IMG/VR virus record: IMGVR_UViG_3300045988_112808
From: a virus
Strand: one strand, 5' to 3'
Length of the DNA: 64,000 nt
Position numbers and translations under genes: made by a program. Within the stretch, counting starts at the first letter, position 1. Every line of letters starts with the position of its first letter. Below the pieces are notes generated by a model. The model had not been told where the DNA came from, ran no database searches, and saw nothing but the letters and a program-made list of their open reading frames with translations. Positions 1 through 64,000 of the stretch are shown here, piece after piece.

Positions 1-11
1 AACTTATCAAT

Positions 12-3000
12 ATGGCATCTGAGGGAAGTTACAAAGCTGCGTTAAACACTAACATGGATAAGTTTGTAGGTGATCTTGACCAGCAAATAGACATGCTTCT
101 TCCCCATTATTACAAGAAAGAGGTAGAAGATTATAATTTCGGTCAGAAGCTTTTTAAGGATACCGGTAATTTCTTATGGAATGACGTCCTTGGTAATGGT
201 ATGTCTTTTACCGTAGGAGCCATGATATCAGCGTACATGACCGGAGGACTTGGGGTTGGATCATTGGGCAATATAGGCGCTAAATTAGGTGGAAGAATCG
301 GAGCTAAGTTGGCAGCAAGGCAAGCTGCCAATAGGGGCATAGGAAACCTTAAAAGCGTGTTTAACGACTATGTAAGAAAAGGAGTTGCCACCGGAAGAAA
401 TGTAGGGGAGGCGGCTAAGACCATGACGTTGCTGGCTACCAGTGCCGGATTCGAGTCATCGGTTGAAGCAAATTCTTTTATGAAGCAATCCGAGTCTGAT
501 TTCAAGGATTATTATCGTAAGATTTATGGTCGTGATCCCAATGCAGAGGAAATGGCTGTTTTTCGTAATTCTAATGCTGATGTAGGTAGTGCTATATTTG
601 CCGCCAATATGGGTATAGTAGGATTATCCAACTGGCTTCTTTTTGGTAAGTATATAGGGTTAGGAGGCAAGGCTATACCTGGTTTGGAAAAGAAGCTCAA
701 CAAGCATTTATTTGGATTAGGGACGGAAGTTGCGAAGCCGGGAGAGATGGCTATTAAAATAACCAATCCCAATATAGGACAGAAGATAGCAGGCAATGTT
801 TTCAATATCATGAAAAGACCGGTATCTGAAGGATTATGGGAAGAAGGATCTCAAGGTGCTGTCCAGAATACGGCTGAGGAATATGTTAAGTCAAGATATG
901 ACAATGTTGCTATGAACGGGGCCGTTGATGTTCTTGATGCTATTTCTGAAGGATTTAAAAAACAATATACGTCTAAAGAAGGATGGACTGAAATAGGAAT
1001 CGGTGCTATTATCGGTTCTTTGTTTGGTATGAGGGAAGGCCTCTTTGGAGTGAAAGAGTATAGTAATAATCAGATATTGCTGGAAAGGCAAGTAAATGAA
1101 TATAACAAAGCATCTTCTAATCTTAATACGGCGGCTTTGAATACGTTGAAAAAGTCAATGAGTTTAGGGCCTCAAGTTCGTTCCGATGCTCAGTCTATGA
1201 CCGGCAAGGAGCTTGATGATGCAATGTTTGAAAAGATGTCGATTGACAACCAAATGGGAACCTTAGAGGATTCGGCTGAAAATTTCAGGCAGATGGTTGA
1301 TATGATGCCTATTTCGGAAATAGCCGAAGCCAACGGAATGTCTTTGGAAGAGGCAAAGAAATACAAGGATTCTATTATTGATAATTATAATAATCGTCTT
1401 TCGGATTTCAGATCTGCCCAGAGTTTTGCCGAAGATCTTATAGGTGATGATTCTAAGATTGAGTTTAGAAAATACGTGGCTCGTAATGCTTTTCTTGGTC
1501 TTCAATCGGAATCAAGAATGAAAGACATAGCTTCTGTCATAGAAACGCTTTCGGGTCAGCCTCGCGTGGCATATGCACTAAGTACGTTCTCCCGGCTGTC
1601 GGACAGGGCAAGGGAGCGGGCGATGGCTATCCGTGGCATACGGTCAAGGATAGAAGAGCTTGAATCCGAAATAGAAGATCTTGCTACTCGTCCTCGTAAC
1701 GTAGATGGAAAAGACCCACAAGCTGAATCCATACAACGAAAAACCAAAGAATTGGAAGATCTTAGAACCAATTATAACAATTCGTTGTCTGAGTTATCAA
1801 CGTTAATAGGAAAAGAGTTTTCGATAGAAGAGTTGGTAAGTAAAACCGAATCTGTTTTATCATCGCCTCTTTCTCCCATAAGTTCACAAGATGTAATAGA
1901 AGCCTATGATACGCTTGTGGCTTTTGATGATTATTTTAATGTAAAATCAAGACAGGAAAAGAAGTTTACAGCCAAAGACAAAGCCATGAGATCCTTGGTA
2001 AATGAATACCGAAGGAGTTTGATGGACTATAGGAATATGAATAACTTCTTGTCTAAGATGCTTGATAAAAGATTCTTAGCTGAGGAAAACAGGGGATTTT
2101 CAAAAGCGCTGTCTTCTCTATGGTCTACTCCTTATAAGGGGGATGATAAGGTTCCTGATTTTGCAGAGCCTAATAAAGTTGGTGAATATGACACTGATGA
2201 GGTAGTAGATCAAGCTGTGTCAGAAGGTAAGATTTCGGAAGACGAAGCTTGGACTATCAAGGCTTTTATGCATGCTCTTGATAAAGTAAGGGAAGATAGG
2301 ATGAAGGAAGCAGAAGACGATATAAAAGAGTCACCGCTTACGGAGTCTGTATCGGATGAAGATTATGAGGCTGCTATGGATAATCCTATTATGGTTCCGG
2401 TTGTAAGGCAGTCTATAATTGATAAACTATATACAGGTAATGCCGATCTTCTTACTGCGAGAGAAAAAGATGTGTATGATAAATACAAACAAGATTTTGA
2501 TGATTATGTATCGTCTTTAGGTGATAGTCCTGTTAATCTCATTAAATCATTATCTGAAAAGGCTGACAGGCTTACAAGTCCGAGATCAGTATATGAGGAA
2601 AATAAAGCTATTATTGATATGGCTAAGTCTAATTTGGAGCCAGATCAAAGAAAGGAGCTTGATGATGCTATTTCTTCGTATGTTGATATAATGAACAGAC
2701 GGGATAAAGGGGAGAAGGTTGACGAAGATAAGCTTGCCGATTCGGTATTTACCATAGAAGATCTTGGCCAAGTTGGAAACATCACAGATCTCCTTCCTTA
2801 TATCGAACAAAACAGGATTATTGATAAAGGTCGTATTTCCGAATCTACGTTAAGTAATTTTGGGGAGGATGATGCTAATATAGATTCTCTTGTAAATGAG
2901 TTAGACGAATCTGATAATACACCTGGAGCTAACATAGATAGTGCCCAGAATCCAGAGACGTTGATGGTAAGAAGAATCTCCAATGATGGCAATGAAAGGT

Positions 3001-6000
3001 ATGAAATTGCAGGTCTTAGAGCTGATAAATTTATATCTTCTATAAAATCATTGGTTCCTATTCAAATAAGCTCTGAAACGAACGCTAATGGTACTAAAAG
3101 GTATTCTCTTAACATAGGTGGAGAAACGGCTACTATAATTGAACTGCCTTATCATGCGAGATGGTCTATAGACAAAGAATCGGCTCGTGTTCTTAACCGT
3201 TACACAGACGTGTCTATTCAGGACGTGGGTAATTCCTATTCTTTGGTTTATAAGCGTCTTGATTCAGATGAGTTGGTTCCGTACAGAACAGGTGTCGGAT
3301 TTGGAGAGAATGAGGTAGATAAAATAGATCAGGAAGCATTATCTTCTTTGAAAAAAGGAGATAAGGTTAATCTCGAAATAGATGTAAATGATACCTATAA
3401 TCAGTCTCTTTTTGCCGAATACAATGATGCTGTTCAGTCCGGAGATAAAAAAAGAATAGAATCTGCTGAAAATAAACTGGTATCCAATATGGTTATCAAG
3501 GTCATGAGTGGAAACAGATTCGTTTCTGTTGTAAAAGCTGACACAGGGGGCATAGATGGTATAAGTAAGATAAGAAGAGCGGCTTTCAACAAGTGGAAGA
3601 AGGACGCCGGCCGGTCGGCTACCATCGGCGTCGGCACGCATGTTGTTGCCCAGACCCTTCCCGGAAGACCGGTGTTTAACATGAAGGTAAACGGTCAAGG
3701 ATATGGCCAGGTAGAAAATCTCCCCATTACCGAAAAAGGTGCTGAAAAAGTATCTGATGTCGGATATGTATTAAATGGCAAAGTCGTGCTTAAGAACGGA
3801 TCTAAATACACAGGCTTCCCATTTGCTTATTCTATATTAAATGACAAGGGGAATAATTACAAAAATGTAAGAGTTCCGGTAGTTGTCATCAAAGGTAAAA
3901 ACGGTCTTAATTATCTTTTCCCAGTTAGTCTACGTTCTGTAGAATCAGAGGAAGGGCAGAAATGGATGTCTTTTATAGATATGCTACTTGAATCTGGTGA
4001 TTCTGAATTGCTACAGATGGGTCAAGATGATATACAAGATCTTAATGCGTATCTAACCAAGTTAGGTCTTGATCCGGCTTCGTATCAAGTATCGTATTTG
4101 AATCCTATTTCAGGTCTTAGAAAAGCTCGTGAGGCTATAGAAGAATTATCTACAGTTCCTGATGTTGTTAAGTGGGTAGAAGATGGAAGTAGGAGCGTGA
4201 AAGACATTGTGACGTCTGAAGTAGAATCTGGAATAGATTTCGAAGGTGAGATGTTTGTTGCTCCTAAGATCAGGATCCAGTTTGGTAAATCATCTTCAAG
4301 ACCTAAATCACTTATAGAGGATGATCTTCCTTTCTCTGATGAGGGTAAGACCGTTACTTCTAAGGAAGACGTGGAAGTTTATGAAGAGGAAATGCCAGAG
4401 GAAGGGGCTGCCCGGGAGACTCAGCCGGCGCCATTAGCTCAGCCGGCTCCTGCGGCACAAGATGCGCAGTCTTTACCTGGCAAGAAGCGTACCTCCAGGA
4501 AAAACTTCTCTCTTATGTTAAACGAAATAGAATCTCATATAGAAAAAGAGGGATTGCCGCCTTATGCTAATATTTTTGATTTTATAGCAAGGAAGATTGT
4601 AGGAGGTGATTTGAGGTTTCTTCGTGAGAGAGGTAATCCTAAAAGCCTTAAGGAGGAAATGGGATTAGAACCTAAAGGAACAGTAGGTGATAAAATATCC
4701 ACTCCTTCCGGTAAAGGTGGTAAGACTTTAGAAGAATACGTTTCTTGGCTTCGTTCTCAAACAGATCAGGTAGTCGAGGATTATGTTGGGCCAAGATCTG
4801 ACGAACAAATTATATCAGAGTTGAAAAACTTTTTGAAATATATTAATTTTGTTCCAAGCAAGGCTTTGAATTATTCTCTTAGAGTCAATGGCATGGATAC
4901 CCTAAAAGAATATGGCACAAAAGAGGAAGTAGAAAAAATGGAATCTGATATCAATAGTTTGGTTTCTAAAGTTTTGCCTACGATGGACAACCAAACTATA
5001 GAAGATGTTTCTACTGTAATAAAATCAAACAACTTGCCCGCCATATGGGGGCCCGTGGAAAGCCTTGATATGACAAACGAGGAAAAAATAGAGTTTTTGA
5101 ATAACGTAGCAGATTTCCTTAGCGGCATACCAGAGTATGATGCTGTCGTGGAGTCTATAGAGTCAGAATCAGATAATATTTTAAATGATGGAAAAGAAGG
5201 AAGTGCAGAAGGCGGTGCAGTACGCACTGAGGAAGATGGCGATAAAAAGGGAGATGGAGAAGGCAAAGGACAATCCAGAACAAATGTCGAAGTTGAAAGA
5301 AATGTCGAATTACCTGGATCTGAAGAAGGAAGAGTAGATAACTATAGGAAGAACGGAGATAAGTTCTCTGACATTGCTGAAGTTACTTTATGGCTACTTA
5401 GAAGGGCTGCCGGCATAACCTCTATCCCGGAAGGAGAAGAGGCTTATGTAGAGGGAGATGAGGTTAATAGTATTATGACCGATATGGAATCAAGGTATGG
5501 TATAGACACCATCAATCACTCGCATACGACTAAGGCTATAAGGGATCTTAACGGCGTATCAGGTTATAAAGTAGAATACGGCTTAACCTTTTTGACATAC
5601 GATCCTTTTATTAGAATATCCAATCTAAGGAAAGGATCTAAGGCTGCGAAAGACGAACCTCGTATATCCGAAGAGTCGCTTACTCACATATCAAGGGTGA
5701 CAACCCCTTATTTCCTGTACGGCGGCGATGAAGCATATACATCTGTTCCGGCTAAGGTAGAACCTATACCGGAGAAGATAATGGGTCGTAATGGCATTAA
5801 ATTTGGTATGAGTGTAGTCGAGTTAACCAAATTAGGGTACAAAAAAGCTGGTGGAAACTGGATATATAAATTCTATATGAACTCAGGTGTGTATGATTTG
5901 TATAATATCAGTACCGGTGAAGCGTTTAGGGCAAAACCGGATCTTGGAGTTAAGATAAGTTCCAGTGCATTCATCCGCTCTTTATCTCAATCTGGTAGAA

Positions 6001-6113
6001 AAATACAAAATATGATGAGTAACATGAGTCAGGAAGAGATAGATAGGAATAAGAATCTTGTAGAAGGTTCTGATAATTCGGATTCGATAAATGAGTTAAA
6101 TAAAGAGTGTTGA
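12..6113 (+). CDS. giant hypothetical protein (2033 aa), possibly virion/tail-associated; frame is open to window start so true 5' end may lie upstream
   Basis: uninterrupted 6.1-kb ORF; Gly-rich N-terminal segment; no recognisable catalytic motif. Confidence 0.8.
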   Translation: MASEGSYKAALNTNMDKFVGDLDQQIDMLLPHYYKKEVEDYNFGQKLFKDTGNFLWNDVLGNGMSFTVGAMISAYMTGGLGVGSLGNIGAKLGGRIGAKLAARQAANRGIGNLKSVFNDYVRKGVATGRNVGEAAKTMTLLATSAGFESSVEANSFMKQSESDFKDYYRKIYGRDPNAEEMAVFRNSNADVGSAIFAANMGIVGLSNWLLFGKYIGLGGKAIPGLEKKLNKHLFGLGTEVAKPGEMAIKITNPNIGQKIAGNVFNIMKRPVSEGLWEEGSQGAVQNTAEEYVKSRYDNVAMNGAVDVLDAISEGFKKQYTSKEGWTEIGIGAIIGSLFGMREGLFGVKEYSNNQILLERQVNEYNKASSNLNTAALNTLKKSMSLGPQVRSDAQSMTGKELDDAMFEKMSIDNQMGTLEDSAENFRQMVDMMPISEIAEANGMSLEEAKKYKDSIIDNYNNRLSDFRSAQSFAEDLIGDDSKIEFRKYVARNAFLGLQSESRMKDIASVIETLSGQPRVAYALSTFSRLSDRARERAMAIRGIRSRIEELESEIEDLATRPRNVDGKDPQAESIQRKTKELEDLRTNYNNSLSELSTLIGKEFSIEELVSKTESVLSSPLSPISSQDVIEAYDTLVAFDDYFNVKSRQEKKFTAKDKAMRSLVNEYRRSLMDYRNMNNFLSKMLDKRFLAEENRGFSKALSSLWSTPYKGDDKVPDFAEPNKVGEYDTDEVVDQAVSEGKISEDEAWTIKAFMHALDKVREDRMKEAEDDIKESPLTESVSDEDYEAAMDNPIMVPVVRQSIIDKLYTGNADLLTAREKDVYDKYKQDFDDYVSSLGDSPVNLIKSLSEKADRLTSPRSVYEENKAIIDMAKSNLEPDQRKELDDAISSYVDIMNRRDKGEKVDEDKLADSVFTIEDLGQVGNITDLLPYIEQNRIIDKGRISESTLSNFGEDDANIDSLVNELDESDNTPGANIDSAQNPETLMVRRISNDGNERYEIAGLRADKFISSIKSLVPIQISSETNANGTKRYSLNIGGETATIIELPYHARWSIDKESARVLNRYTDVSIQDVGNSYSLVYKRLDSDELVPYRTGVGFGENEVDKIDQEALSSLKKGDKVNLEIDVNDTYNQSLFAEYNDAVQSGDKKRIESAENKLVSNMVIKVMSGNRFVSVVKADTGGIDGISKIRRAAFNKWKKDAGRSATIGVGTHVVAQTLPGRPVFNMKVNGQGYGQVENLPITEKGAEKVSDVGYVLNGKVVLKNGSKYTGFPFAYSILNDKGNNYKNVRVPVVVIKGKNGLNYLFPVSLRSVESEEGQKWMSFIDMLLESGDSELLQMGQDDIQDLNAYLTKLGLDPASYQVSYLNPISGLRKAREAIEELSTVPDVVKWVEDGSRSVKDIVTSEVESGIDFEGEMFVAPKIRIQFGKSSSRPKSLIEDDLPFSDEGKTVTSKEDVEVYEEEMPEEGAARETQPAPLAQPAPAAQDAQSLPGKKRTSRKNFSLMLNEIESHIEKEGLPPYANIFDFIARKIVGGDLRFLRERGNPKSLKEEMGLEPKGTVGDKISTPSGKGGKTLEEYVSWLRSQTDQVVEDYVGPRSDEQIISELKNFLKYINFVPSKALNYSLRVNGMDTLKEYGTKEEVEKMESDINSLVSKVLPTMDNQTIEDVSTVIKSNNLPAIWGPVESLDMTNEEKIEFLNNVADFLSGIPEYDAVVESIESESDNILNDGKEGSAEGGAVRTEEDGDKKGDGEGKGQSRTNVEVERNVELPGSEEGRVDNYRKNGDKFSDIAEVTLWLLRRAAGITSIPEGEEAYVEGDEVNSIMTDMESRYGIDTINHSHTTKAIRDLNGVSGYKVEYGLTFLTYDPFIRISNLRKGSKAAKDEPRISEESLTHISRVTTPYFLYGGDEAYTSVPAKVEPIPEKIMGRNGIKFGMSVVELTKLGYKKAGGNWIYKFYMNSGVYDLYNISTGEAFRAKPDLGVKISSSAFIRSLSQSGRKIQNMMSNMSQEEIDRNKNLVEGSDNSDSINELNKEC

Positions 6114-6115
6114 GT

Positions 6116-6646
6116 ATGAGAAGGAGATTTTTTAATGCTGCGGATAATTTCGTGGGAGGATGTTATAATAAGTTATCTAATGAGGATATAAAAAGGCTTG
6201 GAGGGAAAAGACCTTATGTATGTCAGTTTAATAAAATTCATGTACATATAGGACCTGTGTTAAAAGATCATGATTCTGATGTTAGTTACATAATGTTTAA
6301 TAGTTATTGGAATCAGGGTGGTTATGAATCTATGGTTTATAATCATAGCAATAATGGTATTTTTATATTAGGTGAAAACAAAATTGGTAACATAGAAGAT
6401 CATATACAAGATCTAACATATTGGTACGAATATGATCCAAGCATTAATGAAAATTATTGTTATTTTTATTATGAGGCTAATAACAGCGGAAATGCTATCA
6501 AGTTGAATGGTGAGTTTGGTGAGACCAGTACTGTTTTCAACATTCCCAGCTTGGAAGTCACCACTCTTCGTGATGGCAGTTTGAGTTTTCCGGAGATTTA
6601 TATAGAAGGAATTTGGGATCCGTCATTGTATAAGTCGGTTTTATAA
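6116..6646 (+). CDS. hypothetical protein, MRRRF-N-terminus family member 1 (ATG at 6116 preferred over GTG at 6107)
   Basis: ORF starts 2 nt after giant ORF stop; N-terminus MRRRF shared with 20542 and 21164 genes. Confidence 0.65.
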   Translation: MRRRFFNAADNFVGGCYNKLSNEDIKRLGGKRPYVCQFNKIHVHIGPVLKDHDSDVSYIMFNSYWNQGGYESMVYNHSNNGIFILGENKIGNIEDHIQDLTYWYEYDPSINENYCYFYYEANNSGNAIKLNGEFGETSTVFNIPSLEVTTLRDGSLSFPEIYIEGIWDPSLYKSVL

Positions 6647-6670
6647 TTAACTTTGCAAAAAAGTTAATTA
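6644..6670. promoter_or_regulatory. 10-bp AT-rich inverted repeat (TAATTAACTT/AAGTTAATTA) containing TAACTTTG -7-like promoter element
   Basis: perfect palindrome between 6107 and 6673 genes; TAnnTTTG at 6648-6655, 18 nt before ATG. Confidence 0.35.
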
Positions 6671-6672
6671 CA

Positions 6673-8928
6673 ATGGGTGTCAAATGTCAGATAGAAAAAA
6701 AGGAAAATGAAATAAAACGGGTTAAGGCTCCTAACGGGGAGCCTTCCGTTCTTTACGAAAGTGCCTTAAAATTATTAGGAAACAGCGAGCGGGCTCTTCA
6801 GGTATGGGCTAAGGCTTACACTCTTGGTTTTTTGTCGTATTACGGTCATTGGAATAACCCGGCTCCAGGGGAGATGTTTAACACCGATCCCAATGGCGAA
6901 CCTCTTTTAGAAGACGTGCTGTCGTATATGAAGCGTCAGGCTTATTTTTCCGATCCCTTAACGGCTCAGGATGTTAAGGATGTAAGAGATGTTATGATAT
7001 CCAATTCCATATATAGCATACGATCTCTTATTAATAGAGTTAGAGGCTCTTTTTATGTGGATGGTAATCTTATCCTAAATGAAGAAAATCTAAGGAGATC
7101 CGGCTTGTACAATGAGACAGAGATAAGTAGGATATTAGATAATCCTTCTGTACTTAATGAGGTCAGCTCTTTTATGAGGTTATTATTAGATTATTCCAAT
7201 AACGAACACGATCTCGGGAAAGAGTCTTACTTCACAACCGTAGAAAAACCATACGGTCCTGTTGTGTATAAAAATGGCGTCTTCAATAAATTAGGAAAGA
7301 GAGCATCATATAATCCGGCTGAAGTTTACGAGGTTATAAAAAATACAGTAGGAGGTATTAGTGTTGCTTCAGAGTTTGATGCTGCTTTCGAATCTTTATC
7401 TGATTCATATCCGGAGTTAGTTGAAAGATATCAGTCGGATAAGAGTTTTGCCTTGTCGCTGTTCAACGAATTTTCGAATATGAACATCGTTCCGGTTGTG
7501 GCTTTAGAAGATAATAATATCGTAGAAGGGAAGAGACGGTCATTGTCAAAGTTGCAAGATTATGCTTATTATAGCCCTATTAATGCTGAGTCATTACGGG
7601 CTCGTATATCAGCCTTTCTAAATAGGGTTAATGCTGATACAGAAGAAGACCTTAGAAGTATGATATGGGACGTAGAAGAGGCTTGTGTAGGTCTTGGTAT
7701 AGATATCGTAGGGGCGTCTAAAGCATACGACGGAACAGAAGAATCGCTGAATAAAATTGATAGCTTGATGTTGGATCTCGATATTTATGTAGCAAGGCAC
7801 AACGATGACACTTATGCTCCTACCTTAGCTTCTGCTATTGATAATGTTCTTGGAGATAGCAGGGATCGCCGTGTTATGTTTCTGCCAGAGTATATGGATA
7901 ATATGAATATCGTTTATATGGAATCTGACATAGATCCGGTATCGGCATTTGAAAATCATTCTCTGCTTTATCTTGGTGGAAACCTATATCATAAGGTAGA
8001 AAGAGATAATTTAGGTGATTTGTACGATATAGCTGCCGAGCTTGCCAAGCGGAGTCTAACTTATTTCCCACCTGGTATCTATCCTGAATATTGTTTTAAG
8101 GATGGTGTTTTAGATAAGCGCCGCGTGGAAAACGTAGATAGTAAGGTCCTTGCTGATTCTATTAAAAAATACATCCTGTCTTATACCGATTCTCAGAATA
8201 CGGAAGAGATGAATGCTACCAGATTGGCGTTCGGTCATCTTGTTATTCCTGAAAGTCCGTATGTTAATGAAGAACGGGAGTTTAGCCGATACATAAACAG
8301 AAAGCAGGACAAAGAGAATCCTTTACTCTTATTCGATTTATACCAATCTTATCTTGAAAATAAGCTTCATAATACGGAAGTGTATGAAGGGGCATACAAG
8401 TATCTTGATTTCAAACCGGATCATTTGCTGGGTCTTACCGTTTCAGATCCGGATACGTTAAAACAAATTGAACTATCTTTGGCAGGTAATGATCGTGAGC
8501 AGTTATTTGAGTATAGCATGAGCAGCACCGATCCTTCTTTTACAGATCTGTTCTATTTGGATTATTATGATATGTTATATGCCGGTTCTGATTTCTATCA
8601 CGATCTTTTTACAAAACATCCTAATCTCTTAAATGAGGTTCGGGGTCATAACATAACTAATCAGGATGATAATGTTATCGTAGAAGGTTTGTATGATAAT
8701 TTTATCAGAATAGGAAACATAGTGTTCACTAAAGTCGGCGAAAGTAGTTCCGGCTCTATCTACCAAAATCTGACAGGAACCGAATCGGAGGTGAAATACG
8801 ATTCTACTCAGAAGGCTAAGACGGTAGAAACCGATTACGCTCCATACCAAAACAGATCTGGCTTGACGCAAGATATGATCGTAAGCAAGTCTGAATTGGA
8901 TGATCTTAACAAATTAGAATGCAAATAA
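6673..8928 (+). CDS. hypothetical protein (751 aa)
   Basis: long ORF, no recognised motif. Confidence 0.75.
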   Translation: MGVKCQIEKKENEIKRVKAPNGEPSVLYESALKLLGNSERALQVWAKAYTLGFLSYYGHWNNPAPGEMFNTDPNGEPLLEDVLSYMKRQAYFSDPLTAQDVKDVRDVMISNSIYSIRSLINRVRGSFYVDGNLILNEENLRRSGLYNETEISRILDNPSVLNEVSSFMRLLLDYSNNEHDLGKESYFTTVEKPYGPVVYKNGVFNKLGKRASYNPAEVYEVIKNTVGGISVASEFDAAFESLSDSYPELVERYQSDKSFALSLFNEFSNMNIVPVVALEDNNIVEGKRRSLSKLQDYAYYSPINAESLRARISAFLNRVNADTEEDLRSMIWDVEEACVGLGIDIVGASKAYDGTEESLNKIDSLMLDLDIYVARHNDDTYAPTLASAIDNVLGDSRDRRVMFLPEYMDNMNIVYMESDIDPVSAFENHSLLYLGGNLYHKVERDNLGDLYDIAAELAKRSLTYFPPGIYPEYCFKDGVLDKRRVENVDSKVLADSIKKYILSYTDSQNTEEMNATRLAFGHLVIPESPYVNEEREFSRYINRKQDKENPLLLFDLYQSYLENKLHNTEVYEGAYKYLDFKPDHLLGLTVSDPDTLKQIELSLAGNDREQLFEYSMSSTDPSFTDLFYLDYYDMLYAGSDFYHDLFTKHPNLLNEVRGHNITNQDDNVIVEGLYDNFIRIGNIVFTKVGESSSGSIYQNLTGTESEVKYDSTQKAKTVETDYAPYQNRSGLTQDMIVSKSELDDLNKLECK

Positions 8929-9068
8929 TTTTTGTACACATATATAGTTTTTTTATAATTACAATTTGGGAAGTGGGGCTTGTGAAAGTCTCACTTTTCT
9001 TATATATGCACGTATATCAATAACATACAAGAAAAGTTAGATTTTCATTGTTTATGAATTATTTTTGT

Positions 9069-9076
9069 TAAGTTTG
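9069..9076 (+). promoter_or_regulatory. TAAGTTTG -7-like promoter element (Bacteroidota type)
   Basis: perfect TAnnTTTG in intergenic region upstream of 9151 gene. Confidence 0.3.
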
Positions 9077-9150
9077 CAATATTAGTTTCAGGAAGGGATT
9101 ATGGAAATAAGGAAAAAGTAAGAACCGAACGTAACTAATAACAGTAGGAA

Positions 9151-9348
9151 ATGAGAATCAGTACCATCAAACGTAACAACAGCATTCATCTTATGTATAA
9201 AAACATTATGAATGATTTAGGTCAATTAAGAACTGTAGTTTCAAAATCCTATATTTATAATCTGATACAAAATCAAACCGGATTAAGTATCAGAACTATA
9301 TCCCATGTCTTGAATCACACAAAAGAACAGGATACAGATTCTTTGTGA
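9151..9348 (+). CDS. small helix-turn-helix DNA-binding protein
   Basis: motif TGLSIRTISHVLN resembles LacI/Xre-type HTH recognition helix. Confidence 0.5.
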   Translation: MRISTIKRNNSIHLMYKNIMNDLGQLRTVVSKSYIYNLIQNQTGLSIRTISHVLNHTKEQDTDSL

Positions 9349-9431
9349 AAGGCATACATTTTCCTACATTTGTGTGTTCTTTAGTTTTTAGATTTAAGTT
9401 TTTCATGGTATTAGTTTAGATTAGTGTAGAT

Positions 9432-9470
9432 CAGGGCTCGCAGTGATGCGGGCCCTGGTTTGATTTAAAA
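9432..9470 (+). terminator. intrinsic terminator
   Basis: CAGGGCTCGC/GCGGGCCCTG 10-bp stem then TTTGATTT. Confidence 0.6.
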
Positions 9471-9635
9471 AGTATTAAAATATTTGCTATTTAAAATCCT
9501 GTTCCTATCTTTGCTCCAGAAACAATGAACAACGAGATCCCACCTCTGGTTGTTTGATGTTGAAAGATATTTTTGGCTCATTAGGGTTTGTCATAGTGGG
9601 ATCTGACATTCTCTTTTGGGCCTATTTTTTTTATC

Positions 9636-10202
9636 ATGGATAAAGTTTCTGTTTTTGAAAGTTCGGATTTTGGAGAGCTTAGAATTATTGTAGATCCAAA
9701 AGGAGATGTTTGGTTTGTGGCGTCAGATGTGGCTAAATCTCTTGGATATATAAATGCTAAAGATGCGGTAAAAAGACATGTAGATGATGATGATTCTATG
9801 CTTTTGCAAGTATCTGATAATCAATGGGGCGTAAAACGATCTATATTGAAAACCAGATATATAGATAGTATAAGAATAATTAATGAATCTGGTTTATATT
9901 CTCTTATATTATCTTCAAAATTAGAGTCTGCTAAGAGATTTAAGAAATGGGTAACATCTGAGGTTCTTCCTTCTATTCGTAAAACAGGAGAATATAAAAC
10001 AAGTTCCGGTGGAAAGGGAATTTTGGTCCCTGACTTTTCTAATCCGGCAGATGCAGCAAGAGCCTGGGCTGATCAATATGAAGCTGCTCAAAAAGCTATA
10101 GCCGAAAAGTCGCAGGCAGAGGCAGAAGCCGGCGTTCTGATGGGACGTACATGGGGTACGGTGGTGGTATTTACGACCATTACGGTATGCATGAGAAGAT
10201 GA
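9636..10202 (+). CDS. Bro-N domain protein (phage antirepressor-like)
   Basis: N-terminal Bro-N signature (FGELRIIVDPKGDVWFVASDVAKSLGY...HVDDDD). Confidence 0.75.
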   Translation: MDKVSVFESSDFGELRIIVDPKGDVWFVASDVAKSLGYINAKDAVKRHVDDDDSMLLQVSDNQWGVKRSILKTRYIDSIRIINESGLYSLILSSKLESAKRFKKWVTSEVLPSIRKTGEYKTSSGGKGILVPDFSNPADAARAWADQYEAAQKAIAEKSQAEAEAGVLMGRTWGTVVVFTTITVCMRR

Positions 10203-10408
10203 AGGAAATGGAAGAGCGAGAAAACGAGCTGGAAGAAAGGGAAAGAAGGCTCGAAGAGCGCGAACGTCGTCATGAAATGGAAGACCGGGAATACCGGAGG
10301 ATGGGTTACGAATCCTACCCGACCGATTACTATGGAGACGACAGATACTACGGTGACGGACCTCAGATGCGCAGAGGTCGCGGACGTGGCAGAGGTCGTT
10401 CTTATTGA
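10151..10408 (+). CDS. low-complexity Glu/Arg- and Tyr/Gly-rich protein with RGRGRGRG tail; overlaps Bro gene 3' end in -1 frame
   Basis: ORF with ER-repeat coiled-coil and RG repeats. Confidence 0.45.
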   Translation: MGYGGGIYDHYGMHEKMKEMEERENELEERERRLEERERRHEMEDREYRRMGYESYPTDYYGDDRYYGDGPQMRRGRGRGRGRSY

Positions 10409-10501
10409 GGAGCAGACGCAGAGGATCCAGCTTATCAGAAATATGTAGATACTTACGGCTACCATTTTTCTAATGCTCTCGCTGATGAGGCGGTAAAGAA
10501 G

Positions 10502-10795
10502 ATGGTCAACGTCGATGGATCCAAGAGGATCTGGAAGCAGCCGGAAATAAAAGATATTTTTGAAAAGTGCGGAGCGAAGAAGCCGGATAAAGCGACATGG
10601 GGCGATGTCCAATATGTCTTTGCAATGTACTATTCGGATGGTTTTCCGAAGGTCTTCAAATGTGAGAACGAGTTGGTGAAAGCTACGTTAATGTATTTGG
10701 ATGATCCGGATGCTCCCGAAGGAGTAGCCTTTATAAGATGGCTTGCCGTGCAAGATTACCTCGGCGAAAAAATAAACTGGAAGGATCTGACCTGA
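10502..10795 (+). CDS. hypothetical protein; same frame as 10151 ORF and open upstream to the TGA at 10406
   Basis: ORF track; 31 sense codons between TGA and ATG. Confidence 0.55.
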   Translation: MVNVDGSKRIWKQPEIKDIFEKCGAKKPDKATWGDVQYVFAMYYSDGFPKVFKCENELVKATLMYLDDPDAPEGVAFIRWLAVQDYLGEKINWKDLT

Positions 10796-10897
10796 GATCC
10801 AGACCCAGGTCCTTCCGGTGGTGCGGGAGCCATAGTAAAAAATATGATTCCCGCATTCCCGTTTTTCCCGTTTGGAAAAAAAGAATAAAAATGTTAT

Positions 10898-10940
10898 ACC
10901 GGTCGGCGGGCAATAGAATACCCGTGGCCGGTTTGTTTCA
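10898..10940 (+). terminator. possible terminator (imperfect GC hairpin + TTTGTTT)
   Basis: CCGGTCGGCGGG...CCCGTGGCCGG then TTTGTTTCAC. Confidence 0.3.
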
Positions 10941-10957
10941 CATAACTTTTTTTTGAC

Positions 10958-11134
10958 ATGAATATAGCACACGAATCTAAATCGAATAAAACCCCATTGT
11001 ATTTAATAGGAGAGTTGATTGGCGTACCGAATACGGTTATGGACTCAGCATTGCATGAACTGAAAGATAGAATAGACAAAGACCCTAAATATAAAGATGT
11101 TAAAAATTGGCTCGAATCTTTACCCAAGATCTGA
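10958..11134 (+). CDS. small hypothetical protein (58 aa, MNIAHESKSNK...)
   Basis: ATG-initiated ORF below track cutoff, followed by strong terminator. Confidence 0.4.
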   Translation: MNIAHESKSNKTPLYLIGELIGVPNTVMDSALHELKDRIDKDPKYKDVKNWLESLPKI

Positions 11135-11155
11135 ACCTATTTTTCCCAATACCAG

Positions 11156-11191
11156 GCCCGATGCGATTTTAACGTATCGGGTTTTTATTTT
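11156..11191 (+). terminator. intrinsic terminator
   Basis: CCCGAT-loop-ATCGGG hairpin followed by TTTTTATTTT. Confidence 0.7.
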
Positions 11192-11236
11192 AATTCATAT
11201 TGTTTTATTTTAAATCTAATTAATTCATAAATGTCG

Positions 11237-11244
11237 TACATTTG
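11237..11244 (+). promoter_or_regulatory. TACATTTG -7-like promoter element
   Basis: perfect TAnnTTTG 17 nt upstream of ATG 11262, downstream of terminator. Confidence 0.3.
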
Positions 11245-11261
11245 TTGAAAAAGTATTCTAT

Positions 11262-11489
11262 ATGGAAAATAAGGAAGATTACGTTGGTTACGAAGATCAA
11301 GAACTGTGTAACCGGTATTACAAAGAGGCCGAAGCCATGAGGCAAAAGCAGGACTGGTATCGGCTTAGGGCTGTCCCTGCTCCGGCCAAGGGAACGCCAT
11401 CGCCCGGCTGGGGTCAGCTTGGACGTGGAAATGAAGTTCGTGTCAAGTACGTTAGCATCAATTCAGGATTAGGAGGGGACAGATTATGA
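11262..11489 (+). CDS. hypothetical protein
   Basis: ORF track; ATGA overlap with next gene. Confidence 0.6.
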   Translation: MENKEDYVGYEDQELCNRYYKEAEAMRQKQDWYRLRAVPAPAKGTPSPGWGQLGRGNEVRVKYVSINSGLGGDRL

Positions 11490-11701
11490 CCGTAGAAGAA
11501 TTGGCTAATAAAAGATACGGTGGCGAATTTGTTTTTATGCTTGGTCATTTGGAAGGTGTAACAAGATTCGTTTTTGAATGTTTCGATCCCAGACCTGATC
11601 ACGAAGGTAAAAATACTTATATGGTTTCCTATTTTGATAAGCGCATCCGTAGAAGAGATGTAGTAGATGTGCCATGTTATATGAGTGTTTTAGCAAAATA
11701 A
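11486..11701 (+). CDS. hypothetical protein
   Basis: ORF track. Confidence 0.6.
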   Translation: MTVEELANKRYGGEFVFMLGHLEGVTRFVFECFDPRPDHEGKNTYMVSYFDKRIRRRDVVDVPCYMSVLAK

Positions 11702-11721
11702 ATTAAAATATTGTAAATATC

Positions 11722-12243
11722 ATGGTTAGAATCGCATATTTCGGAACCGATGGCTGCCCCGGTCATCACGTTATTCCAATACGAGGTAAATTCACAGAAG
11801 AGGATATTAAGGTAATAGAATCTGTAGATTGTGATGATTTCTATAAGGTGTTTGACGTTATGCGTTTTAAGATAGCTGAGTTTAAAGGATGGACGATATT
11901 GGGAATCCCGGCAAGCTTAGACGATCATAGACCTGGGAGCAAAACCGTTATCTTCATAGAGGGTAAAGCTAACGAAGCTGATTTTATGGAAGTCATACAA
12001 GAGTATTCTTTTCTTAAAAATAAGGTAAAGAAACTTATCGAATTGTATCATGATGGAGAATGGCTTGCGACTGGTAAATTGAATCAAGATCCGCCTACTA
12101 ACAAGGAGCGGTTTCAATTTATGTTAGACAAGGATGATAAACTGGTGGTGGTTCCTGGAACGTGGCATGGTAGGTTCAAGAAAGAATGGCCTACTGAAGA
12201 AGAAAAGAAGCATATTGGTAAAAACGGTATTTTAAATTATTGA
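11722..12243 (+). CDS. hypothetical protein
   Basis: ORF track. Confidence 0.65.
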   Translation: MVRIAYFGTDGCPGHHVIPIRGKFTEEDIKVIESVDCDDFYKVFDVMRFKIAEFKGWTILGIPASLDDHRPGSKTVIFIEGKANEADFMEVIQEYSFLKNKVKKLIELYHDGEWLATGKLNQDPPTNKERFQFMLDKDDKLVVVPGTWHGRFKKEWPTEEEKKHIGKNGILNY

Positions 12244-12246
12244 TTT

Positions 12247-12552
12247 ATGTGTGATAAGGAAATTGTTGTATGCGCAGCTATATGGGTTCAAGATCACAAG
12301 AACAAGCCTCACGGTCCAGTAAACATACCATCCGGAACCGTATTTTGTGGATTGAGACATTGTTCCATAATATCTCAACTTGCGGCATACGGTATAGCCC
12401 ATAAAAACCGCAGTGTTCAAGGATTTTTGACGAGCAAGAACCGGTTTTTAACAAGAGAGGAAGCATCTGAACTTGTTAAGAGCAATAATCAGGAAATGGT
12501 AGTAGATAGGAGTGCTATTAGAGAACAATTGTATTCAGAAGATCTATATTAA
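12247..12552 (+). CDS. hypothetical protein
   Basis: ORF track. Confidence 0.6.
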   Translation: MCDKEIVVCAAIWVQDHKNKPHGPVNIPSGTVFCGLRHCSIISQLAAYGIAHKNRSVQGFLTSKNRFLTREEASELVKSNNQEMVVDRSAIREQLYSEDLY

Positions 12553-12570
12553 CTAAAAAAACAAAACAAC

Positions 12571-12924
12571 ATGGGGTTTAAAATCAAAAAGTCAATCACT
12601 TATGATATGATGGACGACAGTCGGGTAGAGTATGAATTTGATAATACCAATGATTTAAATCATATCATATTTAAAGGTAATTGTAGAGAACCTTTTTCAT
12701 TTAGCAGAGTACTTGTTGAAGAATTAATTAAGACATTTGAAACCATACGGGATAGATACTTTGATAATTATGAACTTAAGGTCTATCTTTACAATTGCAT
12801 AATTCAACTGAGCGTAAATCCAAAGGATCCCAGTGAATCCTTTTTTGGCGTATATGATAGAGATGAGATGAAATTGATATACGGAATAAAGATCAGTATT
12901 CTGAAAGGAATGTTTGGCATATGA
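12571..12924 (+). CDS. hypothetical protein
   Basis: ORF track; ATGATGA overlap with next gene. Confidence 0.6.
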   Translation: MGFKIKKSITYDMMDDSRVEYEFDNTNDLNHIIFKGNCREPFSFSRVLVEELIKTFETIRDRYFDNYELKVYLYNCIIQLSVNPKDPSESFFGVYDRDEMKLIYGIKISILKGMFGI

Positions 12925-13238
12925 TGACTAAACAAGATATACAAGCAGCGGCATCGTATATTTTCCGAAGCAGTTTTGTCTCGGAGGACCAGGCAAGGAA
13001 AGCAATGGTAAGAGCCGGCAATAACGCTACCAAGATCCTCGTCAAGACCTTTAGAGGCAAGTTGTTCAAGAAAGCTTTTGAAAGAGCCCGTAGAGGAAAG
13101 GATATCAGTTCTTTTGAAAAACAGGAAAAAGAAAGTGGTTTCAATTTTCTACATAATCCTAATAATGGTCGTATGCAAAGCGGTCATATTATAATAGATG
13201 GAATTGGTCTGTTTAAACAAATAATTCATGAAAGGTAA
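12921..13238 (+). CDS. hypothetical protein
   Basis: ORF track. Confidence 0.6.
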   Translation: MMTKQDIQAAASYIFRSSFVSEDQARKAMVRAGNNATKILVKTFRGKLFKKAFERARRGKDISSFEKQEKESGFNFLHNPNNGRMQSGHIIIDGIGLFKQIIHER

Positions 13239-13398
13239 AAAAGTTGATATTCGTTTAGGCAGAGGTCTGGCGAATCAGATTAAGATAAACAAAACCATCC
13301 CAGTGTCTCATAAACCAAAAGAAGAACGTCGAATGATGTTTATTTGTGGTGATGATATTGCTTCTCTTATAAAGCGGTTTGAAAACGAATCAAAGTAA
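13228..13398 (+). CDS. small hypothetical protein (56 aa, MKGKKVDIRLGRG...)
   Basis: ATG ORF below track cutoff overlapping 3' end of previous gene by 11 nt. Confidence 0.3.
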   Translation: MKGKKVDIRLGRGLANQIKINKTIPVSHKPKEERRMMFICGDDIASLIKRFENESK

Positions 13399-13411
13399 TA
13401 TAAAGTAGGAC

Positions 13412-13771
13412 ATGTATCTTGTCCGATTTTTTTTATATATTTGTGGCATGTCAAGAGGTTATTATTGGATACCACAAACAGATGAAACGTTAAATGGCAG
13501 AAGCTATTACGTGGCTAAGATAGTAGGAGATATCACGTTTGATACTAAACGAAAAAGAATCGTATTTCAAGCTGATAGGTATTTCCCTGTAGGATCTGTT
13601 TTCCATTTTACGCACAATTGCTTCAACTATATCATAACTTGCCGACTTCGCAAGCCGGGGCTTTGGTTTGAAGCCAGGAGAGAGGATTCAGGCCCTATTT
13701 GCCCTGAAGATATTGAGCGCTTTGAATCGGGAAGGTTTATACACCGAGATGGGTACATGCATTACATATAA
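13412..13771 (+). CDS. hypothetical protein (alternative start ATG 13448 just after TATATTTG motif at 13436-13443)
   Basis: ORF track. Confidence 0.6.
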   Translation: MYLVRFFLYICGMSRGYYWIPQTDETLNGRSYYVAKIVGDITFDTKRKRIVFQADRYFPVGSVFHFTHNCFNYIITCRLRKPGLWFEARREDSGPICPEDIERFESGRFIHRDGYMHYI

Positions 13772-13823
13772 GCTGAACTTGACGATTTTTCGTAAGATTA
13801 TAATTTTTTTTCATATTATTTTT

Positions 13824-13862
13824 AAGCCATCAGACTGAGAAGTTAGGTGGCTTTATTTTTTA
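13824..13862 (+). terminator. possible intrinsic terminator
   Basis: AAGCCA...TGGCTT stem followed by TATTTTTT. Confidence 0.4.
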
Positions 13863-13882
13863 TGATATGCTTGATTTTTAAC

Positions 13883-13890
13883 TACCTTTG
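13883..13890 (+). promoter_or_regulatory. TACCTTTG -7-like promoter element for giant ORF 2
   Basis: perfect TAnnTTTG 23 nt before ATG 13914. Confidence 0.35.
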
Positions 13891-13913
13891 TCTCATAACA
13901 AAAATGTTTTACT

Positions 13914-16900
13914 ATGACATCAGCGTGTATTATTAAAAGAGATAATAAAAAGAAAGTTGTTTCTGTCTCTACCATATCAGGGGACAGGTCTATGTTATTT
14001 GATAAAATAGCATCTATTCCTCTTATGGAGAACAGGGAACGGGCCACTACTGTTTTTAAAACCGTATTTTCTAATAAGTTCTTAAAGGCTTTTGGCGACT
14101 GGAGAAAGAGAGTGCCTATCAACAAACCGGCTTATAATAAGGTAAAATCCAACATCGATCTTATTCCGGAAGCCTATAGAGAAAGGGTGTTGGATAAGGC
14201 TTCTAAGATGAGTAATCCTGTTCTTGTGTCAAAATCAGATGTACCTTATGAAATCCAAGAATCGGGCTTTGGATTCTACAGCCAAAATCTGGGTGATAAT
14301 ATTATGTTGGTGGATGCTATGGTCCCGTCAAGTATTTCCGTACCGGAAGGACCGGGAATAGACGCCGGGCAGTATCTACAAGATGCTATATCTTCGGACT
14401 TCACTCCCGTATCTATGGTACAGGATAAGGGTGTTAATTATATGGTTATAAAAGATGGTCTTAAGATATTTAGCCCAGAGGAGTTACCAGAAACAGATTC
14501 TAATCCTGTGGGTGTAACGTATCAGACCGGAGAGCCTCGTTTGTTTTTCATGAACGATCGTAGTCAATTATTTGAAGATTACGGAGAAGCTCTTCGCTCT
14601 GGCGGGAATGATATTAGAATAGGGTTCTTATCAGGCACCGTTCAAGAATCTACCGTGGATGGCGTGGAAGACATTACTTACAAAGCTGGAAAGTATGTTC
14701 TTAATAATCCCAAGTCTTTTATACCGGTCATGACCGCGTCTGCTTCTACTTCTTTATCAACAAAAGGTGGTATAATTAACTACCTTATAAAGAAAGGTCT
14801 TTTGTCCGGATCTAAGATATTCGATCCTGAAACAAGAAGCTATTATCTTACAGGAGAAGGACATACAGGACAAATTAGACTTTTCAATTCAGCCTTATCC
14901 TACACCGAGCTCCGTAATCATTTTGGTTCCGATGTTTCCATGAACGACCAAGGTATGATAACCATAAGCTCGTTGGATAATAGTAAGGTAACTATGAGGC
15001 TCGCCACCGGAGGAACGGAAAGGGTTAGCAAAGAGCAGATAAAGAACGATCTTAAGTCAGGAAGATACAATGAATTGGACGCCAAGTACGATCATTTTGA
15101 TGCGCTTGTAGTTTCATTCATATTAGAAGACAACGATCTTTATGCTGATACTAAAGCTAAGATCGTATCAGATTATAGCAGGCAGGAACGTGATCAACGA
15201 AATTCTATTGTCGAGATACTGAAAACTCTTGGCGTTAGTGTCATAGGTATGACCGACTATATAGAGAAGTACCAAACCAAATACGGGCATGAACCTTCTG
15301 CTAAGGCATTGGCGGATATTGCCAATAACGTAATAGCAGTTGGTGAAGATGCTACTTTATCTGATTTAGTAGAAGAAACAGCCCACTTCCTTGTAGAGGC
15401 ATACAGAGATCAGAATGCCGTTGAGGCTGTTCTGCAAGATGTAGAAGGTACGGAAGAGTGGAACCAGTATGCAGGTCAGTATTATAATACATACGGTAAG
15501 GTATATGAAGGAGCTGAGCTTGATAATGCTGTTAGGAGAGAAATTCTTGGAAAGATCCTCGCCATGGAGATGCAGACCGGCACAGCACAGGCGCCGGTAG
15601 AGCCCACCTCCTTCCTGGGGCGCGTCCGGCAGCTTCTCTCTGGAATCGTAAGCTGGCTTAAATCAGCTTTATCAACCCAAAGACAAGATTTGAATAACGT
15701 TATTAAAAACATTCGTGATCTTGCCATTACTGACATAGATAAAGGATTTGACACTTCTCTGTTAAAGGATAATGACTTTACATTATACTCCCTTTCTTCT
15801 ATGAACAAGAACAAGTTTCTTGAGTCTAAGATCAGATCACTAAGAAAAACATTAAGAGACTTACGTCAGATAAGCTCTGATAGGGCTGTAACTACGTCTA
15901 TGACCCTTGCTCAGCTTAAGACCATAGAAGATAAGATAAATAAGGTAGAGACCGAAATAGACAAGAATGAGATGGCGGCTGCCATGAACAGCATGATCTC
16001 CACAGCCGAAGCTCAGGTTAGATACTTAAGTAATGTGGTGAACACCATCCTTCATGGTGATACCAAAGACGGTAAGCTTCACTTCAATACCAATGATCGA
16101 AAGAACGTAGATATTATCAACAATCAGGTTCTTCCGATCATGAACGATCTTCGAGGATATATCCGTAACAGAAGTACCGAATTTGATGAACGTGAAAAGC
16201 AGGATTATACAAATAGGATCAATACCGTCATTGCCGACATCAATGGTATTCAGTCTGATATTAAATCAGTACAAGACCTTGATGAAAGTACGTTGCTTGA
16301 TAAGTTAATGAACGAACTTCATGTGCCGGCAGATAAGGTAAAGAGAGTAAAAGAATTTTTTGACAAGGTTCAACACGATGTTTCTTGGATAAGTAGGTGG
16401 TTTGGTATATTAGAGCATTCTTCCAGCCCGTTCAATAACGCTCTTGGAGCTATGATTGCCAAAGACAATTACAATGCGATGGTGAATGCCCAGCCCGCCA
16501 TATCCGACTTCCTGGCATATGCTAAAAAGCATGGTTTTAACAAATCTGAATTTGAAAAACTGCTTCAGAAAGTAGACGGCAAAACTTCCAATTACCTTCG
16601 TAGTGCTCTTGATATGGCTAAATACGATCGTAATAAGAAGCTGGCGCAGATGCGAGCGTTTGCGACTGCCATGAACATAGAGATATCAGAAGAAGAAATT
16701 GGTGATGTGGTTGACAATAACCGTAATTACGTATTTAAAAGAGAAGTAGTTGACAAGGACGGAAATACGGTTACTGAAAACGCTAAATTTAAACCATCGT
16801 CCGATAGGGTTAATACCGATATTTTTACCATCGAGCAGGAAAAGATCTATACGGAGCAGATGGAAAAGTGGGATGCTGAAAATTCAGAATTGGAATTTAG

Positions 16901-19900
16901 TGAAAGTTATGCCACAAGAATGGAATCCATATACAAAAAGGCTGAAGAAGAATTAGGACATCCGGTTTCTCAAACAACCAAAGAATACCTTAATGCCTTA
17001 TCCCGGCAAAAACGGATATTGAGGCAGCCTTTTATTGATAGCGGTGGTAATTTTGATGAGGTTGCCTACTATAAGAGTAGTAACTACGAAGAAGAAGGAC
17101 TGCTTCGTAAACAACGTAAGGAGGCAGCTTCGGAATACATATATGTAGGAACCAGGAGAGTGGAAAAAACCGGCGACCAACTTAAGATGGCCAAAGAAAT
17201 ACAAGCCATAAATGAAGTTTGGAGAAAAGAATCAAATAATGCCACTAATGCCGTATCAGAATCGTTTTTGCAAAAATTAAGAACGATTCAGAGCGAGTCT
17301 GGAGGAGAAGCTGCGCTGAAGACGCTTATGTTGGGGGGTCACCTGTCATTCAACGATCGGTTTTGGAATGACGTAGAATCGGAACAGTCGGCGCGTACCG
17401 AATCAAATAACAAGGCTTCGTATCTTAAAATGGCGCATGATATCATTAGTTCTACGACAAGTGATAGAGATGCGACTGACGTGGACTCGATTGTAAAAGA
17501 TATAGAAAAAAATAAGGCCATTATCAAGGAAATAATCGGAAACAATCGCGATGTGGCTGATATCGGAGAAATCAATGAAGCGACATTTACCTCATCTGAA
17601 AGAGATGCTTTTAGGGCCGCATCTGAAGCTATTGAAGCCGATTACGCTATTTTGATAGATTATGCTAAGATGGTGGGTCTTGAAGATATTGATAAGTACC
17701 TTACTAAAAGCAGTAAGGCTGAAAACGAAGTAAATCAGTCTTATTTAAGTGCTCTTGCTGACTCTAAGGAAATTGAATGGCAGTTTGCACAGCGTCATAC
17801 TACTGCCAAAAAAGCCAAAAGGATTCAGGCTCTTAGAGATAAGTTATTCATGGCTCAAGATAACAGGTATATGTTTACCGTCTCTGAAACCAACTACTTG
17901 TCAGAAAAATTGGGAATAGATAAAAAGCTAGATCGTAGAGATTTTAGGAATGCGGTTAGAGCTAAGATGTCTGACATATTTGGACACGATAACGGAGTAG
18001 CTGAAGTGAACGATATCGTTAATGAATTTGCCAGGAGCCAGGTCTTTTCGTACTATAAACGCATGGCGCCTACCGGATATGCGGCTATGATCGACAAAAT
18101 CGGTCGAGGTGAGATAGATGTGGCGCAGATGGTTAAGGACGTACAAAACGGTACATCCACCCAAGATTATGGCATGGACATATCGTACCTGTCTTTCGAT
18201 CCTGCAAGGGCATGGGTGGCTGAATCTGAAGCCGAAAATAGCGGCCGTAATCCTGATTATGTAAAAGATCATGGGTATGGTCATCGCATGCCTAAGAAAA
18301 GCCTGTATCGTGATGAATCATATTTCAACGACTTCGGCATTAAGTATGATGCTGATGGTAATGAGGTTGCTACTAAAAACATAGAGCAGTGGAATATGAT
18401 TCAAAAACTCAAGGAAATAAAAAGACAATCCCTTGATCTATACAAAGAGCAGAGCCCGAACCTGTATGCTATTCCACAGATATCCAAACAAGATATAGAA
18501 CGTATAGAAGGGTTAGGTATCAGCCTTAAAAGTACGGTCAGGAACTTCGTATCCGACTTATGTCTTGACCGCGTAGATGACTCCCTGTATGGTAAAACAC
18601 GTCAGGGTGAGGTATATGATCCGGAAGATAGGGTTCGGTCCATACCTAAATACTACATATATGAATTAGAGAACCAAGATGATGTATCTCACGATTTTGG
18701 CTACTCTTATTCGATGCTTATGATGCAGTCATCGTTATATAACGAAAAGCAGAAGTCTATAGAGCTTGCCCAAGGACTGGAGCAGATGTTACTGAATAAA
18801 CAATTTGAGGGTGGTAAGAAGGCTGAAGCAACCCAAGCATATCAGATGTTCAGGGACTTCTTCAACGATCATTATTATGGCATTAGGATGAACACCAAAA
18901 AACTTACGGTGAACATCGGAGGATATACGGTAGACCTTACAAGAATTATGATGGCTGTTGAAAGGTTTATGTCGGTCATGAACTTGGCACTGTCTCCGTT
19001 TGTGGCAGCTACCGGCGCCCTTACCGGCCATATCAACCTCATCATGGAATCTGCCGTAGGACAGTATATAAGCAAAGACTCCCTTAAATACGCATCGGCT
19101 GAGTTTTCACGTCTTGCGCCATCTTGTATAGCAGAAACCGGAGACATAGATAGGAAAAGCAAATTATATGTCATAGGTGAGAGAATGGGGATATTCAATA
19201 TCCGAAATCGTATGTATGGTGCCGGATACAATAGAGCGGCCAGGACCTTAATGCGTTCGCCTATGTATGCTTTTATGGAAATCCTGAACTACCCTCTTGA
19301 TCCGCAGGTTATGATTGCTACTATGGACAATGTTCGTTATTACAAAGGCCGGTTCTACACGTTCCAAGATTTCAAGATGGAAAAAGAACGTAATAAAGAA
19401 CAGAGTACCATAAAAAGAGAATGGAATGCATTAAAAGATCGTACTTTATGGAGTATGGTAGACGTCGTGGATGGGAAGGTGGTTGTAAAGCCAGGATCGG
19501 GTGTTACTGTTGAGGAAGTTGAAACCCAGATGGCTATAACCAGAAATCAAGTTCGTAGCTTGTCGCAGATATGTAACGGATCTTTGAATGAAGAAAACCG
19601 AACTGCCGCATCGCGCAACTGGATAGCCAGGTTCATGACCGCCCACCGAGGATGGTTGGTGCTGGCGGCTCAACGTCTGTGGAAAAGACGTGGCTTCAAT
19701 TTCCAGACAATGCAAGAAGAGGAAGGACTGTCAATTACGTTAAAGAATATGATAGCCAAAACATTTAGCTTAGCTTCCGAGTCTGGTATGAAAAACATCA
19801 TAGATGCCTGGAACGAAAATAAAGACAATATGAATGAGGTAGAGAAAACCAATATAAAACGTCTCAGTGTCTATGCCGGCACGTTCCTTATCATGCAAGC

Positions 19901-20327
19901 CGTATCCATGCTTCTTGCCGGATGGCGTGATGATGATGAAAACGAAGAAAGTTGGCTTACTCAATTTGGATCCTATGTCGGATTCAGAACCATAAACGAA
20001 ATAGCTTCACAGATGCCGTTTATTATGGAGCTTAACGTTGTAGATATCATTAACGACCCGTTTGTCATGGGGCGGAAGTTGAAGGATCTTACTGATCTTA
20101 GGAATTACTCACTTGATAAAGTAACATCCGGCACATACAAAGGAGAGTTTAAGTTATTTAGGCAACTCGCCAAACAGACGTTTATCAAACAATGGTATAA
20201 TATCAAGACGCCGGAAGACGTAGCGCGCGCCTATAATTGGTGGCAGCAGACAAACAACAAGTCAATGATGTTCTTCATCGGCGCTACTCCTGATTCGGAA
20301 GGAGACGATGACGTTAGTTACAAATAG
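13914..20327 (+). CDS. giant hypothetical protein (2137 aa), possibly virion-packaged/ejected protein
   Basis: uninterrupted 6.4-kb ORF ending TAG; C-terminal hydrophobic segments; no DxDGD-type RNAP motif found. Confidence 0.85.
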   Translation: MTSACIIKRDNKKKVVSVSTISGDRSMLFDKIASIPLMENRERATTVFKTVFSNKFLKAFGDWRKRVPINKPAYNKVKSNIDLIPEAYRERVLDKASKMSNPVLVSKSDVPYEIQESGFGFYSQNLGDNIMLVDAMVPSSISVPEGPGIDAGQYLQDAISSDFTPVSMVQDKGVNYMVIKDGLKIFSPEELPETDSNPVGVTYQTGEPRLFFMNDRSQLFEDYGEALRSGGNDIRIGFLSGTVQESTVDGVEDITYKAGKYVLNNPKSFIPVMTASASTSLSTKGGIINYLIKKGLLSGSKIFDPETRSYYLTGEGHTGQIRLFNSALSYTELRNHFGSDVSMNDQGMITISSLDNSKVTMRLATGGTERVSKEQIKNDLKSGRYNELDAKYDHFDALVVSFILEDNDLYADTKAKIVSDYSRQERDQRNSIVEILKTLGVSVIGMTDYIEKYQTKYGHEPSAKALADIANNVIAVGEDATLSDLVEETAHFLVEAYRDQNAVEAVLQDVEGTEEWNQYAGQYYNTYGKVYEGAELDNAVRREILGKILAMEMQTGTAQAPVEPTSFLGRVRQLLSGIVSWLKSALSTQRQDLNNVIKNIRDLAITDIDKGFDTSLLKDNDFTLYSLSSMNKNKFLESKIRSLRKTLRDLRQISSDRAVTTSMTLAQLKTIEDKINKVETEIDKNEMAAAMNSMISTAEAQVRYLSNVVNTILHGDTKDGKLHFNTNDRKNVDIINNQVLPIMNDLRGYIRNRSTEFDEREKQDYTNRINTVIADINGIQSDIKSVQDLDESTLLDKLMNELHVPADKVKRVKEFFDKVQHDVSWISRWFGILEHSSSPFNNALGAMIAKDNYNAMVNAQPAISDFLAYAKKHGFNKSEFEKLLQKVDGKTSNYLRSALDMAKYDRNKKLAQMRAFATAMNIEISEEEIGDVVDNNRNYVFKREVVDKDGNTVTENAKFKPSSDRVNTDIFTIEQEKIYTEQMEKWDAENSELEFSESYATRMESIYKKAEEELGHPVSQTTKEYLNALSRQKRILRQPFIDSGGNFDEVAYYKSSNYEEEGLLRKQRKEAASEYIYVGTRRVEKTGDQLKMAKEIQAINEVWRKESNNATNAVSESFLQKLRTIQSESGGEAALKTLMLGGHLSFNDRFWNDVESEQSARTESNNKASYLKMAHDIISSTTSDRDATDVDSIVKDIEKNKAIIKEIIGNNRDVADIGEINEATFTSSERDAFRAASEAIEADYAILIDYAKMVGLEDIDKYLTKSSKAENEVNQSYLSALADSKEIEWQFAQRHTTAKKAKRIQALRDKLFMAQDNRYMFTVSETNYLSEKLGIDKKLDRRDFRNAVRAKMSDIFGHDNGVAEVNDIVNEFARSQVFSYYKRMAPTGYAAMIDKIGRGEIDVAQMVKDVQNGTSTQDYGMDISYLSFDPARAWVAESEAENSGRNPDYVKDHGYGHRMPKKSLYRDESYFNDFGIKYDADGNEVATKNIEQWNMIQKLKEIKRQSLDLYKEQSPNLYAIPQISKQDIERIEGLGISLKSTVRNFVSDLCLDRVDDSLYGKTRQGEVYDPEDRVRSIPKYYIYELENQDDVSHDFGYSYSMLMMQSSLYNEKQKSIELAQGLEQMLLNKQFEGGKKAEATQAYQMFRDFFNDHYYGIRMNTKKLTVNIGGYTVDLTRIMMAVERFMSVMNLALSPFVAATGALTGHINLIMESAVGQYISKDSLKYASAEFSRLAPSCIAETGDIDRKSKLYVIGERMGIFNIRNRMYGAGYNRAARTLMRSPMYAFMEILNYPLDPQVMIATMDNVRYYKGRFYTFQDFKMEKERNKEQSTIKREWNALKDRTLWSMVDVVDGKVVVKPGSGVTVEEVETQMAITRNQVRSLSQICNGSLNEENRTAASRNWIARFMTAHRGWLVLAAQRLWKRRGFNFQTMQEEEGLSITLKNMIAKTFSLASESGMKNIIDAWNENKDNMNEVEKTNIKRLSVYAGTFLIMQAVSMLLAGWRDDDENEESWLTQFGSYVGFRTINEIASQMPFIMELNVVDIINDPFVMGRKLKDLTDLRNYSLDKVTSGTYKGEFKLFRQLAKQTFIKQWYNIKTPEDVARAYNWWQQTNNKSMMFFIGATPDSEGDDDVSYK

Positions 20328-20464
20328 ACGAAGAATATCGGACTTGCATTGTTTTTGTATGATTCCAATATGTTATATTAGCATCGTCAAAGAGTAGATT
20401 GTACGTTTTTTTGTTCTTACTTGAAAGATTATGTAGGTTTAATTTTTTCTGAAATTGTTTTCTT

Positions 20465-20507
20465 ACCGGTTCTCAGTCAGAGATGATAGAGAACCGGTTT
20501 CTTTTAT
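20465..20507 (+). terminator. intrinsic terminator after giant ORF 2
   Basis: ACCGGTTCTC/GAGAACCGGT 10-bp stem then TTCTTTTAT. Confidence 0.7.
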
Positions 20508-20541
20508 GTTGTCAATTATTGCTATCTTGCAAACAAAAATC

Positions 20542-21159
20542 ATGAGACGAAGATTTCAAATAGGGATGGGGGTAAATCCCTCGCTTATAATCAATAAAGG
20601 CATATACATCCAACATGTAGATGGAGGATTATATACAAAAGAAAATTGGTCTAATAAAGGATATTCCAATGATCTATGCAATGGAATAGCTCTTGTAGAT
20701 AAAGTGTGTTTTGTTATAGCCACCGAATATATTGGCACATTTCGTTGGGGTAAGGATGGAAGAGTAGATAATGTATTTGCACAAAATAGTTCTTATATGG
20801 AGACCGTTAAAAAGGATTATTGGGGGCGTGAAAATCAGAATGCGTATCTTGAATATGATACCAGTAATGAAAATTACGCTTTTAATAAAGCTAATAGCTA
20901 TTTATTTAAAAATGGTCAAAATGGATATGTAGGTGGCGCCGGAGAGTTTTTTTTGATATCATTGTATGCGAATGAAATAAACGAATGCTTTTTAATGGTA
21001 GGAGGTACGATAATGAGTAATAAAATGTGGACATCCACTCAATCTACACAATTTACCTATTCGTGGTATTATGATATAAACATCCAAGGGGATCATTTGG
21101 ATACAAGTACAAGGAGTAATCCACGTTATGTCCGCCCCTTTACTGAATTAATTTTATGA
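20542..21159 (+). CDS. hypothetical protein, MRRRF family member 2 (start moved from 20455 to ATG 20542 downstream of terminator)
   Basis: ATGAGACGAAGATTT start; terminator hairpin lies inside the longer track ORF. Confidence 0.65.
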   Translation: MRRRFQIGMGVNPSLIINKGIYIQHVDGGLYTKENWSNKGYSNDLCNGIALVDKVCFVIATEYIGTFRWGKDGRVDNVFAQNSSYMETVKKDYWGRENQNAYLEYDTSNENYAFNKANSYLFKNGQNGYVGGAGEFFLISLYANEINECFLMVGGTIMSNKMWTSTQSTQFTYSWYYDINIQGDHLDTSTRSNPRYVRPFTELIL

Positions 21160-21163
21160 AATT

Positions 21164-21901
21164 ATGAGAAGAAGATTTGAAAATAATGCTAAACTATATG
21201 AGTATAAGATAGTTAGCGATTGTATAGGGGGGGAGGTAATCGTAGAAGGAAAGAAAGTAGGCACCATTCCACAGGGCGGGCAATTTATCTTTCTGTCTAA
21301 AAAAGAACGGCTGGATTCCATAAGTGTCCAAGGCGGTGTTCCAATGGAAGATAGGCAAGAGATCGATAATAGGGTTGATACGACAGAGGAATTGCTTGAA
21401 CAGGATTCGGTGGTTCTTGCTGTTGCTTTAACAACCTCTCCTTATTATGGATTTAGAGTAAGTGTGATAGCACCTGATGAGTTTACGCTAAGAACAACCA
21501 ATAGGATTAATAGAACCTTTTTAATAACAAGCTTTACTCCACCTGCTGCTATATACGGTGTAAACTTTAGTGATCCTATTGTCCTTAATTATGATAGTTA
21601 CCAATATAAGATGCCAGATCTTGTAATTGATGGACCTCATGATAGAATAGTTAGGGCAGATCCTAATTTTACTTGGACTACAAGATGTACAGATGCCGAC
21701 TTTACACCTTTGCCATATCCAGAATCATGGTCTGGCCAAGGTTTAAATTCTATGTTCTTATCAGAAATGAAACGTCTTACTCCTGGTGATCATCATGTAT
21801 CATATACAGCTTATATTAAATTGGACTTGATAGATGATGGCGGAAGTAAAGTTCATACTGAATATCTGGTATTAGAAAAAACACTTAATTTTACGATATG
21901 A
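21164..21901 (+). CDS. hypothetical protein, MRRRF family member 3
   Basis: ORF track; ATGAGAAGAAGATTT start. Confidence 0.7.
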   Translation: MRRRFENNAKLYEYKIVSDCIGGEVIVEGKKVGTIPQGGQFIFLSKKERLDSISVQGGVPMEDRQEIDNRVDTTEELLEQDSVVLAVALTTSPYYGFRVSVIAPDEFTLRTTNRINRTFLITSFTPPAAIYGVNFSDPIVLNYDSYQYKMPDLVIDGPHDRIVRADPNFTWTTRCTDADFTPLPYPESWSGQGLNSMFLSEMKRLTPGDHHVSYTAYIKLDLIDDGGSKVHTEYLVLEKTLNFTI

Positions 21902-21947
21902 CAACAATCCCCAACCGTACGCCTATTGTATGGTTGGGGATTGTTGT
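21901..21947. terminator. convergent-junction terminator hairpin
   Basis: perfect 16-bp stem ACAACAATCCCCAACC/GGTTGGGGATTGTTGT between plus and minus gene blocks. Confidence 0.65.
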
Positions 21948-21990
21948 AGTTACCATCTTTTCTTGTATAAGCAGAACATGAAATAAGTTT

Positions 21991-22479
21991 CTAAGCATTA
22001 ACTTCATGACCTCCCCTATCCGTGAAAACTAAACCAATACCTTCTATGATATGTCCTACTACAGGAGCTTTGTCAAATTCCTCCTTCGTAGCCCAAGTAG
22101 CATTATCAGGCATCAGATCCTTGAATGCGTCCGAAACATCACCTTGACACCAGCAGTTATTTGATGTAACAATGCCTTTCCCTTCGATATTGATATACAT
22201 TTTTCTTCCACCACATCCAAGGCTGTTCCATCCGCTCGGTACGTTTTCCACCATAGGCTTAAGCACCCAGCTTACACCGTCTATCCTAACCCATCCCGGA
22301 TCGTCTTTGTGCTTGTCGTACAAGTTTTGCCAAAAAGAGCATTCGTAGCACCATCCCTTGTCTTCCATGATAGTTCTTATCTCACACCTTTCAAATCCAT
22401 CTGCATCCAACGTGTGCGGAGAATGAGGCTGGTGAGGGGTGCCACATTTTGGACATACGAGTTTTAAATTATCTTTCAT
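21991..22479 (-). CDS. hypothetical zinc-ribbon protein
   Basis: N-terminal CPKCG...H..H motif. Confidence 0.7.
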   Translation of the reverse strand: MKDNLKLVCPKCGTPHQPHSPHTLDADGFERCEIRTIMEDKGWCYECSFWQNLYDKHKDDPGWVRIDGVSWVLKPMVENVPSGWNSLGCGGRKMYINIEGKGIVTSNNCWCQGDVSDAFKDLMPDNATWATKEEFDKAPVVGHIIEGIGLVFTDRGGHEVNA

Positions 22480-22684
22480 ATTGCTTTACTTTTACGATTT
22501 TAATAGAATCACCAATATTGTATTCTCCTTGGTATCCAACGAATTTTATAATTCTATTATTTTTAAATATTGAAACTCTTTCGTCTTCACCATAATATAT
22601 CACACGTCCACCATCTAAAGGAAGTAGATCATATATAACCCATCCTTCATTAACCTGATCATCAATAAAATAAAATACCTCATA
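22469..22684 (-). other. 71-codon open frame without start codon, in frame with upstream gene 22691..22882 across TGA-AAA-TAA
   Basis: protein-like translation (YEVFYFIDDQVNEGWVIYDLLPLDGGRVIYYGEDERVSIF...) with no ATG/GTG/TTG in first 28 codons. Confidence 0.3.
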
Positions 22685-22690
22685 TTATTT

Positions 22691-22882
22691 TCAACATAAA
22701 AATTTGTAACCTGGTTTTACTGCCTCTGCTTCTTCTTTTGTATCAAACATTAAGGTAGTGACAGCTCCTATGCCTTCACAAACGTAAGATACTTTTACCC
22801 ACCACCTGAAAATTCCCGATCCGTAATCATCATAATACGGCTCGGAAAGGACCTCTTCTACGTACCCATCTAAGTAATTCAT
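22691..22882 (-). CDS. hypothetical protein
   Basis: ORF track. Confidence 0.6.
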   Translation of the reverse strand: MNYLDGYVEEVLSEPYYDDYGSGIFRWWVKVSYVCEGIGAVTTLMFDTKEEAEAVKPGYKFLC

Positions 22883-23625
22883 GATCGCTCCTCCTTATTT
22901 TCAGATTCTGCCTCTTCGAGTATGCTGATCACCTTATCAACAATATCCGAATCAGACATTTTCTCAATAAAAACATCCATTGCCTTAGTTATGTCATTGG
23001 CTTCTTTTTCTTCAAGAGCAATCTCTCCACCGGTAATAGCATCAGATAATGATGTAGATAAGTGTCTTATCTTATCAATGCTCATAAACGTAAATGGATT
23101 ACCACCCCAGCCTCCACCCATTTCTTTCATAATCTGATATCCACCTGAAATAAGTCTGCCTGATGTCGTGGCCAAGGAGGATACGATTAGGGACAGCACC
23201 GCCACCTCCGTCCGCTCCTCCGACACGCCCTTCGACCACACGGCTGCCCTTATAGCGCCGGCCAGGTCGTCTATGTATGGCATGAGGCAATCTTCCATCG
23301 CTTGTGTTATATCAGCTATAACCTCACTACGCTCTTTATTTATGTAGTAGATAGAAGCATTGTACCTCTTTATCTCTTTGTCCATGTCATTTAAAAGACG
23401 CTTGATATTGTGCTTATACATAGGACTGGTTTTAATTACTTCCTTTAGCTTAAGAATGTAATTATAAGCCTGGTCGTTTACAAACAACGTCATGGTCTCA
23501 ACCGTTGAATGAAGCGTGTTAAGACTGTTAAGAATCTTATCGAAATTGTTTATCAAATAAGCTCTTATGGCTTTTGCTGCGTAGTTAATGTTATTAAAAT
23601 TATTCATTTTATTCATTAGATTCAA
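22879..23625 (-). CDS. hypothetical protein (248 aa)
   Basis: ORF track; starts 8 nt after tnpB-like stop. Confidence 0.65.
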   Translation of the reverse strand: MNLMNKMNNFNNINYAAKAIRAYLINNFDKILNSLNTLHSTVETMTLFVNDQAYNYILKLKEVIKTSPMYKHNIKRLLNDMDKEIKRYNASIYYINKERSEVIADITQAMEDCLMPYIDDLAGAIRAAVWSKGVSEERTEVAVLSLIVSSLATTSGRLISGGYQIMKEMGGGWGGNPFTFMSIDKIRHLSTSLSDAITGGEIALEEKEANDITKAMDVFIEKMSDSDIVDKVISILEEAESENKEERS

Positions 23626-23632
23626 CCTTATA

Positions 23633-24820
23633 TCACAAAATATTTATTCTAACCGGATTAAACACAAATCCACTATCGATTATCTTTCCAATGAAAGAAT
23701 CACCGATTACTTTTCTTGCTATTCCAATTGCTCCATTAATATCTGCATTGATCAGCTTCCCAATAGAACTTTGAAACAATCCGCGTTTCTTCCTTCTACC
23801 TAAGTAGGATTCTTGTTTCTTTAGAGGTTCAAAAGCAAGATGGTCAATCTTTGATGTGTAAGATTCCTCATGAGTAATTACCTCTATCCCTAAAAGATTT
23901 GCTTTGTAAACAATCTTATCAATCAATTTAGAATGAGGAATAGAAACAAAATGTTGGTTATTCCTTTTACCGATATTTATCTCGTTTTTCCATTCTTTGT
24001 TTAATCCAATGATGATTGTTCCTATATTGTTAGATTTACAAAAGTCTACAATGTATCTACTGATTTTATGCAATTTGTCTTCTATCCAACAATTTCTAAA
24101 CAAAGTAATTTTTCTTATTCTATTTGAAGTTCCCTTATTACCAACAAAAGACATCAACTTAGCTTTCTTCTTATTGTACCACTGATTTACTGATTTCATA
24201 ACCCGTCCGTTTATAATGAAAGAATTAACTACATTACTAATACATGAACATAAATTATTCAATCCTAAATCAATCGAAAGAAAATTGTCTTTGTTTAAAC
24301 CAAGATCAGTTTCCTTTCTTTCATAAACTACCTCTACTACATAACATGTAGCTTGAGGGATTATTCTAACTTGTTTTAGTTTGTCTTTCTTTACATTTGT
24401 TTTGATAGGTTTGATTATATCTTTAACAAAATAAATACAATTATCACCCTTTACCCTACAATTGCAGTTGGTGAAAACAACCATGTTTTGTTTCTTACCT
24501 TGTTTGTATGATGGAAGGTGAGGTCTATGATTTCCGTATTTAGAAGGATTCTTTTCAAAATCCTTCTTGAGTTTTATCCAGGATTTTATGTTTTTAAATA
24601 CCTGTTTAATCACCTGTTGGGATACATGATTAGGTAAATTCCTGAAATCGAATTGGTTTTCTTTGCAAAGTTTGTTTGATAAATCAAATTCCTTTAAATA
24701 GTTACCTGAAAAGATTCCTTGACGAATGTTGTAAAGAACATAATTATATAACAAGCCGGATTTGAAGCAAATATCCTCAAACCGGTTGTCTTTAACTATA
24801 TGCCTTTCAACTAATCTCAT
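23633..24820 (-). CDS. tnpB: TnpB-like RuvC-fold protein lacking the zinc finger
   Basis: Conserved LPNHVSQQVIKQVFKNIKSW helix; RuvC-I SIDLGLNN; RuvC-III NADINGAIGIA. No Cys-based zinc finger between RuvC-II and RuvC-III. Confidence 0.8.
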   Translation of the reverse strand: MRLVERHIVKDNRFEDICFKSGLLYNYVLYNIRQGIFSGNYLKEFDLSNKLCKENQFDFRNLPNHVSQQVIKQVFKNIKSWIKLKKDFEKNPSKYGNHRPHLPSYKQGKKQNMVVFTNCNCRVKGDNCIYFVKDIIKPIKTNVKKDKLKQVRIIPQATCYVVEVVYERKETDLGLNKDNFLSIDLGLNNLCSCISNVVNSFIINGRVMKSVNQWYNKKKAKLMSFVGNKGTSNRIRKITLFRNCWIEDKLHKISRYIVDFCKSNNIGTIIIGLNKEWKNEINIGKRNNQHFVSIPHSKLIDKIVYKANLLGIEVITHEESYTSKIDHLAFEPLKKQESYLGRRKKRGLFQSSIGKLINADINGAIGIARKVIGDSFIGKIIDSGFVFNPVRINIL

Positions 24821-24873
24821 TTGAATGATTTATATCGTAAATGTAATCGTTATTTGTAAAATAATCAAATTAT

Positions 24874-25416
24874 TCAATCATCGCATTCAAATTTTAGATT
24901 TTCAAGTTCGTGTATTTGTAACTTAAGAGACTTAATTAAATTCGTTCTCTGTTCCTCTGCATGTTTTAAAGCCTCTTCCTTGCTTTCAAAAGCACAATCC
25001 CCTATCTGATAAGGGGTGTAACGACCAGGAGTGTCGGCTAATAAAAGACCACCACAATCTTCTATTCTGGCTTTTACCTTTCTTATTTTCCCATCTTTTA
25101 GACACATGTCTGTAACCCATACGAATTTACCATATAATTTATCATACTCTTCTAATCTCTCTTCTTGCAATTCATACCATTTCGGCTTAGGAAATCTTAA
25201 TGTGAATTTAACCTCAGTATCTTTTTCTAAGACATTAATATCGTATGCTTCCGGCCACAGCTCTTTTATGCTGTCTTCGTCTTCGGCATACGCTACAAGT
25301 ATGAATGAATCATCGGATTCACCACTACACCAATATGGATATTTTATAGGCCATTTGACTGGACGGTAGTCGTTACCGCAGTCGGATTTTTTAATGTAAA
25401 ATCTTGCTCTAATCAT
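24874..25416 (-). CDS. hypothetical protein
   Basis: ORF track. Confidence 0.65.
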   Translation of the reverse strand: MIRARFYIKKSDCGNDYRPVKWPIKYPYWCSGESDDSFILVAYAEDEDSIKELWPEAYDINVLEKDTEVKFTLRFPKPKWYELQEERLEEYDKLYGKFVWVTDMCLKDGKIRKVKARIEDCGGLLLADTPGRYTPYQIGDCAFESKEEALKHAEEQRTNLIKSLKLQIHELENLKFECDD

Positions 25417-25423
25417 ATCGTTA

Positions 25424-25735
25424 TTAATCTAATAATTTTTCTATTTTAATTGATTTTGATGATAGATACATATTCCACGTTCCTCTGCCTCTATCACCTT
25501 TTTCGTTTTGTTTTTGGATTGTCAAGTACAGATCTCCGTCTTCACATACTTCAACTTTTTTCAAGAAGCCTATCATTTCATCTCCTGCTTCGTGTAAAAT
25601 ACGGATCTTATCTCCTTCTTTTAACCCATAATTGGAATCAAAATATTCTTTTTTGATTCTATCAATATTGTCTTTATGGTTTTTTATAGCATAAAGCTCT
25701 TTTCTTAATAAATAATTTAGTTGTTCTATTGTCAT
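25424..25735 (-). CDS. hypothetical protein
   Basis: ORF track. Confidence 0.6.
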   Translation of the reverse strand: MTIEQLNYLLRKELYAIKNHKDNIDRIKKEYFDSNYGLKEGDKIRILHEAGDEMIGFLKKVEVCEDGDLYLTIQKQNEKGDRGRGTWNMYLSSKSIKIEKLLD

Positions 25736-26289
25736 TTCTTTTCCTCCTTATTTAATGGCATTAACCCTTTTCCGTGCTTGTCATACCACAGCATAGCTAT
25801 GCAGTTCCATGCACATTGTGCAAGATGAAAACATCCTGTATCGGAATCCACTCTTTCCCCTTTCATGTATTCCATTAGGTGTCGAAACATCGCAGCACGG
25901 TACCGTTCAATGCCATTGTCAAGATTCTGCCAAGTATTAGGACCGTACTTTTTGGCTCCGGCATGATAGACTTTTACAATGTCCTCAATTTCTTCCATCG
26001 GAAGCAAATCCCATCGTAGTTTATCGTCAATGATGTCATTTTTCACCGATTTGTTTTCTCTGGATACTTTGACAGGAATAATACCCATAATGTCCGTTCC
26101 TACGATAAACGTCTCTCCATTGCAACAAACCTCCGCATATTCATCATCTACCTCTATGTCTGATACTGCCTCCACTATAGCTCCTCTGGCTATTTCTAAT
26201 TCGGAACTGATTACATCACTTTCCAACATGCGAAAAATAGATCCTTTTGGATAAAGGATGTTTTTAGTATTATTGTCCATCTTTTCCAT
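25732..26289 (-). CDS. protein with phage dATP/dGTP pyrophosphohydrolase-like domain
   Basis: C-terminal LLPMEEIEDIVKVYHAGAKKYGPNTWQNL...RYRAAMFRHL...HLAQCAWNCIAMLWY pattern. Confidence 0.45.
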   Translation of the reverse strand: MEKMDNNTKNILYPKGSIFRMLESDVISSELEIARGAIVEAVSDIEVDDEYAEVCCNGETFIVGTDIMGIIPVKVSRENKSVKNDIIDDKLRWDLLPMEEIEDIVKVYHAGAKKYGPNTWQNLDNGIERYRAAMFRHLMEYMKGERVDSDTGCFHLAQCAWNCIAMLWYDKHGKGLMPLNKEEKK

Positions 26290-26333
26290 TGTTTTATCGT
26301 TGTTTTAATCGCTTGATATAATAATATAATCCA

Positions 26334-26672
26334 TCATTCTCCTGTAAAGCGGTCAAATTCTTCTCCGCTCATGACAATGCGGTTAATGATAATTATGCCG
26401 TTATCGCTATAATCATCATCTTTAATTCCCATATCATCAAGCTCTTTCTTTAAGTCTTCAAATGTGGGACCTTTCTTGTCTTTAGAAAATAAAGTAGCAT
26501 GTACAACCTTTCCGTTGTTTAGTTTTACTCTCACGGTATAGAGATATCCTTTTTCTTCTTCATCCTTTTTATTGATACCATCAAGGATGCTATTTATCAT
26601 ATCCTTGTTCTCACGTGATAGGTTGGGTATAGCTATTTTGACCTTGAATCTAAATACTTCGTTTTCGTTCAT
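26334..26672 (-). CDS. hypothetical protein
   Basis: ORF track. Confidence 0.6.
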   Translation of the reverse strand: MNENEVFRFKVKIAIPNLSRENKDMINSILDGINKKDEEEKGYLYTVRVKLNNGKVVHATLFSKDKKGPTFEDLKKELDDMGIKDDDYSDNGIIIINRIVMSGEEFDRFTGE

Positions 26673-26956
26673 GACTTTCTGTTTTTATTGTTTTCAAAAT
26701 ATTGTCTTACGGCTTCTATGGCTTTATCATCATCAAAAACTTCTTCAAACTCCGTGTAGAACCTATCTCGCTCCATGCAGAATGTGTTTTTCCCTTCCGG
26801 TATAGGACGGAACACAACCATCCTCTCTTTGTCGTGATTGGTTCCTATTATGTTATTATCTAAGATAATAGAATACCTTCTTGAACTTTTGTTGATAACA
26901 ACATCATGTTGAAGACCATACAATTTAAGTATTTCCCTTAATTCATTTGTTTTCAT
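26669..26956 (-). CDS. hypothetical protein
   Basis: ORF track. Confidence 0.6.
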   Translation of the reverse strand: MKTNELREILKLYGLQHDVVINKSSRRYSIILDNNIIGTNHDKERMVVFRPIPEGKNTFCMERDRFYTEFEEVFDDDKAIEAVRQYFENNKNRKS

Positions 26957-27313
26957 TTATATTACTCCTTCCAAATTTACTTTAATAGAACCATTTATGG
27001 TTTTAATGCTCCCATCTATGGTTGAAATCACATCATCTATATCATTTATAATACTTTCCATGTCATCAACCACCTCCTCCATATCAGTTACAGCCTGATC
27101 TGATTCCCAATATCTTTCTGAGTCTTGTAACGATTCCGGTATATTATCTCTCGCCTCAGTCTCTTCGTCTAAAATCATATCAACATCATCTTTGGCTGAA
27201 TTTATGTTGCACTTCAACTCCGATAACTTTGATTTGATGTATTCAAAATCTGTTTTATACTTATTTACGTTGTTAATAACATCCGATATTTTTTTTCTTC
27301 TCTTGTTGTTCAT
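26957..27313 (-). CDS. hypothetical protein
   Basis: ORF track. Confidence 0.6.
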   Translation of the reverse strand: MNNKRRKKISDVINNVNKYKTDFEYIKSKLSELKCNINSAKDDVDMILDEETEARDNIPESLQDSERYWESDQAVTDMEEVVDDMESIINDIDDVISTIDGSIKTINGSIKVNLEGVI

Positions 27314-28731
27314 GCTTTTATCCTATTATAATATTCTATAACCTTTTCTTTTCTATCTCCTGGTTTTACTGCCATATTCTCAGCCAAGAACCTAAAATAC
27401 GACACCGGTATGTCCTTGAATCTAATTCCTTCATATTTTCCAAACCACATTATTATACTATCAAGATCGTCTTCTCTCCTACCATCTCCATTCACAGATT
27501 TAAGCGAGGCTGCCCGACGAAGGATCTCGTCTTTGGTAATAATATCACCCATCCTTATATTAGACAGAAGTTGATCGCCAGCAAACATACACCAGCCCTT
27601 AGAAGGGAATTGCTCGATTGTCAGGTCTTCTATCCGACCAAAGCGTCTCATGTTGTCGCAGCAATCAACTATCAGCGCCTCTTTCTTGTCAGGATGGATG
27701 CGGACGGCGCGGCCTAATATTTGGTAATAAGTTGAATATGAGAAAGTTGGTCGACCAAACATCACACAATCAAGTTCAGGAAAATCAAATCCGGTAGCAA
27801 GCGTTGAATAATTAAAAACCACCTTCAACTTACCTTCTTTGAAATCGGATATGATTTGCTCTCTTTTCTTTTTGGTTGTTAGCGATGTTACGACACCGGT
27901 TATGGCTCCCATCCTGGCATTCATGAACTCTGATATTCTATTACATGATTCGATAGAATCCATGCAAACCAAAATGGCTTTACGCTCGTTCATAAGTTGA
28001 AGAAGGCGCTTGTAGATAGAGTTGTTTAAGCCGTTTCGTACAATACTTTCTTTAATAGATTCGTTGGTGTATTCGGCTCCGGTACTGTTTAACATCAGAG
28101 CCGATTCATCAAACGACCATCGTTCGTACTTAAGTGGACACCAAAACCCTTGAGAAGTTAGTTCTTGTATTTGAGTCACATGAACTATTTTCTTGAAGAA
28201 GTTATGCTCGTCTTTCGTCAGCATATTGAGCTTGCTATAGTTCCCTTCCAGCATGGAACTGTAGGTTCGGAGGCGGCAGGGAGTGGCGGTGAAGCCCAGT
28301 ACCTTCGCCTCTGGGAACCTGTTCATAAACTCCATAAATTCAGAACCTTCTTCAGGAGAATATCCTGAATGACATTCGTCTATCAATAAGGTATCTATCC
28401 CTATATCCTTCAACCTCGCTACATCTTTCTTTATGCTCTTTAATGTTGCATAAGTCATAGCCGACAGCTCCTTTATACCACATGAAGCAGAATATATAGT
28501 AGGTTTAGAACCGAATGATACGGCCTTTGCATAATTCTGCTCCAGAATCTCTTTTGAGGGCTGTAATACTAATGTCGGTCTATTTATTTCATGTGCTATC
28601 TTGGATATCAGAAGGCTCTTTCCACATCCGCATGGGGCTACGATTATGCCAGGCTTCTTAGATCTTCCTGTAAGAAACTTAAGCCCGGCATCTACTGCTT
28701 CTTTTTGGTAAGGTCTAAGTTCAAAGCCCAT
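27310..28731 (-). CDS. SF2 DEAD/DEAH-box DNA helicase with C-terminal MWFGKYEG-type phage domain
   Basis: RPYQ, Walker A APCGCGKS, motif II LLIDECH. Confidence 0.8.
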   Translation of the reverse strand: MGFELRPYQKEAVDAGLKFLTGRSKKPGIIVAPCGCGKSLLISKIAHEINRPTLVLQPSKEILEQNYAKAVSFGSKPTIYSASCGIKELSAMTYATLKSIKKDVARLKDIGIDTLLIDECHSGYSPEEGSEFMEFMNRFPEAKVLGFTATPCRLRTYSSMLEGNYSKLNMLTKDEHNFFKKIVHVTQIQELTSQGFWCPLKYERWSFDESALMLNSTGAEYTNESIKESIVRNGLNNSIYKRLLQLMNERKAILVCMDSIESCNRISEFMNARMGAITGVVTSLTTKKKREQIISDFKEGKLKVVFNYSTLATGFDFPELDCVMFGRPTFSYSTYYQILGRAVRIHPDKKEALIVDCCDNMRRFGRIEDLTIEQFPSKGWCMFAGDQLLSNIRMGDIITKDEILRRAASLKSVNGDGRREDDLDSIIMWFGKYEGIRFKDIPVSYFRFLAENMAVKPGDRKEKVIEYYNRIKA

Positions 28732-29107
28732 CGCAATCTATTATATTATTTTTTGAAAGTTCTATTATCGCCTCTTTCAACATCTCCCTTGCTTTATTCT
28801 CATTATCTTCAAACAGGCATACACTGCATGTAGCACCTTTGGAGGGGTAGTCTCTGTAGGCTTCTGCTCTTTCTACAACGTACTCACAACAATAGTCGTG
28901 ACTCATGTCTTTTGCTATACTTATAAAATGATCTTCTCCATCCATCAACACGCAATATTCAGCATCGTTTTCGCATGCAATAACACCTTTGTTTTTTAAA
29001 ATGGATAGCACTTTATTTCCAAAAAGTCCAATATAGACCCATATATCTTTCCCTGCATTTTTGTAAAAAATATCCATTCCTTCTTTGATTGTGACTTTCT
29101 TTTCCAT
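28721..29107 (-). CDS. hypothetical Cys-containing protein
   Basis: ORF track. Confidence 0.6.
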   Translation of the reverse strand: MEKKVTIKEGMDIFYKNAGKDIWVYIGLFGNKVLSILKNKGVIACENDAEYCVLMDGEDHFISIAKDMSHDYCCEYVVERAEAYRDYPSKGATCSVCLFEDNENKAREMLKEAIIELSKNNIIDCDGL

Positions 29108-29113
29108 AATCCC

Positions 29114-29464
29114 TTATTTTATATCAGTAATTAAAACATATATTTTAGCAATATCTTCAAGACTCACAGAAGAACGTATATATAGTTTTTCTTCGTACTC
29201 ATATAGAGCGTACCCTTCTTTTATGTCTAATATCTTAATCACATGCTTGCCTCTTTCAAATGGATCCTCAAAGTAGCTCTTATGTTCGTATCTTTGACCT
29301 ACTTTGATTTTGTCAGTTTTCTTCTTCATCTTATAACGCTCTACTGCTCTACCTGTTTTTATGAAAGCTGTCGTGAGTAAGTATAATAAAACTAAATACA
29401 AAAGGATCGCTACTCCACATATTAGATCTTCTTTCATTACACTCCTTTTAAATAGTTGAACCAT
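29114..29464 (-). CDS. hypothetical membrane-anchored protein
   Basis: N-terminal hydrophobic helix. Confidence 0.6.
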   Translation of the reverse strand: MVQLFKRSVMKEDLICGVAILLYLVLLYLLTTAFIKTGRAVERYKMKKKTDKIKVGQRYEHKSYFEDPFERGKHVIKILDIKEGYALYEYEEKLYIRSSVSLEDIAKIYVLITDIK

Positions 29465-29603
29465 ATATCCTCCAGCTTCTCCTGAAGCTCAAACGCTTTC
29501 TTGAAATTCCCGCATCTTACAGCAACGTCTCTCATGTATTCTACGTTTATAACTTCCGGATCTTGCCGGTATTTCGTTCTTAACTTTTGAACATCCTCGT
29601 ATT

Positions 29604-30623
29604 TCATCGTTTTATCTTTTTAGACGGATCCCAATCTGAAGAGAAAGGGCATTCGTTTTTGTTATGTAATCCAAAGTCACAATAATAACACAGCGCCGAC
29701 GGGCAGGGTAGCTTGTTTTGCGAAACAGGCTGGCTTAGGGTGGCGCGCCGCTTGCTATACCTGGCTTCTTCTGCTCCCTGGATGTACGCTTGAAATGCTT
29801 TTACACTATTATCTTCAAAATCATACATTTTAGACAAAGTGTCATTTAGCATCTCTATAGATTTTGTTTTACGTTCCTCATCTACCTTAACCTTTTGGTA
29901 CTGTCTGGTCCTGGTAAAGAAATAGATGTTCATATCTGGCATAACTCCGCCATATCTTCTATAGATGTAAAATGAATATATAGGATGCTGTAAATTTGTT
30001 TCCAACTTCTTAGAGTCAAAAACCTTATTACCGGATTTCCAATCTATGACATAATGGTGAACTACGTTCTTGCTTTTTATAGCCAGATGAAGATCCACCG
30101 ATCCTACTATGTACACATGAGTATGAACGTCACCATTTATATCAACAGGCTTAGGAAGACGGTACGGCAGCACAAAATCTTCTTCGACTCCAACTATAGC
30201 GCCGTGTCTAATAAGTTTCTCACAGGGATTAAGATCACTATCAGCTATCATAAACCTATTCCCGTCTTTTTTAAATAGATCTACAATCCAAGCAAGAAGC
30301 TCTCCAGATTGCTTCATGGCTATCATCATATTTTCCGGTGATTGCCAAGGTATGTCTTCCTGGTAAGCATAGTAACTTATTGCTTCTCCAAGGTCTTTAC
30401 CAGAAGGCTGTCTTCCGTTCTTAAAAAAGTATTCCAGTGTCTTATGGATAACCGTACCATAAGACGTAGCTTCTTGTTTTTCCGTAGACCTTTTGCCCTC
30501 TACGTAAGTCTTATACCATTTCATTGGACAGGTAAGAAACGTATCTATCTGGGAATAAGATATGGCAAGACGTTTTACACCATTAAACTCCTTATATAGC
30601 AAATGCGTTTCCGGGACCATCAT
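29604..30623 (-). CDS. Cas4/RecB-like PD-(D/E)xK exonuclease with Fe-S cluster cysteines
   Basis: SYSQIDTFLTCPMKWY, VDLHL, IDWKSG, QHPIYSFY, C-terminal CPSALCYYC...C. Confidence 0.8.
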   Translation of the reverse strand: MMVPETHLLYKEFNGVKRLAISYSQIDTFLTCPMKWYKTYVEGKRSTEKQEATSYGTVIHKTLEYFFKNGRQPSGKDLGEAISYYAYQEDIPWQSPENMMIAMKQSGELLAWIVDLFKKDGNRFMIADSDLNPCEKLIRHGAIVGVEEDFVLPYRLPKPVDINGDVHTHVYIVGSVDLHLAIKSKNVVHHYVIDWKSGNKVFDSKKLETNLQHPIYSFYIYRRYGGVMPDMNIYFFTRTRQYQKVKVDEERKTKSIEMLNDTLSKMYDFEDNSVKAFQAYIQGAEEARYSKRRATLSQPVSQNKLPCPSALCYYCDFGLHNKNECPFSSDWDPSKKIKR

Positions 30624-30979
30624 AAGTCATTGTCTTTAAATCCTTCCGGGTAATATACGACATACTTCTTACCGTCTTCTGGTGTCATGGCAAACTGCAT
30701 GTAGTTATTACGATTACGATGCTTGCCATCTAATCCTCGCTTCCAATACAGAATCCCATCTATATCCACATAAGACCGTCCGCGTTCGGCTCTAACTACG
30801 TCCGTGTGTAGCAGATACCCGTCGGAAGACACGATCCACACTTTATCCCCTTTGTTTAAATAAGATATTCTTTTTCTTACAACAACCTTTTTCTTATTAT
30901 CTAATGCAAATTCCTCATCGGTCATACTCTTCATCCTCCTCTTCTTCTGTTTCAAAATCAATTCCATAACACTGATCAT
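30620..30979 (-). CDS. hypothetical protein
   Basis: ORF track. Confidence 0.6.
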   Translation of the reverse strand: MISVMELILKQKKRRMKSMTDEEFALDNKKKVVVRKRISYLNKGDKVWIVSSDGYLLHTDVVRAERGRSYVDIDGILYWKRGLDGKHRNRNNYMQFAMTPEDGKKYVVYYPEGFKDNDL

Positions 30980-31142
30980 AATGCTTGGTCAGTTCTTCTG
31001 GTTCTAAATCTTGTCCAAAATCCATGTTAAAAATATCGTAATTAGTAAAGCACTTAAAATCACTGTTCCCGCAGGCAGGAAATCTATGAATGCTGCTTTT
31101 ATTTCTTCAATTAGGCCCAAGTGTAACCTTGGGCCATTGTAT

Positions 31143-32843
31143 TTATTTTTTGTCATCTCCTTTTAATTTCTTTAAAGTATCTGCAATCGGAAGCTGATCA
31201 ATGACTCCCAATGCCGGAGCGACGGTCTTGACAACATTGTTAAGGAAATTACCGGTACTGTTCTGACCGCCGTCAAATACCGTGATATTTCCGAGATTAA
31301 TGTGCTCAAATGCTTTAACCTGTTCTCCAGCAATTTCTTTCCACTGATTAACCATCTTGTACTGGATGGCGATCTGAGGATTGGATTCTGCTGCTTCCAC
31401 CATAGCCTTAAATCCGTCGGCTTCTGCCATTAACGACTTTTTCTTACCTTCGGCTTCTGCCTCCAGCTTCATCTGAATAGCTTTTGCCTCTGCCTCAGCT
31501 TTTGCCAAATGTGCTGATGCCTCAGCCTCAGCCCGGCGTTTGATCTTCTCGGCCTCGGCATCAGCTTGCAAGATAGCCTCTTCCTTCTGGGTTTCAGCCG
31601 GCACAATCTTTTCAGCCTTAAGCGCAGCCTGAACTTTCTTAGCCTTAGCTTCTTCCACTTCTTTGTCTGCAAGCTCTTTTGCTGTTTTTACGGCCGCTTC
31701 CGATTTAACTTTTTCTTCTCCGGCCTTCTTTTCTGATTGAGCTTTGATAATCTGCAATTCTGATACTGACACAGCAACCTCCTTCTGGGCATTGTTGTAT
31801 CCTATAGACGCATTTTTCTCAGCCTCAGCCTTCTTAATCTGAGCTTCAGAGTTTTGTATTGCTATAGCTGCTTCCTTGTCAGCTTCAGCCTTGTTCTTTC
31901 CGACTTCTTCCATCCTTTCAGCCTCGGCTTTATTTACTTCAAGTTCTGCCTTAGATCTTACGATCGCCGATTCCTTGTCGGTTAAAGTTTTTGCGATAAC
32001 CGCAGCCCTATCTCTATCTGCTTGAGCTACACCAATCTGTTTTTCTTTATCGGTTAAAGCCAAAGCTATTTCTTTTTCTTTCTTCGTTTCAGCTACTATT
32101 GTTTCCTTTTCTTTTTCAGTACAAGCAATTTGAATCTCTTGTTCTTTTTTGGTATTAGCCACAGCCGTTTCTTTCTCCTTCTGCTGTACAGCAATCTTAA
32201 TAGCCCCCAGCTTCTCCTGTTCTTCGATATTAGCCTGTGCTTCGTTCAGAGCCCTACTTTCAGCCTCCTTACCAAGGTTCATAATATAACCGGCTTCGTC
32301 TCTAATGTCACTGATGTTGATGTTCAGGAGGTAAAGACCTAACTTGTTAAGCTCGTTATCAATGTTCTTTCTTGCCTTATCCAAAAACTCATCCCTGTCA
32401 GAATTAAGTTTTTCGATTGTCATTTCAGCAATAATCAAACGCATCTGACCGTAAACGATGTCCGTAATAAGATTTTCAGTAGATTCGGTATCCATTCCCA
32501 AAAGTCTTTCTGCCGCATTTTGCATGATCTCTGGATTTGTACTGATAGCTACTGTAATAGTCGTAGGAACATCTACTCTAATATTCTGAGATGACAAAGC
32601 ACCGGTAAGCTTGCAATCTATTTGCATAGGCTCCATTGACAAAACATCATAGCTTTGAATAATAGGCAAGACAAATGCCGCTCCACCATGATATAATTTC
32701 GCCGATTTCTTTTCCCCACCTGTCTTACCATAAACGACCAAGACCTGATTAGGCTTACATCTACGATACCTTGATAAGACTCCGATGATTGTCAAAATAA
32801 TCACTACAGCTAAGATAGCTGACACGTACATGATTGTTGTCAT
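31143..32843 (-). CDS. flotillin-like SPFH/Band-7 protein (YqiK-like) with long EA-rich coiled coil
   Basis: N-terminal TM helix, SPFH core, C-terminal KE/EA repeat coiled coil. Confidence 0.85.
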   Translation of the reverse strand: MTTIMYVSAILAVVIILTIIGVLSRYRRCKPNQVLVVYGKTGGEKKSAKLYHGGAAFVLPIIQSYDVLSMEPMQIDCKLTGALSSQNIRVDVPTTITVAISTNPEIMQNAAERLLGMDTESTENLITDIVYGQMRLIIAEMTIEKLNSDRDEFLDKARKNIDNELNKLGLYLLNINISDIRDEAGYIMNLGKEAESRALNEAQANIEEQEKLGAIKIAVQQKEKETAVANTKKEQEIQIACTEKEKETIVAETKKEKEIALALTDKEKQIGVAQADRDRAAVIAKTLTDKESAIVRSKAELEVNKAEAERMEEVGKNKAEADKEAAIAIQNSEAQIKKAEAEKNASIGYNNAQKEVAVSVSELQIIKAQSEKKAGEEKVKSEAAVKTAKELADKEVEEAKAKKVQAALKAEKIVPAETQKEEAILQADAEAEKIKRRAEAEASAHLAKAEAEAKAIQMKLEAEAEGKKKSLMAEADGFKAMVEAAESNPQIAIQYKMVNQWKEIAGEQVKAFEHINLGNITVFDGGQNSTGNFLNNVVKTVAPALGVIDQLPIADTLKKLKGDDKK

Positions 32844-32875
32844 AACTTTTAAAATTTAATTGTTGATAAAAAAAA

Positions 32876-33364
32876 TTAGATACTTAGTTCTCCTTCTTCG
32901 TATTTTATATTCACCTTGTCACCGTTTTTGTAAGTTTTTCCAGACAAGCATCTTACTCTCATTTGCTCCTGTCTTCCATTTTTCGAAATATTTACCATAT
33001 AATGATTCTTCCCTGATCTAAATACTATCTCCACCTCTCTGCCATTTAAATCTTCCGGACATTCGTACACCATTTCTTGCTTTAACTTAAGAAGTAACTT
33101 ATATACGTAAAACAAAACGATAAAGAAAAACGACCCTATCACAACCCCTACTAAATGAGAACCCGAAAAGTAGGTAGTCCAGCTATATCCAAGAATAAAA
33201 TGTGTTATACCCTTAAATGATATGATGTCTGATAAAGACATGCTTAAATCAGAAGCATTGTCAATATCCGTATCCAGATCAGATCCTAATATCGACAACA
33301 AAAACTGTATAACAAAAGCAAATGATGCTATTAAAGCCATGCATAAAATTATATCACTTCCCAT
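32876..33364 (-). CDS. NfeD-like membrane protein (YqiJ-like) with C-terminal OB-fold
   Basis: multi-TM N-terminus plus beta-rich C-terminus; immediately upstream of SPFH gene as in bacterial nfeD-flotillin operons. Confidence 0.6.
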   Translation of the reverse strand: MGSDIILCMALIASFAFVIQFLLSILGSDLDTDIDNASDLSMSLSDIISFKGITHFILGYSWTTYFSGSHLVGVVIGSFFFIVLFYVYKLLLKLKQEMVYECPEDLNGREVEIVFRSGKNHYMVNISKNGRQEQMRVRCLSGKTYKNGDKVNIKYEEGELSI

Positions 33365-33605
33365 ACCCTTCTGTTATTATTTTGTAAACAAGATCAGTCA
33401 TATCTTTGATGGTCTCCATATCATAATCAATAATAACAATATTGAATTTTTGTTCCACCATCACTTCCAGTTCAATTTGATCAACAGAATCTAATCCAAG
33501 TTCTTTAAACGTCACATCTTCTTCATGAACTATATCTATTTCCGAATTAAGAAACTGAGTAATAATTATATCCTCTATTATCTTTCTGATTCTTACTTTT
33601 TCCAT
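33354..33605 (-). CDS. acyl carrier protein
   Basis: LGLDSVDQIELEVMVEQKF phosphopantetheine-attachment motif; 83 aa, acidic. Confidence 0.7.
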   Translation of the reverse strand: MEKVRIRKIIEDIIITQFLNSEIDIVHEEDVTFKELGLDSVDQIELEVMVEQKFNIVIIDYDMETIKDMTDLVYKIITEGYGK

Positions 33606-34306
33606 TGCTTTCTAATTTTGTTAAATAAATACGTTTTTATGTTTTTCAATCGCTCTTTGTCTGTTTCAGAACTTCCGGTAAACAAATAATCCGGATTGCC
33701 TTTAGCTGGCGGCGTAGGCAATTTAGATACGGCAAACAACCAATCCATTTCCTTATTCTTCTTAGACTCCAAATAAGGCTCGGTAGCGATCTTAAATTTT
33801 TCAGCTATTAAGTCAAAGAGCTTTGAATTTTTAAGGTTCATATGAACTGAAAAAGCCTGAGAAGGCGGTTTCCATATGAAGTTGCATAAGCTCATTGTAT
33901 AATCTCCTGACTCTGCTATATAAGATTCCGTTACCTGAAGTATGACCTCTTTCTTGAATGAGGTGTTACCCATAAACCAACACAATCTGGATTCCGCTTC
34001 TTTTCTGCTGACACCTATGTCTTTTGAATATGATTCGTACATTCCTATCATAATCTTCAACGTTTCCAGAACCTCGTCTGTCATCTCCGGTGTCTCTATA
34101 TAATTCACAAAAGACGTTCCTTTGTTGGTCAATCTCATCACGCCTGATTTTAATTTCTCAACCAGGCCAAGCTCTATATACCTCCCAGCATCTTCTTCCG
34201 GCATGGCTTCGATCATAACCGAATCCTTCTGTCTTATGGCAAGAAGATTAGCAAGATCATTAGGAGTCATGTCTGATGCTGCAAGTTGTCTGAAATTGAT
34301 GTACAT
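33593..34306 (-). CDS. hypothetical protein
   Basis: ORF track. Confidence 0.6.
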   Translation of the reverse strand: MYINFRQLAASDMTPNDLANLLAIRQKDSVMIEAMPEEDAGRYIELGLVEKLKSGVMRLTNKGTSFVNYIETPEMTDEVLETLKIMIGMYESYSKDIGVSRKEAESRLCWFMGNTSFKKEVILQVTESYIAESGDYTMSLCNFIWKPPSQAFSVHMNLKNSKLFDLIAEKFKIATEPYLESKKNKEMDWLFAVSKLPTPPAKGNPDYLFTGSSETDKERLKNIKTYLFNKIRKQWKK

Positions 34307-34308
34307 TC

Positions 34309-34506
34309 TTAATCAGCTTTAATGAAAATAACATCCTTGTTATCTTGTCTATCAATATGTTCACATGGACCAATAATCATGTCTGTACATGAACAATAAT
34401 TGTATTTTTCAAATATACACCTATCGCATGTATCACCTTCCACACATTTTAATCTTACAAGTCCGGCAGTAAACACTTCTCCTACTTTAAATTCCTTCTT
34501 TTCCAT
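34309..34506 (-). CDS. small Cys-rich zinc-ribbon-like protein
   Basis: C...C..C..C pattern. Confidence 0.5.
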   Translation of the reverse strand: MEKKEFKVGEVFTAGLVRLKCVEGDTCDRCIFEKYNYCSCTDMIIGPCEHIDRQDNKDVIFIKAD

Positions 34507-34521
34507 ATTCCCTCCTTGTTT

Positions 34522-35124
34522 TTAACTGTTGTACCCTTCTTTAATAATCGAATTTCTACCGGTAGATACCGACTGTCGAAGATCGTCATGTACAGAATCT
34601 ACCGTAGAATACTTGTTTCTGGTTGTAAAAATCACTTCCAGCATCTCCTTGTAATCACCTAAAGCTACTTCGTATCTCGGATCTACTTTGGCTTTTCTTT
34701 CAGCCTCGGCATTACTTTTAGCCAGTTCTCGATCAAGAAGATCTTCTTTGATTCGGTCAGCAATCATATCAAGTTCTTTTTTAATAACTTCTCCTGCTGC
34801 CCGAAGTTGACCTTCTACGTCACCAAGCTGGTCTTGGACGGTTCCTATTTCTTTCTTTAGACGATCGTATTCGTTAATCATACCCATATCACCAGCATAG
34901 CCAGAAAAGTCCTTGATTATTCTGGTTCCTTCTTTAAGGAGCTCAATAACTCGTCTTTTACGTTCTCTGCTTATTAAAGACGGAAGACGATAATTCATAT
35001 CCGCCACCGCCTTATCATGTATGGAGTTGATTAAAAACATCTCTCTTTCATCCCCTGCAAACTCAGTAAGAACCAAAAGGAACTTACTTATCAGGTATTC
35101 GTTTTCTTCTACTGTTAGTCTCAT
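34522..35124 (-). CDS. hypothetical coiled-coil protein (helicase loader candidate by position only)
   Basis: ORF directly downstream of DnaB-like gene. Confidence 0.6.
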   Translation of the reverse strand: MRLTVEENEYLISKFLLVLTEFAGDEREMFLINSIHDKAVADMNYRLPSLISRERKRRVIELLKEGTRIIKDFSGYAGDMGMINEYDRLKKEIGTVQDQLGDVEGQLRAAGEVIKKELDMIADRIKEDLLDRELAKSNAEAERKAKVDPRYEVALGDYKEMLEVIFTTRNKYSTVDSVHDDLRQSVSTGRNSIIKEGYNS

Positions 35125-35139
35125 GGTTCTTATTTTTTT

Positions 35140-36267
35140 TTAATACAATGACTGTTCTTCTTTTGTCTCTTGTTCCTGATTGTCCGTAACGTCTTCCACA
35201 GTATAGAGCTTAGGCGGCGTCGGCGGCTGGTTGGGGTTCACGAACTTCGTCCCGCCCTCCCCGTACATCCATCCATGTCCCGGCAGTATCTCTGGGTGGA
35301 TTGTATTAGTAAGCTCTTCCATACTAACTTGCCTTACCTTCAGTATATGATGAAACACAAGTCCGGCTGTCCTGAATGATGTTTTGTTTTCAGTTTTAAA
35401 CCTATCAAGAGTCTGATACCAATCTTTCCCAAATATCATATACTTATCCAGCCCGTACCTACGAGGATTGTGCAAACCTATCATTAACGTACATAACTGA
35501 CCCAGCGTATCAGATTGGTAAAAATCAGAAAGACGCGGAGGTTGCTCTTGTGGGCTTTTTATCCTTCCTTCTATCTCTCTGTTGAATTGGGATATGATGA
35601 GGAAAAATATGTTTTTATATACTAATTTAGCTTCGTTCATAACCGCCACCAAATCATCTATAGCCGACTTAGGATCTAATCCCATTCTTTTTATCAAAGC
35701 AATATGATCGACTTTAAATATTATAAGACGTTTGTCTTTGTGTTTGGTAGCTATATGATACACAGCCGCCTCAAACTCTTTTACCGTACACGGAGCATCG
35801 ATGTATATTATATTATTCCTGATTTCACCTTGAAGGATTTCAAACATCCTCATCTCTTCTACTGTATTAGAATCTTGCCTTCTTAATATTTCAGGAGCTC
35901 GCTTTTTCATATCTTGGCTCATTCTACGAAGAAGAAGATCTTGAGGATTCATTTCGAACTCGCAATTAACAAGAAAATAATCTTCTGCTTGCGGGTTGAT
36001 CATCGGATTCATCACATTTTCCAATATCTTTTGGGCCACATACGATTTACCTACAGATGGCCGGGCTCCTATGGCAATAGCGTGCTGAGGAAAAATACCT
36101 CCAAGCAAAGCCTCATCAATATAATCGTATCCGGTTTTAGCGGGGATAGGCTCTCCCCGCCTGTATTTCAAGATATTCTCATACGCCTCTTCCATAACCT
36201 GTTTAGAGGTTTTGAATATCCTTCTTATATCTATTTTATTTTTCAGATCCTCTTGCATTTTTGTCAC
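35140..36267 (-). CDS. dnaB: DnaB-family replicative helicase (RecA-like C-terminal domain only)
   Basis: GYDYIDEALLGGI...IAIGARPSVGKS Walker A. Confidence 0.7.
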   Translation of the reverse strand: MTKMQEDLKNKIDIRRIFKTSKQVMEEAYENILKYRRGEPIPAKTGYDYIDEALLGGIFPQHAIAIGARPSVGKSYVAQKILENVMNPMINPQAEDYFLVNCEFEMNPQDLLLRRMSQDMKKRAPEILRRQDSNTVEEMRMFEILQGEIRNNIIYIDAPCTVKEFEAAVYHIATKHKDKRLIIFKVDHIALIKRMGLDPKSAIDDLVAVMNEAKLVYKNIFFLIISQFNREIEGRIKSPQEQPPRLSDFYQSDTLGQLCTLMIGLHNPRRYGLDKYMIFGKDWYQTLDRFKTENKTSFRTAGLVFHHILKVRQVSMEELTNTIHPEILPGHGWMYGEGGTKFVNPNQPPTPPKLYTVEDVTDNQEQETKEEQSLY

Positions 36268-36514
36268 CTTTCGTATCCGATTTGGATCCCCTATTAGCTT
36301 TTACTGATTTATACCTAAGACCGTTCTTGGTATGAGAACAATCCTTTCCTTTTCTCCAGCCCTTACCCTTCTTCTTGTCCGTTTCGTAGTTTTTACGACC
36401 AAGCTCTCGGCGTTTGGCTTTCTGTTCCGGTCTGGCATTTATCTCCTTGTCCTTTTTAGCCTTTTTCTTCCTGGCTTCGGGATGAGTCCTGTAGTACTCT
36501 GTCGATCTACCCAT
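36236..36514 (-). CDS. highly basic Lys/Arg-rich small protein
   Basis: 92 aa, about 40 percent K/R. Confidence 0.5.
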   Translation of the reverse strand: MGRSTEYYRTHPEARKKKAKKDKEINARPEQKAKRRELGRKNYETDKKKGKGWRKGKDCSHTKNGLRYKSVKANRGSKSDTKGDKNARGSEK

Positions 36515-36566
36515 GTGCTTATATTTTTTTTGATTAATAATAGCACAAAGATAGGCAATTCACGCC

Positions 36567-37133
36567 CTATTTCAACCTGCCGTAGCTCATATCAGGATCA
36601 CACCAGACATACCCGTCTTTCTCATCATGAAGATACTCAGGACATCCTCTACATGCGCTACTGCCTGACACTATTTGATTGTTTTTATTAGGGCACTTAT
36701 CTCCAGGTTTATGCCATTCTATTCTCGAACCTGATCGTTCTTTGTTTACATGACAGAACTGAAAGACTTTTCCCATCGTCTTCTCGCCAAACATACCTAT
36801 ATGTGTGTACTCTTCCGGTATAAAGAGAAATTCAGATAAATCTTTATACATCCTTTTCCGTTCCTCCGGCGTAGACCATAGTCTATCAAGTTCGGCATGG
36901 ACTCTTATCTTAAGAGACCTCAGTGATGGCCCCGCAAGCCGGCCTTTAGCTTTTCCCTTATTCGGCCCTGATTCATGAACACCGACATAAGCATTGCATG
37001 GTTTACACATCATAACCATCCCTAAGCCTTTTCTGCTATATATTTTATCGGCATTAACCAGCTCAGTTTCTCTTCCGCAATAAGGGCAAATTTCGCCTCT
37101 TAAAACCCGTTGTTGCCGCTCATTAAGTTCCAT
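36567..37133 (-). CDS. zinc-ribbon domain protein (DUF3268-like)
   Basis: CPYCG...C..C.AYVGVH pattern. Confidence 0.55.
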   Translation of the reverse strand: MELNERQQRVLRGEICPYCGRETELVNADKIYSRKGLGMVMMCKPCNAYVGVHESGPNKGKAKGRLAGPSLRSLKIRVHAELDRLWSTPEERKRMYKDLSEFLFIPEEYTHIGMFGEKTMGKVFQFCHVNKERSGSRIEWHKPGDKCPNKNNQIVSGSSACRGCPEYLHDEKDGYVWCDPDMSYGRLK

Positions 37134-37375
37134 ACCCTATTCTTTTGTTTTTCTTTAAACTTTTCATACAAACTGCTTTCAGTTTCCATTTCTGAGATCT
37201 CTACCTCTACGTCCTCTCTTTTGAAAATTACTTTCTTGACTGTCGGATACGCGCATTTAGAGATACGAATAGCATTACGAATAGCGTAAACAAAATACGT
37301 TTCTGGTGACGATTCGATCACCACTACCTCGTTTAAAGTGTTTTTGTAATTTTCCATATTATCTACTTGCTTCAA
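37100..37375 (-). CDS. hypothetical protein
   Basis: ORF track. Confidence 0.5.
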   Translation of the reverse strand: MKQVDNMENYKNTLNEVVVIESSPETYFVYAIRNAIRISKCAYPTVKKVIFKREDVEVEISEMETESSLYEKFKEKQKNRVWNLMSGNNGF

Positions 37376-37712
37376 TTATATAACCCGGATGATCTTCACA
37401 CGCCTCTTTGTATTTGATAAGAAACTTAAGAAATGAATCATAAGACCCCCATCCGTTTTCCGGCTCGTATCTCAAAAGACTTTTTCTCTTAGAGATCATA
37501 ATACATATACCTTTTGTAAGTACATTCTTCATCTCATTGGTATATATTTCTTTATACAATTCTTCTGGTCTCCAAACATAATCGTACAGCGTTTCTTTAT
37601 TTTCCGATACGAATATTCTTTGTGCCATCTTGTTCATGTTGTGGGTGATGTTTGCAACCCATTCACGATCCTCTTCTTTCTTCTTGTTCTTAATATAAAC
37701 ATCCAGGCTCAT
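37359..37712 (-). CDS. hypothetical protein
   Basis: ORF track. Confidence 0.55.
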   Translation of the reverse strand: MSLDVYIKNKKKEEDREWVANITHNMNKMAQRIFVSENKETLYDYVWRPEELYKEIYTNEMKNVLTKGICIMISKRKSLLRYEPENGWGSYDSFLKFLIKYKEACEDHPGYIIEASR

Positions 37713-38703
37713 GATATTTTTCTTTTATCTTGTTACTAATTATCAAATCTGCCACATCATCTCCGTCTCCTACATTTTCAACATTTTGAAGATAGTCCGA
37801 TACTTTTATCCTTGACTTCATCATCATCTCATCTATCTTTTTACTCCATGTCTCAAATGCTCGTCCTTTGTCCGGAAAAGCTACAGTCTTTCTATCTTTT
37901 AAAACATCTATCACTTCCGGCCTTAGATTCTGCAACCCTCCGGTGGCCACAAATAATTCATCTGGTTTATTCACAGCGCATATAATAGCCGTCTTTTCTG
38001 ATTCCACCAGATTAACCACCTTATCCGGATACTGGCTTAGAAGATGCTCCCCGAACAGGCATTGTCTAAACAAGAAGTCCCTTGCATGCAACGAGTGATA
38101 AAACATAACATGAGGCCGCTCATTGTCACCGTCTTTTTCTTTCACTCTTTTTACATCAATCTCATTCCCCTGGCTGTCGGTCTTTATACAAAAGTCCATG
38201 ATCTTGCCGGTTCTGCATACAAAATCTTTGTCTATCTGCCAGAATATACAACACCCTTTCCATCCCCATAAGTCCATTGTTCCGACATGATACCTTCTGA
38301 ACACATCAGATACCCTTTCTTTTCCCCATAGAGACGATAAAAATCTAAATACGGTGTTTCTATCGTCTGGAACCACAGTCCTCTCAAACTCGCTAAAAGG
38401 TATGTAATTTACAACGTCAGGATTTACAGGAGGACGATAAGCTCTTATACACTTGTTTCCCGAAATCCAAAGATCTTTGTCACCTACATCCTTGCCGGTA
38501 GGTCGTTTATCGTAACCGCAAGTCCGTTCATGATCGCATCTTCCGAACTCGTTTCCAACAACCTGACCTGTTGCCACATCAATATAAGGGGTGAGGCACC
38601 GGCTTTTCCCGCAGGCCGGGCAGGTTAGCTTCAGCCGGCTCCTGCCGGGTCTGCGGTCAAGTTGAAACCGGGGTACGTTTTCGTATTTTCTAAAATCAAG
38701 CAT
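37690..38703 (-). CDS. putative DNA primase (zinc ribbon + Toprim-like)
   Basis: CPACG...C.H...C ribbon; LVESEKTAII / FVATGG / AFPDKGRAFE Toprim-like. Confidence 0.55.
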   Translation of the reverse strand: MLDFRKYENVPRFQLDRRPGRSRLKLTCPACGKSRCLTPYIDVATGQVVGNEFGRCDHERTCGYDKRPTGKDVGDKDLWISGNKCIRAYRPPVNPDVVNYIPFSEFERTVVPDDRNTVFRFLSSLWGKERVSDVFRRYHVGTMDLWGWKGCCIFWQIDKDFVCRTGKIMDFCIKTDSQGNEIDVKRVKEKDGDNERPHVMFYHSLHARDFLFRQCLFGEHLLSQYPDKVVNLVESEKTAIICAVNKPDELFVATGGLQNLRPEVIDVLKDRKTVAFPDKGRAFETWSKKIDEMMMKSRIKVSDYLQNVENVGDGDDVADLIISNKIKEKYHEPGCLY

Positions 38704-39046
38704 TTTTAACTCCTCTCATTGCCTCTATGACTCTATCTGCTATAGTTATAGACCATGACACCACATCTGGTACATATACTCCGCAATCTATTTCACCTTT
38801 TCTATTTTGTGCTTTAACAAACTCAATAGAATAAGCCTTAATAAGATCGAATCTACGTTGCTCCCAGTCTACATCTTTGTTTTCGTCATTTACAGGAAGG
38901 GTATCGAGATAAAAATTTAAACTCTCACTTATCACATTCCCATTATCACCATAGAACTGTATTCTGTCATGGTCGCTTCTTGTAGTTGAGCTACTGAAAG
39001 TGATTACGTCTATTATCTCTCCTGTTCTTCTAATTTTTCTTTTCAT
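38696..39046 (-). CDS. hypothetical protein
   Basis: ORF track. Confidence 0.55.
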   Translation of the reverse strand: MKRKIRRTGEIIDVITFSSSTTRSDHDRIQFYGDNGNVISESLNFYLDTLPVNDENKDVDWEQRRFDLIKAYSIEFVKAQNRKGEIDCGVYVPDVVSWSITIADRVIEAMRGVKNA

Positions 39047-39276
39047 ACTCTTCTTGTATTTCTGACCAATATAGGCATTATTATTTCGATGGTCTTGCCA
39101 TATTTCTTATGAGATGCAAGTACACATATTGCATATTTATCTCCTATTTTCAAATCTTTCGATAATCTTAATCTCGAACCCCTTTTGATGTTAATAAAAT
39201 AATAACCAAAAGGATTGATGCATATCGGTTTTACGATTTCTATATAATCTCCTTCAGGAATAACAATATCGTTCAT
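39043..39276 (-). CDS. hypothetical protein
   Basis: ORF track. Confidence 0.5.
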   Translation of the reverse strand: MNDIVIPEGDYIEIVKPICINPFGYYFINIKRGSRLRLSKDLKIGDKYAICVLASHKKYGKTIEIIMPILVRNTRRV

Positions 39277-40592
39277 ATTATGAATCTTTTAGACATTTCC
39301 TCTGCAATATCATACACGACCGTATGATCCTCTTCATTGTACGGCTTATTGATATTCAGCACTCCTTTTCTCACTTTGAACTTCTTATCTTTTCTAAGGT
39401 GATTCAACATACCTTGTTGGAACACGCAGTCCGCTTTCTCCATAGCAGCATTTTTATCAGACCATTCTTTTAGCGTATAACCTTTACTGTTCGTGCTTTT
39501 TGGAGAAAAATTCATAATACGTGCATCAATTCCGTACCAGTTTTTAACCATTCTTCTTTCAGCCTCCAATTGAAAAGCGTGTTCATTTCGTATGTCACCT
39601 GATTTAAAATCTAAGATAACAATCTCTTCTTTCTCCACTTCTCTCACTTCCTTCTTCGGATCACCTTTTTTGAACTGCCCTGTGGCCCTTTGATACACGG
39701 CTCCAAAATAACCTTCTTCTTTGTATTTGAATGTCATTTCAACCATCGCATCTATCGGCGTAGCTACCAAATAGTCCTCTAATGACAATATTCTTTCAAT
39801 CATCATCGGCTTAACCTTATACTCCGAACAAAACTTAGCAAACTTCATAACTCTGACAATCATATCATCAAGATCATCTATGCTACCAAAGAATTTGTCA
39901 AGATTCTTTTTTGATATTTTAAGCTTGCCTTCTTGCACTGTCTTAACTATAAAACTTCGATTTAAGACCATATCTCTACCTGTCAAGTACAATCCGTATA
40001 GGTAGTGCATGATCGTTCCTTTATCTGCATCATATTCTGATACTTCTTCCGGATTGCGACCAATCATCCTCATCTCCTGTCTCCATTCTTGAAGAGCCGT
40101 CTTGTCATCTACGAATCCGTCTCTGATCATGGTTGTTACCGAGGCGTATATCTTGGCTGTCCCATCGTCCATCTTTCTTACATAAAAACGATTACCGTCT
40201 AATGTCAATCTTACGAATTTGGGAGTCTCGATCTTCTTTAACTCATCACAGATATAAAACGGTTCTAACGTTTCCTGATTTTCTGTAAACGGATTCGAAT
40301 CCTCTTCTCCAGGGTTAGGAGCGGCTTCCTCCGCCGGAGCTTCCGGTTCCTCCTTCTGGGCCTGCTCTGGCTCAGGCGCCGGCTCTTCAACTACTGGAAC
40401 CTGTCCACCTCTTTCCGCTATGTCTCTGTTCTTTATTAAAGACATAACCTCCTTCTTCAACTGCTCCGGTGTTTGATTAGGATCTGACACCGACATCACA
40501 ACATCGTTCATTCTAAACAACGTATTTCCTTTTCCCTCCACCATAGGTACAAACCCTAAATCTGTCAATATTTTTATTTTCTGTTCTATCAT
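39273..40592 (-). CDS. protein with C-terminal PD-(D/E)xK (RecB/YqaJ-like) nuclease domain and Pro/Glu-rich linker
   Basis: PIDAMVEM, VILDFKSG, QLEAER motifs. Confidence 0.5.
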   Translation of the reverse strand: MIEQKIKILTDLGFVPMVEGKGNTLFRMNDVVMSVSDPNQTPEQLKKEVMSLIKNRDIAERGGQVPVVEEPAPEPEQAQKEEPEAPAEEAAPNPGEEDSNPFTENQETLEPFYICDELKKIETPKFVRLTLDGNRFYVRKMDDGTAKIYASVTTMIRDGFVDDKTALQEWRQEMRMIGRNPEEVSEYDADKGTIMHYLYGLYLTGRDMVLNRSFIVKTVQEGKLKISKKNLDKFFGSIDDLDDMIVRVMKFAKFCSEYKVKPMMIERILSLEDYLVATPIDAMVEMTFKYKEEGYFGAVYQRATGQFKKGDPKKEVREVEKEEIVILDFKSGDIRNEHAFQLEAERRMVKNWYGIDARIMNFSPKSTNSKGYTLKEWSDKNAAMEKADCVFQQGMLNHLRKDKKFKVRKGVLNINKPYNEEDHTVVYDIAEEMSKRFII

Positions 40593-40674
40593 CGCAATTT
40601 CTCAATTAATTCCTCTTTAACATAATACAACACAGTTACAGTCTCATCAATATCTGTGGCTGCTTTCTCAAATA

Positions 40675-41196
40675 CTATTTGGGGTTATATCTGTCAATTA
40701 TTTCAATAATCAACCTACCTCTTTCTTTAATCATTCCCCTGCTTTCCATATCCAGTACCTTCTTTACCGCATATTTCCACACAAAAGGAAATTCTGTTTC
40801 AAGTTTATCAAATTCTATCCGGTCAAGATACATGTCGAATACCGTATGCTCCGATTCATGTAGAAAAACTATATTATCTCTGCAAGTGGCAACCGACTTA
40901 TATATCCTTTTCGGAAGTATGTGACATACGTTACATACTGTAGGAAAATGAATAGCCCTACCAGTCATAGACATCCGAATACTATTTAGCTCTTCCAGCA
41001 TAAGACGAAAAAACCCGGATAAATCCGGGCTCTCTAACTTTTTCTTCTTGCTGCTGTTTTTAATGGATGTAATTCTGTTTTTCTTCTTCGGAGTCAACTC
41101 TTTGCTCCTGCAAGCCTGGCATAAGCCATGACTTCTTATCATCACTTTTCGTCCGCATCGTTCGCAGACGTATAGCTTCTTTTCCTTGCTTTCCAT
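40675..41196 (-). CDS. HNH-like endonuclease with N-terminal zinc ribbon (NinG/Rap-like?)
   Basis: CERCGRK...C..C; CNVCHILPK...RDNIVFLHESEH. Confidence 0.45.
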   Translation of the reverse strand: MESKEKKLYVCERCGRKVMIRSHGLCQACRSKELTPKKKNRITSIKNSSKKKKLESPDLSGFFRLMLEELNSIRMSMTGRAIHFPTVCNVCHILPKRIYKSVATCRDNIVFLHESEHTVFDMYLDRIEFDKLETEFPFVWKYAVKKVLDMESRGMIKERGRLIIEIIDRYNPK

Positions 41197-41381
41197 TCGA
41201 ATAATAATGATATTATTGAAAAGAACAATCCCGCTGAAGCCAGTAGATAAGGTACGTTCATTAATAATTTAGATACCTCGTCTGTCTTAATCACTATCAA
41301 AAGGAAAGCGCCTGCTGAAAGCAATGATATTATCGCCACAACAAGCGCTATGTTGGAAACTACATCAGCCTTACTCTTCAC
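41142..41381 (-). CDS. small two-TM membrane protein
   Basis: two hydrophobic helices. Confidence 0.5.
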   Translation of the reverse strand: MKSKADVVSNIALVVAIISLLSAGAFLLIVIKTDEVSKLLMNVPYLLASAGLFFSIISLLFEWKARKRSYTSANDADEK

Positions 41382-41841
41382 TCTTCTTCTCGCCTAATTT
41401 TTCAGCTCCCTTCTGAAGATCGTATTTGAATACGTCAATGATCTTCGTTTCAGCAATAGCTTCGCAATTCCAGTCTCCTAACGTGCCCTGCATACCTTTA
41501 GTTAACACAGCCTCAGCGTCTTTCGGATTGCCGGCCTGGACATACATATAGCATGGCGTTTTCTTTTCTTTACCTTTCTTTTCATCCAGTGTAATGTAAT
41601 TCACCTTACACTTATACCAGTACTCAGCTTCTCCGTTGAAGAAGATTTCCGACACTTTAATAGGATTTATTTTAATAATGTCGAACACTTGAAATAAATC
41701 CTTGAAAATCTCTAAAGATCTTGATTCTGCCTCTGTATAAGACAAGGCATCTACCAAATACTTTTCAGTTACTTTCTTTTTTTTGCCGTTCTCGATATTA
41801 TCAATCTCGGCTTTTACCGTAATTTCAAACCAGCGATTCAT
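41371..41841 (-). CDS. hypothetical protein
   Basis: ORF track. Confidence 0.6.
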   Translation of the reverse strand: MNRWFEITVKAEIDNIENGKKKKVTEKYLVDALSYTEAESRSLEIFKDLFQVFDIIKINPIKVSEIFFNGEAEYWYKCKVNYITLDEKKGKEKKTPCYMYVQAGNPKDAEAVLTKGMQGTLGDWNCEAIAETKIIDVFKYDLQKGAEKLGEKKSEE

Positions 41842-41852
41842 TGTATTAATAT

Positions 41853-42107
41853 TTAATTAGTTGATTTCTTTCCTTTCTCTATACTATTTTTAAATCTTTC
41901 AGAACACCACTGCAAAACATCCATCATCATCATCTCATTATTAGATAAGATGCCTTTTATAATTAACGCCAATTGATGCTGTGACATTCTTAGGCTCATA
42001 TCAAATCTTCTTTCCTCTTCATTTACTATCGTGGCTACGAAATACTTACACCCCTCTAAGTGCGTCAGGGCTTCAATCATAGCTTCTTTTATCTCTTTTT
42101 CTTCCAT
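41853..42107 (-). CDS. hypothetical protein
   Basis: ORF track. Confidence 0.55.
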   Translation of the reverse strand: MEEKEIKEAMIEALTHLEGCKYFVATIVNEEERRFDMSLRMSQHQLALIIKGILSNNEMMMMDVLQWCSERFKNSIEKGKKSTN

Positions 42108-42183
42108 TCTGTTTGTTTTTTGGACAAAGATATGTCTTTTGATAATAAAAAAAGATTCAAAATGATTTAATTTAGCTTAATTA

Positions 42184-42849
42184 CTACTCTTTTGATTCGT
42201 CCGGCATAGGCATGTCAAACTTTTTCCTGATAAACGATTCTGTTTCTTCATTGAATGGATAGGCCTCCTTAATAAAATTCATAGCTACCTCCATATCACC
42301 GTCTGCTATATCTTTATACCTTTCAAAGATACCAACCAGGTCATTGTTATATGAACGCTCTTGTTTTATGTTGTACACGTATCTCAACACCCTGTCTTTA
42401 ATTTCATTGGCTTTTTTCACAGTATCATTGAAGGAATTTATACTTTCCAATTCTGGATCTTTGCTTTCCTTGTTTACCTTATCAAACTCTTCTTTGCTAT
42501 ACCCCGCTTCCCCTTTAATAGCCGGGCAAACACTTTCTTTTATGATCCAAAACTGTTCATACGATCCTGTCAGAAACCTTGATTTTATTTTAAATGCATT
42601 ATATTTAACAAGCAAATTAGCCACCTCAGTTGCACCTTCTATGGTTCTAAAACCGATGCCGATATCTTCTAACATAAATACTGGAACTCCAGTTCTTGGA
42701 TACACGACTTCTTTTTTGTTCTTTATATTCCAGTTTTTAGCTTCAATTGGAATACCTTTACCAGCAAGCTCTTTGTCTATATACAGACTTATCTCTTCGT
42801 CTGTCAATGCCACAATCTCATCTCTGCTTAAATCAAAAACTGTTTTCAT
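42184..42849 (-). CDS. hypothetical protein
   Basis: ORF track. Confidence 0.65.
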   Translation of the reverse strand: MKTVFDLSRDEIVALTDEEISLYIDKELAGKGIPIEAKNWNIKNKKEVVYPRTGVPVFMLEDIGIGFRTIEGATEVANLLVKYNAFKIKSRFLTGSYEQFWIIKESVCPAIKGEAGYSKEEFDKVNKESKDPELESINSFNDTVKKANEIKDRVLRYVYNIKQERSYNNDLVGIFERYKDIADGDMEVAMNFIKEAYPFNEETESFIRKKFDMPMPDESKE

Positions 42850-43049
42850 TTCTTTTTATTTATTAAATTAAACAATCTACCTCTTTGTTCAGGCTCCGTA
42901 TATTCTACCCATATATCGGCTGCCACATTTCTAAGAAATTCCATAAAGTCTTGATGATCCCTGTATTCAGCAGAATCAACTTTTCTCACAAAACTTAGAA
43001 TTTCCTTTAACATCTTATTGTTTTCTTCAAGAAGTTCTCTGTCGGTCAT
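42846..43049 (-). CDS. hypothetical protein
   Basis: ORF track. Confidence 0.55.
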   Translation of the reverse strand: MTDRELLEENNKMLKEILSFVRKVDSAEYRDHQDFMEFLRNVAADIWVEYTEPEQRGRLFNLINKKK

Positions 43050-43055
43050 AACCTT

Positions 43056-43304
43056 TCAAATTTTCTTCTTATGGTGTTGATTCTTTACCGCTCTGGCTAC
43101 CTCCGACAACTCCACGTCCCTTTCCATTGTTACCCGAAAATCTTCTTCTGTTAAAGAAAAAGACATAGTTAATGTAGGAGTATCCTTAAAATACCAATCA
43201 CATAATTCTTTTAACTCTTTACGTTCATCCTAGTTTTTACATTTATGAATGGTAAGGTAATTCATTCTTTCCTCTTTTTCTTTGTCTGTTAAATCTTTTT
43301 TCAT
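43056..43304 (-). other. 82-codon frame with single in-frame TAG (43230-43232): either a TAG-interrupted gene or two micro-ORFs
   Basis: translation MKKDLTDKEKEERMNYLTIHKCKN*DERKELKELCDWYFKDTPTLTMSFSLTEEDFRVTMERDVELSEVARAVKNQHHKKKI. Confidence 0.3.
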
Positions 43305-43337
43305 AATTCTAACTTTTAAAATTGAGTATATAATTAC

Positions 43338-43604
43338 CTAAGGTAATAGATCATCCAAATAAGCCCATGATTCCATTTCATCTAATCTGCATAAAATACA
43401 TCCTGGACGGCTGGATATAAAAGTTCTGTTCTCTTCCAATATACCCATAATTGGATTCTTTGATCCTATTGTTGATTTCTTAGGGAGAAACACAATAAAA
43501 CGGTGGCAATCTGGAATTACTGTTATAGAATGCCACACGCTGTTAATGCGCCATTCTGCACCAGCTTTAAAAAGAGGAACAGCAAATTCTATATCTTGTT
43601 TCAT
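43338..43604 (-). CDS. hypothetical protein
   Basis: ORF track. Confidence 0.55.
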   Translation of the reverse strand: MKQDIEFAVPLFKAGAEWRINSVWHSITVIPDCHRFIVFLPKKSTIGSKNPIMGILEENRTFISSRPGCILCRLDEMESWAYLDDLLP

Positions 43605-43648
43605 GTCTTATTATTGTTTAATTAATTTAAATATTTTTAGTTTTGAAA

Positions 43649-43894
43649 TTATTTAATATGCTTATCGGCTGGATTGATTATCAATCCATCGTCACATGAA
43701 GGGAATGATATGTTAGATTCTCCATTATCAAGATTAGTCAGTTTAACCGTTCCAGCATATTCATCATCCACAAAAAACAATTGACCCGAAGAAACCACAA
43801 ACCTGCATTGATATGCATTCATCATTGCTCCAAGTTGTCTAATCTTAGTTTTAATCTCTAAAAGTTGAGCGTTGTTGATTATATTCTTATTCAT
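43649..43894 (-). CDS. hypothetical protein
   Basis: ORF track. Confidence 0.55.
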   Translation of the reverse strand: MNKNIINNAQLLEIKTKIRQLGAMMNAYQCRFVVSSGQLFFVDDEYAGTVKLTNLDNGESNISFPSCDDGLIINPADKHIK

Positions 43895-43900
43895 ATTTTA

Positions 43901-44041
43901 TTAAAGTTTATCTATTATTTTGTCACCCATTTCCTGCCATTCATCACTCACGCTTATAACCAATCCTATGACAGTTGATGATAATAACAATGTAAAAATA
44001 AGCCATAACAGAAAGCAGATAAAAACACATACATACCTCAT
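43901..44041 (-). CDS. small single-TM membrane peptide (46 aa)
   Basis: ATG ORF below cutoff: MRYVCVFICFLLWLIFTLLLSSTVIGLVISVSDEWQEMGDKIIDKL. Confidence 0.45.
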   Translation of the reverse strand: MRYVCVFICFLLWLIFTLLLSSTVIGLVISVSDEWQEMGDKIIDKL

Positions 44042-44047
44042 GATTTT

Positions 44048-44794
44048 TTAGTTGTTAGATAAAAGCAAAATCGGTTCATTTGACTCCGCAATTGCTTTTA
44101 TTTGTTCTGGATTGACAAAACTCTTAACTTGTTCGCTTATATTACAAATGGACTTGATCATATCAACGAATAATTTCGAGGTACATTCGTTACACTCCAC
44201 TTCCATTACCTGTTTATGTCTATTGTATGATATGCTCGTTACACAATTCAGCCAGTGCGCATAAGTTCCTTTTTCTGTATTTAACCTGCCGTATTCTACT
44301 TTTGTCTCTCCATTTCCATATTCAATTACTCTTTTTAGAAATGGTTTTGCATAAACACTAAAACCGAAAGGTTGGGTGTTTAAGGCATCTAAACGGGAAG
44401 TTCCATCTCTCCATTTTCCATTTTCATCGCCTCCTGTCCATTCCTTAGAGGGGTTAGGGACAATATTTCCGTTTTTGTCATAGGAAAACGTGCAATTCGT
44501 TTCCAGTTGATACTTAATAACAGGCACTTCTTCTACTATTTTATAACTCAAACATCTCTTCAGAACTTCCCTGATTTGACTTTCCAAATCAGAAAGTGCT
44601 ATACTATTGAAATATCCTTCGTTGCCTAATCTGTTTGTAGGTAATTTGATCCCATAAGAATGAATCTTGTCCACATCTTCTTTTGACAAGGTAGTGGTAA
44701 ACACTCCTTCTTTGGTGACATTCACTTTAACAGTTACAGACAAACTGTTATTAGCGTTCTTTTCCGTTATATTTAGTGTTGTTAATGCTGCCAT
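44048..44794 (-). CDS. hypothetical protein
   Basis: ORF track. Confidence 0.65.
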   Translation of the reverse strand: MAALTTLNITEKNANNSLSVTVKVNVTKEGVFTTTLSKEDVDKIHSYGIKLPTNRLGNEGYFNSIALSDLESQIREVLKRCLSYKIVEEVPVIKYQLETNCTFSYDKNGNIVPNPSKEWTGGDENGKWRDGTSRLDALNTQPFGFSVYAKPFLKRVIEYGNGETKVEYGRLNTEKGTYAHWLNCVTSISYNRHKQVMEVECNECTSKLFVDMIKSICNISEQVKSFVNPEQIKAIAESNEPILLLSNN

Positions 44795-44900
44795 AATCAG
44801 ATCTTTTTAAAATCAATTCGAATAAATATAATACATTCCTGCTTCATATACCTTATGTACATCAGGGTCATTCTTGTCTTCCGGTTCCAATTCACTCTCT

Positions 44901-45059
44901 TCACAAGTATAATTCAGAGTTGTAGTACATATCCTCGTCTGTTTTCTCCAAGGAACAATCTTTCATTAGATTCATATTTTCTCCCCATACTGCAACTTCT
45001 TGTCGTTGCTCTTCTTCTGTCATAAGGGATATTTTGTCTTTTAATTCTTTCCAGGTCAT
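44901..45059 (-). CDS. small hypothetical protein (52 aa)
   Basis: ATG ORF below cutoff filling gap. Confidence 0.4.
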   Translation of the reverse strand: MTWKELKDKISLMTEEEQRQEVAVWGENMNLMKDCSLEKTDEDMYYNSELYL

Positions 45060-45083
45060 GATTTCTAAAATATGATCAATAAT

Positions 45084-45467
45084 TCATTCTACATCAAAAA
45101 GTTGATCTAACACCAATAATTCGGCATCCATGTCTTCATCTTTCGGGAAACGAACTTTTATGTTTCCGAACTTAGATGTCTTAAACAAGATATAGGGGTT
45201 CATATCTTCGGCAGTCACCGGCTTATACTCCTTAACTTCCGACATCTTGAGATACCAGTCACCTATTTTTACAAACCCCGAAAAGATAGAACACAGATGC
45301 GCTTTCACGGACAGTATTTCCCTTTTATCTTTAAGGGGTATAATTTCCTCCTTCCCTCTTATCCTGATTGACAGGAAAGGACGAATGTTGTCTGTTTCAT
45401 TTTGGAATCTGAAGCCTGTTATGGCTTGCTTGGGGATTCTTCTTCCCATTAATATAAAATAGCTCAT
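45084..45467 (-). CDS. hypothetical protein
   Basis: ORF track. Confidence 0.6.
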   Translation of the reverse strand: MSYFILMGRRIPKQAITGFRFQNETDNIRPFLSIRIRGKEEIIPLKDKREILSVKAHLCSIFSGFVKIGDWYLKMSEVKEYKPVTAEDMNPYILFKTSKFGNIKVRFPKDEDMDAELLVLDQLFDVE

Positions 45468-45469
45468 TG

Positions 45470-45811
45470 TTATAAGTGATTTTGTTTTATATCAGGTAAG
45501 TAATTTGTAATAACATCAAGTGATATCCATAACTCTGGCTCTATGCTGTTTTTTATTCTATCACTAAAAAGCGAATTATCATCACAATCACAATGAGAGA
45601 TTGTGATATAACAATCTTGATAATCCCACCAATGAGCCGATTTAAAATCGTCCCCTCCATTCCAGAATCCTATTCTTATACCTCTTGGGTTGAAATCTTC
45701 ATCTATCCAACTTGGATGATAAGCCAACACTTCTTCTCCCTCTGGAGGTTTTTCCTCTTTGTATTTCTTCCAGTTCATATCACTTTTAATTAGTTGGACA
45801 CAAATGTACAA
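45470..45811 (-). CDS. hypothetical protein (DUF551-like N-terminus?)
   Basis: MNWKKYKEEKPPEGEEVLAY resembles phage DUF551 start. Confidence 0.45.
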   Translation of the reverse strand: MYICVQLIKSDMNWKKYKEEKPPEGEEVLAYHPSWIDEDFNPRGIRIGFWNGGDDFKSAHWWDYQDCYITISHCDCDDNSLFSDRIKNSIEPELWISLDVITNYLPDIKQNHL

Positions 45812-46590
45812 ATTTTATTAAGATACCCTTCTGTCATCTCTATGAAATTCACACAATCTAATTTGCTTAACTTGTAAATCAATGCCGGATTGTGTACTAT
45901 GGCTATAATTTGTGTTTGTGGTTTATGGAATGACAATACATTATAAATTTGCATTATGTTGTCAATGTCAAGATTCCTGTCTGGCTCATCCATGAGAACC
46001 GTGTATTCAAAACTGCTTTCTGTTAATGTTATGCGGTTTCTTTCATAATACTTCAACAGGTTATCAATTCTTTTAATCCAAAACGCATTTGATTTTTTCT
46101 TGTATTCTACAAGATCTTGTATTGGAAATGTATAATCCTTTTGACCGAACATTAAATTGAAAAGTGATTCCAATGACAACACCACTTTCTCTCCATAAGA
46201 TCTTCGAATATTATTCACATACAAATCTAAGTTGCTGATGTTTTTCAATACGCTATCTCGATTCATCTCCGCCGATGGCAATAAACGGAATACTTTCCCT
46301 GCATAATCGGATGATATGTCAATCCCATCAAGAACCTTGTCATCATCATCATCAAATATAGGTGGAAAATCCAGTGCCTCGATCGGTATTTCAGAACACA
46401 TGGATTTCTCACATAACGCATACATTGATATGATGTTAAGCAAGGTTGATTTTCCACTACCGTTTTTACCTATAATTACATTCACTCCTGGCTTGAAAAT
46501 AAATTCTCTGCCATTTTCAAATGCTTCTATATTAGAAACGTATTCAAATGGAGTTTTTGTATTGTCTTTTATTTTTACCGATGTTATCAT
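45790..46590 (-). CDS. ABC/AAA_21-like ATPase
   Basis: Walker A GKNGSGKSTLL; Walker B VLMDEPDRNLD; H-loop-like IVHNP. Confidence 0.7.
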   Translation of the reverse strand: MITSVKIKDNTKTPFEYVSNIEAFENGREFIFKPGVNVIIGKNGSGKSTLLNIISMYALCEKSMCSEIPIEALDFPPIFDDDDDKVLDGIDISSDYAGKVFRLLPSAEMNRDSVLKNISNLDLYVNNIRRSYGEKVVLSLESLFNLMFGQKDYTFPIQDLVEYKKKSNAFWIKRIDNLLKYYERNRITLTESSFEYTVLMDEPDRNLDIDNIMQIYNVLSFHKPQTQIIAIVHNPALIYKLSKLDCVNFIEMTEGYLNKICTFVSN

Positions 46591-46602
46591 ATGTAATCCT
46601 TT

Positions 46603-47442
46603 TTAAAAATCAATTACCGCCCGAACCCTGTAACTATTGTACTCAATGTTGCTGTGCGTGCCGCCAATGGAGAAGCTCACGAACCATGCGCTGACCTTGC
46701 TGTACTCGGTACTGGACCAATACCGCGCCGAGGAGAGGGGAGATGCCGAAACATAAGCGAATGCTTTGTTTAGTTCGTCCATATGATGGGCCATTAAATT
46801 TAATTGACCAAGAGATGGTATATACTCGTCATCTTCCAGCAGATTTCTCAATTTTGGATTTCTGGCTACAAGGCGTTCCGTATTGCCGCGTCCGTCAATA
46901 TCAAACAGCGCATCACATTCACGTTCGTAATATGTCTCACTTCCGGATTCTTTACGGCTATCATTGTCAAGCAACCGTACACTATCATGCTCCTCCAGCG
47001 AGATAGCAAACGATACGTCTTTGTGTTTTAATCCGATATAACGCACATTCTCTTTAATATTCTCTCCAGTAAACGGCTCAGCGTGTCCGTTTCCGTAGAT
47101 TAGATACAAACCATCTTTTCTTGATGGTACTCTATTTTCACATACACATCTTTCATTTTTGGGACTTACAATTATGTTCAACTCATTCAACACATGATCT
47201 TTTATAACCTCCTTACATATTTTACCTACAAAACCATAGCCTTCTTTTTGTTTAAGTTCGTCATTCACCATACATCTAATCCAATGCTCTATCTGATTGT
47301 TTCCTCCGTATGTATTAAGCATACACTGTTTTACGAGTTTTTCCAATAATGGCTCTATGTTTTTGATTATATCTTCTTTGGTAAGGTGAAGTTCATTTAA
47401 TATGCAGATCCTTACCGCCTTGTATTCTTTACTTGCGCTCAT
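46603..47442 (-). CDS. hypothetical protein (279 aa) upstream partner of ATPase; GC-rich 3' end
   Basis: ORF track. Confidence 0.65.
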   Translation of the reverse strand: MSASKEYKAVRICILNELHLTKEDIIKNIEPLLEKLVKQCMLNTYGGNNQIEHWIRCMVNDELKQKEGYGFVGKICKEVIKDHVLNELNIIVSPKNERCVCENRVPSRKDGLYLIYGNGHAEPFTGENIKENVRYIGLKHKDVSFAISLEEHDSVRLLDNDSRKESGSETYYERECDALFDIDGRGNTERLVARNPKLRNLLEDDEYIPSLGQLNLMAHHMDELNKAFAYVSASPLSSARYWSSTEYSKVSAWFVSFSIGGTHSNIEYNSYRVRAVIDF

Positions 47443-47449
47443 AATATAT

Positions 47450-47602
47450 CTACTTAATACTGTGAATTATATTTTTTTTCTCTCTCCCACTATCTTCCCC
47501 TATAGGATTATTCCATCCGTATTTTACAGCCGTAGCTTTAAATAGAGGAAGTCTATAAAATCTATAATCATTCTCAAGATGAGTATATACTGTTGATTTC
47601 AT
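47450..47602 (-). CDS. small hypothetical protein (50 aa), ATGA overlap with methyltransferase stop
   Basis: ATG ORF below cutoff. Confidence 0.4.
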   Translation of the reverse strand: MKSTVYTHLENDYRFYRLPLFKATAVKYGWNNPIGEDSGREKKNIIHSIK

Positions 47603-48261
47603 TTCAGTTCTTTAATTAAAGCATCCGCATATATTACAGCTAATTCAGCCGCCTTATCACACGCTTCCAATATTAATTCACCGTGAGGTCCACGTCCCGA
47701 TACGGATGTGATCGGAAGTATGGTTTTTGCTATCTCGTATCTACGTTGTTCCCAATCTACATGGGTGTTACACGGTTCTTGATTGACCTGTATATATCTT
47801 CCTTCAATATTAGAAGATCTTAATGTTTCCGCATTCTCTTCGCCGAATGCAACCAGAATAGACCCACATCCTGGACTTTCACCTATTGTTCCATCTTCTC
47901 TGTGGAATTTTATCCTTCCTTTCATGAACAATATACCTTTTGCTTTCGGGAATACAACATTCTGAAACATCTTATTGTCAAGACGATTAAAAAGAAGAGC
48001 TATTCCATTATTGTGCTCTACCATACGAGTAATAAAATGCTCTATAGTCGGTCTTGAATAAGGTGGGTTTAACCATACCCTTCCTTCCCATTTTTGTTTT
48101 AATCCATCTTGCTCTTTGTTATACATAACCCTGGCTGTCCTCCATAACGGACGCATAGGCGCACATGGATCTAAATCAAATTCCCCTAAAGCGTCTATAA
48201 TTTCTTTAGGTGTGTACCATTCATCTGTACTGTTTTTAGATTTCTCAAATGATGTATTCAT
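47599..48261 (-). CDS. dam: phage Dam-type DNA N6-adenine methyltransferase
   Basis: DEWYTPKEIIDALGEFDLDPCA and WLNPPYS motifs. Confidence 0.8.
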   Translation of the reverse strand: MNTSFEKSKNSTDEWYTPKEIIDALGEFDLDPCAPMRPLWRTARVMYNKEQDGLKQKWEGRVWLNPPYSRPTIEHFITRMVEHNNGIALLFNRLDNKMFQNVVFPKAKGILFMKGRIKFHREDGTIGESPGCGSILVAFGEENAETLRSSNIEGRYIQVNQEPCNTHVDWEQRRYEIAKTILPITSVSGRGPHGELILEACDKAAELAVIYADALIKELK

Positions 48262-48279
48262 ATATCTATGTTTTATAAG

Positions 48280-48942
48280 TTAATCCCATCCTCCAGTAGT
48301 GTACAAAGATACATCTTCCTCCTCTACGTTTACCCCTTTAATAGCCTGTAGAAGTTTTTTCTTTGTCTCCCGGCACATATTGTAACCATATCCTTTATAC
48401 CGATATGAGCGCTCCCATGTGCTTACTGGAAAAGGAATATTTTCGTCAATGACCAGCCTCTTCATATGAAGATGTTCGAAGAATTTCTCATGATAGAGTA
48501 GTTTGTACTCGTATGCTACTATGCTTGCGGATGAGAATGGAAAATAATCATCTTCTTTTTCTTCGTATTTGGGCTCCTTATAGTAAGCCATTTTTGTCAC
48601 AGTAAAATCGAAGCTTCTAAGAATCTCTTTCGGCTTTCCAAACTCTGACTCTATGAACTCTATCCATACCTTTTCTCCCTCTTTCTGGAACGCACATACC
48701 TTCTCATTTCTGTACTTAAATTTCCATCCTTCTTTCTGATGTTTTTCATCATTGAACGAATCAATAGCCTCCTGAAAATCGCTTTCACTTTCAAAGAAAA
48801 TATCAATGTCTTTTACTCTTTCTCCGGAAAGGATATTTTTAAAACATCCACCAGCTATGAATCCTTTGTGGCCTTCCATATACTTGTCAAGCCATCTTAT
48901 TTGCCAGAAATTATCTGGAGTATCTATTACAAAATTATTCAT
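48280..48942 (-). CDS. Pol-beta superfamily nucleotidyltransferase (CCA-adding/polyA-polymerase-like head)
   Basis: GFIAGGCFKNILSGERVKDIDIFF = GG...R..L.G...DID motif. Confidence 0.55.
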   Translation of the reverse strand: MNNFVIDTPDNFWQIRWLDKYMEGHKGFIAGGCFKNILSGERVKDIDIFFESESDFQEAIDSFNDEKHQKEGWKFKYRNEKVCAFQKEGEKVWIEFIESEFGKPKEILRSFDFTVTKMAYYKEPKYEEKEDDYFPFSSASIVAYEYKLLYHEKFFEHLHMKRLVIDENIPFPVSTWERSYRYKGYGYNMCRETKKKLLQAIKGVNVEEEDVSLYTTGGWD

Positions 48943-48960
48943 ATTGTTTATGTTTTGCCG

Positions 48961-49215
48961 TTACCAAGCGAGATAAAAATTCCGCTTCACAATAATACAA
49001 TGAGTGTAATTACTCAGGTCGATTCCGTTGTCCGTAAATGCATCCAGGACCCGTTTTTCCACGTATTTGAGTTTTACTGTTATCCCCTTCTTAAACACTT
49101 CTATTAACTTCTCATTGCACTCAATAGGTCCAATAAGACAGTATCTATTCGAAGGACTGTCTGATATACAATATGTCTGACATCCTAACATGTTGCTTAA
49201 AATTACTTCGTTCAT
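48961..49215 (-). CDS. hypothetical protein
   Basis: ORF track. Confidence 0.55.
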   Translation of the reverse strand: MNEVILSNMLGCQTYCISDSPSNRYCLIGPIECNEKLIEVFKKGITVKLKYVEKRVLDAFTDNGIDLSNYTHCIIVKRNFYLAW

Positions 49216-49222
49216 AATTTCT

Positions 49223-49699
49223 CTATGATTCTAATATGGTGTCTACAAACTCCGTTATTTTATCAACGGATTCTTTTGATAAGGTATATCTTCTCCAATC
49301 CCATCTAAAATGCGCTTTTGGGAGATTTTTAGTAGAATATTTTTCATTTCCGTCCTTGTTAGTCCATTCGTAATTATCCTCTGGATCCGCCACTTTTATC
49401 CCCGATTTAGGTCCGTTACGAAAGCTATATAGCATTCTTATAACCGATTCAAAATCCGAACCTATATCAAATAGCATATGATACGCCTTGTTTATTAAAG
49501 CCCTATCAGCTTGTTCCAAGTCTTCACCAAACAACTCTCTTACACTCCAATTTTTCATTTCTGAATAACGAATGAAATTAAGTTTCCCTTTTTCTATATT
49601 AGGATTTTTTCTTGATAATACAAGCTCCAAATCTTTCACAAATGATTCTTTTAGCTTCTGTTGTCCTAACAAGGCGGTGTATTTACTTACTATATCCAT
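49223..49699 (-). CDS. hypothetical protein
   Basis: ORF track. Confidence 0.6.
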   Translation of the reverse strand: MDIVSKYTALLGQQKLKESFVKDLELVLSRKNPNIEKGKLNFIRYSEMKNWSVRELFGEDLEQADRALINKAYHMLFDIGSDFESVIRMLYSFRNGPKSGIKVADPEDNYEWTNKDGNEKYSTKNLPKAHFRWDWRRYTLSKESVDKITEFVDTILES

Positions 49700-49965
49700 T
49701 ATCCAAAGTTTTTTAATATTACTCCAAACGAATCATATTTAACCCCTAATATATCATGTGCCTTTTGGGATCCACATTCACATTTTCCTACCTTCTGTCC
49801 TGATCCACACCCGCATAAGCCTATTCCCCAATGGTTGATACAGTGGTCGCAGCAGTAGGACTGGTGAAGCCATGTGGCATCACCAGTATCCAAATCCAAT
49901 TTTTTCAAATGTTTCCCAAAACATGCTATTCGAAGCACTATTATCAAATCTGATAGTGACTGCAC
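49699..49965 (-). CDS. Cys-rich metal-binding small protein
   Basis: CCDHC...CGCGSGQKVGKCECG. Confidence 0.55.
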   Translation of the reverse strand: MQSLSDLIIVLRIACFGKHLKKLDLDTGDATWLHQSYCCDHCINHWGIGLCGCGSGQKVGKCECGSQKAHDILGVKYDSFGVILKNFG

Positions 49966-50059
49966 CGCATTTACATTTTTGTATGTATTCTATTTTCATA
50001 TATGTTCCATTTTCAAAATATCTGGGGACAGATATTCTTGCAACTCCAATTTGCGTACA

Positions 50060-50791
50060 TTAAAGCGCCTCATCAGTTCCTAAAAGATGCTCGTTACCCT
50101 CAAAATGAATACAATAATCCCATAATGTTCCATTGGAACATTCGTACTTATAAGGCAATCCATTATAATCGTCCACAATTTCCCTTGCAAACAAACTGAT
50201 ATTCCATTTTTTATTTCCTTCTTTTCTTACCAGCACTTTATCAAACGGCTTAAACTCATATTTCGGTTTTTCTTCAATCCCGAAGAAGCGTTTCAGATAC
50301 TCTTTAGCTTCAGGTTCTTTGCTTGCCTTTAATGCGTCAACCAACTTTTGTCTTTCGGACTCAGTGGCAAATCTGTATTTTTCTATCTGATTTTCCCAAG
50401 CAGATAAACCATCTTCTATTTTAAGAATACCTTTTTGATTTAAAGAGGCATAAAAAGACGTTAAATATTTCCCATGTGTATTTAAAATAAAGATATAGCT
50501 ACCATCTTTATTACTTAACACCTCTCCATCTTTAAATGTAATATATTCTGGAACTTCAAGAAGGAGGCGATTTTCGCTGCTAAGTGCTTTTCCTGTAGCA
50601 GAAAACCAATCTGCCGATACAGAAATCGAATGAATTACAACCAATAACGGACAATTTGACGAATTGTCTTCATATACGATTTCTGCTCTATTTTGTCCTT
50701 TCTCTGTCACAATCCGACCTGCTATTTCCCCTATGTTTATTTTTTTCGCCATTTCTAAATCAAACGGAATTGTTACTGTTTTCTGTTCCAT
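50060..50791 (-). CDS. hypothetical protein, tandem paralog A
   Basis: shares IPFDL..A.KI..GEI, FKPF.+VLVR, CI.+EGNEHLLGT with neighbour. Confidence 0.65.
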   Translation of the reverse strand: MEQKTVTIPFDLEMAKKINIGEIAGRIVTEKGQNRAEIVYEDNSSNCPLLVVIHSISVSADWFSATGKALSSENRLLLEVPEYITFKDGEVLSNKDGSYIFILNTHGKYLTSFYASLNQKGILKIEDGLSAWENQIEKYRFATESERQKLVDALKASKEPEAKEYLKRFFGIEEKPKYEFKPFDKVLVRKEGNKKWNISLFAREIVDDYNGLPYKYECSNGTLWDYCIHFEGNEHLLGTDEAL

Positions 50792-50795
50792 AATC

Positions 50796-51536
50796 TTATT
50801 TGTTTTTATTAGTTCCTAAAAGATGTTCGTTCCCTTCGTATGGGATACACTGACTAAATCCTACCCCTCCTAAGCATTCGTATTTATTATCTCCTACTGA
50901 TTCTCTGGAAAATAGATGCAATTTCCACCTCTCTTGGTTAGTTCTTCTCACCAGCACTCGTTCAAATGGTTTGAAGTCGCGTTTCGGCATCTCATCTAAT
51001 AGATACTCATATTCACTTAAATATCGTTTTATTATATCTATTTTTCTACTGTCTTCCGCTTTTATAATCTTTTCTGCTAAAAATTTCTTCTCTTCCTCTA
51101 TAGCCTTTCTTACATGCCGTTTTTTATCTTCATCATACACATCAGTCCATAATCCGCTATGATCAAACTCAATATCTCCAGATGTTACCATTCCACATAT
51201 ACTTCCCATTACCCCTTTGGTAATAAGTCCATCATATATAAATTGACATCCTTTAGTGCTTGTTAATACATCTCCTTTCTTAAAATACGCTCCAGCCTCT
51301 ACCCTCAATTCCAGAGTGGCGTCAGCAAAAGTACAACCTTCTGTGTTAGCATATATAGCACTTATCCCATATCCATCTTTTTTTACAAAAAGTAAATTAT
51401 AAGGACTTGTACAGTCTTTCGACTCATATACAAATTCTATTTCAATATCATTAATTAATACCGAACCTTCTATTTCTCCGCTTTTAATTTTTCTCGCCGT
51501 ATTTAAATCAAACGGAACAATAATTGGATTTTCCAT
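50796..51536 (-). CDS. hypothetical protein, tandem paralog B
   Basis: see paralog A. Confidence 0.65.
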   Translation of the reverse strand: MENPIIVPFDLNTARKIKSGEIEGSVLINDIEIEFVYESKDCTSPYNLLFVKKDGYGISAIYANTEGCTFADATLELRVEAGAYFKKGDVLTSTKGCQFIYDGLITKGVMGSICGMVTSGDIEFDHSGLWTDVYDEDKKRHVRKAIEEEKKFLAEKIIKAEDSRKIDIIKRYLSEYEYLLDEMPKRDFKPFERVLVRRTNQERWKLHLFSRESVGDNKYECLGGVGFSQCIPYEGNEHLLGTNKNK

Positions 51537-51565
51537 ATCTTTTCGTTTTTAATTGTTATAAAACA

Positions 51566-51588
51566 GGATGGGTTACTTACGCCCATCC
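51566..51588 (-). terminator. possible intrinsic terminator
   Basis: GGATGGG/CCCATCC stem; on minus strand followed by TGTTTTAT. Confidence 0.45.
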
Positions 51589-51616
51589 CAGTTGTTTCGC
51601 AATACTTTCCATCTCG

Positions 51617-52630
51617 CTATATGCAATCCGGTGGCATCCAGCGGTTAACAAATCGTTTTCGTACCGATTTAGACTCCACTGGTGGCCGGTGACGTCCTCC
51701 ACCAGACCGTGCCGAAACTCGGCGCATTGCCGACACAGCCCGCCACAGTTTTCTGGCTTCTGCTATTCCAATCTTTATCTGTTTACTTGTCTCAATAATA
51801 TTTCCTTTTATACGAATCCAGGCGTTAGGTTTTTCACCAGGAATATAGAAAGGTGTATTCAAGAAATTGATTTCTCCTGACTTCCACTCTTCCAGTTTTT
51901 CATCAAAATCCTTGTAACGGGCTTCTTCTTCCTTTCTTAATCTCTCTAATTTTATTCTTTCTCTTTCTTCCTCACCCTTTCTCCATCTTTCAGATCTTTC
52001 TGAATACTTAATCCATGTACCTTCCCCGCAAACTTCATCAACAATCACATTTACGGTCCCTAACACTTTTAATCCTTGATGATCTAATAAAATTTGAAAG
52101 ATGCGTTTTAATTCATGTACGTGCTTACGCTTGATACTATCTCCGCTCTTGGATAATTCATGATTGGTTCCAAGCCAATCATTAGCACTCTTTTTAAGGA
52201 TACTCTTAGCAGTCCCCATGTTAAAGAACTGAATGTAATCCATCATATTCCCAAAAGCGCCCCAAATATCTGTATAAGATAATTCTGTTTTAGCTCTTTT
52301 GTATTTTTCAATAGACTTCTTAATTGATTCCAGTTTGCTGGCAACAAACCTCATATTACCAGTATCCGATATATTATCCCCTACACTGAAAACCATTGCC
52401 CAAGTTGGTATCGCATTACGAACATAGCATTGATGTTTGCTCGTAGTAGCAGAATAATAATCTTCATTTATCAGGTATGCTTTCTTCCCTTGTTTGTTTT
52501 TTACTATTCTCCCGACTTCAAAGTGATGCCCATAAGAATAAATACTTGTACCTTCAAAGAAGAAATTGCTCCCTGATGCTGATTCTTCTTGTTCATGAGC
52601 CCACAAGTGAGCGACCATTGAATTGTTCAT
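51617..52630 (-). CDS. hypothetical protein with Glu/Arg-rich coiled-coil; C-terminal 35 aa encoded by GC-rich island
   Basis: ORF track. Confidence 0.65.
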   Translation of the reverse strand: MNNSMVAHLWAHEQEESASGSNFFFEGTSIYSYGHHFEVGRIVKNKQGKKAYLINEDYYSATTSKHQCYVRNAIPTWAMVFSVGDNISDTGNMRFVASKLESIKKSIEKYKRAKTELSYTDIWGAFGNMMDYIQFFNMGTAKSILKKSANDWLGTNHELSKSGDSIKRKHVHELKRIFQILLDHQGLKVLGTVNVIVDEVCGEGTWIKYSERSERWRKGEEERERIKLERLRKEEEARYKDFDEKLEEWKSGEINFLNTPFYIPGEKPNAWIRIKGNIIETSKQIKIGIAEARKLWRAVSAMRRVSARSGGGRHRPPVESKSVRKRFVNRWMPPDCI

Positions 52631-52642
52631 ATAAATATCTTT

Positions 52643-53050
52643 TTAATTGTTTAACTTACCTTTATCATATGACATTCTCTTTTCGTATTTTTCAATACGT
52701 TCGGTTATCATATCGCAGAAGACTTGCCCCTCTTTTTCGGAACCTCTGAAGTAACCAACCATCTTCAGGATATTTCCGTCAAATTCATGGACAAACTTGT
52801 TATAATAATGTTCACCCATTACCCGTCCGTATTTTTCTACGAACAAATCCTTGTCCAGTGATTCATCCTTAAAGCAACGGTTGTAATCCCATCTTACGAT
52901 ACGAAACAATGTTTCAAAATTCAATCTTTCCATATCTTGTATTTTATGGATTTCCTCACATTCTTCATCCGTTAATCCAGTGTAATCATCATTGATTAAC
53001 GGACAAGCCCAACAAGATGGCAACCTGTATCTTATTACTTTTATGCTCAT
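52643..53050 (-). CDS. hypothetical protein
   Basis: ORF track. Confidence 0.6.
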   Translation of the reverse strand: MSIKVIRYRLPSCWACPLINDDYTGLTDEECEEIHKIQDMERLNFETLFRIVRWDYNRCFKDESLDKDLFVEKYGRVMGEHYYNKFVHEFDGNILKMVGYFRGSEKEGQVFCDMITERIEKYEKRMSYDKGKLNN

Positions 53051-53496
53051 AGTTTTATTAATCTACAGTTACTATCTTCAAATACCGGAACCTTCCCTTG
53101 TTCTCTAAAATAAGCAGTGGCCACCTTGAAAGCATAAAGCGGATTTACTTTCTGGATTTCTTGTTGTGATTTATAGAAAGATACTGGCTGGCATACATAG
53201 AAATTTTCATTGCCAAGGCAACCGAAAAGCCAATCCATATCGGATCCACCGCAATTAGTACCTCCAAGTACGATTATATCGCACCCGGTCTTTCTTGTTC
53301 CCAAAATAAATGTCTTGTTCTTATTCTCTGGCTGCATAAATATCTCCCTGTCGATTATAAACCAGTCACTCTGGCAGCTCTCTACATCCCGGCGAACGAT
53401 TTCGTCAATTTCATGGGCATATTCTTCTTGTGTTTTCATAAGATATGTTATTAAAAAATGATAACTGAATGTATTTCTTAAAAGAAACTCCAACAA
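53047..53496 (-). CDS. hypothetical protein (likely true start ATG at 53439, MKTQEEY)
   Basis: track ORF starts with non-ATG codon. Confidence 0.55.
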   Translation of the reverse strand: MLEFLLRNTFSYHFLITYLMKTQEEYAHEIDEIVRRDVESCQSDWFIIDREIFMQPENKNKTFILGTRKTGCDIIVLGGTNCGGSDMDWLFGCLGNENFYVCQPVSFYKSQQEIQKVNPLYAFKVATAYFREQGKVPVFEDSNCRLIKL

Positions 53497-53548
53497 AATG
53501 TTACGATAAATTCTCCCATCCCGTATTCAGCAAGTTGCTTAAATGATT

Positions 53549-53890
53549 CTATCCCATTACAATAATAAAAACATCATCATTATCATCATCGTTGATACTC
53601 AGCGATAGTTTGATTGTCGCTCTTTTATCGTCTCCTGTCTCCTTCCATACAATCTGACATTCTACGTATTCAGGCTCCTTACCTGTTCTTTCTACAAATT
53701 CATGAAATCTTAAATCAATTTCATGTTTGACTTCTTCAACGTTAGATATTATTACCTCATTTTCACAATCCCCGCAAATAGCATGCGCGAAAGATCCATC
53801 AAAATAATCTATTATTTCTCTGGTATTCGGATTTACTATGGCTTCACAAGCAACCTTTGTTCCACCACATCTTGTACATATATATCCCAT
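53549..53890 (-). CDS. zinc-ribbon protein
   Basis: CTRCGG...C...CGDC. Confidence 0.55.
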   Translation of the reverse strand: MGYICTRCGGTKVACEAIVNPNTREIIDYFDGSFAHAICGDCENEVIISNVEEVKHEIDLRFHEFVERTGKEPEYVECQIVWKETGDDKRATIKLSLSINDDDNDDVFIIVMG

Positions 53891-53935
53891 AATTATCTTC
53901 TTTTAAAATGTTCAATAATTTCATCTACTGTAACC

Positions 53936-54088
53936 TTACGCCATGTGATGCAGCCCGCGTCTCCCCTGAACCGGAGCTCTTCGCACTTTACCCCACCTGT
54001 CTCCTGTGGCGTCCGTCACTATCAGCCGTTGACCTGAATCAGTATTATTTGTAATTCTTTGGTGTTCTTTCTGATAATACACCCTCAT
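53936..54088 (-). CDS. possible small basic protein (50 aa) encoded across GC-rich island, with GGGGAG Shine-Dalgarno
   Basis: ATG ORF MRVYYQKEHQRITNNTDSGQRLIVTDATGDRWGKVRRAPVQGRRGLHHMA. Confidence 0.3.
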   Translation of the reverse strand: MRVYYQKEHQRITNNTDSGQRLIVTDATGDRWGKVRRAPVQGRRGLHHMA

Positions 54089-54103
54089 GATCTCCCCATC
54101 TCC

Positions 54104-54904
54104 TTATTCTTTCAAGTTATGTTTTTTCATTATTTCTTCTATCAATTCGTCTGTTTCCATATAATAATCCCAACAGGAATCAACCTCTTCCCATTCTTCT
54201 CCCTCTTCATCCTCCCTGGATTCATCTTTGTATTTCTTGACAAATTTCACTTTCTTTTCAAGCACATACCCCTTTACATCTCCCCACATCCACATACCTA
54301 TGAATTTCACTTCATCATCAATCAATTTGTCAATTTGGGTTTTCCAATCGGAAGTATTATTACTAACCATTTTTGTGTACCTCTCCTTTGTACAGAAAGC
54401 TATACCTTTAACATAATCCCATTGACTGTATCCTGTTGTGGACCATTCTTTGACAAATATATCTTTGCCTAAGTCTGAAAGAATCTGAATCAATTCTTTA
54501 CATCCTAAGTCTTCTATAAATTCATACGTATAATCATACGTGTAAAGATCTGATGGAGAAATGCTAAAAATTTCTTTATAATACCACATTTTATCATGGT
54601 TATCATATCTCAGTTGATAACCGTCAATCTTGCCTTTCTTAAAATAATTCAGCAAGTCTTTCCATTTAACATATTTACTAATAAGTTTATGTAGTGCATC
54701 TATAAGCGAGTGTCGACTATCTCCGTATTTACCAAATACTTCTCTCCAATCGCACACATCTTGCAGTTGGTATGAATCGCTATATTCCCATAAGAAATAT
54801 GCTGCCATATCCCAACTTTCACAAGGACATATACTGTCAGTATCATAGTATATTTTTATACGATAATTCCCTACTTCTTTTGTTGTAATAAGTCTGTCTT
54901 CCAT
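54104..54904 (-). CDS. hypothetical protein
   Basis: ORF track. Confidence 0.65.
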   Translation of the reverse strand: MEDRLITTKEVGNYRIKIYYDTDSICPCESWDMAAYFLWEYSDSYQLQDVCDWREVFGKYGDSRHSLIDALHKLISKYVKWKDLLNYFKKGKIDGYQLRYDNHDKMWYYKEIFSISPSDLYTYDYTYEFIEDLGCKELIQILSDLGKDIFVKEWSTTGYSQWDYVKGIAFCTKERYTKMVSNNTSDWKTQIDKLIDDEVKFIGMWMWGDVKGYVLEKKVKFVKKYKDESREDEEGEEWEEVDSCWDYYMETDELIEEIMKKHNLKE

Positions 54905-54917
54905 GTTTTTTTATATT

Positions 54918-55370
54918 TTAAATAGTTTTTAACTTCTCATCAATAAATGCATCTATTACATCATAGTATGAACCATTAAAATCATAATTTTCATATTTTT
55001 CCGTAAACTCTTTAGCCCACTCTCGAATGATGTTAAATGCCTGTTCCCTGCTATATTCTTTTGGTCCTGTTAGATACTCCACAGCTTCCACCGATAACTC
55101 TTGCAGATTTCGTAAGTAATTTAAACCAATGCTATATGGTAGCTTACCTACTTCTATACATACATGATGATCTTGTTTAAAGGCGTCCTGCAAGTCTTCA
55201 GGACTCTCTATCAATGACTCAGACTCATCATCTACCCTCACCTTGTATAACTCAAAATCTTCATTTTCTGCCGACACCCATATCTTGTAGGCTTTTTCGT
55301 TGGACAATCTTTTCCAAACAAATCCGTCGCTGAATACAATCAGGCTACCTGTTACTATCGTTCCTTTCAT
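54918..55370 (-). CDS. hypothetical protein
   Basis: ORF track. Confidence 0.6.
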   Translation of the reverse strand: MKGTIVTGSLIVFSDGFVWKRLSNEKAYKIWVSAENEDFELYKVRVDDESESLIESPEDLQDAFKQDHHVCIEVGKLPYSIGLNYLRNLQELSVEAVEYLTGPKEYSREQAFNIIREWAKEFTEKYENYDFNGSYYDVIDAFIDEKLKTI

Positions 55371-55651
55371 TTTTCTTCCTCCTCATTATCCCATCCTAAA
55401 CAAGAATCTAAATGTGAAATAAAAATTGTAGCTCCCTTATTTTCTTCCACAGTAGGATACTCTACCTCATAATAGTCAAATTCAGAGCTCTCTAATCCGA
55501 CCCTATCTTCATCCCATCCATTTTTGGTTCCATCCTCTGCCATTTCTTTAAGCTTTTCCAAAGCCTCTTCTGGTGTTTCTGCTTCAATGGATAATCTATC
55601 TTTCATCCATCCATAAACTCTTCTTTCTACTTCAAATATAAATTCTTTCAT
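55367..55651 (-). CDS. hypothetical acidic protein
   Basis: ORF track. Confidence 0.55.
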   Translation of the reverse strand: MKEFIFEVERRVYGWMKDRLSIEAETPEEALEKLKEMAEDGTKNGWDEDRVGLESSEFDYYEVEYPTVEENKGATIFISHLDSCLGWDNEEEEK

Positions 55652-55691
55652 TTCGCTATTTTTTTTTGTTTATTATATTTCACATCTTGTA

Positions 55692-56012
55692 TCAAATAAC
55701 CTCCTTGGAAGCATTATTTAATGGTGATTCCTTCAATCTCTTTAGATTAAATCCTATCATATTCCCACACTGTGGACACTTAAAACCATAAGGTTCACTA
55801 ACCATCCTGTCACTTCTGTTGCACATCATACAGTATGGTCGCCATCCGTCATACCATGTCCCTCCCTTGGCTTCCTTCAATCTTCTCAACTTTTCTTTTT
55901 CTGGAAGATCTATATTCTGTTTTAGTGTTTCCATTAATCTGTTGTTTACCGTGATAATATCAATATCTGAGACATCAAAACATAATACGGCTATTTTGAT
56001 TTTCGCTTCCAT
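55692..56012 (-). CDS. zinc-ribbon protein
   Basis: CMMC...CPQCG. Confidence 0.55.
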   Translation of the reverse strand: MEAKIKIAVLCFDVSDIDIITVNNRLMETLKQNIDLPEKEKLRRLKEAKGGTWYDGWRPYCMMCNRSDRMVSEPYGFKCPQCGNMIGFNLKRLKESPLNNASKEVI

Positions 56013-56018
56013 GATTGT

Positions 56019-56198
56019 TTATTGTTCTACATCAATAATCCCATACTCTGCTACTTCCAACACATCCTGCACTATTTCCGGATAGTCAGTCGTATCTAAC
56101 GAAGCATCTTGAACGTATGCTTCCGCTAATTTCTTGGCTTCTTCAAACGATTCGGCTTGTATATATAAATCAAGCGTCAATGAAAACGGATATAACAT
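56019..56198 (-). CDS. small acidic hypothetical protein (59 aa)
   Basis: ATG ORF one codon below cutoff. Confidence 0.45.
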   Translation of the reverse strand: MLYPFSLTLDLYIQAESFEEAKKLAEAYVQDASLDTTDYPEIVQDVLEVAEYGIIDVEQ

Positions 56199-56200
56199 AG

Positions 56201-56515
56201 CTAATCTGTTATTCTGTAATAATAATCAAGTTCTTCTCCCTTAAAGTTGTTCATGGCATACTCGTCAGCTTCCCGCCACAACCGGTCATACAATGCAGCC
56301 AGTTCACGATTGCTTTTATAATGTTGCCAGATTTTATGATTCAATACCAGCGTCAATTCTGTAAAGAACTTATAATCGTCTTTCCATTCGCTGAACGCAC
56401 GTTTGTAGGTATCTTTGACACCTGCTATACCATACTTGTCGGCTATGCTGAAATCTTCCCAAAAGGTAGTTATCAGGTCATAGCCATTCTCCTGCATAAA
56501 TTCTCGAAATGTCAT
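56201..56515 (-). CDS. hypothetical protein
   Basis: ORF track. Confidence 0.6.
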   Translation of the reverse strand: MTFREFMQENGYDLITTFWEDFSIADKYGIAGVKDTYKRAFSEWKDDYKFFTELTLVLNHKIWQHYKSNRELAALYDRLWREADEYAMNNFKGEELDYYYRITD

Positions 56516-56522
56516 ATCCTAA

Positions 56523-57218
56523 CTATTTAAAGGCAATTCCATAATTACTCCAAAACTTTACTTGTTGAGACAAATTCCACGGCATAGTGTTGTATGCTTG
56601 AAAATATTCCCACTCGATTTTATCCTCAAAGCCGGGACAATGATGTTTGACGTAAGCATAAAACTCATCATGCTTCTGTTTTGCAAAATCATCCCCTTCT
56701 TCATCCAGCATGACAATTTTTGGTTTGTTTGCCTCCCGACATTGTTTTGCGGTTTGATAGAATCGCCGAAAGTGTTCGGCATAATACTCGTTTCCGCTAT
56801 AATCAACGAAGGTAACTTTACCTCCATAAATTTTGCAAACCCTTAAAGGTTCCCGTGTTGCTCTCTTTACCGGTCTTGAACCATCCCATAGCCAACCACA
56901 GAACTGTATGCCATCCCAGACAAGATACGGTAAGTATTTTAAAGAAAAAGACTCTATATTCAACACCTCATATTGTACAGGATTAGTTTCTTGTGCTGCA
57001 TCTTCAGCGGTTTTGTATATGGGCATACTTACCTTAAATTTTTCCTCTCCCAATTTGCTGCCAAACCAAAAGATATGTTCGGTATCCACGTTGTTTCCAC
57101 AAATACCGGTATCTTTTATTCTCATGCCGCGATATTCTGCTTCACGAATCACTCCGTTTCTGTGCATAAATACCCTTGTTCCAAAGGGGAACGGGTAAAC
57201 TGATACTTTTCTTTCCAT
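56523..57218 (-). CDS. hypothetical protein
   Basis: ORF track. Confidence 0.65.
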   Translation of the reverse strand: MERKVSVYPFPFGTRVFMHRNGVIREAEYRGMRIKDTGICGNNVDTEHIFWFGSKLGEEKFKVSMPIYKTAEDAAQETNPVQYEVLNIESFSLKYLPYLVWDGIQFCGWLWDGSRPVKRATREPLRVCKIYGGKVTFVDYSGNEYYAEHFRRFYQTAKQCREANKPKIVMLDEEGDDFAKQKHDEFYAYVKHHCPGFEDKIEWEYFQAYNTMPWNLSQQVKFWSNYGIAFK

Positions 57219-57268
57219 ATTGTTTTATTTATAAATTAAAATTCAGCAATATAACTATATACATAATT

Positions 57269-58024
57269 TTATTTTCCCCAGCACCAAAAATTTACAGCGT
57301 ATTTCCCGGTAGTTATAAATATCTTACCTCCTCCTATCTCCGCAAGTATGTTCTTTCCAAATATCCTTGTAAGAAGCGGTATATACTTTGCATCTATAGG
57401 TAAATCCTGGATTTCTTTTATAGGTCTATATGGCACAAACGCTTTGTTCTCATATACCATCTCAATATACAATCCATCCGGTGATTCAAACACGTCTTTC
57501 CCTTTCTGTCTCATCCCAGATCGTATTATCCGTTCTTTCCAAGATTGAATATATGATTTTCTAAGGGTCTCATTTATCTTATTAATGACCTCTTCCTTAA
57601 ATTCGTAATACTCATATATACGACCTTTGTAGTCAGCTATCATTTCTTCAATCTTACTTTCGGATGCCCATAATCCATAATACACATAGCAATCCAATAA
57701 TCTATCTACTGAAGAAACACCAATCAGTACCATTTTAGAAAGTGGATTTCCCTCTTTTTCCAATTCTTCTCTTGCTCTGTCTGTCACCGCATCCCACCAT
57801 TGCCCTTCACACTTCTCTATCTCCCCGTTGTCAAGTACGATATCGAACTTTCTACCTCCGAAAGCTTCTCTTCTCTCATTTCTCTTTGCAAGGAAATCAT
57901 AGAATACACCTCCTATCCTTCCAATAATGGTATCATCTCCGTACTTTGTGCTAATTTTATCAGGCATTTCGTCGAAGACAAGAAACTTCGATTTTCCTGA
58001 TTCTACTAAGTATAATAGCTTCAT
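57269..58024 (-). CDS. hypothetical protein
   Basis: ORF track. Confidence 0.65.
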   Translation of the reverse strand: MKLLYLVESGKSKFLVFDEMPDKISTKYGDDTIIGRIGGVFYDFLAKRNERREAFGGRKFDIVLDNGEIEKCEGQWWDAVTDRAREELEKEGNPLSKMVLIGVSSVDRLLDCYVYYGLWASESKIEEMIADYKGRIYEYYEFKEEVINKINETLRKSYIQSWKERIIRSGMRQKGKDVFESPDGLYIEMVYENKAFVPYRPIKEIQDLPIDAKYIPLLTRIFGKNILAEIGGGKIFITTGKYAVNFWCWGK

Positions 58025-58035
58025 GATTTATCTCT

Positions 58036-58515
58036 TTAGATGTAAGTTATGCTGCCAACATTAATCTGCATTATATCGTTTTCCAGCGTAATGAAATTAT
58101 TTTGTTTTATGGGTCCAAACATCAATCCATATACACTTACTGTATTAAACAGCCTAACAGTGTGAAAATCTTCATTTAGCTCTACCCTGTTTTTATCCCA
58201 ATATCCCAAATCGTTGATAGTTGCCGGGAATCCTCCTACGTCGTTATGCCTGTAGTAATCGTTTTTATTGAAAACGATTCCCTTTATTAACAGGTTACCG
58301 ATGCTTTTCATGTTGAATCCGGACAACGCGATCTGCTCTGAGATATAACTAATCAAACAGTTATGATACGTGTTTGGCCTATCTCCTCTCTCGTTAATAA
58401 TTTTCTTCCATTTCTTCGTTAATGGAACCCTAATATCCATATATGTACCAAATACGACTATGTTAGGACATTCTCCTTCAAACTTCGTTAAATCTTCTAC
58501 TTTCATAATTAACAA
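58036..58515 (-). CDS. hypothetical protein
   Basis: ORF track. Confidence 0.6.
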   Translation of the reverse strand: MLIMKVEDLTKFEGECPNIVVFGTYMDIRVPLTKKWKKIINERGDRPNTYHNCLISYISEQIALSGFNMKSIGNLLIKGIVFNKNDYYRHNDVGGFPATINDLGYWDKNRVELNEDFHTVRLFNTVSVYGLMFGPIKQNNFITLENDIMQINVGSITYI

Positions 58516-58608
58516 ACATTTGTATTGTTTTCGTTGTTCACTATCTGATTAATGTATGATCCTGGCCACGAACAGCCAGGCTGACCTCATAGCAGGACGG
58601 GCGCTGCC

Positions 58609-58797
58609 CTACTCTAGCTGTTCTACCCACTCTCTGTACCCTACGTTAAAACCAATAGGATCATACCTTTTGATCATAGTACCATAATTCTCTCTACCGC
58701 AATACCTGTTTTTTCCTCCAATAATCCATCTCTCATCGTCTCTATCTGGAGATATGGAGTTAAGATACTTTTCATAATCCTTTCTACTCTTTCCCAT
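58609..58797 (-). CDS. hypothetical protein
   Basis: ORF track. Confidence 0.5.
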   Translation of the reverse strand: MGKSRKDYEKYLNSISPDRDDERWIIGGKNRYCGRENYGTMIKRYDPIGFNVGYREWVEQLE

Positions 58798-59143
58798 CTT
58801 TGTCTTGATTTAAACAATAGTTAATAAAATAAGCAACCTGTTCATTTTCCCCTGTATTATCAAAATCACCTAAAGTCATATCATCATAATCCAGCAGAAC
58901 CATACGAAAACCGTTTTTTTTGACATACACCTCCGTTAAAAACATAGGAATCCCAGCAATTTCTATTATCACCGGAAACTGATCATCAAAGTCAAACGCA
59001 TTATTATCTTCTCCCCATTTTTTAAATTTTAGCTTTATACTTCCACCGTTCTCCACTAATGCCTCTTTGATGTACTTTAATCTTTTTGCATTCAGATCAA
59101 TCTCTGCTTTTTCTATTTCTTTGTACAATTCATTCAGATCCAT
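58784..59143 (-). CDS. hypothetical protein
   Basis: ORF track. Confidence 0.6.
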   Translation of the reverse strand: MDLNELYKEIEKAEIDLNAKRLKYIKEALVENGGSIKLKFKKWGEDNNAFDFDDQFPVIIEIAGIPMFLTEVYVKKNGFRMVLLDYDDMTLGDFDNTGENEQVAYFINYCLNQDKDGKE

Positions 59144-59645
59144 ATTCCACTATATTTATGTTGTCAAATTTTTCTTTTATAACATCCAAGGCTCCACACT
59201 CGTTTGTTATCATAGCATGCATCCCTGGCTTCATTCTCCACAGATTAAAATACCTTGTCACATTCATAGTGGCATTAAATAATGATATTTCATATCTTGT
59301 GTTTCCATTTTTATCACGCCCTATGTTTTTAATATAACATATGTCTGGCTTGTATTTGAAATAATTAAAAAGCCTATACCATCCCTTCCCGTTACATGTT
59401 TCACGATTCCATATTCCAGCAAGCTTCCTATATCCCCTTACTGGTATTTTCTTTATTTCTTTTGGTACGATCTTGACATACTTTCCTTCTCCGATTGGTA
59501 TGGTCATATTACCTGCCTCTTCAGTACAAAAGTATTCTATTTCAGATGCCATTCCTTTATACACATAGAACCGGTATAAGTTCCCGTCAGGGTCTACCCG
59601 ATCCATGTAATATAATATCACTTTGTCTACTTTTATCTTTTTCAT
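59130..59645 (-). CDS. hypothetical protein
   Basis: ORF track. Confidence 0.6.
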   Translation of the reverse strand: MKKIKVDKVILYYMDRVDPDGNLYRFYVYKGMASEIEYFCTEEAGNMTIPIGEGKYVKIVPKEIKKIPVRGYRKLAGIWNRETCNGKGWYRLFNYFKYKPDICYIKNIGRDKNGNTRYEISLFNATMNVTRYFNLWRMKPGMHAMITNECGALDVIKEKFDNINIVEYGSE

Positions 59646-59893
59646 TCCTTTATTCTACTTATCTTTAAATTGTTATTCCCACAGTATTCCTTCAGCCAAC
59701 TATCCGTTAGATAACGATTAACTCTATCGTATTTCTTTTTCGGACCCTTGCTCCAGAATTTCCATTCGTTTGTGATATTGTACCCATATTTATCAAACCA
59801 ATAGATATAATACACTACGTTACCATATAAATCCACTCTTTTTCTTTCCTGTATGACTACCTCGTAAGGTATCTTCTTGTCTCTTTTCTCCAT
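59642..59893 (-). CDS. hypothetical protein with strong AAGGAGG Shine-Dalgarno
   Basis: ORF track; SD 6 nt upstream of ATG. Confidence 0.6.
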   Translation of the reverse strand: MEKRDKKIPYEVVIQERKRVDLYGNVVYYIYWFDKYGYNITNEWKFWSKGPKKKYDRVNRYLTDSWLKEYCGNNNLKISRIKE

Positions 59894-59911
59894 CTTTGTC
59901 CTCCTTTATTG

Positions 59912-59950
59912 AATAAAAAAACGGCACCTATCTTCGCAGACCAGTGCCGG
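59912..59950 (-). terminator. intrinsic terminator (minus strand)
   Basis: CGGCAC/GTGCCG stem with inner TCT/AGA pairing, then TTTTTTTATT on minus strand. Confidence 0.6.
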
Positions 59951-59970
59951 CAACTAACTTACATGGAAAA

Positions 59971-60381
59971 CTACTTAACCTCAACTAATTCTACAGAGCC
60001 GTAGAATTTAGTGAAGCTACCAACAAATTCTCTTATATTTTTATATTCTTCTGGTCGTTTTCTGTTACCATCTTTTATATAATTCACCCACAGTCTATCC
60101 TCTATGTTCTTAATCGCATTCTCTATCGTAAATTCGTCGCTGACGCTCATTAAACACGAAGACCCGGTTTTCTTATGTGGTTTATATATCCTTGAAAAAG
60201 ACCACATTTTTATTCTATCATATATATATCCGTTGTTGGGATAAACGAATCCTATCCGGCTGTCACCTTCTTTAGCGTAAAACACACCTGGCTCCTTCCC
60301 GCCCTTTCTATATACTACAAATCCTTTTTCTTTTAGGATATTAACCACTTTATCTAATTTATTTTCTACGTTCATTTTCAT
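59971..60381 (-). CDS. hypothetical protein
   Basis: ORF track. Confidence 0.6.
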   Translation of the reverse strand: MKMNVENKLDKVVNILKEKGFVVYRKGGKEPGVFYAKEGDSRIGFVYPNNGYIYDRIKMWSFSRIYKPHKKTGSSCLMSVSDEFTIENAIKNIEDRLWVNYIKDGNRKRPEEYKNIREFVGSFTKFYGSVELVEVK

Positions 60382-60832
60382 GCAAAAATTTAAAAACGAC
60401 TCTCATTATAGTTGCGAAGTTCTCTACCTTAATCCACTCATGAGCTACTGCTCTAAGTACAGACGTTTCATATGTTGGAATATTGTCTTCTTCAAGCACC
60501 TTACAAGAAGCCAGAACTCCTTCGGTCGGCTTTAGTCCACGGTCATGCAGCTCGCAGAGACCGTCTGGCCGGCGGAATGCGCACCACCCGTCTTTCTCTG
60601 TCGGCTGGATCATCGCTATTGGTTTTTCCTTCACTGCAAGATACCCTACCATCCACATTGTTTCTTTTAACCTATCAGCGTATCCGGCATCTATGATAGC
60701 CTCTATGTCTTTTGGCGTACCAATACAAGGAACCTTACACATGTTCTTGCATTTATCACATGTACAAGGTTGCTCCCATCTATTATGATCTATGCCTACC
60801 AACTTCTTTATCCGTTCTACTTCCTCTTTCAT
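60359..60832 (-). CDS. YkgJ-like putative Fe-S/zinc-chelating Cys-cluster protein
   Basis: CTCDKCKNMCKVPC plus GWCAFRRPDGLCELHDRGLKP. Confidence 0.45.
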   Translation of the reverse strand: MKEEVERIKKLVGIDHNRWEQPCTCDKCKNMCKVPCIGTPKDIEAIIDAGYADRLKETMWMVGYLAVKEKPIAMIQPTEKDGWCAFRRPDGLCELHDRGLKPTEGVLASCKVLEEDNIPTYETSVLRAVAHEWIKVENFATIMRVVFKFLHENERRK

Positions 60833-60833
60833 G

Positions 60834-61115
60834 TCACACTTCTTTCGTTAGTTTATCATAATATGCTTTCAATTCCGGTGAAGCATATTCCATAAATGCC
60901 TCAAATAAACATAGTACTTCTACTATCGCGTATATAGCGCACCCTTTCATCGTTGAAAGCTGTTCAAGATCATTACTGTACAGGCACGTAACATAAGCAC
61001 CTACATTAAATACATGTAAATCTATCCTTACGTATTCCATACATAAAGATAATGACTTAAACAAATCCTTTACATCATTCTTATCAAAGAGTTCTACAAA
61101 TTCTCTCAATTTCAT
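60834..61115 (-). CDS. hypothetical protein
   Basis: ORF track. Confidence 0.55.
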   Translation of the reverse strand: MKLREFVELFDKNDVKDLFKSLSLCMEYVRIDLHVFNVGAYVTCLYSNDLEQLSTMKGCAIYAIVEVLCLFEAFMEYASPELKAYYDKLTKEV

Positions 61116-61495
61116 CTTACTACCCTTTCCACGTGTTTAATTAATACTACTGCCATCCCTTTGCCGGTTTTTATCGCACATTCCGATCCTTTTATCCATT
61201 CTACACATCCTACATACTTTTCTGTAGAATGAAAACCTGGATTGTATTTCCCGGATGTACTAAACTCTACCGTATCCCCTACCTTCAGATCCTCAAAAGC
61301 AATAGCCCATGTGGTCCAAATTCTATCATGTCTTCCAGGCTGAATGGCTCCGATTACGCCTTTCTTACGACCGTTTTTTATTGCCTTTAGTATTATCTTT
61401 CTATCACCTTCAATAAGGCTGCAAAAACACCCATAAAAGGTCAAATCAACCTGTTTTCCTCCTATTTCTTCTCTTATTTTTGTTATTCTGTTCAT
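61112..61495 (-). CDS. hypothetical protein
   Basis: ORF track. Confidence 0.6.
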   Translation of the reverse strand: MNRITKIREEIGGKQVDLTFYGCFCSLIEGDRKIILKAIKNGRKKGVIGAIQPGRHDRIWTTWAIAFEDLKVGDTVEFSTSGKYNPGFHSTEKYVGCVEWIKGSECAIKTGKGMAVVLIKHVERVVR

Positions 61496-61739
61496 TTTCT
61501 GATTTTGTTTTATTTTTTTCTTTGTTTTTTCTATCTTCTATAGAAGATGATAATAACATTATCTTTTCTATGTTACTTTTTGACTGTAAAAAAGAATCGC
61601 ATTTCATTACTACTACGATCTTCTTAAGTTCCCCATTATCATACAGCGATACACGCATCATGTTTTGCGCCTCGTCCACTATCAGACCTGGAGTAGTCTT
61701 AGCCATTTTGCGTAGCTTATTATACTCCGGTCTTTCCAT
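61446..61739 (-). CDS. hypothetical protein; low-complexity Lys/Asn-rich tail may be spurious extension into AT-rich spacer
   Basis: ORF track; 50-nt overlap with next gene. Confidence 0.35.
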   Translation of the reverse strand: MERPEYNKLRKMAKTTPGLIVDEAQNMMRVSLYDNGELKKIVVVMKCDSFLQSKSNIEKIMLLSSSIEDRKNKEKNKTKSENEQNNKNKRRNRRKTG

Positions 61740-62004
61740 TTCCTCTGTTTATTACTCTATAGTATTTATCTTTATCTCCCTCTTCCAACTTCTCCAAATA
61801 GAAAATTCCATCATGCAAATGAGACAAACAAAACCTGTATCCGTATTTCTGCGTTCTTCTTACATGATCCCGCAATCTTATCTCTTCACTTTTGTCTTGT
61901 ACTTTGATTTTAATACTGTCTCCTTCTTTGATTGTGTATAAAATAGTTTGAATCTCTTCTTTTTTCATCTTATAAAATATTTTAACGGCAGCACCTATAC
62001 TCAC
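61720..62004 (-). CDS. hypothetical protein
   Basis: ORF track. Confidence 0.55.
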   Translation of the reverse strand: MSIGAAVKIFYKMKKEEIQTILYTIKEGDSIKIKVQDKSEEIRLRDHVRRTQKYGYRFCLSHLHDGIFYLEKLEEGDKDKYYRVINRGNGKTGV

Positions 62005-62031
62005 GCACCACTACTGCCTTATGTTTAACAA

Positions 62032-62841
62032 TTAAATACTTAACTCTTCAATGGTCAAGCCTTTTTCTTTTGCCCATTTTAACATCGAGCATAATTCTGT
62101 TTCTGATTTATATTTCGGATCACGCCACGCCCATCCGAATTTATCCAGGACATGATGATATAATTCGTCGGCCTTTGCCGTGTAAATGTCTTTGAATAAA
62201 TGCTCCGAACCTTCCGGTATAAGCATCTCTGTTGTTGCAAAATCGGAATACGATAAACATCCGTAAGCATATTCTGTTATTTCACTCCACGCTTCTCCGG
62301 CTTTAAATCCAAATTCTTTTACAAAAGCCAAAGTTAGATACATATTTAATAATATTGTTACATCATATCCCGAATCTGACTTTCTTTCTATTATTTTCTT
62401 TTCAAATTCCTTTAAATCTTCAGGTCCTAAAAAGATGTATCCTGATACCGACCGATAATTAGCCTCCGCATACTTCTTGCATTTATCATCATTAACAATC
62501 TTACCAATGTTAGATAACATCTTTTGCCTCCATTCATCACAAAACTCTACCTCTACGTTTATCCAATCGGTACCATAATTGTATTCTTTTGGATGTCCGA
62601 CCGATATTACCTTTATGTTATTCACACCATATTCATAAAGGCGTTCGCCCACCTTATTCGCCCATTCCTGTACAAAAGGAATAAACTTATTGCAATAAGA
62701 ATCAAAATCAAAATCTAATTCCTCCTCATATTCCGGCATCTCTTCATAATCTTGTTCAAAGAAATAGCGAGGATCTGCTATTGTTTCATAGAAACTTACG
62801 TTAATGAAACAAAACTCGTTGGTTGTCGTTTTTAATATCAT
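62032..62841 (-). CDS. hypothetical acidic protein (269 aa)
   Basis: ORF track. Confidence 0.65.
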   Translation of the reverse strand: MILKTTTNEFCFINVSFYETIADPRYFFEQDYEEMPEYEEELDFDFDSYCNKFIPFVQEWANKVGERLYEYGVNNIKVISVGHPKEYNYGTDWINVEVEFCDEWRQKMLSNIGKIVNDDKCKKYAEANYRSVSGYIFLGPEDLKEFEKKIIERKSDSGYDVTILLNMYLTLAFVKEFGFKAGEAWSEITEYAYGCLSYSDFATTEMLIPEGSEHLFKDIYTAKADELYHHVLDKFGWAWRDPKYKSETELCSMLKWAKEKGLTIEELSI

Positions 62842-63092
62842 AGCTTTTTGTATTTACGTACATTTTTCTTGCCATAGAATCTACACATGGCACGAATCTG
62901 ACTATAAAATACTTTTGTCCTCCTGGCCTCAAAGTATTTAAACATTTCTTCATTCTTTGTTTCCCACACGTAATCCGTTTGAGAACTCATGTGATTTTTG
63001 TCCTTGCGTGAATAATGGTAATATGATACCACAACACGTTTCGCACCATTCTTTACAGGTACGATATTCACATCTATGTTATTATCTGTCAT
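62838..63092 (-). CDS. hypothetical protein
   Basis: ORF track; TATAAT-like box upstream. Confidence 0.55.
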   Translation of the reverse strand: MTDNNIDVNIVPVKNGAKRVVVSYYHYSRKDKNHMSSQTDYVWETKNEEMFKYFEARRTKVFYSQIRAMCRFYGKKNVRKYKKL

Positions 63093-63124
63093 ATTATTAT
63101 CGTTTTATATATTATACAAATACA

Positions 63125-63158
63125 AAGAGCGCATACCTTCACAGGCCGGCGCTCTTTT
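63125..63158 (-). terminator. possible terminator hairpin flanked by A/T tracts
   Basis: AGAGCGC/GCGCTCT 8-bp stem, 16-nt loop. Confidence 0.45.
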
Positions 63159-63211
63159 CAATAAAAATGAAAAAACTAACATTACATAAACATATTGTTT
63201 TCTGCTCTTTA

Positions 63212-63445
63212 TTACAATACTTTTGTCCCACAATTGTTATATCGTCCGTACTCTTTTTTCGTATCATTCAAGATTTCAAACACCATCTTCTTATGATCTT
63301 TGTTTGGTAACTTGTCTTTAACAGCCGATATCACGCTCGCTATAGACGTAAAGCCTGAATCTGTTATTGAACACAACAACAAACCTCTGTCGTCGTCTGT
63401 GCTTATCGCTGACGCCTTTATAATATCATTCCTATATATTCTCAT
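63212..63445 (-). CDS. hypothetical protein
   Basis: ORF track. Confidence 0.55.
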   Translation of the reverse strand: MRIYRNDIIKASAISTDDDRGLLLCSITDSGFTSIASVISAVKDKLPNKDHKKMVFEILNDTKKEYGRYNNCGTKVL

Positions 63446-63623
63446 AATCTTTCGTTTTATTGTCTACAAACTTATCTATATCGTCTCTTATTCTTTTTAG
63501 CACTCCGGCTATAATTTCCGGCATCTCTCCTTCGGTACGGTTCAGAGTTTCTATCACCCCATCAATCCTACCAATTTGACGCCATAAGAAATTGGCGTCT
63601 TTCGCATTAAATTCCCTCATCAT
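63432..63623 (-). CDS. hypothetical protein
   Basis: ORF track. Confidence 0.55.
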   Translation of the reverse strand: MMREFNAKDANFLWRQIGRIDGVIETLNRTEGEMPEIIAGVLKRIRDDIDKFVDNKTKDYENI

Positions 63624-63729
63624 GTCTTATTTTACAGTAAACAACTTGCTTTTTTAAGCACCAGTCTTGCGATTCTGAGAGTGAACACCGTTCGGAGTTG
63701 TTAAAAAATATACAATCTTTGCAGAACAT
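63607..63729 (-). CDS. possible 40-aa Cys-rich micro-protein overlapping start of next gene
   Basis: MFCKDCIFFNNSERCSLSESQDWCLKKQVVYCKIRHDEGI; frame open a further 26 codons upstream without ATG. Confidence 0.25.
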   Translation of the reverse strand: MFCKDCIFFNNSERCSLSESQDWCLKKQVVYCKIRHDEGI

Positions 63730-64000
63730 AAGAGGATCTTCGTCGTCACCAACTACTTTGACATCATACTCTATACCATACAATTTTAATCTAAATACAT
63801 CTCCTGTTTTTTAGAAGACAAATCCATGTTCGGACCGAATGTTATTACTTCCATATAATTATGTTTTATTGTTTGTGAGATGCCCAGAATCGAACCAGGA
63901 CCGGCACATACATACCGGCACGCCGCGCCATCCCTCTATGATACACAAATAGACATGCCTATTCTCACGAACCGACATGCCAAAACCCAAAACTTAATTT

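What the first reader, a model, noticed from the sequence alone, without database searches (positions are those of the whole stretch)
47450..48942. Dam-type methyltransferase adjacent to a CCA-adding-enzyme-like nucleotidyltransferase
The N6-adenine methyltransferase (likely anti-restriction) is followed by a 50-aa micro-ORF. Upstream is a 220-aa Pol-beta-fold nucleotidyltransferase whose GG..R..L.G...DIDI motif matches the tRNA nucleotidyltransferase/polyA polymerase head. It lacks the usual body and tail domains. A minimal nucleotidyltransferase in a phage could repair host- or defence-damaged tRNA 3' ends, synthesise a nucleotide signal, or act against cyclic-nucleotide defence.
Basis: partly seen in the sequence, partly recalled or inferred. 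Interest (0 to 1): 0.55.

Follow-up and report, generated by a model that had tools for sequence, protein, structure and literature searches.

The report
Short Gad2-family phage nucleotidyltransferase beside Dam
The "CCA-adding-like" enzyme is a short, stand-alone member of the known phage Gad2 family, whose full-length members switch off the bacterial Gabija defence. The Dam methylase next to it is a recently inserted cassette, and the 50-codon micro-ORF is the leftover tail of the gene that cassette overwrote.

Summary
All three ORFs exist as described, on the minus strand: NTase 48280-48942, Dam 47599-48261, micro-ORF 47450-47602.

- It is homologous to the N-terminal half of the experimentally validated 394-aa Gad2.
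- It is 48% identical to 214-aa proteins already listed as Gad2 homologues in the discovery paper.
- It lacks Gad2's C-terminal ~200 residues, and the CCA enzymes' EDxxR motif and body/tail domains.
- No tRNA genes are present. tRNA CCA repair is therefore not supported; a Gad2-like enzymatic counter-defence role is the best inference.
- The Gad2 mechanism itself is still unknown.

**Dam.** It is a real PF05869 N6-adenine methyltransferase. It is a cassette: the closest phage, csAssE-Sib, has a 145-aa gene at that position instead.

**Micro-ORF.** It is the 3' remnant of that 145-aa gene. A variable poly-A tract gives three different C-termini among relatives.

**Verdict.** This is an ordinary accessory anti-defence patch of a Bacteroidales gut phage, and a new member of a known kind. 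Interest is low to moderate.

The parts
48280..48942 (-). 220-aa stand-alone Gad2-family nucleotidyltransferase, with a class II CCA/PAP-like head plus neck. Putative catalytic D45 and D47, with E95 as the likely third acidic residue. Motif-B-like F111-D112-F113. Invariant R178 and Y182.
   Evidence: - ORF.
- PHROG 4400, E 6e-66.
- PF26128 'Gad2' precomputed on identical or near-identical proteins.
- BLASTP to validated Gad2, E 2e-12. hhalign 96.7%.
- AF2 model, pLDDT 82.8.
- Residues invariant across short and long forms.
47599..48261 (-). 220-aa Dam-type N6-adenine DNA methyltransferase. The PF05869 core is residues ~8-150, with NPPY at 65-68. A C-terminal ~57 aa has separate ancestry (PHROG 28300).
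   Evidence: - Pfam Dam 55.2 bits (cut-off 28.1).
- PHROG 111, E 1.6e-41, and PHROG 28300 for residues 164-220.
- TIGR01712 40.5 bits, below its equivalog cut-off of 97.
- PADLOC orphan MTase.
- 67-69% identity over residues 1-160 to Dam genes of Bacteroides and Phocaeicola phages.
47450..47602 (-). 50-aa micro-ORF. Codons ~10-44 are the in-frame 3' remnant of a 145-aa gene (PHROG 5706) that is intact in csAssE-Sib. The first ~9 codons come from the Dam cassette.
   Evidence: - PHROG 5706 positions 107-142 of 149.
- Intact 145-aa homologue.
- DNA alignment.
- Variants of 44-50 aa in relatives.
47577..48266 (.). Approximate extent of the replacement segment (Dam cassette) relative to phage csAssE-Sib. 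About 0.7 kb here replaces about 0.33 kb of the 145-aa gene. High identity resumes on both sides.
   Evidence: Alignment. k-mer diagonals: offset 390 upstream of 48279 against offset 24 below 47548.
47472..47479 (-). A8 homopolymer inside the micro-ORF. It is A7, A9 or A10 in relatives, giving three different C-termini. The A9 form keeps the ancestral ...KYNSQY frame; the window's A8 is frameshifted.
48961..49215 (-). 84-aa upstream ORF in the same frame as the NTase, separated from it by a TAA. In several relatives that codon is CAA and a 311-aa fusion is called. It is not a conserved partner in more distant homologues.
   Evidence: N-terminal extensions of distant homologues are unrelated.

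Best explanation
This is a tightly packed stretch of early or accessory genes of a ~150-kb human-gut phage. The phage is about 92% identical in DNA to csAssE-Sib, and its host is most likely Bacteroides or Phocaeicola.

**NTase.** The 220-aa protein is the catalytic nucleotidyltransferase module of the Gad2 family, encoded on its own. Structurally it is the head plus neck of a class II CCA-adding/poly(A)-polymerase-type enzyme. All residues conserved between short and full-length Gad2 proteins are intact, so it is predicted to be an active, template-independent nucleotidyl transferase.

**Most likely role (inferred, not shown).** It neutralises a host defence enzymatically, as Gad2 does for Gabija. 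It would do this by transferring a nucleotide onto a nucleic-acid 3' end or another cellular target, rather than by stoichiometric binding. It is not a tRNA CCA-repair enzyme.

**Dam.** It is a separately acquired anti-restriction or self-marking cassette, co-transcribed with the NTase. Its insertion destroyed the 5' two-thirds of a 145-aa gene.

**Micro-ORF.** It is the leftover 3' end of that gene and is probably not functional.
For: **Identity of the NTase (shown)**
- PHROG 4400, E 6e-66.
- Identical or near-identical proteins carry PF26128 'Gad2'.
- BLASTP E 2e-12, 25% identity to residues 26-177 of the experimentally validated B. laterosporus Gad2. hhalign 96.7%.
- That Gad2 reciprocally hits PHROG 4400 at 5e-29.
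- 48% identity (E 5e-64) to the S. suis 214-aa protein listed as a Gad2 homologue in Supplementary Table 10 of bioRxiv 10.1101/2023.05.01.538930. Nine such short-form entries are in those tables.

**Fold (shown)**

**Catalytic competence (inferred)**
- G31, G32, D45, D47, F111, D112, F113, R178 and Y182 are invariant across short and long forms.

**Function of the family**
- A gad2 knockout sensitises SPbetaL7 to Gabija, and the B. laterosporus homologue abolishes Gabija defence.
- Gabija occurs in B. fragilis NCTC 9343 (PMC13139388).

**Accessory-gene behaviour**
- The gene sits among small early genes with no conserved partner in Streptococcus, Listeria, Bacillus, Thomasclavelia and Bacteroides phages.
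- Many truncated or chimeric variants occur in metagenomes.

**Dam cassette and remnant (shown)**
-.
- The NTase-Dam gap is only 18 nt, and sigma-70-type promoter and terminator matches across 46500-50000 are no more than chance.
Against: - Only 394-400-aa Gad2 proteins have been tested. The window protein lacks their C-terminal ~200 residues. No homologue of that domain is found in the window or next to short forms in other phages. Anti-Gabija activity of the short form is therefore an extrapolation.
- How Gad2 works is unknown (PMC12904381), so the 'nucleotide transfer onto a target' step is inference from fold alone.
- The presumed third acidic residue, E95, is Gln in validated long-form Gad2, so the active sites may differ.
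- In S. thermophilus phages the gene lies between Erf and SSB/RusA. In a Bacteroides phage it lies among dCMP-hydroxymethylase and dUTPase genes. Both are compatible with a DNA-metabolism role.
- The host, and whether it carries Gabija, are not established.
Confidence: 0.6

Rival explanations
1. Minimal tRNA nucleotidyltransferase. It would rebuild or extend damaged tRNA 3' CCA ends after host or defence tRNase attack.
For: - The closest solved folds are CCA-, CC- and A-adding enzymes.
- Motif A and the motif-B Asp are conserved.
- OLD-family nucleases related to Gabija's GajA (P2 OLD, PARIS) are now known to cut tRNA (bioRxiv 10.64898/2026.07.10.737580).
- Some database records already label homologues as CCA tRNA nucleotidyltransferase or polyA polymerase.
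Against: - There are no body/tail tRNA-binding domains in a 220-aa protein.
- The EDxxR templating motif is not recovered in the only alignment available, which is weak.
- Pfam PolyA_pol scores below its threshold (14.6 against 23 bits).
- The window holds no tRNA genes and no RNA families.
- The known OLD-type tRNases cut the anticodon arm, not the 3' end.
Confidence: 0.1
2. A DNA-end or replication/recombination accessory enzyme. It would act as a terminal transferase on phage DNA 3' ends. This could also be how Gad2 blinds the DNA-end-sensing Gabija system.
For: - Its neighbours in S. thermophilus phages are Erf, SSB and RusA.
- In Bacteroides phage BF503P4 its neighbours are dCMP hydroxymethylase-like and dUTPase genes.
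- Gabija is described as DNA-end sensing (table in PMC12904381).
Against: - Motif B keeps the Asp that reads the ribose 2'-OH in class II enzymes (established knowledge of the CCA-enzyme family; conservation). That favours NTPs over dNTPs.
- No DNA-binding domain is detectable.
- The genomic context is not conserved across phages.
Confidence: 0.15
3. A nucleotide second-messenger synthase or decoy-signal maker (cGAS/CD-NTase-like or mCpol-like) that interferes with cyclic-nucleotide immunity.
Against: - There are no PADLOC hits.
- The one function tested in this family is inhibition of Gabija, and none of the descriptions of Gabija read here involves a cyclic-nucleotide signal.
Confidence: 0.04
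4. A host-takeover toxin of the MenT/AbiEii type. It would block translation by adding nucleotides to tRNA acceptor ends.
For: SPbetaL7 Gad2 is toxic when expressed alone. MenT-type minimal NTases are of similar size.
Against: - No antitoxin-like partner is conserved nearby.
- The B. laterosporus homologue is not toxic.
Confidence: 0.05

Closest known systems
Gad2 (Gabija anti-defence 2; Pfam PF26128). Validated in Bacillus phage SPbetaL7 and a Brevibacillus laterosporus prophage.
   Same: - The N-terminal nucleotidyltransferase domain is homologous: 25% identity, E 2e-12. The AGG...DxD, FDFT and R..Y motifs are shared.
- It is phage-borne and lies in an accessory or early region.
- Short ~214-aa relatives, 48% identical to this protein, are already listed as Gad2 homologues by the discoverers.
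   Different: - It is 220 aa, not 394-400 aa. The whole C-terminal half is missing and is not encoded nearby.
- E95 is Gln in the validated proteins.
- The short form has no experimental test.
- The host phylum differs (Bacteroidota rather than Bacillota).
Class II tRNA nucleotidyltransferases and bacterial poly(A) polymerase (PF01743 head; e.g. PDB 3H37, 4WBY, 3AQL, 1MIV).
   Same: - Motif A, GG-x9-13-DxD, is present.
- The motif B aspartate is present.
   Different: - There are no body or tail domains.
- The EDxxR nucleotide-templating motif is not recognisable.
- The sequence scores below the Pfam threshold.
- There is no evidence for tRNA as a substrate.
NP_344798.1 of S. pneumoniae (PDB 2LA3), a 191-aa stand-alone 'CCA-adding enzyme head domain' protein of unknown function.
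   Different: The similarity is much weaker than to full CCA enzymes. No sequence link was detected here. Its function is also unknown.
Phage Dam methyltransferases of family PF05869 / TIGR01712 (phage N6-adenine methyltransferase).
   Same: It has the Dam core with the NPPY motif, is phage-borne, and is an orphan with no restriction partner.
   Different: - It scores below the TIGR01712 equivalog cut-off.
- It has an added ~57-aa C-terminal segment of separate origin.
- Its target sequence is unknown.

Membership tests
Gad2 (PF26128) | Sequence homology to the nucleotidyltransferase domain of experimentally validated Gad2 | tested here: met
   - BLASTP E 2e-12; hhalign 96.7%.
- Reciprocal PHROG hits.
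- PF26128 precomputed on identical proteins.
- The local Pfam copy lacks this model: true Gad2 gets no hit either.
Gad2 (PF26128) | Conserved putative active-site residues (GG...DxD, FDF, Arg/Tyr of the neck) | tested here: met
   G31, G32, D45, D47, F111, D112, F113, R178 and Y182 are invariant in a 26-sequence alignment of short and long forms.
Gad2 (PF26128) | C-terminal ~200-residue domain present in the validated 394-400-aa proteins | tested here: not met
   The protein ends at residue 220. tblastn with the Gad2 C-terminal half finds nothing in the window or in ten loci carrying short forms.
Gad2 (PF26128) | Inhibits Gabija defence in vivo | not testable with these tools
   Only the SPbetaL7 knockout and the B. 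laterosporus homologue have been tested.
Class II CCA-adding enzyme / poly(A) polymerase (PF01743) | Head-domain fold with motif A | tested here: met
   [not shown]
Class II CCA-adding enzyme / poly(A) polymerase (PF01743) | Score above the Pfam gathering threshold | tested here: not met
   14.6 bits against a cut-off of 23, E 0.044.
Class II CCA-adding enzyme / poly(A) polymerase (PF01743) | Motif D (EDxxR) that templates CTP/ATP | tested here: inconclusive
   hhalign to E. coli Cca places 'FPVST' opposite 'EDPLR', so no Glu, Asp or Arg falls at the templating positions. The alignment probability is very low.
Class II CCA-adding enzyme / poly(A) polymerase (PF01743) | Body and tail domains that hold the tRNA | tested here: not met
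   The protein is 220 aa against 340-520-aa targets. About 175 residues align, ~80% of the protein, so there is no room for body/tail domains; calling the aligned part head+neck is my inference.
Phage Dam (PF05869) | Pfam gathering threshold and the NPPY catalytic motif | tested here: met
   55.2 bits against 28.1. N65-P66-P67-Y68 is visible in the translation.
Phage Dam (TIGR01712 equivalog) | Equivalog cut-off (same function and specificity as the curated set) | tested here: not met
   40.5 bits against 97.05.
Phage Dam (PF05869) | Methylates adenine in a defined target such as GATC | not testable with these tools
   GATC is frequent in the window, 246 sites at observed/expected 0.78. That neither proves nor excludes GATC as the target.
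CD-NTase / cGAS-like signal synthases | Closest structural neighbours are CD-NTases | tested here: not met
   [not shown]
MenT / AbiEii toxin NTases | Closest structural neighbours are MenT-type NTases, with an adjacent antitoxin | tested here: not met
   [not shown]

The most novel reading that the evidence does not exclude
The 220-aa form may be the self-sufficient catalytic core of Gad2. It would be a widespread anti-defence enzyme (about 1000 clusters at 50% identity across phages of several phyla). By adding nucleotides to a nucleic-acid 3' end (DNA termini or tRNA), it would disarm OLD-family ABC-ATPase/TOPRIM systems such as Gabija, and perhaps PARIS or OLD. Counter-defence by 'end-tailing' with a stripped-down CCA-enzyme fold would be a new mechanism.
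Probability: 0.12. Interest if true: 0.7.

Novelty: new member of a known kind. Interest (0 to 1): 0.3.

Why it matters
The finding relabels a gene that databases call "polyA polymerase", "CCA tRNA nucleotidyltransferase" or "hypothetical" as a Gad2-family counter-defence candidate in an abundant human-gut phage lineage.

It also shows that the commonest natural form of this family is the ~200-220-aa catalytic module alone. How Gad2 works is still unsolved. A 220-aa protein with a confident model is the simplest reagent for finding its substrate, and so for learning what Gabija-type systems need in order to fire.

The Dam and micro-ORF part is a clean small example of cassette replacement in a phage accessory region. 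It is a caution against reading leftover ORFs as micro-genes.

Tried and rejected
- **PDB sequence searches.** A close-homologue profile found only a spurious glucanase. A broader profile gave only motif-A-level hits to CCA enzymes, E 0.05-0.4.
- **Local Pfam.** It does not contain PF26128, so its silence is not informative; the control with true Gad2 is.
- **AFDB50 fold search.** It was unavailable.
- **A separately encoded Gad2 C-terminal domain.** I looked in the window and beside short forms and found none.
- **The 84-aa upstream ORF as a conserved partner.** It is fused to the NTase in some relatives. I rejected it because the N-terminal extensions of more distant homologues are unrelated to it and to each other. 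The fusion rests on a single TAA/CAA difference.
- **Stop-codon recoding as the cause of the 311-aa calls.** I rejected it: the relatives have a real CAA, and large ORFs in the window are intact under the standard code.
- **tRNA and RNA features.** No tRNA or tmRNA and no Rfam family were found.
- **Promoter and terminator scan.** It gave nothing above chance.
- **Literature.** The published Nature version of the Gad2 paper could not be retrieved, so only the preprint was used. No paper on Gad2's mechanism was found. A 2026 review states that it is unknown.
Full report
**Observation**

From about 22 kb to 64 kb of the window, GC skew and the ORFs of 100 aa or more lie almost entirely on the minus strand. 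The finding covers three consecutive minus-strand ORFs:
- a 220-aa protein at 48280-48942;
- a 220-aa protein at 47599-48261, starting 18 nt after the first one ends;
- a 50-aa ORF at 47450-47602, whose ATG overlaps the stop of the second (ATGA).

A sigma-70-type promoter and terminator scan of 46500-50000 gives nothing beyond chance. That scan does not cover Bacteroides-type promoters. With gaps this small, the three ORFs most likely lie in one transcription unit.

**The methyltransferase**

The middle ORF is a bona fide member of Pfam PF05869 (Dam), at 55.2 bits against a cut-off of 28.1.
- It matches PHROG 111 and PADLOC orphan-methyltransferase models.
- It carries NPPY at residues 65-68.
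- It falls below the TIGR01712 equivalog cut-off, 40.5 against 97 bits, so its specificity cannot be transferred.
- Residues 1-160 are 67-69% identical to Dam genes of Bacteroides and Phocaeicola phages. This, together with a 56%-identical NTase homologue in B. fragilis phages, points to a Bacteroidales host.
- The last ~57 residues match a different PHROG, 28300.

**Dam is a cassette and the micro-ORF is a remnant**

The closest sequenced phage is csAssE-Sib (OR575929; human gut, 151 kb), about 92% identical in DNA over this region.
- Its annotation shows the same gene order, but a 145-aa hypothetical gene follows the NTase where the window has Dam.
- The DNA alignment shows near-identity up to about 13 nt past the NTase stop, then unrelated sequence, then near-identity again from inside the micro-ORF onward.
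- Residues ~10-44 of the micro-ORF (ENDYRFYRLPLFKATAVKYGWNNPIGEDSGRE) are the in-frame C-terminus of that 145-aa protein (...EDDYAFYGLPLFKATAVKYGWDNPIGEDSGRE...). This is why the micro-ORF hits only positions 107-142 of PHROG 5706.
- In six metagenomic relatives carrying the identical Dam, the remnant is 44-49 aa. A homopolymer (A8 at 47472-47479 here) is A7, A9 or A10 there, giving three different C-termini. Only the A9 form keeps the ancestral ...KYNSQY ending.

So the NTase-Dam adjacency is a recent mosaic event, not a conserved functional pair. The micro-ORF is best read as debris.

**The nucleotidyltransferase: fold**

An AlphaFold2 model built on 29 homologues has mean pLDDT 82.8. It is above 90 over most of residues 11-110 and lower (about 60-88) in the insertion and neck, residues 130-210.
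- Foldseek against the PDB returns only class II tRNA nucleotidyltransferases and bacterial poly(A) polymerase at the top (E 3e-5 to 1e-3, probability 1.0).
- Other Pol-beta families score far lower: TENT5 8.1, TUTases ~5, cGLR/DncV 5.1, MenT 4.6.
- At sequence level only motif A is detectable.

**The nucleotidyltransferase: family**

The protein is not an orphan.
- Its best PHROG is 4400, E 6e-66, function unknown.
- The big-database search returned 893 hits, and the precomputed Pfam domain for them is PF26128. The contig look-ups name that domain 'Gad2'.
- The local Pfam copy lacks that model. Genuine Gad2 proteins also get no hit in it.
- Gad2 (Gabija anti-defence 2) was defined in bioRxiv 10.1101/2023.05.01.538930. 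Deleting it from Bacillus phage SPbetaL7 makes the phage Gabija-sensitive. A non-toxic homologue from a Brevibacillus laterosporus prophage abolishes Gabija defence. AlphaFold predicted a nucleotidyltransferase domain.

I took the validated 394-aa B. laterosporus sequence from that paper's Supplementary Table 10.
- The window protein aligns to its residues 26-177 at 25% identity, E 2e-12. Profile-sequence hhalign probability is 96.7%.
- Reciprocally, validated Gad2 hits PHROG 4400 at 5e-29 in addition to its own PHROGs 18122, 27100 and 16176. The window protein hits those three PHROGs weakly too.
- The same table lists 214-aa Streptococcus suis prophage proteins as Gad2 homologues. The window protein is 48% identical to them, E 5e-64.
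- Nine entries with the short-form signature GFIAGGCFKNI are in the published tables. This phage's own protein is not among them.

**What is conserved and what is missing**

In a 26-sequence alignment of short forms and the N-terminal halves of long forms, the invariant positions are G31, G32, D45, D47, F50, F111, D112, F113, L163, R178 and Y182.
- D45 and D47 are the Pol-beta metal-binding pair.
- F-D-F-T corresponds to motif B (RRDFT) of class II enzymes, from the alignment and from knowledge of that family.
- E95, on the strand where class II enzymes carry their third acidic residue, is invariant among close homologues. It is E or D in most short forms but Gln in the validated long forms.
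- The only alignment to E. coli Cca I could obtain puts FPVST opposite the nucleotide-templating EDPLR. That alignment is weak.
- The C-terminal ~200 residues of Gad2 are absent. tblastn finds no copy elsewhere in the window or beside short-form genes in ten other loci.

An exhaustive search finds 1005 clusters at 50% identity (E<=1e-3). Most of the listed full-length (non-fragment) hits are 190-230 aa long. The stand-alone module is therefore the common form, at least among the closest relatives.

**Context elsewhere**

Homologues occur in 114 phage records, including Streptococcus thermophilus, Listeria, Bacillus, Bacteroides, Maribacter and Aeromonas phages. Their neighbours differ:

| Phage | Neighbours of the NTase homologue |
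|---|---|
| S. thermophilus phages | Erf, SSB, RusA |
| B. fragilis phage BF503P4 | dCMP-hydroxymethylase-like genes, dUTPase |
| Listeria P35, Thomasclavelia TR-TP2, Bacillus Bak10 | small hypothetical genes |

There is no conserved partner and no recurrent methyltransferase. In metagenomes many copies are truncated or fused to neighbours by deletions, as expected for a dispensable accessory gene.

**Mechanism**

*Shown.* Fold, family, intact conserved residues, stand-alone architecture, the cassette nature of Dam and the remnant nature of the micro-ORF.

*Inferred.* The protein is an active, template-independent, probably ribonucleotide-using transferase that serves counter-defence as Gad2 does.
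- A 2026 review lists Gad2 among inhibitors whose mechanism is not yet elucidated. It describes Gabija as sensing DNA ends when RecBCD is excluded (PMC12904381).
- Related OLD-family nucleases cut tRNA anticodon arms.
- Gabija is present in B. fragilis NCTC 9343, and in a single-cell study of that strain infected with a lytic phage, cells expressing it (with the PSB capsule) had almost no chance of infection (PMC13139388).

I therefore commit to enzymatic neutralisation of a Gabija-like system by nucleotide transfer onto a nucleic-acid end or another target. My confidence is about 0.9 for family identity and about 0.4-0.5 for the anti-Gabija role of the short form.

tRNA CCA repair is unlikely, at about 0.1. 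The protein has no tRNA-binding domains and no recognisable EDxxR motif, and the window has no tRNA genes or RNA families. Signal synthesis and toxin roles are less likely still.

**Novelty and verdict**

The family is named in Pfam and its short members are already listed by its discoverers, so this is a new member of a known kind. Three things are mildly new:
- the explicit recognition that gut-phage genes annotated 'polyA polymerase' or 'CCA tRNA nucleotidyltransferase' belong to Gad2;
- the observation that the minimal 220-aa module is the prevalent form;
- the dissection of the Dam replacement.

Interest is 0.3.

Noticed in passing
window 1-64000: CTAG is almost absent: 3 sites against 112 expected from a maximal-order Markov model. 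It is also absent from 15 kb of csAssE-Sib. GAATTC (0 against 15.8 expected) and GTATAC (0 against 12.3) are missing as well. GATC is common: 246 sites, observed/expected 0.78. This looks like restriction-site avoidance. From memory, BfaI of Bacteroides fragilis cuts CTAG.
   Followed up: partly
window 48961-48963 (TAA between the 84-aa ORF and the NTase): The 84-aa ORF and the NTase are in the same frame. In many relatives the TAA is CAA, so a 311-aa fusion protein is called (P0001 and others). csAssE-Sib has two stops there. More distant homologues carry unrelated N-terminal extensions, some with CxxC pairs.
   Followed up: yes
window 45790-46590 (-): This is a 266-aa ABC/SMC-type ATPase (AAA_21, SMC_N, AAA_23) with no nuclease domain, lying two genes downstream of Dam. 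Its P-loop region matches the ATPase subunits of defence systems (mad3, AriA, PtuA, GajA, LmuB). It is conserved next to the NTase region in all relatives examined. A phage-encoded ATPase of the type used by Gabija, PARIS and Septu could be a decoy or interfering subunit, but this was not examined.
   Followed up: no
metagenomic relatives (P0017, P0023, P0087, P0090, P0109 and many 130-210-aa fragments): Numerous natural variants have the NTase truncated or fused in frame to neighbouring genes. For example, NTase residues 1-121 or 1-207 are joined to the DUF3988-like protein. Some truncated forms are common (72-239 member sequences) and lie on contigs longer than 90 kb. This suggests frequent loss or rearrangement of this accessory region, or possibly assembly chimeras.
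   Followed up: partly
window 47599-47770 (Dam residues ~164-220): The C-terminal ~57 aa of the Dam ORF match a separate PHROG (28300). They are not covered by the Dam genes of Bacteroides or Phocaeicola phages, where a second small ORF follows the methylase. The window's Dam therefore looks like a fusion of two ancestral ORFs.
   Followed up: no
L003 (Bacteroides phage BF503P4) 1942-5457: The 56%-identical NTase homologue sits between two genes annotated as deoxycytidylate 5-hydroxymethyltransferase and close to a dUTPase gene. This is a DNA base-modification neighbourhood. Base modification is itself listed as a way to escape Gabija.
   Followed up: no
window 46603-47442 (-): The 279-aa protein after the micro-ORF is annotated DUF3988 in csAssE-Sib. 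It has a weak Lcl C-terminal-domain match (E 6.6e-4, below threshold) and matches the C-terminus of PHROG 4245. Its length varies from 238 to 284 aa among relatives.
   Followed up: no
L009 7049-7972: One close relative (a 151-kb contig) carries an IS1595-family transposase inserted a few genes downstream of the Dam region.
   Followed up: no
window ~22000: GC and AT skew flip sign at about 22 kb. Plus-strand genes lie upstream, including two giant ORFs of 2033 and 2137 aa. Minus-strand small genes lie downstream. This marks a divergent junction between two gene modules.
   Followed up: no
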